DNA of 64,000 nucleotides. Source: Trichosphaerium sp. ATCC 40318. Lineage: Eukaryota > Protista > Tubulinea. The notes below the pieces were generated by a model. The model was not told where the DNA came from. It was given only the letters and a program-made list of their open reading frames with translations, and made no database searches. The stretch lies in assembly GCA_038496445.1 (NCBI GenBank), contig JALMLS010000466.1:744001-808000 (forward strand), written 5' to 3'. Positions within the stretch are counted from its first letter, which is position 1. Each line of letters opens with the position of its first letter. Shown piece after piece: positions 1 through 64,000 of this stretch. Position numbers and translations under genes: made by a program.

Positions 1-2001
1 ACAGAAGGCAACACCTAAAAAATTAATCGCAAAACCTTTGGCTAAAGTTTTGACTGTAGTGCTTGGTTGGCAAGGTTGTAAGATGTGGAAGATTGGCATA
101 CCAAAAGACGTGATAAATGATGGTTTGCCACACGTTAGCGAAAATCATAAGGCTGCTAACATAAAGGAAATGAAGATTATTCAAGATAACCCAACTTGTG
201 ATATTAAGAAGTGTCCTCACCCTGATACTTTGAACTTGAAAACGTGCCAGTTTGTTGTACTTCAAAAAGAGCTTCCTGCACCTGTATTTAACGTTCATAA
301 CTTTTCTATCCCTTACATCTAATCTAGATACATGGTGATGCTTACAAATTGTCATCTAAATGGTGTACTGACAATAGAACAGCTCATGAAAAAGATCGTT
401 TACAACGAATGAGGTGATTTGATGTGTAAGATCTGATTTTGCTGACACATACTTTTAGAAAATACTACGCTGCTATATGGTATCAAAGTTTCTTTAACAA
501 GACAGTTCTTCTACATAGACTTCCTGGATTCTGTATGGGGCATCCAGGTCGTAATGACATGCTGGCAAAAGTGCTAACTAGAAATTATTTTAGAGAAAAA
601 TAGTAAAGAATGGGATGATAGAGGCTTGACTGCTAAACACCACATCTATTCTTATATGCACTACTGTTATGCTGCTTTTGATTTTACTAAAAAACAATAC
701 TTACTGGGTGATGGTCATTGCGTTCCTCAACGTGGATATTTAACGTAAGACGAAAGTTTTACAAACGGTAGCTTACCTATTTTTTTCAATTAGTGGTGAT
801 CGTCAGATTAATCCCAATGAACGACATATACCTGGTGGTGGTATGTGGTTTTATAGAGGGAGTTGGGGGTACGCTTGGCAACATTTAGTACTTGATAACC
901 TTGGCAAACCTGCTATATCACATGAACTTTTTAATCTATCTTCAAAATACCTACACGATGGTTTATCTATCGGAAAGCCAGATGTCCTTTGGTGGCTCCA
1001 ATCTATGGGCATAAATCACGAGTACATACCAACCTACTTTTTTTTTGAAGAACTATACACTCTTCGTTGTTACAAGTGTTAAATTGACACGTGATTTTTT
1101 GTTAGCAAAGTAGAAAAGTTTGGAAACGGCCACTGTTATGAGGATATGTATGTTACTTTAGTAAATCCACCAAGGCCATGGGATCCTGTAGAGTTTCAAG
1201 CAATGACAAATGCAATGGATAAGAATGCACCAAAACCAAAAAAGAAGGAAAAGCCTCTGTTTTTATGGTTATCAAGAAAAGAAGCTACAAAGAGAATACT
1301 TGTCAATGAAGATGAGATGATTGTACCTCTTTTTCATTTGGAAGATATGTTTCCCTTTGTATACTGACTTCATTATTTGCGTAGCAAACTGCCAAAGATG
1401 TTATTGCAGAGTTTAACATTGACTTGGAAGTATACGAGTTTCATGGTAAAAAGGAAGGTGAAAACCCAGAGAAGCTGGCATCTCTATTTAGACGATCCAA
1501 GATTGTTTCAGGACCTCATGGAGGGCAATGGGCTTATTCTAGTACGTCTTAGATTTATCAATGCATCCCGTTAATATTGGTAATAGTTCTGGCACCAGCA
1601 GTACGATAGCAAATTAGTTGTGATATAGTTAATTATTCAAAAATAGGATGCATGTTTTATTGAGTTTGCTGTTGAAGGGGCTTACGATAAGTAAGAACAG
1701 TAATCAATAGTATAGTTACTAAAGGTTATAATCACTTAGATTTAAAACTTGGTGGTATGCCGGATGGGGCACGGGAATTGGAGGAAGAAATGATTGGTAT
1801 GCTGCACCTCTTTATGGAGGTGATAAGAGAACAACAGCCAGGCCTGCTGACCTACGGTACAAACTATTTATAAGCTATTCCGTTACTAACAGTATTAGGT
1901 TTGCCATGGCTAATTGTCTTGGTGTTAAGATAAAAGAGAACTACACTTGCCAATATTTGCAAGAAAACAAGCTGCCTCTGAAATCAAACAAAAGTACATA
2001 A
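1..2001 (+). CDS. Glycosyltransferase family 61 (DUF563)-like protein, multi-exon, 5' end outside window
   Basis: Spliced exons give LWLSRKEATKRILVNEDEM and FRRSKIVSGPHGG (GT61 xGxHGA-type motif), then FIEFAVE; stop TAA at 1999-2001. Confidence 0.7.
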
Positions 2002-2314
2002 CGCACGTTGTAAATATGATGATCATATCGGGTTTGTGAAATATTATAGAGCATAAAAGAAGTTGTACTACCCTGTATCGAACGAATAACATTGAAATTT
2101 CTGCGTTTTTGAAAAAGACTGACAGTTCCTTCTGGACTTGTTTGGACTTTTTTTAGATAACAGTTCTCTAGAAGCAATTATAAAGGGGTTATTATCAAAG
2201 ACCAAGATATGGGTAAACGATGGACAAAACCAGCGAGTGGTAGGTGATAAAAACAATTAATTTTGCCCGTTTATGTTTAAAAGTGGTCTTTGTACGTGAA
2301 TAGTGCAAGCGCTG

Positions 2315-3800
2315 ATGTTTGTAGTTAGTGTGCATTTAATATCGACGGAAGACCCAGAATTTACAACGCACAACCTCATAGCGTTACCCGAAGAAGTATG
2401 TCCATAACGAACTAAACGGCTGTTTAACACTTTACAAAATCAAGGTGTTAGAGCATGTATTCTTTTGTTTATGTCATATGAAGTCTCTAGACGCCGTAGG
2501 AGCGACGTGTAAAACTTGGCGCCGTATAGTTCAAGAACCAAAGAAACACTTCATCAGAGTGGTACACGCGCTGTAAGCGCTAATATTATTAACAATGCTA
2601 GTCTGAACAAGGTGATATCTTTGAATTGATAGCAAAAACAGTTAGTGATACTAAAACAAAAGAAAACATACCCAATCCAGTCACAGCAGGTACGTTTAGA
2701 GTTTACCCGCACAGTTATTACTTGAAACAATAACAAAACGTGAAAAAAGTAAACCTCGCCTCTTCTGTAACTTTTATTTTATTCTTCGCTGACACGCGGT
2801 TTTAACGCCTCTTCTTTACCGTCTAAATGATCACGACAACTACTAAAAAACCATACAATAGGCTACATCGATTTTGTACCTTCTGGCTCTCTGACAGGTG
2901 CGTTAATGCTCTGGCCTTTTTTTTTGAAACTACAAATGCTCATAGTTCGTTTTTCTTAGGAAGCGGTGAGTTTGTATCACAGAGAGACAATGGATATTGT
3001 ATATGCGTCCAAAGCAACTCAAGTCAAAAAGCTATCTGGGTTCAATGGCATATTGGAAAAGTAGCAAGGTAGGAAGAAGCAGCTGGTCTTTGTACATAGC
3101 TGTTTTTTTTAAATGAATTATCGTAGGGCGTCATTGAGCCGTGTTGAGATAATAGCTCCAGATTGGTTTCTTGATCAATTGTTAAAGCCTCGAAGACGTA
3201 CGTATTTTTCTTGCTTTTATGGTGGTTACATGTCGAATGTGGCTGTTATTTTGTTACAAATTATTTTTTTTGTATTCTAGCGTCACACGACGTTATAATA
3301 ATCCACGTGTTATGTTGTAGAATATTTTATACAAGGATCTTTTGATGGTAAAGAATGGGATACTTTAATTACAATAGAGCCAACAAAACTACCTTTCAAG
3401 AGCTGCAAGGGAGCAAAATCATTTTCTTACATAAGGTATTTTTTGAGGACTCGCAAACTGGTTGAATTCTAATTTATAACGTTTAGCGCCAAACTGGATG
3501 AACCGTCACGGTTTTATAAGTACTTCAGGTGAGTTATCTTTAAACTGACTCTTTGTTCAAGCAAACTTTATTTTTTCTTTTACAAAAAAGTCGTACTTAC
3601 TTCATAAAGGTATTACAGGGAAACGTCTGTTTGTGACTCAGATGTTTTGGGTTATATTGGTGCGTAACACACTACTGTACTAAAGATGAATTTACTAATC
3701 AGTCTTAAAAGCTTTTATTGGCACAGTAGAGTTTAATTTAGAGGCAGTTAAAAAGCTGCGAAACAAGAAATCAAATGGGAAGAAAAATACAGAATCTTAA
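2315..3800 (+). CDS. F-box protein with C-terminal discoidin/F5-8C-like domain
   Basis: Spliced LIALPEE|VLEHVFFCLCHMKSLDAVGATCKTWRRIV (F-box); later NPVTAG and QGSFDGKEWDTL...FYKYFR (discoidin-like). Start may instead be ATG 2273. Confidence 0.65.
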
Positions 3801-4224
3801 CTTAAAAAAACCCTCGTCGTTTTTTGGAGAAGGCCAGGCAAGGGAAATGGCCAAATGAATATTGTAATTACTGAAATCCAATGCGGATTTTTTTTTGTGT
3901 TATGTGACACTTGACACCAAGGAAATTTTTTTGGAAAACTTTCTACAATACATGTATTATTTTACTATCAATCCAGGTTACATCGTTTCTGCCAGCAATT
4001 CTTGTTTGTGACCATGCCACTTAACCACAGTTAAGGTTGTTAATTTTGTGTCTAAAAAAGTCAATACAGCCTAAACAAATTGTTTTGGGGCGCTTAAAGT
4101 ACTGCCAAAGTAGCTATCTGTCAATACTTTCTGTTTCTCCATAATCAGTGGAGATTTACGGCATCGTAATAAATAGCCAGCGAAACGATTGTCGCTACAG
4201 AGTGCCACAAGCACGTTTTGTGGG

Positions 4225-5361
4225 ATGACTCATGTACGCTCGCGTTGTTATACCGTGTACCCGAGGAATACTAATGTTTTTGGTAGAGCAACGCGCAACA
4301 ACAAGCGCCGTTCGAATTGATTAAGGGTTCTGCGTTAGCGACGGTTTTTGTTTGTTGTGAACACGCTTCAAATATGTAAGTTACTTTCTACCAACATGAG
4401 TGTTCTTTCTACGCTTAACTGTAGTATTTGCGCTTTCTGTGCGTGTTCCCAATATTAAACCGATTTGTAGACTTCCCAAAGGATTAAAATGGTCCAAAGA
4501 AGACGAAGAGCGACGCTTATACGATACTCACTGGGCTTGTAAGTTTAATACAACGAGTTACAGCATTTCGTTAAATTCCACTTTTGTAGATGATATTGGC
4601 GCAAAGGAGGTCGCAGTAGCGCTTGCTAAAAACTTTAATGCGCCAGCGTTACTCGCGCGATTTTCTAGGCTTGTAATTGATTGTAACAGGACTCTCGAGT
4701 CTGATACACTAATTTTGTACGTAAAAAGCAGATGGTTGGTTTATAAACGACTTACGTGGGAATTCCGTTAGGCAAAACGCCGATGGGCGAAAAGTAGGCT
4801 TGAATGATGGTATAAAACAAAAAGAAAGGACAGAACGGATAGAAAAAATATACAAGCTTTACCATGAGAAGTTTAAGACACTCGTAAAGACACAGAAGTC
4901 TTTAAAAACAATTATAAATGTTCATAGTTTCACAGAAAATTTTAACGGAAGCAAGAGAGATGTAGACGTAGGTATCTTGTATGCCGAGGGTGATGAAGAA
5001 CTATCGCGAAGTGTAAGTGCACACATGTCATTTATCTTTCTTTATCACAAAAATACTCCAAACAACGCCTACAAAGAGTAGAATGGGTTTTTTTTTAAGT
5101 TGTTTATTCTGACACCTTCTTTTTTAGATTACTTTGCGTTTAAAAAAATTGGGTTATGATGCACGTGAGAACGAGCCTTATGCTATAAAAGATGGGATTG
5201 GCGTTTACCCTAAGTTTATTACAGATTGTCATAAAACGCCCATTATTATTGAAATCAACCAAGGAAGGTTGATGGATAAAGTTTGGAAGAAAAAGTTTGT
5301 CAAAGACTTATGTCAAACTTTTGAAGACCTAAAAATTGGTCAAAATAAAATTGTACAGTGA
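4225..5361 (+). CDS. N-formylglutamate amidohydrolase family protein
   Basis: CCEHASN, HWAYDIGA, FSRLVIDCNR, VHSFT, NEPY and IEINQ motifs across GT-AG introns. Confidence 0.85.
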
Positions 5362-5492
5362 ATCAAAAACCCTTGGGACGTCATTATTTTTGATAGCTTA
5401 ACTTTTTTGTTGACGGACGGATTTGACTGTGAAATTCTATAAGTGTCTTATTTATCGTTATGGCTTTGAAAAAGCGTGTAAGATACTTCTAA

Positions 5493-8400
5493 ATGGAAGA
5501 TTTGTCTGATGAGATTATTGTTCATATATTTCAGTCGTTGAGTAGCCACAAGGCCTTGATTAGCGTTGGATCGGCGTCTAAACGGTAAATATCGCTTTTT
5601 CAAGATGTAAAGTTAAAATTGTTATTTTTTTTTTGAACGTAAAGCTTCTTTGGTGCTAATTCAAGTAGATTTTGCGACGTAGCAACGTTTGAATACGGTG
5701 CTCAGTTGTATTGGCGTAATTTTTACTCTCTACGCTGGAAAGCTTCTCATGAGGGACTAATTGCTTACGAGCAAGCGCAGTACGCTTTTTTTTCCTAAAT
5801 TGAACCGTTGCGACATATGTAACCCAAATACAGAATCGTTCTTGATGATAAACGTGTGTCATGGAAACTAGAGTTTATACAGCGTTATACGATGGAAAAC
5901 AAGTTGCAAGAGATTGTCAGTGAAGATGATGATAAACATAAGGTTAAGACAATAATCAGGCGTCTCATGGTGGATGATCTTACAAAAAAGTGTGCGTGAG
6001 CTGAACACGTGTTGAAACTTTTCTATTTTTATTTATTTATAACAAGTGCTGGCGGAGGCTCATGCGTTTGTCAATGCATCAAATGAAAACAGAATTGATT
6101 TCAGGGAAGAAAAGGGGGCAGTTGCACTTTCATCAGCGTTGTGCAGGATAACAGAATCGTCATGGTTTTTAATTATTGCAGAAATTGTGATACTCATAAG
6201 TACGGTTTCTTTGTTATCTTTGTATGTTAAACTTTTCTATTAGCTTCGTCCAATGGTAAATTATTAAAGCTTGATATACCGCCTGGATTTATGTCTATCA
6301 TGTATAAGCATTTTATAAGGTAACAGAAGTGCGTGATTGCTTTTTTTTAAAGGTTTTGTTTTAGTATTTCGAAAACAATACCGCTACCAAAACTGGCAGA
6401 GAGTATACAACGTATTGCTGGTAGTTTATATGCAGTGATAGGGAAGAATAAATGTCTACGTACGTAATAGCTTTGACTACATAGAAGCACTAATAATCTC
6501 ATAGTTGCCGTGCTAGCTCAATTGTCTAATAATAGTAACCACATATTAGTTTTCTTTTTCTTGTTTCTCTAAAACATTTTTTACAGGCGAATTTGGTACT
6601 GTTATAGAACGGATAATATCTACTGGATCTGTAGGCAAGATAAACAATGTGTTGCTACTTCTGAATCTCCTCATGAGGAATGGTACTGTTTTAGTTTTTT
6701 TCCTTATTCCCTCAGTTTCTAACTTTTTCTTGTTCAGGTAAAATTGCAACGCTAATAGTAGATGAAACAAAATTCATACCTTTATTATTATCTCATTGGA
6801 CATCACACAATTGTACGTACAAGATAGATTATAGTATAATGTGTGGTGATTAATTGGATGTTTGTTCTCAAAGATCCCAATATTTCCAAGACCATCCTCG
6901 AGATATTTTGGCGTCTATCTGTTAATCATGGTACTTCCAAGTTTTTTTCTTGTACTCAAAAAAAGAAAAATCATTGCGAAAACAAAAACTAAAAGGGATC
7001 AAAGTCTCTAGCATCACTTAGCTCTGAAAAAGCTCGCTTTCGGTCAAAATGCCATAACTTTTTTTTAGTAAGTGATGTTCTTAAGCATAAAGAGATATAC
7101 GATAGAATAGAGCAAGGTATCAAACTAGCTAATGGGCTGGTTAGTTTCCCTGCTGTTGGATTGTTAGCAAACTTAGCCATGGAAGACAGTAAGCAAATGC
7201 TTTTTTTACAAAATAACTAATTGTTGATACAGCGACTGCTGCCACTCATAGACGACTTTACGAACCAGTGTTTGCATTTATGAATAATCCCATTGCTTCC
7301 ATTGACGACCATCATCAATGTTTGCGGTGCCTCAGCGGCATGGCCGCCGTGGGTATGATTGATTACGCTTTACTATTAAGTATTCATCTTTAACACTGAT
7401 TGTCTTACTGCTAGATAAATCTGGCATTCTCAGTTCTTTCTTTGGTACTGTAGAACGGCTTAACTACATAGGGGATTTTATAAGACCGCAAGTTGATGAC
7501 AACACACTTGAGTACTTTTAATTTGATAAGGAGTACATATATTGACAAAATGTCTTTAGAGCGATGACTATTGGTCAAGCTTTCTATTTGATATCAGATC
7601 TTTGTATTTCAACTAAAAAGGGAACTGTTGATGTTATTTTATCAAGTAATATTATGTCCAAGCTTGTAAAGTACTTAGAAGACAAAGACTATGCGTTAGT
7701 CGATAAGGTATGCAACATAATTTTATTTCACAAAAAATGTAAAAATGCATACTTTGTTACTGTACATTCAAGTCACGTGACTTGGAAAAGTACTTTGCGC
7801 TACAACCTTGTATTCTTTGTTGTTGTACTTACTTCTTGTCGTTTTTTTTAGAATGTCTGTAAAGCTTTAGATACTATGTATAGTATTATTTCACCTACAA
7901 GCACTTTTGAGAGAAATGTTCTTATTGAGTTTGGTGTTGTAAAAGAACTTGTGAAACGCCTAGATAAAGTAGATATAACGCCAAAAACACGATTAGGAAT
8001 AAGACGTAGTTTATGGGTTCTTGCTAATGGAGCAATGCATGGTAAGTTATCAGTTTTTATTTCTTGGTTTTTTACTAGAAAGGATAACTGATCAGAGTTT
8101 TGATTGTTTTTTTAGAGGATATACAAAAACAGATTGGAGATATTAATGGTATATCAACATTCATGAAGTTTTTAAAATCAGATGACGAAGAAGTGAAGCT
8201 TGGATCATTGATGGCTCTTAGAAATTCTTTAGTGACGAGTATGAACTTTGTTTTTTTAAATTCTTTCAAGAGATTTTTTTGGGTGTATTATTGCGACTGT
8301 TAACAACCGCTATAGGAACCAACTGTACCGAGTTTCCAGAGGAAAATGCTCGACAAATTATATCGTTATTAAAGGAATGTAAAGATCAGGACATGGTTAG

Positions 8401-9179
8401 CTCGTACACAGGAGTTTTAATGAATTTATCTGTTGGTGCTGGTAAGCTATTTTTTTTTCAATTGATTTATTCAACTTGTATTAACTCGTTTTCTTGTTAG
8501 AACGAAATACAGAACTGATTGTCGAGAATGGTGGTTTCGAAGCGCTGAGTAACGTACTATTCTCACACTTATTTCCTGATTGGGTAAAGTTTGGCTCCAT
8601 TGAAGGTAAACCAATCAAGGCTTATTTTTTTCTTATTAAGTTTTTTTCGGTAGTTTGTTGTCAGTTATCTACAAAAAGTACGCTTGTTATTGACCAGAAA
8701 TGTATTTAAAAGAATATAGAGGATGTACCTAGTAATGTATTGCTCGAGATTAAGGATTTTTGGACTCGTTTAAAGGAGTTTCCTCTGCTTTTAAGTAAGC
8801 TCGGATGCTTGCCTTTTTTTTTTAATGTTTCATCTAGATGCTGCTCTTGTTATTGGATCTAGAGGTATTGATTACTTACTCAAAGAGAACTTAAATCCTG
8901 ATATACAAATGATGGGATTATGGACAATAGCTTATGGTGTATTGGATTTTATGGAAGGATTATTCTGGGGTTCATGGACAGAACTCAGTTACGTGTCTGT
9001 TTTCTAAATTGTTTCTTATTATTTTAGTCGCTCATTGCTTGCCTATTTGTGAGTCATTAAAAAAGGAAAGCGACTCAGCAAGAATAAGAGAAATAGCAGA
9101 ACTTGCAATAAAGAAGTTAAACAAGGCAAGTGTAGAAGGCAAAAAAATAGAAGACGCATCAAACAGTAAAAAAAAATAA
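5493..9179 (+). CDS. F-box + Armadillo-repeat protein
   Basis: N-terminal MEDLSDEIIVHIFQSL...VGSASKR F-box; ARM-like exons (GVVKELVKRL, NGISTFMKFL, ENGGFEAL); many short introns. Confidence 0.75.
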
Positions 9180-9307
9180 TGTAAAAAAATAAGAAAATGA
9201 AAAGTACTTGTATTTCACAAATAATGTTGATTTGTGTTCTTTATTTGGTTTTCTATGATATACGATACTATATATTACAGATACGAATGGGCCAAGAAAA
9301 GAATTGT

Positions 9308-10388
9308 TCATTCTTTTGCCAGAAAATCTTCGTACTTATCAAGCTGTTTAAGAAACCCGTCATTAGGGCAAACTACACCCCTTTTTTCTCTAACAAATGC
9401 AAGTGCATCTTTAGCAGATAGACCTTTATGCTTCATAACATAGGCAATCACAACAGAGCCTATTAAATTAATTACTAAAGAAGCTTATTAAAAAATATTC
9501 ATACCTGACCGCGATACACCAGCAGCACAATGAACAAGCACAGTACCACTCTTCATAGCCTTTTCCATAAATTCACAACAATCAGTCAAGTGCTGCTCAA
9601 TATCAGCAGTTTCCTGCAAAAATCATTAGTCACGTGACAAGGAAAAAAAAGATAAAAAAGAAAACGAAAGAAGCGGGTTTGATAGCCGTACAATGTCATC
9701 TATTCTAATAATTTTGTACTCAAAGTCATCTGGAAATTTAGGTTTAAGTCCATTACCAACAGTGAGCACGTGGGTTATCCCAATATTTTGCATTTCTTCC
9801 TTCTTTTCAGCTGATCTTACAGAACCCAAATATAGTTTATCAAGTATTTTTGTAGGCAAGTACTGACTATTAGCTCCAGCAAGCTTCATAAGTTGATCTC
9901 CATCATATTTTTCAATGTCAATGTAGTTTCCATCTATTAGCACCTGATTTAGATCCGGAATCGTCCATATAGACTCTGGTATTGTTCTTACGCAGTTATC
10001 ATACAGTGTAAGCGTTTTTAGCTTTTGCAGGTTGCCTGGGCGTATTTTAACTCCTAAACGCTGTAATGCGCGTACCTATGTTTTCGGGGATAGCTGTGAT
10101 ATGATTAAAGCTGAGAATAACGACATTTAGATTAATACAATCGCAAATGGCGTCAGGTATGCTCTTTAGGTTATTACACATCATATTAAGCACTGTGAGG
10201 TTCGTAAAAGAGCTTATAGTCGGAGGAAGCGACGTTATTTCATTATCTGATAAATTCATCTCTTTTACGTCTGTAATGGCTACTTTACGCTTGATATCAT
10301 TGTAGGGAAACTTTGACAATCCCAACTCTCTTAACGCCAGTTTACCTTCGTTTAGCTTTATTGCTTCCTTTACTTGTGCAGAACCCAT
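9308..10388 (-). CDS. Leucine-rich-repeat dual-specificity phosphatase (LRR-DSP)
   Basis: MGSAQ start, LRRs (LSDNEITSLP), DSP core LYLGS...ITHVL, VLVHCAAGVSRS and CPNDGFLKQL. Confidence 0.9.
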
Positions 10389-10634
10389 CTTGATGCTATT
10401 AGCAATAAACACAAACTTTGTTTTTTCAGCTACGTCGCGTATTCACCTAATCTAAGTATAGTTTGTTAATTTAAATTATCTGAATATCATGTGCTGTGTG
10501 CTCAATTGGTATTGTCGCATTGAAGATAAAGGAGTCTAGAATACGTTATCGTAGAATGGATGAATTATATCGCTAAGCTATGTTTGTAAACCCAAAAATT
10601 GTGGATTTCACAATACAGAACACGTAACTCCCCA

Positions 10635-11261
10635 ATGTCGCAACAACGACGTGGCTTTTCCAAGTATTATGGCAAACGCCCAAAGGAGCGCGTGTTGAAA
10701 CGCTCAAACAGAGAATCCATACAGTATGTACTTCATAACATCTGCGATACTGGCAACTAATATTTCTTTGGGTCCGATTTTGACAGCAGCATTGAAGCCT
10801 TACGGATTTACCTATGTTGACTATCCTGTCTTAGACGTTTGGACTAAACTTAAAAAACAACGTAGCGTTATTGGTATTGGAAAAGCCAAGACACCAATGG
10901 CATTTTTCACCTTCAAGTGGGACAATAAGATTTTTGAAAACTTGCTATTCACAAGCACATATGAACAACATCACACTGACCTAAAAATGGGATCACTACC
11001 CATATGACGAACTTCTCTGGCATAGTGATATGGCATGGGATTATTGGAATACGGAATATTCGCACATTGTGGAGCACAGGTGAAGCACAAATTTTATTTA
11101 CTCGGAAAACAGGTTTGTTGCCACTTAATCACTACTTCAACATCTCTACCAACATGAAATTTGATGCTAACATGGTACATTCATTTCTAGTGATTGTCTT
11201 TTAGCACCACATGGTACCAGGTTATTTCACTTGTGTTGATGAAATCTGTATTCCATCATAA
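10635..11261 (+). mobile_element. Degenerate piggyBac-type transposase fragment
   Basis: TPMAFFTFKWDNKIFENLL, then after a frameshift near 10985 FSGIVIWHGII...LWST...VF*HHMVPGYFTCVDEICIP; matches the piggyBac N-terminal region up to the first catalytic Asp (VDE). No TTAA-flanked TIRs found. Confidence 0.7.
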
Positions 11262-11334
11262 TATATCAATTGCCACCTAAACGATATTTTTGTACGAACT
11301 GAATTTGATGTATTCTAACGTAAGTATGCACTAT

Positions 11335-11789
11335 TTGTTTGTCACTTTTTTGATCATGATGTATGACTCACCCTTTGTCTAGGAAATCAACCAATCAGTA
11401 AAAGAACATTTTACGTGATGACAGGAATGCCAAAAGCAAATGCAACACTTGCAGCTGTACTTGAGGTATTGAAGGGTGCTCGTAAAGTGATCAACAAAAC
11501 AGGATGTAAAAGGTTTAATAGTGGATTCTACTTGGATTCCAAGGGTTCTATTCATCCTCTTGTTGAACCTGATGCACTATGGGCATGTGGTTGGGGTAAA
11601 TACACAAAACAAGCACAACGTTATAAGAAGATGCCAAATAACAAGATCAATGGAGATGGCGTATTTGAAGTACCTGAAATGAAAAAGTTTGATACAGTTG
11701 TTTCACAAGTTCGTAAAGTAAAGAAGGGTTTGGTCAGTAAAGATGACCCAGCACTCAAGAAATGCAGACAAGTGCTGGCAAAAGTATGA
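11335..11789 (+). pseudogene. Truncated duplicate of the last intron and exon of the 13568-14472 gene
   Basis: Near-identical DNA and protein to about 14013-14472; upstream exons are absent and transposase relic lies there instead. Confidence 0.8.
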
Positions 11790-12082
11790 ATGCACATGTC
11801 ATTTCTTACCATTGACTTTCACGTTATGTAAATACTGTTAATAAACACAACTTTAAATCAACATCAATTTGTTTTACAGGTGCTGATTAACTAGCAGGCT
11901 TTTACTCAGCCATTTTTGTTCGCTCAAACCGAACAACTCTAACAAGGCTGAGTATTCATGACATTGTACTTGCGGAAATGGCTATTGGTATGATGTTATC
12001 GAAAAAGCACGGTGCTGTTGCAATATCAGAATACGAAAAGTTATCAGAATAAATAAGACTGAATCCAATACAGACTGAGCAC

Positions 12083-13015
12083 ATGAGCGAACAAACGCAT
12101 AACACCAGCAATAAGCGATTGAAGTTAGATAAAACTGTATCGCCAGTTGCCATGCTTTTTACTGACGTTTGGCACGAGATAGTAAAAATACTGTTATACC
12201 AAGACGTTAACAGCATTGTATATCTCAAATCAACAAGTAAACACTTACGTGACTGTATTTCAGCTATAAAAGTGGGTAAAACAAGCATTTTAAAGGATAT
12301 TGCAGTGCTTGAAGCTATTTGCAGTGATGACCAGGAAGAAATCAAACAAAGAATAATAACGCACGTGTTACGAGATGAGGTTTTATTGTTTTCCGTTTTT
12401 GCTGATGAAGGTCCACAAACTCGTCTCTGGGACATGGCTGTATCTCATGTACTACGCTGGGCAAAGTATTGTGTCGATATTGAATACACAATGGAAGACA
12501 TCCACAACCTTGGTGATATAGATTATTCATTACCTGTACCATTGCTCAAACCAACCACCGACTTTTGTAAACCACAGTCCAAGAAAGGAATATGCAATGT
12601 TTGTAGAAAACTGACAACAATCACATGGGTCTCTCAATGGCGTGTGGCGGAAAGCAAAGCCAAGGTATTTTGTAACGACTGTTGCTTCCTTCGATGTCCA
12701 CTATTCGCTTTGACTGCCTGTAATTACGGCTATGGAGTTTGCTATGGAGGAGGACAATTGATCCGTATAGGTGCAGAAAAAGAGCTAGTATATGGAGAGT
12801 TCTATGTTGACTGTGGTGAGAGGAAGCAATATGAAGATACAGAAAATGCTATAGCAGCATATCCAGATTTAGCTCCCAAGTGGCTTTCAGGCAACTATGA
12901 AATATATTCTTTGTTTCGCGCAATGATTGACGGTGACAGTATCAACCATTCCGTTGTATTCATCCCAAAACGTATGGCTGATTCTCCAACCTACCAAGAT
13001 TCAAGCACAGCATGA
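12083..13015 (+). CDS. Intronless F-box-like protein with Cys-rich C-terminal region
   Basis: 310-aa uninterrupted ORF; LFTDVWHEIVKILLYQDVNSIVYLKSTSKHLR is F-box-like; CNVC and CNDC pairs. Confidence 0.6.
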   Translation: MSEQTHNTSNKRLKLDKTVSPVAMLFTDVWHEIVKILLYQDVNSIVYLKSTSKHLRDCISAIKVGKTSILKDIAVLEAICSDDQEEIKQRIITHVLRDEVLLFSVFADEGPQTRLWDMAVSHVLRWAKYCVDIEYTMEDIHNLGDIDYSLPVPLLKPTTDFCKPQSKKGICNVCRKLTTITWVSQWRVAESKAKVFCNDCCFLRCPLFALTACNYGYGVCYGGGQLIRIGAEKELVYGEFYVDCGERKQYEDTENAIAAYPDLAPKWLSGNYEIYSLFRAMIDGDSINHSVVFIPKRMADSPTYQDSSTA

Positions 13016-13567
13016 CAACTGTTCACTTTATCGACATTGCAGGTGTTTTGGCAGTTAACTCACCCTGATTGTTATCTTGGCTTACTCTCAAGCGTTGCTG
13101 TGTAACGCGCTGCAAATTATTAGTTTTAACTCCTAAAATAGTTTTGATTACACTGACACGTGATATATTTAGATTGAATAAATCGGTTGATTATACATGC
13201 TCGTTTACGTTTCTAGTCTGTAATTCATGTTAAGATTCGCGTTTAATTTATTCACGATGTTTCTCGTGAGATTTCACGTAAAACTTATAGATAGCTTATT
13301 GTCACGTTTCTGCTTTAAGAATGACCGCGATCAACCCTAAAAGCGGTAGTATAGACTATAAACTATACATACCATTAAATAGGTTGATAAAGCTCCAATA
13401 CATAGTATTAGCACTCGCTAATACTAGGTATCGCGAAAGAAGTGCTCGTGCAGCAAAGTGTTTATCGAGAAACCAAGTAAAAATTGTGGTTGTCACGTCA
13501 TTCTTGTTTCACTGACTTGAAAAAAAATCAAAATCAATAACAACCAACACAAACAACAACAAGCTAA

Positions 13568-14472
13568 ATGTCAAACAAACAAACATCAACCAACAACAAA
13601 ACAAAGAAAGCTGTCACTCAAAAGAAGAAACCATCAAAGGCACCAGTGTACGTTAATTTATCGTCAAGTGAAATCCAATGATTACTGACACTCTTCATGA
13701 TAGTACAAAGAAACCCGCAGTTAACCCTGCAACTGTTGGAGGAGGTGTCGGAGGCACATTCATGAAGTCATTGTGTATGTTCTAAAGCCTGTGATGTATT
13801 CTAACAGTTTATGATAGCAAAACCTTGTGGTGTTGCTGGTTTGGCAACATGTATCGGAATCATCAGCCCAAATCCAAATGGCACATGTTATTGTGCTCAT
13901 ATCAGCGACTCTTGCTCAATGGGGACATGGTGGACAACATACGATAAGATTCAAAAAGCAGTTCGTACTGCTTGGATTGAAGAAAAAATCAAATCTGGTT
14001 TAGGTATGTAATTGTTTGCTTTGTTACTTTTGTGATCGTGATGTATGACTCACCCTATGGTCTAGGAAATCAACCAATCAGTAAAAGAACATTTTACGTG
14101 ATGACAGGAATGCCAAAAGCAAATGCAACACTTGCAGCTGTACTTGAGGTATTGAAGGGTGCTCGTAAAGTGATCAACAAAACAGGATGTAAAAGGTTTA
14201 ATAGTGGATTCTACTTGAATTCCAAGGGTTCTATTCGTCCACTTGTTGAATCTAATGCGCTTTGGGCATGTGGTTGGGTTAAAGGAACAAAACTATCACA
14301 ACGTTATAAGAACATGCCAAATAACAAGGTCAGTGGAGATGGCATATTTGAAGTACCTGAAATGAAAAAGTTTGATACAGTCGTTTCACAAGTTCGTAAA
14401 GCAAAGAAGGGTTTGGTCAGTAAAGATGACCCAGCACTCAAAAAATTCAGGCCTGTATTGGCGAAGGTATGA
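13568..14472 (+). CDS. Four-exon protein with CheD/CNF1/NTAN1-like Cys-His motif (putative deamidase)
   Basis: Clean GT-AG splicing; GVAGLATCIGIISPNPNGTCYCAHISD. Confidence 0.55.
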
Positions 14473-14625
14473 TCACATGCGAACTTTCGTATCGTTGGAT
14501 GATACGCCTTGTATATACTACTATCAATAAACAAACCCTTTATCAATACTTTTTTATTTTATTCAGCTGAGGTAAGTCACGGACAATATAGGGCTTAGAG
14601 TAGCAGTATTTCTATTTTCTAGAAT

Positions 14626-15317
14626 CTAGAATTTATCTGTAAAGTTAATTAGATGGGCATCTCTCAGAGCTACATGTAGAAAACACATTTTTTCTGCCAT
14701 TTAGCTGTATCAGTCATAGCTTTTTCACCACTTCTTGAGTTAACAGATATGTGTGTATGTAAACTTCCACCCAGCTCATCATGTACTTGCTCTTGATAAA
14801 GCTAAAAAAAAGCAACAACACGTGTTAATAAAGAGCAAAAAGGGTTGAGATTCCGTTTGATTTTAGTCCAAAACTTGATCGTACTTGTAAGTCTTTTGTT
14901 TCAATCTTCTTGATTTTAGCATATCTCTCAATCTGTGTCATGTAACAGAATAATATAGCCATGTTCATATACATCTGACTTGATGGGAAAGTAGTATCAG
15001 CATTGTGCACAACATCACTTTCAAATCCGTAAGTACTTCCTGAATGAAATATTAAAATCCAAAGACACGAATAGTTTTTTAAGGGTTCCGACCTGTTGGT
15101 ACTATAGAGCCTACTTTACATATTGTAGTGGAATTAGGTGATGCAGTACACTCGGATACGAATTCCAAGCTTCTGGCTTGCTCAGGTAGAAGTGCTAGGC
15201 CAACACCTTCGGCGTCACCCTAATATTTTTATCAAAAAGAACTGAATAAAAGTGTTTAAGCTTTGGCCGGTGATAAAGTTGTACGTAATTCACCACATTG
15301 TTATTCTTGTGGTTCAT
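14626..15317 (-). pseudogene. OsmC-like protein with a 1-nt frameshift (pseudogene or assembly error); 5' end uncertain
   Basis: FESD...ILFCYMTQIERYAK and HTHISVNS in one frame; AEKMCFLH in a shifted frame after the A3 run at 14700-14702. Confidence 0.55.
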
Positions 15318-15760
15318 CTCCCATCTCGCTTTTGTAGCCCGTTGGGCACATCTTCTTTGTTTAGTGGTCCTTATTGTTTTAAAACAAACCTCGACACCAA
15401 GTCACGTGTGCTGGTTTTGGCTTTAGTTATGTTCTTGTTTTTTTCTTGTTTACATTAGGCCTTTTTGAAACAGGTATTTGTTTGTACCTCGGTGTTGCAT
15501 AGTTTCTTTAGCGCAGTCACATGGTATTTAGTACATTAACCCACCTCAACGTACGGAACTACTATAATCAAGAAGATTTATCTACAACGCAAGAATCTTA
15601 TGAAATGACTTTGACCTTCGCATGACATACTACAATAAAGCTAACTTCAATCCGTAAAGCGTAAAAAAGTATTAGTTATTAGAACACAGTTTTAAACGTG
15701 TCAAACAGATTTGGCACCGTTTTTATTATTTACAAGCAAGAGAAGTTAAAAATTGTGACT

Positions 15761-18700
15761 CTAGTTCATCCAATATTTTCTCCATCTATGTACTGTCTCT
15801 GTGATAACAGGTGCAAGAGCTCTTACACTTTCATTAATAAGTGTTTGCATAGCCTACAAAGAAGGCAGTATTAGCAACAAAAAAAAACTGAGCTTGGCGT
15901 TTTACATGGCACGTGTTACAATTTAATGTCACGTGCCATGTGAGAAAACCAACTTTCTATATACTTAATATACTCTATATGTTCGTACCTGCGTGGCTGC
16001 TTTATCTGACAGTTCCAGTTTGAACTTTTCTTGTACCTTCAATACTGATCTTGATCCTTGTTCGATATCTGGTATATTCGCGTCAATCATAAGAGAGAAC
16101 AGATTCAAAATAAGGCTTGATGACTTTCTAAGAATATTATATGCTTCACAGCAATACTGTATAAATAGTTTATAATGCTCTGAAGTAGAACCACCCATGC
16201 CATCAACCATTTCTGTACAAAGTTTCTAAATGGAAAGTCAATCAACGAATTCGTTATCACAACTTCTTTGTGTCCGATATTAATACTTACCATAGGTGGT
16301 GGGAATGGTTTAGGATCTTTACCAAGAATGAAGCCAAAATCGATGTGGAACAGCGTACCCTAAAAGAACTTTTAGACCATCGTTTTTTCAAAGTAAAACA
16401 TGAGCGAAGTTTGTACCTCTGTTGTGAGTAGTAGGTTATCTAAATGACGATCTCCTACTCCAAGTATGTACGTAATAACACAATAACCAGCGCAAGACTT
16501 AACGAAATTATGCATTGCTTCCGTTGCAATACCATAAGGACCTTCTTTATCCGGACAGTGTTTTCTATTTAAGAACAAAGTAAGAATATATAATTTTACC
16601 ATTTCTTTCTCGCCAATGTACCTCAAAAATGCTTTAATATCTCCACCATAGTCTAATAATACATCGGCTATATTGGTGGCACCATGAACCATCTCCATCA
16701 TACCAGCACTTGGAGAAGTTGCCAAGACCTGAAAAAACACATCAGAAAAATAAAGCAGTAATCGATTTAGTTCTTTGAGCTCTTCTGGGTACCTTGTATG
16801 GTCTAAGCTTAAGATCTAAGTTTTCTTTTTGTAATAATTTATCCATCAAGTCAATAAGCTGAACTATAAGCTGATCTTGCCTCATGTCATCACCAAGCTT
16901 TGAAATAACACTGTAACTCTCTCCATCTGAAGTTAAAAAATTGTATTTTACTGGTGATAATGCACTCTTAAATATATGTATACCATCCGCTAATAAAAAT
17001 TAACTCAAAGCGTTGATAAAAAGCATTATCAAAAACAAGACGCCAAGAATGGCAAAGACGTAACTAAGGAAAGAAAAAAAAAAATCGACATAGCACAATA
17101 AATGAAAACTTAGGACGTACAGCTCACACCAACAACAGTAACACGAGGATCAAGTGGTAACGGAAGCTCTTTGAATTTATGCAAGTAATGAAAATCACCT
17201 TCGTTTTCAATCATACCTTTAATCTTAGCAGCCTAACAATAGTTAAACGAACCCATACTGTAAATCAATTAATCAAATTGTGAACGTACTTTTTTAGGTC
17301 GTGACCAACTGGCTTTTTTAATTAGTCTACCAATCTCTGCAAAGTCTGCAACTAGTTTACTCTGTCTTTTATACATATCAATTACTTCTGGACCACCACT
17401 AACACGCTCTGCAGATGTCAAAAAATCATTTCTTTTTTGTGCAAAAAACTCGCTAAAACGAGGGTCTTTTGTCTCTACTGTCAAGTACCTAAAAATATAT
17501 TCTAATTAATGTAAAATTTATTGCCTAGTAGTACTTACCAATACAAGTAATGACCAATATGAGTATTCTCCACAGCACGTCTAATAAGAAACCCAGACAA
17601 CGCGGAGTTTTTCTTGCCCTTTTTTTTCAAAAAGTTAAAAAACAAGGAATGTTGTACAACTTGCTTATGTCATACCACATCATATCGAAGTGCTTGTACG
17701 AGCTGAAGCAAGTAATATAATAAATCATCATCTGCAGCTTCCTCTAGACGTGCAACAGCATAATTACGTATTGGAACATTATCAGCAAATCTAGCTGAAA
17801 GCAATTCAAGAGCATCGTCTACATCTATTGGTTCCCACTACAAGTAGTTATTAATTAATTAGTCAAATATTGTTTTTATCTTTCCCAAGGATTACTTACC
17901 TCTTGTACAAGTTCCATACCAGCCTTTGCTTTTTTTGGGTTCTCCCAGTCAACACTTTTTATAAACTTTGTCAAAGCCTTCTTGTTTGAACGCAAATAAA
18001 ATCTGAATTTCCATAAAATCCTTATCTCTTGCCTATCCATGAAACCATTAATTTAGAAATAAAACAACAATCAAATAAAATTGTCTTGGTGGCGTATTTG
18101 CATACCTGTGGGATGAAATACGTGGATCAAAGTCTTTTGTTGGTGGATAATTCAGAATAGATTCCAACTGTTTTCTTTCATCAAAATTTGGACGTAGAGC
18201 TTTATCTAGATCACTAAACTCATCCCTTGTTCTTAGTCTATCATGCTTCATTTGAGCAGGATTATCATTACGTGTCTCAGGATCATAAACTGTAACCAAC
18301 TTATTTCTTTTCGAATACCTTCCATTCGAAGAAGAACTGCTTGACTTTGTACTACTTTGTGCACAATGAAAAACAACGGGAACAGAAAAATCTGGTAGTT
18401 CAACAACCAGAGTAGGTGGCGATATATCATAACCATGATCTTGTCTTTCAACAGAAAGCTTATTGATTTTTTCTATTTCTCTTATCGTCTTTGTATCAAG
18501 CCAATCAAGATGAGGAATCTTCTTTTGTGAGTAACTACGCATTAACTAAACAAACAAAAGAGTAAGATAAATTATACAATCGCTTGTCAAAAACATGGAA
18601 ACTGCCATCACGTGATTTTTGTTAAAAGTACAATAAATCTTTTGGAAAACTACCTGTTCTAGGCGTGTGACATCTGTCACGTGTTGTAGGTCTCCTGGTG

Positions 18701-19343
18701 TTGATGATGGGACGTTACCATCTCCAGTCACTCCTAGCCAGCATTGTAACTTTTGCGCTCCTTCTACTAAGGCATTGTTGCGATTAAACAACATCAGAGA
18801 TGTCCCAGAGACTGGAAAAGATCCTAAAAATTTGAGTGTGTCAGTTCAATGTGACGTCATTGTAAAACGTTTCATCACCTGTTTCATCAGCTCCCCATAT
18901 TGTAAATACTAGCTGTGTACTCTTGGGAAGGTCCTTGTACTTGATTGGTAGCTCTATAATCCGTTGCCAAGTGTAAATCCGCCCATCGTGAGATAAACGC
19001 CCAAAACCAGTTTGCGATTGCGTAACCTGCACTGTTAGATCAATTAAATGTTTATCGGTCGATTACCAATGCTTGTCCTTCTACAAATACGTCTACTGTG
19101 ACGTTGAAGTCACTAAACGCGCTTAGGTTACATAAAAGTTGATTAATACCTCGATTGTGAGAAACGCTGTGCAATATCGGTGTCGGTGTCAATTCTAGCC
19201 TCCAAACAATTTCTATAGCGTCGTAAGCAACAAAGAGGCTTTTTAAAAGTAAATTATGCTAATTAATGTTCGCCGTACACTTGTAGTCTCACAGGTAAAT
19301 CAATAGATGAGCTGGTATAAAAGACTACTTCATCCATCATCAT
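15761..19343 (-). CDS. VPS34: Class III phosphatidylinositol 3-kinase Vps34
   Basis: C2, helical ([23 protein letters not shown]) and kinase ([47 protein letters not shown]) motifs; ends HRWRKYWMN*. Confidence 0.97.
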
Positions 19344-19885
19344 TGGTACATTTAGCTTGACTATTCAAGAACGAACCAAAAGTGTTACCAGAACTCGTGC
19401 CATAAGTTGTCATTTTTACTTTAAGATTCTCAAGCAGTACGGCGAGGGCCACAGTAACCACCTATACTAAATTTACGCTCTGGCAGAGACATCAAGAACA
19501 ACGAAGACCAATTATACAGCGCTTTTGTGCTTCCACAATTTTTTGGCCATACATGCTTAAAACACTTCATTTCTTCCCACGGCGCGCGACAGTAGCTCGG
19601 AAATCAGTTCATTCTATTACAACAACAAGGCAACATCAGCAAGTGCGCAAATTCCGCGGTAATGCTTTGTTGTGCAAAAAAAAATATCCACTTAATTCTC
19701 CGCCTAATCACGTCATCGTATTGTTGGCGTCTTCTGTTACCATGGAAAGTATATTGTTGATGTACTGCCATATAAAATTTAATTTTAAATTGAAGTTGAT
19801 GACGTGCTTTGGCGGGCAATTGAGTGTTATTTTTGGGAAACTAAAATTTACCCTACTTTGACACTAATTTCATTTCTACAAAGCA

Positions 19886-20714
19886 ATGGCAACATCTCCA
19901 CTTGTAGACATCATAGGAGACAATAAGTTTCTTGTTGTAAACATCTTCCGTGGGTCTTGGTGACCTCCATGTACGCTTTTTTTATAATATACTACCGCGA
20001 GCGAGATAGTTCAATTGCAAGTACAATAGACGCCTTACAAGAGTTGTAGGTAATCAATATCACCAAAAGTTCCGGAAAATCGCTAAAAAGATTCGGGAAG
20101 TTGGTGGTGATATTGTATCCATTACTGCCCAGGATGCAGAGACATCTAAGGGTGTACGTATAAATTATAGCGGTATCCTTTATACGTACTTACTTTAAGT
20201 GTCTTTTTAGCTTAATGAGAAATGGAACGCTGACGTATCAGAAGATTTTCCTAGCATTGATATAAAAAATGACTTCGAAAAGAAATATGTCAACCCACTT
20301 GGTGCATTTTTGACTCCTACCTCTGAAACTCTCAGAGAAGCATCTGTTTACCATGAAGGTTATAAAAACAAACAAATGGCTCAAGTACGAAGAAACTCAG
20401 AAGTCGTTTTTTCCGACTTGCACACTTTTTTTTGACATGTTTTTTTGACATATTTTTCATAGCCTGTTGTAACTGTGTTATCCAAAGAAGGTGAAACGCT
20501 TTATTCCTGGAAAGCTGAAAAAGGAAGTACGTGTTGCAGAAGACAGTAGTTGTATTTTCGGAGACGTGATTTAATTTGTTTGTTAACAGCACCGTGGGGA
20601 CGTCCTCAACCTGAGCTTCTTCTACCTGCTATTTTGGCCAGATTAAAGGGACAAGATACAAAGGAACTTGATGCTAAGATAACGTACACGGATAGGACTA
20701 ACTACAAAGCTTAA
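19886..20714 (+). CDS. AhpC/TSA peroxiredoxin-like selenoprotein (UxxC; TGA 19961-19963 = Sec26)
   Basis: FRGSW-TGA-PPC aligns with the FxRGxWCPxC redoxin motif; after intron 19971-20049 the frame continues through GGDIVSIT, MAQPVVTVLSKEGETLYSW and GRPQPE. Confidence 0.85.
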
Positions 20715-20751
20715 ATTGTTACAACTGATTGGTGTAAAATTCCTTTTATTG

Positions 20752-20821
20752 TAAGAAGTTATGATTGTACACGAAACAAGCAAATCATTTTTGCCCTCAT
20801 GCACTTGAAAAAGAATTCTTA
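20752..20821 (+). promoter_or_regulatory. Candidate type II SECIS element in the 3' UTR
   Basis: TAAGAA/TTCTTA helix I; ATGA 20761; AAA 20774; GCAAA/TTTGC mini-stem; TGA 20806; helix II imperfect. Confidence 0.55.
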
Positions 20822-21772
20822 TGATTAAAGCAACTTACCAGTTGATTTACTGCAATAAACTTAATTCAATAACGTTAGTTTCTTATTTGATGTGTACTAA
20901 ACAACTCTATTTACTTTTTAGCTCCGTTTTTTTCTCAGTTTATTGCAGGCTTGCAAAAGAGGATCTAGCTCACAACAGCTAAAATAGATACCACAAACTA
21001 ATAAAAGTACATTTACCATAATTCTATGTCGGCAAACAGTCATTTCAGAGGCAGATGACCTGTAATCCATAGGATTTTATCTGAGATTTTGGACATCTGC
21101 CACGAAACTTACGGCATTGCAATAATCAACTGTAAGTACATAAGAGACCTATCAGTGCTCTAATAATGACATTATCAGCTATCCTATCGAAACGTTGAAC
21201 AGTGATTTTAGTAGAATAGTAGAGATATTGGCAATACTATGCTTAAAATTGCAAAAAAAAAAAAGTCTATCAGTAGTGATACATATTCCTATTAGTGGAA
21301 CCAAACGTAATTTTTTCTGCTTTTTAAATAACACCTTCGGCCACGTGATACAGTATTTTTTTTCAAGCGAACATATTTCACTAAGTTACACGAGGCTCAA
21401 GAAACACCTGTATGTAAGCCAGTTTGTGTTATTGAAAAAGACAGCGAGTATTCTACTCGCGTTCATCGTGTAGTTTCGTGATAGCGGATTCATTGGACAC
21501 TCAATTACAAAAACTGAATAAATCTCTATCCTGAAGTAATAGACTGCTTTGTAACATTTTACCGCTCCGCGTAGTCTCCTGTTTTGAGTATTAACTGAAC
21601 CCTTGTTTTGGCGTTCATTATTAACCTGGTGTATGTTGGAAGCTAAACAATGGTTTCATTCAAGTTGTTGAAGTTATGTGAAATCGGGGATTCATCGGAC
21701 AAACTACTGTGAGAATAAATTTGATAAAAACTCACGCCTTTTGTTCATCTAAAAATAAGGATTAATCCCACA

Positions 21773-22165
21773 ATGAACAACTTTTCTTCAAAGTCTATGC
21801 TATCATTGACCACTATTTTCGTGGTATTAATGTTTTCATGCTCAGTATCAGGACATAACGAAGAGGAAGAAGCATGTATTGGTAAATGGTGCTCAAGACT
21901 CTACAAACGTATAGATGGTAAAGCTGGAACTTATTGTGCTGATATATGGGGATCATGCCCAGATACGCTCTATGATGACGTACGTACTTGTTCATGTCCT
22001 ACGCGTTCCACTCAATTTAAAGCTTAGTTTCAAAACATATCAGGCAAGAAAAACTGTGGTAAACGATGCAATAAGCGAACACCTAGCGTTGGAAGATGTA
22101 ACCATAATGATGGCGATATGTGGTACCGTGGCATTCCTAGAGTTACCCGCTATGAATGCAAATAA
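21773..22165 (+). CDS. Small secreted cysteine-rich protein (2 exons; frame stays open to 22234)
   Basis: Signal peptide MNNFSSKSMLSLTTIFVVLMFSCSVSG; 8 Cys in the mature part; one GT-AG intron. Confidence 0.7.
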
Positions 22166-22975
22166 GCGATATGCATTGGTATAGATGTAGTCCATGGTAT
22201 TGGCGCGCAGACCACTTGTTGTAAACTACAATAAAGTTTGATGTTATAAATTTATCGTTTTACTTCCAGAACTTGACAAAGTAACTAAATATTTATGTTA
22301 TTCCTTTAATCTTGTTGGTTTTCCCCTTCCACCAGGAAGGTCATTGTAACTATCACAACAGTTTGGTTTATGTCCTTCGGTATCATGAGTGAGTACATTG
22401 CAAACTAATTTTTCCTATTTAAAAGGTAGTCACGTGCTTGTTGCACCTCATGAGTTAAATGTATTGACCAGAAGACTAATTGGGCACCTTGTACGTAAGA
22501 GAATAAATAGTATCACACAAAGATTTGGTACTGCACGAGCAATTGCTTTAGAGCGACTGTAATGGTAGCCTTGAAGTAGAGGACCAAAGCTGATATTCTA
22601 ACCACGTCCTAAAGATAGGCATGTGAATATCTCAATCCAGCGCATTTGCCTCATCCATTGCTTGTATGCAGTAGTTTGTTGGTTCAGATTCGCAGACATA
22701 TTCTCCGTTGTTAACTTGTCTTACAATGCATCAACACCTACCGTTTTTTGTAAGCTGAAGACGAGCTTATAGCTCATACTCTAAAGAAGCGCTATTTCTT
22801 GTGAGGCGAAAGAATCTTACTTTATCTTCGAAGTAGGTCCTGCCACGCAAGTGGTCTTATTTTCACTTCAGTGTGCGGTGGCAGTTTTGTCACGTGTTTG
22901 GTACCTTCTTACCTTCATTTTAGCCAAGAGTGGCTTTCGGGGAGTAGTGCAAACCCACTAATTTTTCACAAGACA

Positions 22976-23143
22976 ATGTCAACACATCTCACAAATAATC
23001 GAACCTTGATTCATAGCAGCAATAATAAATCGCTTACAGATTTGCCACCAGAGACAATAACTGAAATTCTACAGTACTTATGCAGAAATCACCGTATTGG
23101 CGTCTCCGCTGTTCAAAACCAAGATTACAAAAGAAGCAGTTGA
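22976..23143 (+). pseudogene. F-box gene fragment
   Basis: SLTDLPPETITEILQYL followed quickly by a stop, with no coherent continuation. Confidence 0.5.
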
Positions 23144-23491
23144 GGCATTAGGTATAGCTTGGCTTGACTAACAGTAACACGTCTTTGACTGTGCCTCCTA
23201 GTAAATTCGCACCATTGGCAGGTAATAGACTGTAAGCTTTTTCTTAATTTTCGTGTTACATTTGTCACGTGATTTACTAAGTTCAAGCTATATAACAACG
23301 TTTCGTACATAAAGCCACTAGACATTATTATTACATAGCGCCACATTACAATATAACATGCAAATTGAGGCTGTTACTGAGCTCGAGGCTAAACAAAACA
23401 AGCTTAGTTTAGGGATGTGATCTGATTTTGGAAACGGGGACATGAACAAATACATTCAAAAGGAAAGAGACGACAGTCTTTCTGCGTTTAT

Positions 23492-24450
23492 TTAAAACAC
23501 TGGGCGCCAAGGTGTATTACGCTTTGTTACTTGAATATGCTCATCGCCAGTTACTTCAGTACAACCAGTTGGTGTGTCGAAAATGGCAGGGTTTTTGATA
23601 CCAGGAGTAATATCAAAATAATCAATATCACCGCCCCAATGTGGTCCAGTACGTTCTCTGACAAATGCATCGCCTCTATTTTAAAAAAAGTAAATAACAA
23701 AACAAGCAAAAGATTGAAATGGAGGTTGTGTCACATACCTGATAGGAATGCAGTCTTTTACAGCAACGCTTAAAAACTCTTCAACGTTATTACGTCGGAA
23801 TGTGTAGACGTTAGCAGCAAGACTAACACCAAGAGTAATACCCTTCTTCTCAACGTAGTCATCTAAGGATAACATCAGGCGGAGAAACTTTAACAAAAAC
23901 CTTTTGAGGAAAACTTTACCTGGTATGCAAATCTCCTGCATAAATCCGCCTAGAACCTTCTCGGTACACTTACCCTTCTCAATAAGGTATTCACGGCGTA
24001 CACCCTACAAAATAAAACGTTAAAACAAATATCCGAAAACTTTTGTAAAACCACGTGATCAAACGGTCATTTTGCCAAAAAGTAGACTTGAAAACGGTTG
24101 GTTGAAACGTACGCGGACGTATTTATCTAGGATACTGAATTTTACGCGTCTCTCGTGGTTAAAACGCTCAAATACATCATATCTCGCTTGACGACGGTCA
24201 AAGTCGTAGCTGATGAAAGCAAAGAAGGTCTAGGAATACGGTAAACAGAAAAGTCGTTCGAAAACCTTTAAACCGTTCGCACCTCGTTCTTCTCTCTGTT
24301 GTGGCCAAAAATATCACCTACAACATTTGTTTAGTACGAACGTCAGATCCGTTACTAGTGCGAACCTTCCCAAGCGGTTGGTGTACAGCAGTCAGCAGCA
24401 AAAGAAGCAATGATAAAACACGACGCTAAAACTAACAGGAGAAGCTTCAT
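23492..24450 (-). CDS. Ependymin-related secreted protein
   Basis: Signal peptide, CCTPTAWEG, ISYDF, KDCIPI and YFDITPGIKNPAIFDTPTGC, typical of ependymin/EPDR proteins. Confidence 0.85.
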
Positions 24451-24745
24451 GTTGGTGATGTTGATTGATAAAGTAAATTTCTTAAATGTTCAAGAGTGCA
24501 CTGAAAAAAAGTGAACTAACCAAACGGCCGGTTGTGTGATACAAAACGGTTGGCCGTTTGCACTTAGCCGCCAAGTAAACGGTTTTGTATAGCGCATTTG
24601 ATCAAAAAGACGCAGCGTAGGTTGTTGGTAAAGTGTAAATGGACAAAATCGTGACTGGTCCAGTTGCAGCTTACCCGGGTAAAAATATTCGAAACATTAA
24701 CCTTCAGCTCAGAAAATGGAACTGGAGAATATGAACAAGATTTAT

Positions 24746-26659
24746 TTAGTCTAAGTTAACAGGAATAGAACCTTGCTTTTTTAGTGGTGAGGGCCTTGAT
24801 GTACTTTCATCTGTATCTTGCATCTTAGACGAATCATCCGTCTTAACACTTGCTAACTCGGTTTCTACGGGTTGTGGCGCATCTATAGCACTGCAAATAC
24901 CATTTGTCTGGGCTACAGTAACTATGGCTACACCAAGGTACACACAAATACCTGTTGCGAAAAAGCCTGAACATAAAGAAAGTAAGAATTAATCAGGAAG
25001 GAGAAAATCATGCAAAAAAAAGTACCAATTGGTGTTGAGACTTGTCCTGAAATGACGAGTACCATGCCAATCAAGTAAAATAAGTATCCAAGAACCACAA
25101 ATCCAAGGCGATATACAAACTAAAAAAGAAAAAAAGCATCAGTAAATCTATACCCAATTTTATGTTTCACACTTTTGTTACCGTTGAGCGCAAGACATCT
25201 CCAACTTTGCTTGATTGGTTTAACCACATCGTCAGCTGAACACCAGTGGTAATATTGAAAATGATCAAAGCTATAAAGGAACACGTTAGAACTCAGAATA
25301 AATAAACCAAAAGTGGCAAATGTTAGCTATTAATAAAAGAAACATGAGGCGTACCAATAGCCACAACCATTGACACTAATCCGTAGAAATAATCTACAAC
25401 TTCATATTGATAGAATATTCTCATGAGACAGCTTACAATTGCAATAACAATAAGCAAGCAAGACACAATAAAGAATATAATGGTTGCTTTTGTTGTCATA
25501 AACTTGTTGACTTTAACACCAGAACGAGTGTAGAACTGATTCCAATGTAACGAAATAAGAAGCGTTGCTATTAAAAGAAATTAGCAAGCAAGTAAGTTTC
25601 AGTACTACGTACCAATAAGAGTTGGTGTAACGCACATGTCGAACAATACAACTGTAAACGTAGCTGGGAAGTAGTCACGTATAACATAATCTAGCGCAGT
25701 TATAGCAACAGCTACAAAAACAGTTTAGAATATAAAATTTCAACATGCTTTACGTACTCAACTCAGCGAACAAGTGAAGCACAAGTACAACAACTGGAAG
25801 AGTTTCTTCGAATAGCTGTCCTTTCAAAAACTGCCTCACTGTAAAGAAAATAATGTACGCTATTGCCGAAAGACATGGTAGCTCCATAAGCAAATATTGA
25901 AGCACCCAACCCACAGTACCATCTGCTAGTTCTTTCCAAGCATTTTTATCTGAAGACGCACGTTTAAGTTTTGTTCATGTGAAAAAAAAAATTGTACAAA
26001 CCTTCATTGTTTATGGTGATGTTAAGACTCTCTGAAGTCTCTAGAGCTTTATGTACTTTATCGGAATCTCCTGCGTTTATCTCGAATATTGGTAGTGAAG
26101 TCAATGTTGATGGGTTTGTATCGAACAAGAACCTGCCTCGTCCTGCGATTACTAAGAATAAAATAAGCAAAACCTTCTTGCTACACTTAACCACTAGCTT
26201 AAGGTAGCCCGCCCGAAGAAGTGTGAATGTTTCTACGTACGATCTGTTGAGCCAATGACTATAGCCACGGCTTCTGAGAGTTTATGAAGATGCGGACGTA
26301 AGACCCTGTCTACTGTCCCCTTTGTAAGTCGAAAGAACAAAACTTTTTTCGAAACGGAAGGCATCTGGCGAGATGTTATTAAATCTGGACTCAGAAGGCA
26401 ACGTACTTCTGTTTTGTCTCCGTCTACAAGATGACCTGAAATTATTTGGCTCGAATTAACGAAAGAACCTTCATACGCTAATCTAGGCGCGTGTAAAGAG
26501 ACTACAACGTAAAAAATGTCAGCTGATTGAGATTTCAATAATAAACCGTTTTTATAAACACAAAAAAAACAACGAACCATCGTTCCATAGTAACCGTGCG
26601 TTGACTAAAATGACAGCCAAGGAAATAAAGAGAATAAGAGTGTTAGAGAAGCGTTGCAT
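24746..26659 (-). CDS. Signal peptide + large extracellular domain + multi-pass (7TM-like) membrane protein
   Basis: MQRFSNTLILFISLAVILVNA start; several hydrophobic exons at 25020-25930; Ser/acidic cytoplasmic tail. Confidence 0.65.
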
Positions 26660-27237
26660 TGAGGGTTTTGTTGATACTTTTTTAGTAAAATTTAACTCTA
26701 AACTTAAAGCACTAAACAGTTAAAATATCATCTAACAACACATGACGTACTATCAAGTATTTAAACAGCATATCCCAATACAATACCAACGGTCACATTG
26801 ATCTGCATAGTTTTCGGCGATAAGACTGTCCAAATACAAGCGTAAGTGGTATGTTTGCCACGACAACGAGGGAGGTTCTGAAAGGCCAATAAGAAAAGAA
26901 TTCTTGCAGAAGTTCGTTTCTTTTTTTTTTAACTGCACGAGTTTTTTAAACGAAACGTTTTTTTGGTTCACGTGTACCATGCAGTGGTTGGAAGGTTGTT
27001 CCACGTATTGTAGCCCTATCTGTACAACAGGACTTGCGTAGTTTTACAGCTAAGACGAGTTACGATGCAGCAAAGCCCTTACTTGCCGTTTCGCTATACA
27101 TGCTTTTCGTACGTAGACATGACGCAATGTTGATGTTATAAAGTAGCGCCAATTCGTTCAATAAAACAGCTAAACGTTTTTGTTTCATCGAAACACGCTG
27201 ACCGGTCTATCCCCTCTGTAGTAGTAGTAGAGATGTA

Positions 27238-28706
27238 ATGACGACACACTTGCTGTCTCTATTGCCAGTAGAGCTAATATGCGAGATCCTATCGTTTTTA
27301 CCGTTTCACGACTTGATGACAACACGAAACGCTTGCAAGTACGTCAATGCGGTGATAAATAACCTGAATCCCGTCAAGGTACGCTTTTTGAGCAAATGTT
27401 TTTACACGCTAACGGCAAAAGGTGGCATTGACGCGATACGAACCTATTCCTGTACTTAGAGCGTTCCATAAGATAACTTCTATTGATGTATTTTCAAATG
27501 GACTGGTACGCGGCCTAAAACATCTCCACGCGTTGAAAGCGCGCAGCATATTTTAAAACCACAATACGCTAAAGAATAAAGGAAAGATGGCCATTGCGGA
27601 CTTTAACAAGATATACACGCTAGATCTCACAACAGGAGAGCTTATTTGGCTTGGAGCAGATGATGAGTCCACGATAAATTATAATAGAAGCACTCCTTTG
27701 GATACTTATCACTTTTCTCATCCTTTCGGCCTTGCTATTGATAAAAATGACCGTATGGTCGTTTCAAACTCTTACTACCATACTGTAGTAGATATTAACC
27801 TATCATTGCGTACTGTACAATGTCTTGCAGGTGAGAAAAACACGTGACACGTTGTTTTGCTTTTTTTTCCAATATTTTTTTGGGTTCATGCTCAAAAATT
27901 TAGGAAAACACAACGACGGGTTATCTTCAAGTCAAGGTACTTTATCTTATCCTTATGGTGTTTGCTTTAGTAGTGATGGATCAATAATTGTTAGTGACCT
28001 AAGGTATGATAACCTTTTATCTATCATTTTTGACATGAAGGGCTCATTGGATTTTTTTGTTTGTAGAAATCAATGTATCAAAAAAATATCTAATAATGGA
28101 CACATCACAAAAGTGGCTGGTCTTGCTTGCGATGAAGGAGAGGAGTCAAGTAATATTATAAATGCAGATTTTGAATATCCTACATTCATTGTTGCTGACC
28201 CTATAACGTACGTATAACAAAGATAAACTAATTTTAAACGAGATTTCGAAAAAAAAGACAAGATTTTTTTGCTTCAACGTTGGACGCTTGAGTGCTATTG
28301 TCAGGTTAATTCTTTTTAACGGTTTTATAGTGATGATATTTATGTACGTGATGGATGCTCTCTGAGGGTTATATCGAACGGGACTATCGAGACTCTTTAT
28401 ATTAACCCCATTGGTGACATAAAAGGACTGGCTTTGGATTCAAGAGGCAACTTGTATTTTGTTGTTGAAGATGTTTATTCAGATGGTATATGTAAAATGT
28501 ATATCAAAGGAGAACACCAAAGACATATAGTCAGGCTTCACTTGGATCCACAATTTGACAATATTGGAGCACTCCATTTTTGTGAAAAAAACAATTCAGA
28601 AGGAGGTCCTTGTTTGTATGCTGGTGGTGTTTTAAAAGGGTATGAAGATCATAACTCTGATAATGCGACTTTAGAGTCACTTGTACGCATAGAATTACCT
28701 AATTAA
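27238..28706 (+). CDS. F-box + NHL-repeat protein
   Basis: LLSLLPVELICEILSFL F-box; FSHPFGLAID, LSYPYGVCF and FEYPTFIVAD NHL repeats. Confidence 0.85.
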
Positions 28707-28850
28707 ACAAGAAAGAAAAAAAGGCAAAAACAGTTTATTTGTAAATGTACTTCACTGTCCGCACGTGATTAACAAAATTCGTGTTTCGCTTACGCCTTAC
28801 TAAACAGTATAGACGATTATTGTGGTGAACATTGTCGCAAACGACTTAAG

Positions 28851-30253
28851 ATGTGTGAGTACAACCTAAAATACAAATACGATAGGTTGTTTTGAAGCTC
28901 GGCTTACCGTGCACTTCTATGTTATTTCGCTCGCTGATACATTGTTGGTTCTGTTTAGGGCTTAGCATGGCGCATGCTGGTCTATACAGTTGCTTATGCT
29001 ATTATAGGTTAAGTCAATGTGCTAAACATCTGCACTATCAACGTCACTGCAGCAGGATGTCAAACCTAACACTGTATGTTTTAAAGTCTGAAAAATACCT
29101 ACTAACTGTTGAGCATAGGTCTGAACAAGTAGTGGAAGTACAAAAAACACTAATAAAACAAGCCATAGGCAATGTACGAACTATTATAATATTGTTTCTG
29201 GTTAAACACTGAGAGCAGGGGAAAGCTCGCTTTGACACACTTTGTCTTCCGTACGACCCTAGTAGAGGTAAGGGAGATAATTTTACAAACAAACAAAACG
29301 TTAACGGTTTTTTTCGTACACATCACGTGATTTGGTTTTATTTTGTTTTTCTTTAACGTTACTAGGAACATTTGTTGCTGTGAAGCTTACATCGTATAAT
29401 CCATCCACATGCATAGTAGATACTACACCAACCATGTGCGTTCACGCTAGCACAAGTAAAACTGACTTTGTTTTTCTTCTCAAAAGCGAGTTCACTTCAA
29501 TCACGGCGGTGACTGTTCGTAAAATTGAATGTGGGACACATGACGAGTTGTGCAGTTTCATCCAATCGTTTCAAAGCTACTGCATAATGAAAATGAAACC
29601 ATTGCGGTATTTAGATACAACAGGAGAGATTCGATCAAATAGGGACCTCTTCAATATGCTATTTGGAGGTGTACGTTTAGTACTTTTTTCTCTTTAATAC
29701 ACCGTTCTTATTTTTTACTCATTTCAGATCCCTCATGCATTATCATTCAGAACGGGCAAATATGAACTACATGTTTTGCCTGGTACTGCGTGTGAGATGT
29801 TAGGTTTACCCATTGATCCAGACCAAGCATGGTATTATCATTTTTAAATTTTTTTGTTTGTTTTGGTTTAGTGTCATAACTTCTCTTTGAGGTGTATATG
29901 GTCGAATATATCCTCAAAGTGCGTGATTTTAGTATATAAACACTAGAGGTAATATCTTGAATTTCATAATTACCACTATCATAGAGAATCCAAAAAAGAA
30001 AAGAAGGCTGCTCCAAAATCTCCAGCTAAGAATCGTAAAGATCAACCCTCATTTTTAATATCAGTAAGTATACAGCAGTATTGTTGTTTTCTATTACTAA
30101 CTTCCCTTGTAGTCAAGCAAAAGAAAACGGACTACCGAGAGGTTCAATGGAACATAAATATCAAACAAAAAAAGAAGAGAAGCAAAAGCAGATTTTACTG
30201 CGTACACATTACCATTTCGAACTATTCAATTTACCAATAAAAACATTTGAATA
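28851..30253 (+). CDS. Hypothetical multi-exon protein, structure uncertain
   Basis: Open exon-like segments (29368-29669, 29728-29830) bounded by AG/GT; no recognisable domain. Confidence 0.35.
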
Positions 30254-30263
30254 AAGTTTAGAA

Positions 30264-32175
30264 TTAATGAGCCATATCAAACGGTTTACTGAGTACACCA
30301 AGGCTTGTACAGCCAATTATTAATTTACTATCTTTACTGCCATCACTCTTGCTACACATGTCTTGGTATATTTTGTGCCTAGTGACCTGCATTATTTGTT
30401 ACTTATTACACTAAAAGTCATATAATCAATAGCCTAGGGAGATGAATCCTTTTGAATGAATGAAATTTATTTAAGATTACATGTTATTACTTTACACTGG
30501 CTTCGCCTTAGCAAGTATCATTAATACTGTAGCAAAAATATCTTTAAAGCTAGGTCTTTTTGATGGTTCAGTTGTCCAGCAATCTTGTGTCAGTTCACAT
30601 AATTCACTATGTTCAAAAGCTTCATCAGAAAGTAATGGCCTTTCACCATTAAGTACTAAGCGGCTAAAAAAGGAATCAATCAGAGATAGATAAAAATATT
30701 CTAATGTAGTACTTTATCTCGTTTAATACTTGATCTTTCCATGCACGTTGCCATGTGAGCAGTTCATATAATAGAATACCAAATGAATAGACATCCGCAC
30801 TTCAGGAAAAAAGACGATAAGATTTCAAGAATTATTTAGGAAAGACTGATAACGTACCGTTTCCAGTCGTCTTGTGTAGGCTTATCATATCCTCTCCAAA
30901 AAGTAATAACCTCTGGGGCCATATATGTAGGTGTTCCTACAGATGATATAGTATTTGCTGTAGGTATTGATAATCCCCTTGTTGTAGCCTGCCAAAGTTT
31001 TGAAACGCCAAAGTCCAACAGTTTCACTTTTAGATCAGAACTAACCATTATCTAACACGTGTTATTTGGAGTGAAAAAAAGAATATGTCATCACAAGCAA
31101 CTTACATTTTCCGCTTTTAAGTCTCTATGAGCTCCACAAGCCAAAGTATGAATATACTGCATACCATTCACAATTTGAAGTAGAATTGTTAATCTTAGAT
31201 TATTTTCTGATATGTTTGTTTGTTGTCTTGCTTCCTTGTTTGTAATGATGTTTGTCAAAGGACTTCCCTTTATATATTCTGTAACTATCGATAACCTTTT
31301 TGATACGCCAAAGGCTCCTGGTATAGAAGGATTTCCTTCACAGTAACCAATGAACTTGATAATATTTTCATGCTTTAATTTTCTCATTATGAGTACTTCT
31401 TCCTTAAAGTCTTTAGCCTCACTGATATGAGCTTCTGGTGCCAAGTTTTGTTTTATAAGTTTAACAGCTACTTCTAAACTATTCCATTTCATCTTAAAAA
31501 CATCTAAAAAATCCATAAGTTGCCAGTAAAAGCAAAAAACAAAGCAAAGAAGACAGAACAATTTTCACTAAAAAAGAAAAACAAACCCGAAAAATTTCCT
31601 CCTCCCACGTGTGTTTCGTTTGAAAATCCTCCTTTAAGATCCTCATAAGGTATTCTCTGATCTTAAATTAGCTTGCTCATTTACTATGATCTACATACCA
31701 GAATATTTTTGGATTCAAGAGTACGAAGTTGTTCGTCTATCTTCTGTGCATATTCTTTTTGTTGATCTGAAATCGCTTTTGCCTCTTCTTTTTCTTTTTT
31801 AAGCCTTTCCTTCTCTTTACGCTCTTCTTGTTCCCGTACAAGCTGTTCTGCTCTCTCTTCGATCTTTTTAGCTGCTTCTGCTTTCATTCTGGCCTCTTCT
31901 TCTGCTTGCTCAGCGGCAAGTTTGGCGACTTTCTCATCACGCTGTTTCTGGTCCTTTTCTAGCCTGTACAGTGTTTTAGACAAGGTGTCAGTTCAAAAAA
32001 TCGCCAGAACGGCACAACTGTATTATTAAGCTGCGTACGCTGTATGAGCATCGCTGAGCACTTGATCGTAGTCTATTGGAGGCGGTACAATTTGCTTTCG
32101 TACGCGAACGACTTCTCTTTCCACCTTTTTGCTTGTACTCTTCACTTGCTTTTCCACTCGCTTCAGCCACGACAT
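30264..32175 (-). CDS. Tyrosine-kinase-like (TKL) protein kinase with N-terminal coiled coil
   Basis: GGGNFS, VAVKLI, HRDLKAEN, DFGVSK, GTPTYMAPE, DVYSFG and RPSF. Confidence 0.92.
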
Positions 32176-32343
32176 GATTGTGGAATTTAACGCCAAACGC
32201 TTGAGTTCGTTAGGAACTGACTTTAAGTGCGTCTAAGTTAAGTTCCAGACGTCTTTAGAAAAAAACAGCTTCATTTATTCACGATCTAACAAATCTGCTG
32301 AATGTCGTACACCAAGAAATACCAAGAAAAACGGCGAGTCAGT

Positions 32344-33468
32344 TTATAAAAGCACGGTTATACCTTTCTGTGTCAGCGCACTAGCATATTCGAATGATAT
32401 ATGTTGGCATCGAAAAAGATCTAATTTCTTGACATTCCGTAGGTGGCCAAGCCAATCCTCTGACGCATTTGTATACGAAAGATTGACAGTATCCGCATCC
32501 TGAAGACTTTTCATACATGTACCGATAATGCGTTTACAACGTGCAAGGCTAATAGTATGTACACCAGCCAATGCCTTAACACCCTCATCTGTAACTGATG
32601 TGTTACTTAAATCAATATTATGTACACCCGCCAATGCTGCAACACCTACGTCTGTGATAGATACTCCGTTCAAGTATATTGTATGTACACCAGCCAATGC
32701 TGTAATACCTTCATCTGTCACCTGCGTCCCTCTCAAATTTATTGTATGAACACCAGCCAAAGCTGATATACCTTTATCTGTGATAAACCTACAACTATGT
32801 AAATCTATGTTGTGTACGCCAGAAAGAGCACATAATGCATCATCTGTTATTTTGCTGAAAGGAATACGAATATGTGGTACTCCAGCAAGTGATTTGAAAC
32901 CCAGTTCTGTCAACTTCATGTTTATAAGGTATATTGACTTGAGATGTTTTACAAGCGGAATTAATCCTGAATCTGTTACACGTGGGATCCCAAACAATTG
33001 TAAGTGCTGTACACCACAAATAGACTCTAGAGCTTTGTCAGTAATATTTGTATTGCTACTGATGTAAAGGTGTTTAACACCAGATAGAAGAGCAATATCT
33101 GCATCTAGTGCTTCTCTCCAACCTGGAAATTGTATTTTTGTATTTTTGAGGAGTGGGCTACCAGAAAGAAGAGAACAACAGTTGCGAGATTTAATTCTGA
33201 TACAACTGTATCCAATATGGTGATGTATGACATCAGATAGTCGTTTACAACTTTGAGAAACGCGAAATCGATCAGAACGTTCTACAAACAAGAGCAAATG
33301 AGCTATTATCTCCGTTGGAATGTCTAAAAGCTTAATCTCAATAAAACGGTCTGAATGATCTGATATTGAAGCGTCCTGGTGGTTTATTGGTGACGAAACC
33401 ATAACATTAGTAGTGAGCATAGAAGTTGAGTGTATTAACAACTTGTCGTAAACAGTCAAATAAGCCAC
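32344..33468 (-). CDS. Intronless F-box/LRR protein (LAGVHTInL repeats)
   Basis: LLDIPTEIIAHLL F-box and ~21-22 aa repeats TDxGxxALAGVHTIxL; true ATG probably 33420 or 33402. Confidence 0.88.
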   Translation of the reverse strand: MAYLTVYDKLLIHSTSMLTTNVMVSSPINHQDASISDHSDRFIEIKLLDIPTEIIAHLLLFVERSDRFRVSQSCKRLSDVIHHHIGYSCIRIKSRNCCSLLSGSPLLKNTKIQFPGWREALDADIALLSGVKHLYISSNTNITDKALESICGVQHLQLFGIPRVTDSGLIPLVKHLKSIYLINMKLTELGFKSLAGVPHIRIPFSKITDDALCALSGVHNIDLHSCRFITDKGISALAGVHTINLRGTQVTDEGITALAGVHTIYLNGVSITDVGVAALAGVHNIDLSNTSVTDEGVKALAGVHTISLARCKRIIGTCMKSLQDADTVNLSYTNASEDWLGHLRNVKKLDLFRCQHISFEYASALTQKGITVLL

Positions 33469-33842
33469 ATTTACTTAAACACGTGACTAATATGAAATGT
33501 CAGTTTTCGTTGGATATACCAAACAAAAACAAATCAAACACAATAGATTTAACAAAGGTAAGCAGCGACCAATCAAAACACCCTAAAATCCTTTTGTCTT
33601 TGTAACAAAAGAAGACGTTGGTACAACCATCCCTTTCAATTCTGTAAAATTGTTTGTTTTTTCTTTTAACAACATTGCAAATCACGAGTACCCAAAAAGC
33701 CCTAGTGGCTATGCTATGCTCGCTCCACCAAACACTGAGCGCTTTCCTCCCTGTGCGCCCTCATTGTACTATTCTATGCTAGGCCAACCTGACTTATTTA
33801 ATTGACAAAGGCGAAAGGAGAAAAATATATTTAGTTGTTGGT

Positions 33843-34539
33843 TTAAATAGGTACAACACCATCTCTTGTTACAATAGCTCTTGATGCTCCTTCGGGCAAA
33901 TCACGTGTTATTACCAGTTCATTAGTACGGCAGTGCAACATTGCATAATATATAGGTGTCCTTCCCATTGATACCTTTTTAATAAGTTCTAGAGTACCCT
34001 TTTGATCAGTGCAATACATCTTATGAGAAGCTAGCAATGTGGGTGTTGTTTTACCGATTATAGCAGACTGACAACAGAACCTAGTCTTACCACCAGGGAA
34101 AACAAACATGAAATAAACCAAAAAAAGCTTAACCTTCGGAAACGTGTTGTGTAGCGTTGTCATCATATCTTTTGATAGCTTACAACAGATAGAGTCAAGC
34201 ATATCATGCGGTACAGAGCATACGAGCACTACTTGGTTTTCTGCAAGTGGATGTGCCATAAACGCGATACTATAGCGAATTGTAAGTGTTTACGTGTTAC
34301 TACGCCATGTACCGTTCTGGAACGAGGTCTGCGTCGGAGCTTGATAGCCTTTCTGGTTTTTCTGGTTTTTTTTTAAAGCAATTAGGCCTATGCTCTTTCC
34401 AATGTTTTCTTTGGCATACAGAGTTGCAATAACGAACGCTTTGGCATTTTGAGCATTTAAACAGCTTTTTCCCGGTTGCAGCATGCTCGCCGCACGCTCC
34501 ACACCTTGCACTAATACATATGACTTGTTTAGTCGTCAT
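33843..34539 (-). CDS. MYND zinc-finger protein (2 exons)
   Basis: CGAC...[26 protein letters not shown]; a phase-2 intron joins the two ORFs in frame. Confidence 0.85.
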
Positions 34540-35000
34540 TGCCAATAGTATTACGCGTACAACTTTAAGTCGTACTGCAATTCTATCTAAGCCAAAACCC
34601 GCAATTGAAAAAATTGTAATAACACATTCTCACTTGAGACAGCTTCAATTGCAAGAAATATGACATTTTTGATTATTGGTAAATATCCAGCACTTCTAGA
34701 GGCAGCATAATACGGAGGATATGTAAGGTGGTACATTTAAAAATCCCCTTAGCTATTGACTTCTTCATATACTTCATGTCGTCTCCTTGCGTTTCAGAAA
34801 CATCTCTACAATCTTTTGCACAAAACTGTTGATGCCTCCAAAGCGCTCTGACTCCCTCTATCTTCGCAAAGTCTACCATATAGGTTGCGAAACTTGTACT
34901 TGCTGCAACCTCCACTGGTGAGTTACGTGTTAAATGCAAAGGCATTCAAGCACTCTGAATTAAGAAAGGTGAGTTTATTCTGGACAACATATCAATTGCC

Positions 35001-35843
35001 TTAGTGTTCCTCAGGTAGACGCTCTAGAAGTATATTAAACTAGCCGCTACCATAAACTGTTTGGGTTTCAAAGAACATACCTCTTCCTTTACTAACAGGT
35101 ATGTGTATAGGAGTAAAATGAGGGAATGAACACCTCTCTAAAAACAATAGTTAGACAATTGATAAAAGATACGAATAGAGACCCTCATCGAGTACTGAGG
35201 TAGACCGGTGACTGTGCTCTATATAGCTACAAGACTATTTACGTACTTCCCCTGAGACATCGAGCTACAACGTTTTGTCTGCATTTTATACTATCGATTT
35301 CTCCCCTCCACAATCTACATGACAAGTGTATATCTTACAAAACACGTTAGACTACGAGAGTGTTAAATGTGTACCCTTGTAGCGAAGTCCACCTAATATA
35401 CCAACTAAACACTCAGCATCTCCTTCACTCTGACACAGGATATACAACGCTCCTCCCCTACTTAAATTATTATCAAACATGGTAGCAGAAATTTAAAATC
35501 ACGTGCGTACAATGCACCCATAGAAGTCAACACATGTATACTTGTCGCTTTATCTATGAAATCTGGCCATATTCTTTGCAACATTATTACATAAAAAGGA
35601 ATAGACAAAACCCTTTGAAGAGTCGGTTAAAAAATTCGGTTGGTTTTCAGTTGAAAAAAACGCACCCACAACGAGTTCCATATGGATCGCGCCTGTGATG
35701 ATATTAGTATTGTTACAAGCCAGTAACACTTACATTTCGATAATACACCAACGTGAAGATTCTGGACTCGTATGAGAACGCGTACATGCATCACCATGAA
35801 TGCACAAGCCTAATTTAGAGTAGAATGGACACTCCACAGCCAT
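35001..35843 (-). CDS. Divergent U2AF small subunit (U2AF35/ZRSR2)-like protein
   Basis: CPFYSKLGLCIHGDACTRSH (Cx8Cx5Cx3H), UHM-like LGGALYILCQSEGDAE, CRQNVVARCLRGKRCSFPH (Cx7Cx5Cx3H). Confidence 0.75.
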
Positions 35844-36130
35844 TGCAGTCGAAAAAGTCGTAGAAAACTCATTCTTTCTGTGTTAATTTGTTGCCTAGTA
35901 TAACCCGTAAGTCAAATTAGGTCTACGCAGTCGACATTAACTTTACTTATTTACAAACTAATACATGTCGCATGCGTTGACAGTGTAAGTCTGCAATGTT
36001 TGGATGAATTCTAGCCAACCACAACATTTTGACAAAGCTGCTCCTGGATTTTGCTAGGGTTGCATTTTATTGAAAACTCACAAGAGCCTTTTTTGGTTTA
36101 TTTTCTATTATACAATTTCCATATCCTTCG

Positions 36131-38390
36131 TCAGACTACTCCTGCAATATTGTTAGGACTGGTACAATATCTGTAACGAATACGCACTATGCTATCACGT
36201 GATTGAAATGCTACTACATCTTCATAGTAAACCAAGAATAATGGCAAAAGCTGAGACTCCTTGTGTGGTTTAACAAAAAAAGCAGTGACAAAACTGTAAA
36301 AACATACCTCTGCCAAAACTAGGTTATCATGATCTGGGTATGGACTATCTTCGTCTACTAGTGTGTTCTCAGTACGTCCATCCGTACCTATTCTTTGACG
36401 GAGAGGAAGGTGAAAACTATCATATTGTTTGTTATTAAACGAGAGCGTTGACGCATTTCCGGTGACCTGAAAGAACACAAAAACGTTAGGAGATTCAAAT
36501 ATTCCTCTGTTTGTCTTACTGATAAACAGTTGCAAGTAGAGGCAACACATAAAAGAACCACACCACCTCCTTGGGCAGCGGCCGTTTTAGCTTGTAAACA
36601 AGTATAGTATCCTTCGCCACAGAGATCTTTGAAGTAGATTAGAAAATACTGATAATAAATTGTTTGAAACAAATACCTGTTTTTGGAGACAAAAGGCCTT
36701 CGCCTGTACCGAGTGTACACCATGTAAAAAACGAGTTGATATCATCATACTTATAAATCACAAATGATTCAAGCCGTCCTCTAATCTCATCTTGGAACGA
36801 ATTACTGCTCATAGTTGGTGTCTGAATGACTTTAACTCTGTTTCGTGCATCTAAATAAATTATTACTGACGGAATGAAGTCATCTTGTGTACTCATAACA
36901 GCAATCTTGTACTCGAATGGTGTCTCCAGCATGTTTCTATTACGAATAGCTACTATACGTGTAGGTTTGAATTCTGTACAATCAAACATGTATTCAATAA
37001 TATGGTACAAATTAGATCTTGTGTTCAACACAAATTCTTCAGTTCCATCTTCCCCAGTGAAGAATTTTTTTTTGCCTAGATTACAAGGGTAAGCTTTTGC
37101 TACACAATTTATACTGTAGTACTTGGTGTATGCGATCCAAAGGGACTCCATTTTACTGTATTAAGAGAGACTGGTAAGTACCAAGGCCTTGTAGGATTAC
37201 CAAAGTTTATTCTTGATAAGTTCACTTTAATCTTTTTCGATCTCCTCTTCTGTATCGTATCGTATGTTACCATTCCCTGATCTGCAGTTATCAAATCCGA
37301 TTCCTCTGTAGTATCATATAAATCTACATATTCTCCATGAAAAATGCACCATTCTTTACGCGCTGCAATTCGAATAAGTTGGAGAAAACCAAAACAACTT
37401 TTGTCGGCGTACCAACAAAGAGCATAAGGTAGATTGGTATTGTTGTTTGTAGCCAGTAAAAAATATTCGAGTTTCCAAGACCTAATACCCCCAAGTCACC
37501 AAAGGTTTCTGCAATACCAATAAAGACTCTGAAAATAATACAACAAATGATACAACCCATCAATATTAAAAACTTTAAAAAACATTAATAAAAAAACGAA
37601 GAGCCATTATATTCAGTCGTACGCGCTTTTGGTACTTTGCTAGGTTGTATAAGACCATACCCGACATTGTTGTCATTATAATAACATATATAAAGTAGTA
37701 TATGGCAAATACTAAAGCAGCTCTTCGAACATTTGTATCTTCAGTAGATATGATAATAATAGTAAAAGCAAAAGCTAGCTCAGCTATTACAGCGAATAAT
37801 GACATCCAAAAAAATAACCTCCAAAAACCTGCCTTTTCTAGTACGTATGCCCTATAAACAGACAAGATTAGAAAACAGAAAAAAAACACGTGACGTTTTC
37901 AATTTGGACCAAAAAAGGGTTATTACAAAATTGTTGATTTGTACCACAACACGAGCAATTCAAGGGATATCAAGTACGCCAAAAGTCCAGGTACAGAATA
38001 AAAAGCAACGTGTAGGTTGGTTTCATCCGTTTTGAAAGGTTCAATAGCTATAGCAACTCCTGTATCTGTAGGTATAAAATTGGAAAAAAATCTACTGATA
38101 TTTCCTTTTGGTTTTTTTTTTGGGCTTACACAGAGCGTAAACTACATGACTGCAGAAAAAAATGAGCTCCAGTCGTCTTCGTTTAAAACTTGTAGATTCT
38201 AAGGCAGGTGGGTTTTTCGCTTGAAATGTCGTTGATACGTACTGTATAACAGATAAACGAATGCTAACGCTGTAATGAAATGAATTACGTATGCGGCAAC
38301 CAATAACCAATCATTGATGTCATTAATTGTATCAAAACCTGTACGTGTGCTATTAGTGACATTTTGCCACGAATGGTTTGTTCCAATCAT
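36131..38390 (-). CDS. 7TM membrane protein fused to a PARP-like ADP-ribosyltransferase domain
   Basis: Seven hydrophobic segments, then IVAIRN, GEGYY, VLLCVA, QYDS and ESQLLPLFLVYY; continuous frame using GT-AG introns. Confidence 0.7.
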
Positions 38391-38516
38391 TGATTGTGTA
38401 TTTAATGCAAATTGTGACAGTCAAATTTCGTCTTTGTAAGTGCTGTTTTACTACACCACCACAAGCGCACCAAGGTATATCTGTCTAATACATTTACGAA
38501 GGACTTGTTTTATAAA

Positions 38517-40595
38517 ATGTCGTACGACTCGAAAAGAAAGAGCGAATACGATGATGAAGACAGGAAGTCTAAGCGCCACAAACGCGAAGGTACGGCTAAT
38601 TTACACCTGTGAACAAAATCTTTGGCAATGCTTTTGCTTTGATTTTATAACATCCTGTACAGAGAAGAAGGACGGAAAGTTCACTTGGAGCCTTCGTAGA
38701 GAAAAACTAAAAGCAGAAGGCAAAGATCCAGATGCAAACGCCAAAATGCGTGAAGAAGAGCGTAAACAAGAAATTGAACTGCAAATTGAGCGTATGACAG
38801 AAATGCAAAAGCAAAGAGACCAAAGAAGACAAGACAGGTACGACATTGAACCGTATGAGGCCAGACAAGCATTAAATAACCTATTTTAAGTTTAAACAAC
38901 AGTTTTTTGTAACTGTGACTTTTAAAGCAAACAGAAACATTTATTCAGCCTTCTTACGCGGTTTTAGAGAGGTACCAAGCGATTTTAACCAAGAAGAGTA
39001 CGATGAAGAGATGAGAAGAGAAGAAATGTTTCAGTTCAACCAATCAAAAGCAAGAGCACAGATTAGGGTCCAAGGAAACCGCGCACATGCTATAGATCAG
39101 CTATACGCAAATGTAGCACTACCAGAGTTCCATGCAGTTGTCCCTGAGATTGTTCTTCAACATTTGAACTTACCTCAATTGAAAGACACTGAAAACGATC
39201 GTATGATATACTCTGCAAGAGATGAAGATAATACTGTATACTGGGACTCTGTAGGAGAGTTATTAAACTACGCTATAAAGAAAAAAGAAAAAGAAGCTGA
39301 AAGAACGTCCTCAAGGTGGAGTGAATCGAATGCAGTTCATAAAGGAGTATCTGCGGACGTTGAAAAAATATTTGTGGTACGTATACGCAACGCTAAAGCT
39401 CAATCAAACCGTTTTAACGAAGATTTTATTATTTTATTTTTTTGTAAAGTCGTGTTGTTCGTGCTGAATGTACCAATTCTGGTTTATTCTTTGAGCCTAC
39501 AACGATTTAAGATGAAGAAATCATTTACTCACCGTTTTCGCTTAGGGTAAGACAATAGACGAGCTAAATAAGCTTGAAAAGCAAATATCATCAAAGATAG
39601 ACAGTGGACAAGCTCTTGATGAAGAATATTGGGAGTCTATGCTCGAGACGTTGAAGATTTTCAGGGCTAGATGTATTTGTAAGCAAGAAATAGATCGTGT
39701 TAATCCTACAGCAAAGTTTGCAAAGGCTTGGCGTGGAGGTAAAGCCATTATACAAAGAGTAGTCCCAAAGCCAAAACCACAAGTGGAATCTCTTGCAAAG
39801 GCTAAATTACGGCGTATTCAGGCTGCCAGAATGTCAGGTATGTCTCTAGCGTTGATTTAAAGGACATTTGAGCAAAAAAATTACCTTTTTTTACATTCCA
39901 GCTACGCGTTTGAACACTACGTGTCTGTTCTTAAAATGCATGTTCTGTTTCTAAATGTTGTTTAGGACGACGTGTACTTAATGATAGAGCCGCTTATAAG
40001 GTTGAAAGGCAAAAAGGACTTACTGAGAAGGAGGAAGAATTCAATGTAGCTTTTCCAATTGAGCGTGAGTATAAATGGACAGAACGGATGCCAGACGTAC
40101 AACCACGTATGCCTCTATTCTACAATAGGGTTATTGAAGAGATTGAATGGAATAAATACAATATAACACATTACGATGATGATAATCCTCCACCAAAAAC
40201 TCCTCAAGTAAGACGACAGCTGAGATTGTAGTGGTGTTTACTTAACTTTTTTTTTAAAGGGTTACAAGTTCACTTTGTTTTATGGTGAGATGATTCCTCT
40301 TCCTGGTGAAACTGGAACTCATACGCCTAAGTGGAGGAAACATCGTATTGATGATGATCCTAATCATATTTTGATTGAGTTTGTTGCTGGTCCACCGTAT
40401 AAGAATATCGCGTTTAAAATAGAGAACAAGCCATGGTACGTTTTTTTTGAGTGATTTTTTTTTTGTGAATTTTGTTGCTTACTGAAATTGTGCAGGGAGA
40501 TGGTTGGACGTAATAGAAATAATTTTAAGAATTGCTTTCAAAATGGAGTGTTGAGCCTTTGGTTTGAATTTAAGAGATTTAAATACAGACGTTAA
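38517..40595 (+). CDS. CACTIN: Cactin (spliceosome C-complex factor)
   Basis: FQFNQSKARAQIRVQGNRAHAIDQL, EWNKYNITHYDDDNPPPKTPQGYKF, AGPPYKNIAFKI; ends FKRFKYRR*. Confidence 0.95.
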
Positions 40596-40927
40596 GTCAA
40601 AATAACAACAGAGTGAAAAGAAAATTGTAGAATAAAGAGTTGAGTTGTACACAAAAGTTGCACAAAAAGATGATTTCTGTTAGGGCACTTTGTATGTATA
40701 ATTCTGTCAGTGTCCGTTTTAGAGAGAACTTATTCATGTATTGTCGGAATCCGTCTTTCTCTTGTAGTTGGTGAGTAGAATAAATACAGTTTAGGATCAG
40801 CTTTGCTTAAAAAGTTGAGGCTTTGCAAAAAATTGTGTAAGTAATAAAACAATAAATATGGTAGACGGTTGTACAACATTCAAATGTATTTCATACAAGT
40901 AAAAAAAACCGCAATAAGTTACAATCC

Positions 40928-43900
40928 CTACACAGCAGTCTCATCTGTTTCTTCTACATTCTCGTCACCTTCTGGAGCATCTTCAGTAGAATCCATTACT
41001 AGATCTATGTCACCGGATTCAGACTCTACATTTTCTTCAGGTGTTTCTACTGATTCTGCAGGTGTGTCCTCTACTTCAGGTTCTTCATCTGCATTCTCTT
41101 CTACTGGGGACTCTGGCTCATCTTGGGTATCCTCAGATTCCTCTGGCGCATCTTTTGGTGTCTCGGTGGCGTCAGCGTCTGCAACAACTTCTTCTTGTGG
41201 TTGTTCTGTTGTCTCTTCTACTTCAGGAGCAGATTCGTCTTCTACAGGAGCTTCAGGTTCAACTGCTGGAGTGTCTTCAGTTTCGTCCTCAACAGCTGGT
41301 GTCTCCTCATCTTGGGTATCCTCAGTTTCCTCAGTCGCGACTTCAGTTGTATCTTCTTCGGCTGGAGCAGCTTCAGTTTCTTCACTTGCTTCAGGTTCTT
41401 CAGCAGCTGGAGCATCATCAGTCTTGTCCTCAACTGGGGACTCAGGCTCTTCAACAGCTGGAGCGTCTACAGTCTCGTCCTCAACAGCTGGGGTATCCTC
41501 GGTTGTTTCAGTTTCCTCAGCAACATCTTCAGTTGTATCTTCAGCTGTTTCTTCAGCTACTTCAGGCTCAGCTTCATCAGTTGTTTCTGGTTCTTCTACA
41601 ACATCATTTGTCTCAGGTTCAGCAACTGGCTCAGCAACTTCTGGTTCTTCTGTCTCGACTTCAGGTTGAGGTTCATCCTCAACTGGATCTTCACTTGCAG
41701 GCGCAGCTACATCCTCAACAGGAGCCTCTGGTTCGTCTTCAACAGGAGCTTCTGGTTCTTCAGTGGTTTCCTCAGCAGGAGTTTCTGTTTCTTCAGCTAC
41801 TTCAGGCTCAGCTTCTTCAACAGGATCCTCAGATTCTTCTACAGCTGGAACATCTTCAGTTGTGTCCTCAGCGTCTTCAGTATTTTCAGGTTCTTCGACT
41901 GGAGATGTCTCCACTGGCTCTTCAGTTTCGGCATCAGCAATAGGTTCTTCTGCAGTTTGCTCGACATCTTCGGTAGGAGTTGACTCAACATCTTCTAGTG
42001 GAGATTCGGCTGTATTGTCTTGGGTTTCTTCTGGTTGCTCTGGTGCTTCTTCTGGTGTCTCTTCAGCAACAACTTCTTGTGGCTCTTCAACTGGCTCCGG
42101 TTCAGGTTCAGCTACGGCCTCAACAGGTGCTTCAGGTTCTTCTGCTGGTTCAGGCTCAGATACGTCTTCAACTGGAGCTTCAGGCTCAGCTACATCCTCA
42201 ACAGGTGCTTCAGGTTCTTGAGCTGGCTCCGGTTCAGGTTCAGCTACGGCCTCAACAGGTGCTTCAGGTTCTTCTGCTGGTTCTGGTTCAGGTTCAGATA
42301 CATCTTCAACTGGCTCAGCTTCTGGCTCAGATACGTCTTCAACAGGTGCTTCAGGTTCTTCAGCTTGCTCCGGTTCCGGTTCAGGTTCAGCTACGTCCTC
42401 AACAGGTGCTTCAGGTTCTTCTGCTGGTTCAGGCACAGATACGTCTTCAGCAGGAGTTTCTGGCTCAGCTTCGTCTTCAACAACAGGTTCTTGTGCTTCT
42501 TCTGCTTTTGGTTGTTCTGCTTCTTCTTGTTTATCTTCAACGGCATCTTCGCTGGCAACTACATTATCTTCAGTTTCTTCTGGCATGTCATTAGCCTCTT
42601 TAGCATCATCGACTGCAGCGTCAATAATATCCAGAGCGTCTTCTACTACTTCTTCAGCAGCAGCAACTGTATCATCAACAATATCTTCTGCTTTTTCAAC
42701 TAAGTCTTGAGCAATTGTTGCTTCTTGTGGTTCCTCTTTTTCTTCTTCTTTGTTTTCTTCTTTTTCATCAGTTTCAGCTTTTTCTACGGCTACAGGTTCT
42801 TCTTCACCTTCACTTTCTTTGGCAGCATCTTTTTCTTCATTATCGGAACCATCTTCGGATTTCTTCTCTGGTTCTTCAGCAGACTTTTTGTCTTCTTCTG
42901 TTTCTTTCTTGTCAGCTTCTGGTTGATCGATAGAAGCCTTAGGTAGAACAGGGTATAAGTTTTCAGTTCCAGGACCAACACTATGAGAGGGTACCTCAAC
43001 TTCAGGAGCAGGCTAAACTTTGGTGTTAAAAGTACAATCAACAAAATCAATATTATTTACCTGCAATAATGGAGCGTTCTTGTGGCTGTTTAGTCTCCAA
43101 TCATAAGAGTGAAATACAACTTTAACTCTCACAGGGTCAAAAGAATCACCCTCCCAGTATTGTGCAATGAATTTGCGAACACCTCCTTTGGCCTGAACGA
43201 CAAGAAATAAGAACAAAGAACAAAACGAAGAAAAAAGGTGGTTGAACTGATCTTTTTTTTTTTACGTACCCTGAATACATCAGAAAACCGTTTAAAGAAT
43301 GTACAGACATGCAACCTACCGTCTTCAAGACGAACTGCTGAGCTGTTGATGAAACGCTTTGTAGCTGCTTCCATGTCGGCTTCGATAGTTTCCTAAGCGT
43401 AATCAGACGGTTTTAGTGACAGATTTGTGGCTGTTATTTGCTTACAGCGTCGTATGGTTCTTTTTTGAGTCTACAAAATGGATTAGCGATTAGTTAACGT
43501 TTTGTGGTCGTACCTTGGGCATGACAGCACTGCGCTGTTAATGCAAAAATATACTCTCGGTTCACGCATATTTTTTAGGACTTTAGATAGAAACATCTTT
43601 ATTGTTACGCTAACGCCTGCAATAGTGTATCGCCTAGCAAATGTCACAAAATAGGAAAGTTTTTTTATGCTTTGTACCTCCGCGCAAAGCTCCAACGTCT
43701 TAATATTGATGTATGACCAGGATAGTTAGGCTCAGACGTCAATTTTAAAGTGACGCCGTGGATTACGACATAGTTGTACGCGTTGATATAAAACGCCAGC
43801 ATATCTTGTGTTGTAAAGTCGCTGATATCCTGGAGAGCAAAGAAGTCAATATTTCTTGCCAATCCTTCAGGCTCCTTCAAAATCGCGCTAAACACATTTA

Positions 43901-44121
43901 GAGGGTCTCTACAAGCAAAAAGACATAGTGTAGTGAAGAAATAGACTTTGCAAACGCGTTTTCGTTTTAGCAAGCGAGAAACAAACAACAAACGCTCCAA
44001 TACGATTTTTGAGCGTTAATAGCTGATATACGCACTCATAATTAACTAAACCTTGTTCATCGATGAACTTTGCTAGCGAGTAAAAGCCAACATCACCTTC
44101 TTCATCTTGAACAGGTTCCAT
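40928..44121 (-). CDS. DUF547 domain protein with very long acidic Glu/Pro/Ala/Val tail
   Basis: LAFYINAYN, EPRVYFCINSAVLSCP and YDWRLN; last exon 42940-40928 is open and acidic. Confidence 0.8.
42085..42450 (-). repeat. Coding tandem repeat (EPEAPVEDVAEPEPEPAE-type units)
   Basis: Repeated tcaacaggtgcttcaggttct / ggttcaggttcagctac blocks on the + strand. Confidence 0.9.
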
Positions 44122-45231
44122 GCTGCTACAATAACAAACACTGACTTATTTTGGTGTTTTTCACTCAACAGAAAAAAGCATGTGCGATTATTCAACGCAA
44201 AAAATGTGGAGGGGACAGGTAGCCACGGATTGGATTCAAACGATTACTGTTGACACTATTGCTAGCTTGAGCATCCTTGGTTGACAGTATTGGCGTATTA
44301 TTTACAATTTCTTTCAAACTGGCTTCTCCAAACTCTTCAAATAGGAATACTGAATTGGAACAAAAGCACCAAGCCTTACTGTATGGTAGTAGACAAATGT
44401 TCTTTAAGCAAATACGTTAACATGAGAGGCGACCCGTGGTGAGTTAAAATTCACTTTTCATAAATCACGTGATGAATTTTAAAAGGTCCATGTGTGAAAG
44501 CAAAGCTACGGATGAAATTAGACACTGTAGGTACGACATTATTCGTTATGTAGAAGTTATGTTGAGAACTCAGAGCGTGCGTGCATACTAACTGCGAATT
44601 GTTTTCGTGTTTGAGTTGCACGAACAACCAAGTAGGGCGCTCAACAATTCGTTGCTTGAAAAAAAGCGCCTACGAATAAAATCGAAACCTCATGAGCGTG
44701 GACGTCACCGCTGTATCGGTTGTATCGAGTGTATTGGTAAACCAAAGGTAAATTAGAATCAGCTGTATTCTCGCTAGCGCTTCTTACCTCGTAGCAACAG
44801 TTAGCATGGTAGTGATACCTGTTTACATTTCATCGCCGAGAAATCTGAAGTCAAGAACTGTATCTAACTACCACGTTTGAGCTTTATGTCGGAACCTCCT
44901 TTATGACATCATGCACCTTCAATTTGGTTTCCAACAAACGTCAGAATTACTTCAATTGAGATGTAGCCTAAGTAATTATTGTTTTTGTAGTATAGCTCTG
45001 CAGTTTTCAGTTCGTGAAGTTTGGTACTTTTTTTGTGTAAAACTTGCAGTTGAACGGTTTATTTCTTTCACACACTTTCCTATCACAAAGCGATGGTACC
45101 ATAGTTGTTTGTTTGTAGTATTTTTTTCTCACAAAATAAAAAGAAGTCGTTTACTATATTAGACATTTTCGCCGCAAGAGGTGTAACTGGCGCTTAGACT
45201 TGCAGACAAGCTTATATATTGAGTACATAAA

Positions 45232-47118
45232 ATGGTGTTTACTGCTAGCAAAGCGTTAATCGCTTTTTTTATTACTTTATCAGTCTCTACTTGCTTTTGC
45301 GCACAAGTAGACTTATTGGAAGAAGATTTCAGCAGAGATCCAGCCTCAATAATTTCAAGCGCTTTATTTTTCATTACAGAACCCTCAAGCTATTTCGGAG
45401 TACAACGTCCACAAAATGATGGCTTTGGGTTCCAAACGGGTCCACCCGATTTTCTTCCTTCGTATTCAATTGCTTCATCAACGTACCTGGTCCTACGGGA
45501 AGTTTCAGAGGAATTCATTAGATGGAATGGTGTGCATTGTTCTTTTTCTCGGAGTGTTTTTTACCAATCTTATTTATACTTTTAGGTTTACCGCTAGCTT
45601 CGGGTGTACCTCATGAATTGCGTTTAATAATACGCTTGGCTCATGATCCAAGCAACAACGCAACAGCTGGAAACGCATCATTCTCCATAAAGCCGTCAAC
45701 CGGTACAAAAAGAAACCGCTAACTTTTTTTTGTACTGACCCTAATAAGACACCGAATGGACTGACGTTATGTGCTTCACTGGAGGATTGACAATGTATGG
45801 TTGTTCAAGTGCTTCTCCAGTATCGATTCAGCTATCTGAGACTGAGTTTTCTATCGATTTCAACTATACCGGAGGCAATATGGACCTACGCTTCATTGCA
45901 AGTATTCCAAATCAGGACATAGCTCTCAGCTACGTCTACTTAATCAAAGACCCAACGCCACCGCCTACAACTGCTGCACCTACTACTATGGCGCCAACTA
46001 TGGCACCAACCACTATGCCTCCGACAGTGGCACCTACTACTATTATGCCAACAATGGCACCTACAACAGCCGCACCAACTGCATCGCCAACTGCATCACC
46101 AACGAATGTCATAATACCTCCAACTGCACCTACTGTCGCCTTTCCAGATGTTGAACCGCGAGTTGACTGCGTTATGGATAATCTTGATGGCACATTTACT
46201 GCCTTTTTGGGATGGACTGCTCCAGTACGTTTTTTTTGAAAATATTAACGTACTACTCCTTTCAACTGAGCTAACTCATATTCAGGAACCAGTTGAGGTA
46301 TTGGTAGGTGAAAACAATAGGATTTCTTCAGCGCCTCAAGGATTACCTAACCAACCTACAATCTTCAATGGTACTCCTGGGTTCTTTCCAACTGAAGGAT
46401 TGTACGAATTTAAGTTCGATGGTACCTCTACAAGTTGGACTCTTGGCGTACGTTTTTCAACAGCAATATGCATCTGATAGATATTAGAAAGGTGTGGTCA
46501 ACTTTAGAGGAGGTGATTCAAGTACTGCTTGCAAGACAGATGGTATTTAACTACTTTTTTTTGCCTGCTTGGAACATCGCTAATTGTTTAAAACTTTAGC
46601 TGCCTCTATTGCACTTGGTGTAAGCAACGCATTCCCACTTGGAGATACTCTATTGCGCACAATAGGCGATAAAATTCTTCAAGCTATGGGTCTTACAGAC
46701 GCAGATGCTATAACTACACAGGCGCCTGATGCATCCTCCAAACGACAAGCAGCAACTACTGTTACAATTTCGATCACAAGTAACGGAGGTAAGGTTTTTG
46801 TAGTATTTAGCAACTCTGACTCCCAATATAGGTAACTCTGGTACCGTAGCAACTACAGTGGCCAGTTTTGCTTCAAATGCAGATACTTTACAGACTACAA
46901 TAACTGAGTTGAACACCGAGGGTGCTACTGTTACCGTACGTACTTCTTGTTTGTATATTGTTTAACTCAACTCGTTGTAGACGTCTCCGGCTATTGTAGC
47001 GCCAACTTCTGTAGTTGTGGCTGACCGAAGAGCAGCACCTACTTCTCTTGGGTATAAAGCAACTGTAAACACACTGCTAGTATTGTGTACTGTCTCCCTC
47101 GTTGTGTTTATGTATTAA
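45232..47118 (+). CDS. Cell-surface protein with Pro/Thr mucin-like stalk, probable GPI or TM C-terminus
   Basis: Signal peptide, PTTAAPTTMAP repeats, DCVMDNLDGTFTAFLGW domain, hydrophobic C-terminus. Confidence 0.8.
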
Positions 47119-47256
47119 TTTGTATCTGTCACGTAGTGACATTATTCGTTTATTTTTTTGATTGTACAGAACGAATTAAGTAAATAGTGTTAAGTTAGCC
47201 TTGCGATTGTTTTTGAAATTATTCTGGCTGAGTGACACTTGAAACGACACGAGGTT

Positions 47257-49758
47257 ATGGAATTTGTTTATAAGAACTCCAGGAAATCAGGCTCGTTGAA
47301 TATAAGCAATAGGTACGCGCTGTGGCATGAATTTGACATAACATCAACGAAGAGGCATCGATAATCTACCTACAGAATTATGGAGATGGCAGTCATTGAA
47401 ATACGAAGGTGCGTATGTTTTTGAACGCTTTTTTTAATTTTCGCGCCTTGTTGTGTACCGTCCTCAAAACGTTTTAAAGGTGAAGATTGGTGGGAAATGG
47501 TACCTCTACAGCGCCTTTTAGCATCAAATAACGAGCTACGCGCTATTGAACCTTCTGATGATTGTGACGTCCCTGCATGCTTTCCAGAGATATCTCACGT
47601 TGATTTATCAGCGAACGAGATTACTACAATCGCTGAGAGTTTTTTTAACTTGCCCACGCTAAAAACGATGAATTTATCAGACAACGAAATTCAAGAGCTT
47701 CCAAGTTTACACCACTTGATTGCCTTGAAATCTCTCTCTGTTGCCAGAAATAGTTTATCTAGTATTGATAACTCTATTGGGAAGCTTGAGAATATTGTAA
47801 AACTTGACTTATCGTCGAACCATATCAAGGGTAAGTTCCTTCATCTCACCCTTTTTAGAATTTTTCGTATTTTTTTCTGACTTTAACATTAGATTTACCG
47901 CCTTCTATATGCGATTGTAAAAATCTAGTAAGTTTGGTTCTATCAACAAATAAGATACAAAAACTGCCAACAGAGTTTGGTAACCTGAAAAAATTGGTTA
48001 AGCTAGAATTAAATAAAAATCTGCTAACAACGCTTCCAGAATCATTCAATAAGCTAAACGTACATTCCAAAGATTTTTACCTTTAATATTTTAACACGTG
48101 TCGTAGAAACTACAACATTGCGAACTCGTTTCCAATAGACTAGAATCGCTGCCTGATATCAGTGGCCTTGAAGCGCTATTGGAGTTACACCTCGCATCAA
48201 ACAGGTTACACAATGTGCGCATAAGAAGAGAAAAAACCCTCAAGTAATGTAGCTGACAAATCTCTAGATAACGCCTTCTATTTCATCTCTCAAAGCGTTA
48301 CTCGTATTAAATTTATCCGATAACGGCTTAAGAGATGTACCAGATGAGATTGCACAACTAGAATCGCTGAAAAATCTTAATTTGGGGTAAGCCACATTCT
48401 TTACTTTACTGTTGGTTCTCTTTGCTTATTCTTATCTAGAAACAACTTACTAAACCAAATTCCACCACGCATTGGTCTCTTAGATTCTCTACGACAAATA
48501 AACCTCAATGGCAACCCATGGAGAGGTATGAAACGTGCAATCGTTTCAAAGGTAATTTTTTTACTTTTTTGCATGGAAGACTTACCTTTTCTTTAAAAGA
48601 GTGTAGAAGAGATTAAGGCGTATCTTAAAAATCGTATTCCAGTGGATGGTAAATGATTTCTTTGATTTTAAACCATCTAAACCACGTAGAATTACCAGAG
48701 ACAGAGGACAATGTTGATCTTGGTTTATACCAAGTGTCTCAAGGAGAATTGAACTTGGAGCGAAAGAATCTTGAGTCCCTCGTTTTCCCTGAAGGTATAT
48801 TATATCCCTATGCATGTTAACAAGTTGTATGACTTATATTCATGTTTTAGGTATACTTGAGGACGTAAAGACTTTAAAGTTAGGTCATAACAAATTCAAG
48901 ACCATCCCTACAAATATTGGGAAAATGAAAAATCTAAACACGTTTCACGTGATTAACAACAAGGTATCAAAGTTTATTTTTTTACTATTCCTGTTTTAGA
49001 ATTGAATTAACTTCTTGTTGTAGACGCTCTCTGGTATACCTGATGAAATGTCTAACTGCACTGCAATTAAAAGTTTGACCATACAAAACTGTAGACTTGG
49101 GTCAATGCCGAACGCTATTTATAGTCTTGTTAATGTTACTGTACTTAATCTAGAAGGTACCTCAACTTTTTGTGGATATGTTCATGCTTTGGCTCATACT
49201 TCTCTTTTAAGGAAACGGCATGCCTTCTATTTCAGCGGATATTGCAAACTTGTCTTGTTTGGAGGAACTTAACTTGAACTATAATCGTTTAGCAGAAATT
49301 CCTGAGGTAAAAAAACCTGTTTGACTTTATGTTTTTAACTGATTTTCTAGGGTATTATCTCTCTTGAAAAGCTTCATACGTTGAAGATATCAAGTAATTC
49401 AATCAAAGAACTACCTCTAGCAGTAAGAAAAATGACGTGTGAGTGAACAAGGATCCATACTTTTTTTATTTACTCATTTTTTTCAAACTAGCATTAAGGA
49501 CTTTGGATATTAGCTGCAACATCTTGACAGATGTAGAACCAGAGATTGGTCTTATGACCCATTTAACAACATTAAATATTCAAGGTATAAAAGATTCTTG
49601 TTGCTTTTTGAAGCAAGCTTGTCGAAACGTCCAACTTTTTTTCTTGTAACTCTCTTACTTTCAAAATAGGGAACAGAATTCGTCAAATCCGACAATCTAT
49701 TATAACTGGTACAACTGAGAGATTATTGGAGTACTTACGCTATAGAATACCTGAATAA
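47257..49758 (+). CDS. LRRC40: LRRC40 orthologue
   Basis: SRKSGSLNISNR, EDWWEMVPLQRLLASNN, two LRR blocks each ending in GNxxR...YLxxRIP. Confidence 0.85.
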
Positions 49759-50008
49759 GGAACGAAATCAAAATAAGTTGTAAGAATAGAATAGTATGTT
49801 TTTAAAAACGTGCAAAGCGGTTTATTTATACTTTTTTTGTGTCAGTGTTCGATTACACTAGTTTTAATGGATACTTTGTAATGGTGATAACCAGATAAAA
49901 CTATGTCATGCGCTGAGGTAAAGAAATCGTGTGTATAGCCATTCTGATTGTTTTTTGTTGCAGTCCAAGTCGCAAAGGTTACAATCTTTGTTGTACTAAG
50001 TTTTAATT

Positions 50009-51055
50009 TTATACATCCCATTCTGCTTTTGGGAAACTGGTTGATATAATCTCTGCACCAAGTTTTACCAACGATTTTATACCTTGTAATGTTACTACTG
50101 TTTGTACAACTTCAATATGATGAACTCCTTTAAGAGATAAAACACCATCATCTGTAACATTAGTATAATTAAGTGTTATTTTATGAACACCAACAAGCGC
50201 CTTAACACCTTTATCTGTAACATCAGTACAATCAAGCCCAATAGTATGTACTCCTGCTAGTGGTATTATATCATCGTCTGATGCCCTTGTAAAATCAAGT
50301 ATTATGTCATGAACACCAGCAAGATTTGAAATACCTAGCATTTTCAAGTTCATTCCACAGTGTCTTAAGTTTATAGAATAAACACCTTTAAGGTGTTTTA
50401 ATCCTTCTCCTGTTATTCCATTACAAGCGTTAAGATTTATGGAGTGAACGCCCGAGAGTGATGAAAGAGCGGCATCAGTAACAGATGTATAGCTAAGATC
50501 GATCGAGTGCACATTTGTCAACGACTGTACATCTTCGTTTGTAATATTTGTTGATGTTGCGTTTATGCATCTAACACTTTTAAGATGTTTAAATCCTTCA
50601 CCTGTAATGGCACTACAAACTCCAATATCTATTTCGTTAACGTGTTTAAAGTGAACTAGATGCTCGTCTTTTACCCATTGACACTTTGCAAGGCGTATAG
50701 AGTAGATACCAGATAGACGGTGAAGATTCTTTCCTGTCAATTTGTTCTGTTCTCTTAAATCTAATCCCATAGCATCCTTCAGTAATTCCAAGTGTTTGTC
50801 TTTGATCGTACATTGTTTAAAGGTAATATAAGCGATTTTAACGAGATTTGGTGCTGTTTTAACAAGTTTTTTAATGTCGGTTAACTTACGGATACACACG
50901 ACGCGTTTTTTGACATATTTAAGGTACTTGATGGCTGTATCTCGAAAAAACTTGGACACCTGCACTACTGAGTTTAATGGACAAGTGAGGCATTCGAAAA
51001 TCATCACAACTACTTCCATAGGCATTTGGCTAAAAAAAGGCGTGTCTCCGTTCAT
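50009..51055 (-). CDS. Intronless F-box/LRR protein, paralogue of 32344-33468
   Basis: FSQMPMEVVVMIFECL F-box and LxGVHxIxL repeats. Confidence 0.88.
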   Translation of the reverse strand: MNGDTPFFSQMPMEVVVMIFECLTCPLNSVVQVSKFFRDTAIKYLKYVKKRVVCIRKLTDIKKLVKTAPNLVKIAYITFKQCTIKDKHLELLKDAMGLDLREQNKLTGKNLHRLSGIYSIRLAKCQWVKDEHLVHFKHVNEIDIGVCSAITGEGFKHLKSVRCINATSTNITNEDVQSLTNVHSIDLSYTSVTDAALSSLSGVHSINLNACNGITGEGLKHLKGVYSINLRHCGMNLKMLGISNLAGVHDIILDFTRASDDDIIPLAGVHTIGLDCTDVTDKGVKALVGVHKITLNYTNVTDDGVLSLKGVHHIEVVQTVVTLQGIKSLVKLGAEIISTSFPKAEWDV

Positions 51056-53157
51056 TTTGTGGGTTGAATAAACGACTTTTGGCTTAATGGTATTTCAATG
51101 TGTCACAAAGAGATAATCTGCTTTAGGCGTACAAGCATTACCTTTGGCATAAACAAACGCTTCCATTGTAAGGTGTCACACTGTAAGAAATGTACATTGT
51201 GAAACCAGTTCGGGAAAAAACGCGAGTTTTCGTTTTACAACTAAAATAAAATGGGAAAAATGTCATTATTTCGTCACGTTGGAAGAATTTAGTTTTTTGT
51301 TGTTTGTCACAAAGCATACAGAAAATGGAAGGTACATAGCACGAAAGCCATCACCCTATTCAAACTAGGTACATATTTGCGAGTACAGAACGCTATCGTG
51401 ACCAATGCAGGAGACCTGCGAGGTAGAAGTATTACAAAATGGCGCTACGATGTAATAAGAAAAAATACTTGTGGCGCATAGCACCGACTAACTTGTAACT
51501 AATGCAAGAAGGCACACTTGGTACCATCGTAAATACCCGGACATTTCCGGCTTTTAAAAAGTCTGTCGTACAACTGCAGACTAAAAACAATTCTTGAAGT
51601 TTCGTACGGACAATCTTAGTTGTTCCTAGTTTGACTTTGTACTAAGGACGGCGTAGCAACAACACAGAATAGCTACTTTATAGCGAGGCCGTGAAAGCTG
51701 TGAGTAACCTCAAGCTGTATAACTACCTACTTGGACTGAGTCACAGCCGCTAAACTATGTTGGAACAATCAAAAATTAAATAAGGTAGTATGAATACTCA
51801 CATTAGTGCTGCAAGTGACCTGAAGCATTCACTACGTGCGTTATACCATAGTTTTGATGTTTGGCAATGAAAACATGTCAGCCTGTACCAACATAGCCCA
51901 ATCTACATTGTAACAAGAAAAACACTGATTTATGTTCTAGGACGCTCTTGAATAGACATGTTAACGAAGCGGTTTCAGCTTGTAACGACTTATTGGTGTG
52001 TAAACGGTTTAGACCCAAAGCGAAGCCGATAACAACATGAGAAAGCACGTAATACAACGTTACAAAACGGTGATGAGCGCAGCTTATAATAGCATACGCT
52101 GAAAAAGTGCTCAAAAATTATTCCAAGCGCATTATTGTTGCACCAATTGCGAGGAAGAAAACCAGCAAAGAAATTATGATTTCGGAAAGTTTGCGTAATG
52201 CACGTGTGAACAAAACGGCAATACAGCACCGTTTAGGCAAGTACCCTTTTTTTTACCTTAAACTTCACGCTGTTACAACACGTTCAATATTTCAGCCTTG
52301 TTAATATGTGAACTTTAGTGATGTCAATGACGTGCTTTCAGCCGAGATTTAGGCATCCTAAAACCTCAGACTTTTCGATATCCAACCATCGTAGCACTAC
52401 GACAGAGCCGAGATAATCTCACTCAGAGTTTTATAACCTGTTTACGAAGAGTTGAAACGGAAAACGTTCTGTTTTAGCTTGATCAACACTAGTTCGCTCG
52501 AAAGGCTTCGAATGGATTACGGATGTACTAGTAGTGCACGTAGGCGCTGCTAGAGCTCACATAAGATACGAGAGTACGTTGCAATAGTTTATTATCCGCT
52601 GGGTGGCCTCGGCTCCATTCGCTGAGGTTGTACCCTCGCGTTGTCTTTATTCTCCCTCTACGACCGTTTTTTCCTTTCCTCTGATGGTGTCATACATTAG
52701 AAAATCCTGTAGTCGCGTCAATATTCGCTCTTGATCAGCTACAGGCCCGTTAGTGTCATGTTCTTTAAAACAGTTTTTTTTTTGGCTAAAAGCATCTTGT
52801 TGTACCTTCTTTTGCTTGCAATAAAATAAGCTGTTTACTGACGATATTATTAGGCTCGATTCAATACATTTGCAGAGACGTTTCCACAAAAAAAGCGCAT
52901 CTTTACACGGCAAACATATTGACTTAGCTCAAATAAAACTTTCATCTTCGCTTTACAAAGCCTACAAACAATTGAATCAAACGCATTCTTAGTTGTTCGC
53001 AACAATCGATTGATAGCACAAGGCAACTTGTTTATCCTCAGTATTTCAACCGGCTAGATACACGAGAAGTTGTACGTAGTTCAGTCATCAAGGAAGACAT
53101 TTTAGGTTTTTTTTTTCTTTTATTTTTCTTTCAAATCTACAATTTCTTTTACACATC

Positions 53158-56100
53158 TCAACGTGATAATGGGTACTCGTTTGAGGCTTCGATATCCTTA
53201 AGGATTTCCTTGAATGAAGGTCTCTTATCGTAAGACTGCCAAGACATTTTTGCAATCTTTGAGAGTATTGGGCTCACATCACGGGTCTACGAACAAGAGT
53301 GAGTTAAGTTCAAAAGTGTGAGGGTTTTTTTGATTTACCATTGGGAATGTTGGTCGTAGTGTGTCGTCTATTATAGCTGATTGTATCGCTCTCCTATTCC
53401 ATTCTTTCCGCATGGCTATGTTTTCTTCTTTATGAATGACATAGCCTGCTCGTTCGAGGTTCTCGATTTTCTGTTAAAGAAAAGAAAGGTTAAAAGTGAA
53501 GGCAGACTTGTAATGTTTTGTACTTGACCACAGTTAACAAGTGACATTGACGACACTGTATGAAATCTCTTATCGTCAAAGTACTCGTCAAATGGAAGTT
53601 TACTTGTCTCCAATTCATAGAGCACACAGCCAAACATGTATACATCGCTAGCAGTATTGTACGACTTTGAGTTTGGATCCAGAATTTCTACACAAAAAAG
53701 TCAAAATCAAAAGGAAAGGTTTTCTGATTTAAAAAAACGTACCTGGGGGTAGCCACTGCCAAGTGTTTAGGCGCTCTCTCATCTCTCCTGCTACAAACCG
53801 GGCAAGTCCAAAATCTGGAAAATGCGGTCAGTTACAGTTTTGAATAAAATTGATTAATATTTGCACTCTTGCGCAATCTTTTGCCCTTGTTATCAACAAA
53901 GGGTATTACTTGTAATTCAAGTTTTTTAGACGTACCACCGAGTTTAGCGATTGGATCATGGTCGCGAGGTCGATCAAGACGCCGAATAAACACGTTCGGA
54001 CTTAAACAAAGAGCGTTAATATAAACTTTTTCGATTATTTAAGAAAGTCGTACCTCCTCAAGTCTCTGTGCATGATTACTGGTGTATGACAGTGCAAGTA
54101 ATGCATGGCTTGTCCAATGTCATAAGCTATACGAACACGCATTTCGGGTGTTAGACTTCGCTCATCGTCGTGTAAGATCATATTCAATGACTTGTGTTTA
54201 ACAAGTTCCATAACCTATTTTTTCTGTTTTAGCAGACAATCTTGAAGGTAAACTTCTGTTATTCTTAACATACCATGCCGATGCGTGGTGATAAGCAGAT
54301 ACCATATAGCTTAACTAGATTTGGATGATCAAGTTGGGATTGAAGGTATGCCTTATGGAATGTCAGCACGTGTTGATTTAAAATAAAACACAAAGCGTGC
54401 CTCGTGATGGAATTCTCGCCACATGGCAACATTCCCTGCTATGTTTTTTATAGTTTTTACAGCAACATGACGTCCATCGTCCTTTGAAAAAGATTCCCAC
54501 ACATCACCATATCCACCTTCGCCGAGTTTTGCTACTTTTTCGATATTTTGTATAGTAGGTACATTCTAAAAAAACAGTGAGTCTTTTTTTGAATTGATTC
54601 TGCTGTACCTTTAAGATAATATCTGGCGCTAGCTCTACAAGAGGTACAGTAGCGCTTCCGTAATTACATTTCAATGAACTATCACTTGACATGAAGCTCT
54701 CAACAATGTCATTGTATAAATAAGTTGACCGTTTTGCAACTATGTGAAAAAAATTTAGGATGAAACAAAGCACTCTATGAACGAAACAAGGTTTTTCGTA
54801 CATCTATTTCCAAGGCAATGACCACAAATGACCTTCTCTGTTACATCCTCAGGATTCTAGCCAAGTATCAGAATGAAGAAACAACCTTATATTACTACGA
54901 TACCTTCTGGTAGTACAGTTGAACAACAGCATCAATAGTTGCTGTTAATCTTGCAAGCAATTGTGCTTGCTCTTCTTCAGACTGTGTCGCTGTATTTAAG
55001 TACAATCTAACAACATTCTTTTGTGTATCTTTATCGTATTCAAGCTCGATTATACCACGCTTAATGTACACGTTAGTTGTTTTAAAAATAGATTTATGAT
55101 GAAAAGTGTAACTAGTACGTACACTTTCAGCAAAGACAAAGGCGATGCCTTTTATCCATATACTTTGAGGGCGTAATTTAGGTAACATCATTGTTCTTAC
55201 TAGAAGTCTTGGGAAGAATGCATAGTTTAGCCATTTAGGAAACTCGTACTGACGTCCGAATATATGGCAATTAACCTACAAAATAAAATTTTGTCAATGT
55301 CGAAACAAATGGTGTGCCTTGTTCACAAACGAAAAGAGAAATTGTTGATTACCTCTCGTGGCTTTATAACTTCTCTTCTGAATGTTGTATATGCTTGTTG
55401 TGGGGTATCTGGAAGTAGTGAGGGTACAATAGCAACAGGTACTTTATCTTCATCATATACACCTTCAAGAGCATCCTCCTCCTGAGGCTCAACACGGAAT
55501 GTAATCTCAAAACGACAAAGTATATCCAAGAACAAGTTTAAGTACTCTTCTTTTTGAGCCTAAATTTTTCAAAAATCACGTGAGTTTGCGTACACGAGTA
55601 GCGTGAAAATAATTTTGAACGTTTTTGCTTTTATGACTTACCAGTTGACTTATTTTAAACATTGACTGTAAGTCATGGCTGTATATATAACCGTTCCTTC
55701 TTCGTTTTACAGATAAGTTCTTTTGTGTTATAATAACTGAAAAGACTTGACTCAAGAATTCAGGATTAAGGTAGACGTGATTCTTTAGTCCTTGTGAGTC
55801 TTTCCAATAAAGTAGAAATCCCATGTCATGTAGAACTTCCAGTGATTTCATCTTGAGGATATATATGAGTAAAGAAGGAACCAAAGGTTTACCGTACCAG
55901 ATCAGAATTATCAAGAACAAGACCAGAAGCAAACTACAGAAAGAACAAAATTAGAAAAATCACCACAAAAAAACTTTCACAAACATCACGTACCTCTTTG
56001 TGAAAGTTTTGAAGAGTTACAATTGGCTTTGATTCACGACCTTCTACTACTCTCGCTATGAGTTCTAGATATCTCTTTGGTACTTTGTGTCCTACAAGTT

Positions 56101-59100
56101 GCCTCTTCTTTGCAACAGAAACGATAGTATCTCGAAGTTTTTTGATCTTTTCAAGTTGTTTTATCTTTGCTTGTTTACGCTTTCTCTCAACATTAGAGAT
56201 ACAGAAAATCTCCTTTTCGCAGTTGTATAATGTCATTAAATTATTCAATTTACCCATAATGTGATCATGGAACGCTTTATTTTGACTGAACTTAGTCGCA
56301 TTGCAATGCGTGCCTAAAAAAAAAAGTAACTGTTAAAAAAAAATCACTTGAACTTAAACAGTTACTTACCAATGATGATTATAGGCGCAAATTTGAAACT
56401 ACTTCTAATAACACGTATCCAATAATGTGCGTCTTCTATAGTCTTCTCATCAGCAAGGTTCGCCACAACCAAGTAAAGTGCTCTACAAGACAAGTAAGAA
56501 AAAAAACCCATGTGTTTTCCATGAACACGTGGAAAGTGGTTTTGTCAAAAAACTGGTATGATAAAAATCCTAAGAAATCAAAGATGTACCTTTCTGATAG
56601 AAACAAGTTGTGTGTTCCTCTGTATAAGTTCTGTCCGGCAAAGTCATATGAATGTACAGTAACATCTTCAAAATCGAATTGTTGTATATCAATACCATCT
56701 GTAAGTACGCTGTGCTTTGCATTTGTACGTGTCTCGGGTGTTCCTCTCTTAAGAAATCTAGAAAGACTTGTTTTTCCGACATTTTCATGGCCAACAATCA
56801 TTAATTTAAATTCTGTACAAACAACTTCTTCTGTGCCTTTTCCAAGTTTCTAAATACTCGTTAATAAAACTTTGTTTATCGTTACATATACAAGGATACT
56901 CTTATACCACCATAACAATAACATAAAGAGTTGTACGCGTGTGTAAAGTCAGGTGAGCAAAGAGAGATTCTATGAAAAAAAGACGAGAAAAAAGTCATTG
57001 AAGTGCTTCGTACCTCCAAGTATTTCATGAACTTAGAGTGAGACTTAATGAGCTCTTGCATAACAACATTGAGAGGATTTCCTGATAACCATAAGGTAGT
57101 CAGACATGGCATTTCGGATAATTGATAAGGAACATCAATAATTGAATTATCTCTAAAGTCCATATTCATTAGTCCTTTACACTCAGCTATCTTTGGAGAT
57201 ATTGACATAATATCATTATCACGGCATATTAGTGTCTTAAGAGACTTGAGAACTGAAACTTCATCTGGAATTGAAGTAACACGATTCCTTGAAATATCCA
57301 AGAAAGTCAACTCTATTTCAGGCAAAAACTTCGATTAGCACTAATACAAGCGGGTTTTTGATTTGCGTACTTGATAGAACGTTTAATCCTGGGAAAGCAT
57401 GAAGTTTATTACAACGAAGTGAAAGCTTTTGTAAGTTGCATAAACATCCTTCAACAATGTGGACAACTCGAATCTAAAAATAAATCAATTAAAAAAAATC
57501 AAGTGCTCGAGCTGGGGAGTTGTCATCAACGGTTTTTTAAAGTACGCACGGCGTTGAAACTTAAGTCAAGAGATGTGATACCACCAAAGTAAACGAAATC
57601 TGAAGGTACAGTTGATAACATGTTACCTCTCAAATCAAGTGTTTTAAGAGATGTACACAAGTGCGATGTGTCTACTAATCTATGTGGTATTAGCCTATTT
57701 ATCCTATGGCCTATGATTCCAAGTTTTGCCAATTGTTTGCTTTCGAATACTGTGGAAGGAATAGAATCGAAAAAACGTGTGGTATTTGTGCCATCATGCC
57801 ACATATCAAGTTCCTACAAAAAAAAAAAATGAACAAAAAAATAAGTTGTCTTTTTTCATTGTTTCACACCTTGAGCTTAGGTGGTATCATTAATTGTGCG
57901 CTTTGCTTTATATTACGATTCATCAAAGTGGTTCTTAGTTGTGCAAAATGTGATGGCGAAGTAAGCTCGCTTGATACTAAAAGAACGGTAGTATAATCAC
58001 GACCAAAAATATTGGTTAAACAAAACAATACCTGCAATTTGTCTTAGACCAACTCCCTTGTTTACACAGGTTATCAAGTATTTAAAGTCCTTTGGTGGAA
58101 TGGATCTATTCATTGCGATAGATACGTTCTCAAGATCCAAGTAATTGATACCGCTATAATTCAGAAAATCAACTAAAAACCGGTGAATGATGATTTCTTG
58201 CCTGTTTGATGCTAAACCATTTGCAAGCTCTTTAAAGCCTTCTTCAGAAATGTTACAGTTCTTCATTATGAGTCTTCTCAATGACTTGAAACCTCCTCTA
58301 CGAATAGCTATACCAAGAGCAGATATACCAGCACCTAGATTATTACCACCTAATTCTAATACCCGTATATTCTTTCCTTTTAAGATAGGTATCAGATCCA
58401 AAAATTCTGTTTCACAAAACCCGTTAGTTATCACGTGTCACATGTTTTTTGTCTCTTTTCAAGGTATTTACCTTTAGACCACATGTAACCAACGCCTGGT
58501 GTAAATTTCTTTGGTAGGGATACCCAAGAAATGCAGTTATTCTCTTTAAATGCTTCTATAATTCTAGTATACATTGGTGCTTGTTTTGTTGTTTGCCATA
58601 GCCAAAAGTTTGGTTGTTGCGTTTGTAATGTGCGTAATAGTTCCTCAGAAAGAAGTGGAAGACATGGGTATTGATGTGTATGCATTAAACCGTTTTCAAA
58701 AACGCCATCACTAATGACAATGCCAACGCCACTTTTTTAATTCAAAAAAGTTAGTCAAACACAATCACAAATAGTTGTTGATATTATTACCTAATATCCC
58801 GAATTTCTATTGGAAAGTGTAATAAGGCCGTAGGGAACTTCTGAGAAGCAGCAAAGAAAGACATTTTGTGACCAAAGCGTAATATGAAGCTACCCTCTGG
58901 TGCGCCATTCATGAATATTGCCGATTCCTTTCTGTCTATTGGTCCTGTAATACTTTTAGTATGTTTGGTACCAAGTTGTTCAACTATAAATCATAGGCAG
59001 GCGATATGTACCATAGAAAATTGGATGGCGCATTAGAGAGAAAGAAAGAGGATGAACGAATACTTCGTTAAAATGTTGAACGAGTGTTTCGATATAAACA

Positions 59101-60741
59101 AATGATTCACGTCTGACATCTTTACGTGGTATATAGAAACCTCCACTCTCGGATCTTCTGACAATCGAATGCTGTGTATACTGTCCTATAAGAAAAATCA
59201 GTTTAGCATTCGCAAAATCCGCTAATGGCCCTTTGAAAGGGCGTTGGGACAGCGAAAGGGAATTCATCACAAAAGTCAAAACACGTAATTTGAAGTGAAC
59301 GTACCGCCATCAACCCATGATAAAACCATTTTTGTTTTTGTTGTAGATATACGAAACAAGTATGTGCTCGGTGCCCTTTTATTTAATAAATGTTTCGCGC
59401 TCTCTCTACCCATCTAATGTATTTTTCAGTTAGAAGTAACGTCATCAATTCTACTTTTTTCTTACCCAGCCTGTTGAAAAAAAAAGATTAGTAATCATTT
59501 ATTTCTACATGGAAGTAAAGTCCTACCTCCGAACCAAGGTAATTTTGCAAGTGATAGAACAGTAGGTATTACTTTATGCCTTGGTCCAAATAGCTTCACT
59601 AGTCGATTTACATGAGGTAACGCAACATACTCTCCTCCAAAAGCACAAAAAAAATATCTCATTGTCTAAAGAGATGAAATCGTCAATATCTTTTGTGCAC
59701 GTGATTCGGGTTTTACCCTTCCTTTTTTTTTTTTACCTGAAGAGCGAAATCGTTATCGCCGACATCCATGTGATTGCTCACAAGCTTCTTTACTACTTCC
59801 CAAGTGATACATATTTCATTATTATTCTCATACTCAAGTACTATCCTTTCCAATACAGCATCAGATCCTTCAGACGAACTATTGAAAAGAGCACTCTTCA
59901 AAGCAGATGTATGTTTTGCTGCGCTCAAAAACCACACTGTAAGTCCAGTGCTTGCTTCACATACTAAGCGCTACGTATTACAATGTTAGCAACAGCATAC
60001 TGACAAGTATAAGATATGTGATTTACGTACTGCTAGTATGCGATGTAAGGCGTAAACAGAAAAAACGTGATTAACATCTGAAGAGCTTTTGATCATTGCT
60101 AGGACTTGTTGGCCATTATTTGCTGCTCTAACTATACAACGTCTTCTATTGGCGACAAATTCTGGCGATATATGATAAGCAGAGTCTACCATAGCGTTAC
60201 GTATGCTCTGACCACTTCGTGTAAAGTCGATCTGAAAAGAGCGATTACTTTAAAAGTTGTCGTAAGCGATAGAATTTCAGTAGCCCAAAACTCAACCAAG
60301 AAAAGCACTACAAGCTTCTCTGCTTCATTCGTACCCTGTTAATGTTCAAATTCAACTTTATAACACTATATATCCAAGTAACAACTTCGTATACAACTGT
60401 ATCGGAGAGCCCAGGTAGAGGTTCTAAAAGAGTAATAAAAAACGGGCGTTAAATATGAAAACATATCACGTGTTCTGAAAAGGCGTATCCTTACCTAATA
60501 TCTGTGCTATTTCGCGATAGCACTTACGTGCATCCGATAAAGCTACTCCAGTATCTATAATGTTTGAAAGAACCTCATTACCATCACTAACACGAAGACG
60601 GTCTAGTTCAGCAGAAATACCAGCTACATCAGCTTTTGGGTTCTGTTGAAGTAAACTTTGTGCTCTGTTTCGAAAACTTGCCTGTAGCGTAGAGATAGTT
60701 TGGAAATTATCTTTACGCGACAGGGCCCGTTCATGTGCCAT
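53158..60741 (-). CDS. Roco kinase: helical N-terminus, tandem SH2, LRRs, Roc, COR, TKL kinase
   Basis: Roc GHENVGKTSL, TDGIDI, YDFAGQ, IIIGTH; COR VYLNPEFL; kinase HRDLRSPN, DFGLAR, WLPPE; SH2 YLFRIS and FILRFG. Confidence 0.9.
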
Positions 60742-60878
60742 ACCGAAGCGAACAGAAACGCAAAAAACACAAAGGAATTTCGACGACTAGAGCAAAAACA
60801 AGGTTTTTGTCAAGCGTGCTTACAATGTATCTTTTCCTTTTATTCTTATACAACACCGCCAAATCATCAGTTGAGTAT

Positions 60879-62170
60879 TTAACTCTCTTCTTCAAACCCA
60901 TAGAAAGGCATAGATGGTCGCTGAAGCCTAAGGTAAAAAAAAGGTTATTCAAAATAAAAAAGAGAAATTTGTGATGTGCTTACCAGTTGTCTTTAGGCCA
61001 GTTTGTACCCTTGCCTTCAACGACGTGTATTGTGTATGCATGTCTGGGTCGCTTAGATAAATTCTTTTCGCTCATGTGTACAACATTACCATGAATCAGA
61101 ACCAAGGAACCTTTTAGTGCATAAGCGTTAAGACTCACGACAAAGAAAGATAAAGGATCTTATGTGTACCTTTTGATACAGGTGCTGACACAAAATCTTT
61201 TCTATCATACTCATCCCAAGATCCTCCATCCTTATTGTAAGGCGGTATAAACTCTACACCCTTACCATCAGCCGTTTTAACAAATCTATAAATAAACTAA
61301 GAAGGACGACAAAACCACTACACAAAAAAAAAAGAGTGTTGTGAAGAGATACCTTCTTTTTTTGTGAAGTCCTTTTTTATGTGATCCAGGTATAACCCAT
61401 AAACAAGCATTCTCTTCGTCTACATCATCTAACGCCCACCACCATGCAATACAAGATAAAAATGGTTCCGTATAAATAAAAGTATTGTCTTGGTGTGGTA
61501 CAGCTAAGAATAATTTAGCATGCGCCCGTTTAACGCAACGCTCACCTGCGCCTCCAATCTCAGGTTGCTTAAAAATATACATAGATTGAGCCACGTGAGG
61601 CTGAATCATGCCTAAATCCTTGGCCATAGTTGCCATGTACTGTTGATTTGTAAACTACACTGTTAGACATACGAGGAGCAGTGTAGTAGCCGTACTTGTT
61701 TGAATACTGGATCTAGCTCTCTCAATGCTACTTTGATTTAGATAACGATAGTGTATTACGCACATACCATGTCCTACTTTGCTTATAGAAAGGTGTTTGG
61801 GCCTTTTGAATTTGTTGTCTTCGTCTAGAGCTCCTTCTTCAAGAAAGAACCTAATTTTGTCTCCGCTATCAAGAAAATAGTCGTTGGTGGTTTTCTAAAT
61901 AACGTTAAAGGTGAATTTCAGTAAAAACGCTCGAGAGCTGGCCAAAATACCTCCTGAGAACGTCCAGTAGTAAAAATAGCGATATCTGAAGCGTCCCAGT
62001 CGTCAACGAGTTGTTTCATCCTGTTTTTCAGTTTTTCGACTTCTTCTAGAGGCACAGCGTTCTTAACAACCAAATAACCTTGGTGCACGCGTTAATGAGA
62101 ATAATCAATTATACAAATAACCACTACCATCATTGTTGAACTTCTCAATCTGTTCTTTAGTGAGCTTCAT
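60879..62170 (-). CDS. PHYHD1: Phytanoyl-CoA dioxygenase domain-containing protein 1
   Basis: [47 protein letters not shown] and RHAYTIH. Confidence 0.93.
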
Positions 62171-62370
62171 GCGTGGTCGTTCTATAGCGGTACAGTTTAC
62201 AGTATTTAGTCAGTTTGGAAGTTAAGTGAAAGAGTAAAGTTTTGTTGGACAAAATCCCAACTGTAGTAACAGTTTAAAACACTCACGACGTCTCTCATCA
62301 GTGTGACTTATATGTGGGATACCACTACAATTTTCTCAGAACGCCAGGGGAGAAATATTATAATTTACTT

Positions 62371-64000
62371 TTATTCAATAAGTAGTGAACCTTTATCCCA
62401 TATATCCTTAACAGCATTATTGAATCGTTGCCTAGCAACATGTATATTCGGTAATGTTTTCATCTTGAAAGGATAGCAACGATTTGTCAATAAAATAGTA
62501 TAAATACCACGCTCCAAGTCACAACAAACTTGTGTCCCAGTGAACCTAAAGTTGAACAACAAATTAGCTAAACCGTTTTTTTTTCTTAAGGTTTTTTACC
62601 CTGTATGTGTAAACGTTATCTGACTGAGATCACCACATCCTCTGTAAGTATTTGCAGCATAATTGTTTGTATCCCAACCTAAAGAACGTCAATATGTTCA
62701 CTTTTGAGGGGTTAAAAAGTACCTAATGCTCTGCTGCTCTGTGTAACATTTTTAACAGTTACAAAGTATTTAACAGTGGCTTTGTTTATGAAAGGGTCGT
62801 CTTCTGTTGCCAAGAAAATTGAACGAACAATGGCGTTGACATCTTTAATAGATGCAAATAAACCAGCGTGGCCAGCAATACCACCCAAAGCATAAGAGTT
62901 TTCATCTGAGACAACACCCTGAAAGATGGAAAAAAATGAGAAAAATGAGTCGTTTTACCGAAAAAAGTTATTACCTGCACTTCCTCGTGTCTATAGTAAT
63001 CATCATCCCAAGTAGGTGCAATATTAGAGTACACTTTAGGAGAAGGTCGGAATCCTGTGTTAGATGATAGCTTTAGTCTTTCAACAACATAACGACGAAC
63101 AAACGCTTCATAGTAACATTGATAGATGCTATCATTAACACAAAAGTTAGATCTTATCAAACAATTTGTTTTCACTTACCTAGGGCTATCTGTTGGAACA
63201 CCGTCGACACAAGTTTGGTTTAATTCAAACGCACGAATATAATTCTTTGTACGCGCTATTCTACCAACTACAAACATTGCCGTGATGAAGCTTAAAAAAA
63301 GTATGAATAGGTGAACAATTTCTGATAACTAACCTCAAATCGCTATAAACAAATTTGGCACCGACAGGGTTAATAAGAGTTTGTTTTAACAGAGAATCAT
63401 ATATACGTTCTCTACAGTTAAAAGAAAGCTGTGGATGAAGTTTAGATGTTTCTACAGTGACTTAGCACAGCAAAAACCCATAACAAAAACAAGCGTACCT
63501 TCGCAACCAGTACTATCAAATTTTGCGCTCCCTAAATAGGTTGTTGGCAAACAGGCAATAAAAATAACTTAGCACGTGCAATATGCAGGTACTGGGTCAG
63601 GAGGAAAACCAGCATTATGTAGAAGTAGGTTCATTACTGTTATCTCTTCTTTACCGTTTTGTGCAAATTCGGTTCCTAATAAATCTGGATGTGACACTTT
63701 CATGCCTATACTTGTATTAACACGCTAGAAAAGAGCTGCATAAGGTTATATACCCAAATCTACGTCGTTTTTTTGATATAGTATCATCATACACGTCGTT
63801 GTAGCCAATACTTTTGTGAGACTAGCCAAATCATATTTGGTCTAGGTTTATGAGCTTATTGACGCTTAGGCTAGCCGTACATCTAATGTTGTACTTGGAT
63901 TTGTACCGTTATTTGCTGGTGATGGTTTTCCATACGTGAAGTGACCAATAGGCTGCGAATATAGTACTCCCTGTCAGAGTTAGCAAATTACAGCTAATAA
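62371..64000 (-). CDS. Beta-lactamase-family serine hydrolase, 5' end outside window
   Basis: FDLASLTK (SxxK), LLLHNAGF, YSDLSFI, GHAGLF and HTGFTGT. Confidence 0.9.

Follow-up and report, generated by a model that had tools for sequence, protein, structure and literature searches.

On the minus strand of the 64,000-nucleotide window (the whole stretch of DNA of the marine amoeba Trichosphaerium sp. ATCC 40318 that was analyzed), a predicted gene model extends from about position 60741 to 53158, in which stop-free exons are linked in frame by short GT-AG introns. From the N-terminus onwards, it encodes an orphan stretch some 300 residues long, an SH2 domain (SH2-1), a linker of 8 residues, an SH2-like domain (SH2-2), ribonuclease inhibitor (RI)-type leucine-rich repeats (LRRs), ordinary LRRs, a Roc GTPase domain, COR and a TKL kinase (Table 1). 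The analysis showed which domains are encoded, in what order they occur and that the reading frame is uninterrupted; splicing and expression are predicted. The peptides quoted in the original prediction were recovered from the minus-strand translation at the expected place, as exon pieces joined by short in-frame GT-AG introns. The architecture proposed there, SH2-SH2-(RI-like LRR)-LRR-Roc-COR-kinase, was likewise borne out as a single gene model backed by in-frame junctions, except that the second SH2 was detectable in its N-terminal half only.

In-frame introns of 52–119 nt were present at all junctions between 60741 and 58032. Splice signals were intact in all ten introns checked, and in six of these, among them the four that matter here, a CTRAY motif was located 16–23 nt before the AG (background 0.003 per nt). 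Neither frameshifts nor in-frame stops had to be assumed in the modelled exons. Upstream, likewise on the minus strand, a PhyH-family gene has its end at 60980, approximately 240 nt from the putative start codon of the Roco gene. The N-terminal region consists of open frames separated by in-frame GTA..AG introns of 60–103 nt, with no match in Pfam and no paralogue in the genome.

Table 1. Predicted features of the SH2-bearing Roco kinase gene (positions in the window).
Feature	Position	Strand	Evidence or composition
Putative start codon	60739..60741	-	First ATG of open frame 60786-60469
N-terminal region, about 300 codons, no known domain	59537..60741	-	Exons 60741-60495, 60423-60335, 60231-60031, 59970-59737, 59665-59537
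SH2 domain 1	59046..59536	-	Coding pieces 59536-59527, 59470-59466, 59413-59305, 59185-59046
Proposed 5-nt micro-exon GCTGG, completing Gly-Trp of SH2-1	59466..59470	-	Splice signals and profile spacing
SH2-like domain 2	58623..59021	-	Pieces 59021-59012, 58944-58791, 58731 to about 58623; supported in N-terminal half only
Linker and RI-type LRRs	58032..58622	-	Last part of exon 58731-58472, followed by exon 58406-58032
Ordinary LRR repeats	57014..57813	-	Pfam LRR_8 and LRR_4, up to 46 bits
Roc GTPase domain	56270..56849	-	Pfam Roc, 39.7 bits (cut-off 27)
COR-A and COR-B	54898..55950	-	Pfam COR-A, 37.2 bits (cut-off 35.3); COR-B weak, 16 bits
TKL-type protein kinase and stop codon	53158..54565	-	Pfam Pkinase and PK_Tyr_Ser-Thr on three exons

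Pfam matches to LRR, Roc, COR and kinase were obtained exon by exon. Roc was directly followed by COR on successive exons of the same strand, the arrangement that defines the Roco family, and its best PDB matches were a Roc-COR fragment of an archaeal Roco protein (1.3e-6) and the Roc domain of LRRK2. Roc is preceded by LRRs, and the TKL kinase that follows COR looks active, its Lys (VAVK), HRD and DFG motifs all being read in exons; the predicted protein would belong to the LRRK-type Roco kinases. The closest PDB matches of the kinase were CTR1, RIPK2, TNNI3K and LRRK2. No WD40 match was found after the kinase, where the frame stops at 53158, about 40 codons past the kinase exon, which places the gene outside the LRRK2/Roco4 subtype; ankyrin and armadillo repeats had no Pfam match in any exon. 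A lone Tyr is located 6 residues from the C-terminus of the protein. With regard to Roc, the P-loop (GxxxxGKT) and DxxG motifs were present, while G4, which reads THxD in Roco proteins, was found as Thr-His-Cys-Asn (THCN), spanning the junction 56370/56313. This replacement of Asp by Asn makes normal GTP binding uncertain.

The SH2 region and the Roco region meet at an in-frame intron of 65 nt (58471-58407), which starts with the donor GTAAAT, carries CTAAC at -21 and ends with the acceptor CAG. The exon preceding it, which joins SH2-2 to the LRRs, comprises 86 open codons, and its end already reads as the first RI-type repeat. The LRR exon following it lacks a start codon of its own near the 5' end, the in-frame ATG being located well inside the repeats. 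PDB matches of the RI-type block included ribonuclease inhibitor (1.3e-6), NLRP14 and a designed RI-type LRR protein (1.8e-8), and Pfam LRR_1 and LRR_6 matched this region too.

The identity of SH2-1 is solid, with the first half identified by Pfam and the second by Src-family SH2 structures. The 36-codon exon carrying its first half matched Pfam SH2 (PF00017) by itself at 20.4 bits (E 5.5e-4, profile positions 7-47), a score to be read against a cut-off of 21 bits that applies to the whole domain. For the second half (exon 59183-59013), all 15 top PDB matches were SH2 domains of the Src family, the alignments running from betaD to alphaB, so that a profile match was found across the domain. 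Comparison with SH2 domains of the same genome by hhalign gave a probability of 89%, and the betaB5 Arg of SH2-1 was in register with their invariant Arg.

The start of SH2-1 depends on the proposed micro-exon, which is flanked by introns of 56 nt (59526-59471) and 52 nt (59465-59414), in each of which a GTA donor, an AG acceptor and, at -21 or -20, a branch-like CTRAY motif were recognized. Since the next exon begins at profile position 6-7, the micro-exon provides exactly the residues for Pfam SH2 positions 1-5, and the peptide WFGGWMGRESAK, quoted in the original prediction, requires it. When the micro-exon is skipped, an in-frame intron of 123 nt (59526-59404) results, and the protein reads WFGESAK and lacks the alphaA2 Arg of SH2-1. 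We favor the micro-exon model, the only one in which this Arg exists, for its splice signals and its agreement with the profile spacing. The earlier claim that both SH2 units keep the alphaA2 and betaB5 Arg thus holds for both betaB5 residues and for alphaA2 of SH2-2, all aligned in register, and for alphaA2 of SH2-1 only if the 5-nt micro-exon is used.

SH2-2 was supported by several comparisons of its N-terminal half. Its best PDB match was the SH2 domain of HSH2D, over 48 residues without gaps (E 0.073), and hhalign against the SH2 profile of the genome gave a probability of 76% (E 2.3e-5); its alphaA2 Arg, betaB5 Arg and betaD4 His were in register with both. When the complete set of 1,534 stop-free pieces in the window was searched with an HMM derived from 10 further SH2 domains of this genome, the SH2-1 exon came out on top with 17.8 bits (E 2e-4), followed by the SH2-2 exon with 12.8 bits (E 8e-3); the third piece reached 7.5 bits. 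Judged by these scores, both exon signals exceed chance. Furthermore, the sole other match of the SH2-2 exon in the genome was an SH2 exon. The betaB7 position of SH2-2 is occupied by Gly instead of Ser, and exon 58990-58790 had no Pfam SH2 match at E<=1. In the C-terminal half of SH2-2, low-power searches of PDB, hhalign and the atlas retrieved no SH2 signal. The hhalign test, which used small alignments of SH2 domains of this genome, was negative on the genuine SH2-1 as well, and the PDB test gave a weak signal on it; their silence on SH2-2 therefore means little. About 36 residues separate betaD of SH2-2 from the start of the LRRs, and an AlphaFold model of the 86-residue linker exon alone gave a hairpin followed by a helix, at a low confidence (pLDDT 44) that made it unusable for a fold search. 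On the sequence comparisons, we consider SH2-2 half proven, namely in its N-terminal half.

The genome contains at least 62 SH2 exon matches and at least four other tandem SH2 pairs, which indicates that an SH2 signalling system is present, and it is also rich in Roco genes. Elsewhere in the genome, no Roc or COR match had an SH2 match on its own strand at a distance of up to 10 kb, and the SH2 HMM gave no score above 10 bits in stretches of up to 10 kb from 20 COR-bearing loci, which at the seven minus-strand loci did not reach the N-terminal side. Neither orthologues nor paralogues of the gene were found, so conservation cannot be used as evidence for this singleton. Neither a transcript nor a protein model of the gene was retrieved. 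In a set of 1.84 billion representative proteins, no true match to the linker exon was present: the two matches obtained were giant repeat proteins, one of them bearing bacterial Ig-like and SdrD domains, which had accumulated summed weak matches and in which BLAST found no real similarity. Low-score bacterial hypothetical proteins, the only result for this exon in the atlas search, were also rejected. A word search with the RI-LRR exon, covering proteins of 80-255 residues, retrieved no match and is uninformative on long relatives. No paper pairing SH2 with Roc-COR in one protein was found in the literature. We regard the SH2-bearing Roco kinase as a real and probably new variant of the Roco family, whose origin, in a genome rich in both SH2 and Roco genes, most likely lies in lineage-specific domain shuffling.

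The locus probably represents one intron-rich amoebozoan gene, encoding an LRRK-type LRR-Roc-COR-kinase whose N-terminal extension consists of the orphan region and two closely spaced SH2 domains. The rival that deserves most attention, although we consider it rather unlikely, keeps the single Roco kinase and assigns phosphotyrosine reading to SH2-1 alone, with the second unit being a degenerate or remodelled pseudo-SH2 or spacer and the pair no true tandem module. The failure of the SH2-2 exon to match Pfam, the silence of its C-terminal half and the Gly at betaB7 are what such a unit would show. Against this, its N-terminal half aligns gap-free to a solved SH2 domain with the two Arg and the His in register, its exon ranks second among the 1,534 pieces, and the C-terminal tests fail or weaken on the genuine SH2-1 too; moreover, the residues after betaD may still form the predicted hairpin and helix, though at low model confidence.

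That the SH2 and Roco regions are two separate genes or transcripts, joined in appearance only, seems very unlikely. The joined gene is indeed a model predicted from genomic DNA, and retention of intron 58471-58407 would lead to a stop 13 codons on and hence to an SH2-only protein. However, the last SH2/linker exon and the LRR exon are just 65 nt apart, with the frame preserved and splice signals recognizable. The first in-frame ATG of the LRR exon is found deep within the repeats, and the first repeat is already encoded before the intron. It is highly improbable, too, that exon shuffling has recently given rise to a gene that is not expressed or is decaying, amounting to a functionless pseudogene. 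A singleton without detected relatives or signs of expression, with a deviant G4 motif and two parent families abundant in the genome could be read in this way, but the modelled exons are free of frameshifts and in-frame stops, the catalytic motifs of the kinase and the P-loop and DxxG of Roc are intact, and so are the splice signals of all ten introns checked.

Compared with known systems, the preferred single-gene model shares with the LRRK-type Roco kinases (human LRRK1 and LRRK2, Dictyostelium Roco4) the order of LRR, Roc, COR-A/COR-B and TKL kinase, and differs in the N-terminal SH2 pair, the RI-type LRR block, the absence of WD40 after the kinase and a G4 motif ending in Asn. In the amoebozoan SH2-TKL kinases, namely Dictyostelium Shk1-5 and the products of 28 Shk-like genes in Acanthamoeba (PMC4053784, supplement), an SH2 domain and a TKL-group kinase also occur on one chain. 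However, only one SH2 is present in the Shk proteins, and no LRR-Roc-COR separates it from the kinase, whereas the gene described here has two SH2 units far upstream of a Roco-type kinase. Two SH2 units per chain, as predicted for the amoeba gene, are found in SHP2, ZAP-70/Syk, PI3K p85 and PLC-gamma, and the spacer between them is short in SHP2 and PLC-gamma, as in the amoeba gene. In contrast to these proteins, to which no orthology was detectable, whose output is a phosphatase, a tyrosine kinase or a lipid enzyme, the amoeba protein would have a Roc-COR-kinase as its output; the hallmark domains of SHP2, Syk or p85 (PTP, tyrosine kinase, iSH2) are absent, LRR, Roc, COR and TKL kinase being the only other domains found. 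Judged by domain content, the resemblance to these families is one of layout only. Dictyostelium LrrB combines SH2 with LRR in one amoebozoan protein and is not known to have Roc-COR or a kinase, unlike the amoeba gene.

The way in which upstream signals activate Roco kinases, among them LRRK1 and LRRK2, the latter known from Parkinson's disease, is still being worked out, and recruitment to membranes or receptors is a leading idea. In the single-gene model, the SH2 pair would most likely bind phosphotyrosine motifs on a partner, for example a tyrosine-phosphorylating kinase of the receptor or TKL type, or the scaffold of such a kinase, and this binding would recruit or unlock the Roc-COR-kinase. 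One chain would then achieve what in mammals takes LRRK1 and the SH2 adaptor Grb2, which brings LRRK1 to the activated EGF receptor by the same logic in trans (PMC3105304). There, an SH2 domain brings a Roco kinase to a tyrosine-phosphorylated receptor, as may be the case in the amoeba. In mammals, this SH2 belongs to a separate adaptor bound to LRRK1 via SH3 (PMC3105304), while in the amoeba both SH2 units lie within the Roco chain. A bolder proposal, which we consider doubtful, is that this is the first natural protein with a tandem-SH2 phosphotyrosine reader and a Roc-COR GTPase-kinase on one chain, and that tyrosine phosphorylation directly gates an LRRK-type switch. Gating could take place when doubly phosphorylated motifs recruit the protein, or through an intramolecular clamp of the kind known from Src or SHP2.

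What limits the value of the observation is that it concerns a single gene of one species that has received little study, and that neither conservation nor expression has been detected so far. If true, a natural fusion of SH2 domains to a Roco kinase would offer a simple, testable case of recruitment-driven control. Phosphotyrosine signalling in Acanthamoeba is reported to reach RhoGAP, RhoGEF and RasGEF proteins as well as Shk kinases; in amoebozoans, it would then extend to Roco GTPases.

The window (C4:744001-808000), which lies in a 70.3-Mb assembly of 642 contigs, shows the base composition of AT-rich eukaryotic DNA (GC about 0.33-0.41), with numerous short open pieces on its minus strand; the published draft of Trichosphaerium sp., whose figures agree with those seen here, comprises 70.87 Mb at 37.7% GC, and its introns and exons average 75 and 154 bp, respectively (PMC10521059). 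A gene model built from stop-free pieces and frame-keeping GT..AG introns gave one chain, from 60741, the first ATG in the frame of the Roco gene, down to a stop at 53158. Its first 11 exons (see table) amount to 662 codons, with correct phase across all junctions, and are followed by LRR, Roc, COR and kinase exons before the stop. This in-frame chain, with canonical introns and fitting phases, bears out the SH2-SH2-LRR-Roc-COR-kinase order of the original prediction. The same-strand upstream neighbour (60980-61640, minus) is spliced and belongs to the PhyH family (phytanoyl-CoA dioxygenase-like; Pfam PF05721 matched its exons with 68.6 and 27 bits), and since its 3' end lies at 60980, the 5' end of the Roco gene is boxed in.

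The introns between exons 1 and 11 measure 52-119 nt and all start with GTA. A CTRAY motif was present 16-23 nt upstream of the AG in six of the ten (background, 0.003 per nt), among them both flanks of a proposed 5-nt micro-exon and the two introns by which SH2-2, the second SH2 unit, is joined to the LRRs. As seen in the introns within 58407-60030, CTRAY is a yeast-like branch point motif, and it may be useful as a splice signal when genes of this genome are modelled.

Exons 1-11 of the Roco gene and tandem SH2 profile matches elsewhere in the genome
Feature	Position	Strand	Remark
Exon 1	60741-60495	minus	
Exon 2	60423-60335	minus	
Exon 3	60231-60031	minus	
Exon 4	59970-59737	minus	
Exon 5	59665-59527	minus	
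Exon 6	59470-59466	minus	proposed 5-nt micro-exon, GCTGG
Exon 7	59413-59305	minus	
Exon 8	59185-59012	minus	
Exon 9	58944-58791	minus	
Exon 10	58731-58472	minus	expected SH2-2 second half, and linker
Exon 11	58406-58032	minus	LRR exon
Tandem SH2 matches	C32:91088-91699	one strand	pair within about 500 nt
Tandem SH2 matches	C178:99617-100076	one strand	pair within about 500 nt
Tandem SH2 matches	C197:52934-53562	one strand	pair within about 500 nt
Tandem SH2 matches	C50:37304-37894	one strand	pair within about 500 nt

All similarity searches and fold runs were made exon by exon. Exon 7 (36 codons) by itself, the core of the first SH2 unit (SH2-1), matched Pfam SH2 with 20.4 bits (E 5.5e-4, profile positions 7-47), and hhalign of SH2-1 gave a probability of 89% when the target was an alignment built from ten further SH2 domains of the same genome. 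For exon 8 (59183-59013), the top 15 solved-structure matches were unanimously Src-family SH2 domains aligned from betaD through alphaB, although individually weak (E 0.17 and up). The spacing of the SH2 profile calls for five residues ahead of exon 7. The last full codons of exon 5 specify Trp-Phe-Gly, and after them comes the first base of another Gly codon; the micro-exon finishes this split codon and supplies a Trp, with which the residue count is right and the alphaA2 Arg, a phosphotyrosine-pocket residue, is correctly placed. A single 123-nt intron (59526-59404) in place of the micro-exon would also keep the frame, but would remove five SH2-1 residues, the alphaA2 Arg among them. The micro-exon model is preferred because both flanking introns, of 56 and 52 nt, carry their own donor, CTRAY motif and acceptor; as read from the sequence, the canonical N-terminus of SH2-1 is predicted to need the micro-exon.

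SH2-2 follows SH2-1 after 8 residues. The first SH2-2 exon (58942-58793) was not matched by Pfam SH2; its best solved-structure match was the HSH2D SH2 domain (E 0.073, 48 residues ungapped), in which the alphaA2 Arg, betaB5 Arg and betaD4 His all line up. Against the ten-domain alignment, hhalign gave a probability of 76% (E 2.3e-5), and when an HMM of that alignment was run over all 1,534 stop-free window pieces, the top score was that of the SH2-1 exon (17.8 bits) and the second that of this exon (12.8 bits), with 7.5 bits for the piece in third place. In a whole-genome search, it matched only one further sequence, on contig C50, which is a genuine SH2 exon. The proposed tandem SH2 Roco is supported in part. 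The second half of SH2-2 is expected in the first ~36 codons of exon 10, where PDB, hhalign and atlas searches found no SH2 signal. This silence is weak evidence, since in a control hhalign also missed the genuine second half of SH2-1. AlphaFold modelled exon 10 by itself poorly (pLDDT 44), with a hairpin and then a helix at the expected betaE-betaF and alphaB positions. We consider it likely that SH2-2 is a complete SH2 fold.

With regard to the possibility that the SH2 and Roco regions are two separate genes, exons 10 and 11 are parted by one 65-nt intron with good signals, exon 10 has an open frame of 86 codons, stops being frequent in this genome, and exon 11 holds no early ATG. Exon 10 had no true relative, not even its own copy, among 1.84 billion representative proteins, exon 11 had no match in a word search of proteins of 80-255 residues, and protein searches with both exons found no transcript of the gene. 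Two separate genes appear very unlikely, and a single Roco gene is retained.

Ribonuclease-inhibitor-type LRRs are encoded from the last part of exon 10 through exon 11 (PDB matches: ribonuclease inhibitor, 1.3e-6; NLRP14; and a designed repeat protein of this type, 1.8e-8), with ordinary LRRs downstream. Roc (39.7 bits), COR-A (37.2 bits) and a weak COR-B (16 bits) were matched by Pfam, with kinase pieces next. The nearest solved structures were archaeal Roco Roc-COR and LRRK2 Roc for the Roc exon, and CTR1, RIPK2, TNNI3K and LRRK2, all of the TKL group, for the kinase exon; Lys (VAVK), HRD and DFG motifs are readable in the kinase exons, and no WD40 was found downstream of the kinase. The G4 motif of Roc, which in Roco proteins is normally Thr-His-x-Asp, is Thr-His-Cys-Asn, spanning the junction 56370/56313 (56313-56302, minus; Asn as AAT). 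In engineered Ras-like GTPases, the Asp-to-Asn change at G4 moves the preference from guanine to xanthine nucleotides; here the Asn could be an assembly error. The predicted C-terminus (53161-53190, minus) ends in Asn-Glu-Tyr-Pro-Leu-Ser-Arg, with a lone Tyr 6 residues from the end; it may be speculated that the SH2 domains of the same protein could bind this Tyr as a tail ligand, in the manner of Src.

SH2 domains are abundant in this genome (at least 62 exon matches), as are Roc and COR matches, and two SH2 matches within about 500 nt lie side by side in at least four other places (see table); tandem SH2 modules therefore recur. Among the genome-wide matches, no other SH2 lay near Roc or COR on the same strand, and a direct scan at 20 COR-bearing loci, over stretches of up to 10 kb, found no SH2-like pieces in the sequence covered. 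Genome searches with seven exons of the gene gave no close paralogue for any of them, the nearest Roc match elsewhere showing 47% identity over 67 residues. Our literature search found no paper combining SH2 and Roc-COR within one protein. An Acanthamoeba survey reports 48 SH2 proteins, among them 3 tandem proteins, 28 Shk-like SH2-TKL kinases and many others fused to small-GTPase regulators, with no mention of a Roco fusion (PMC4053784).

Judging from domain content, the SH2 pair is best read as a recruitment or gating module, which would recognize phosphotyrosine on a partner, to which it would bring the Roc-COR-kinase. Among worked examples of such SH2-led recruitment, the closest is mammalian LRRK1, which gets to the activated EGF receptor via the SH2 adaptor Grb2 (PMC3105304). 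The gene is probably a new variant of the Roco family and a probable product of lineage-specific domain shuffling.
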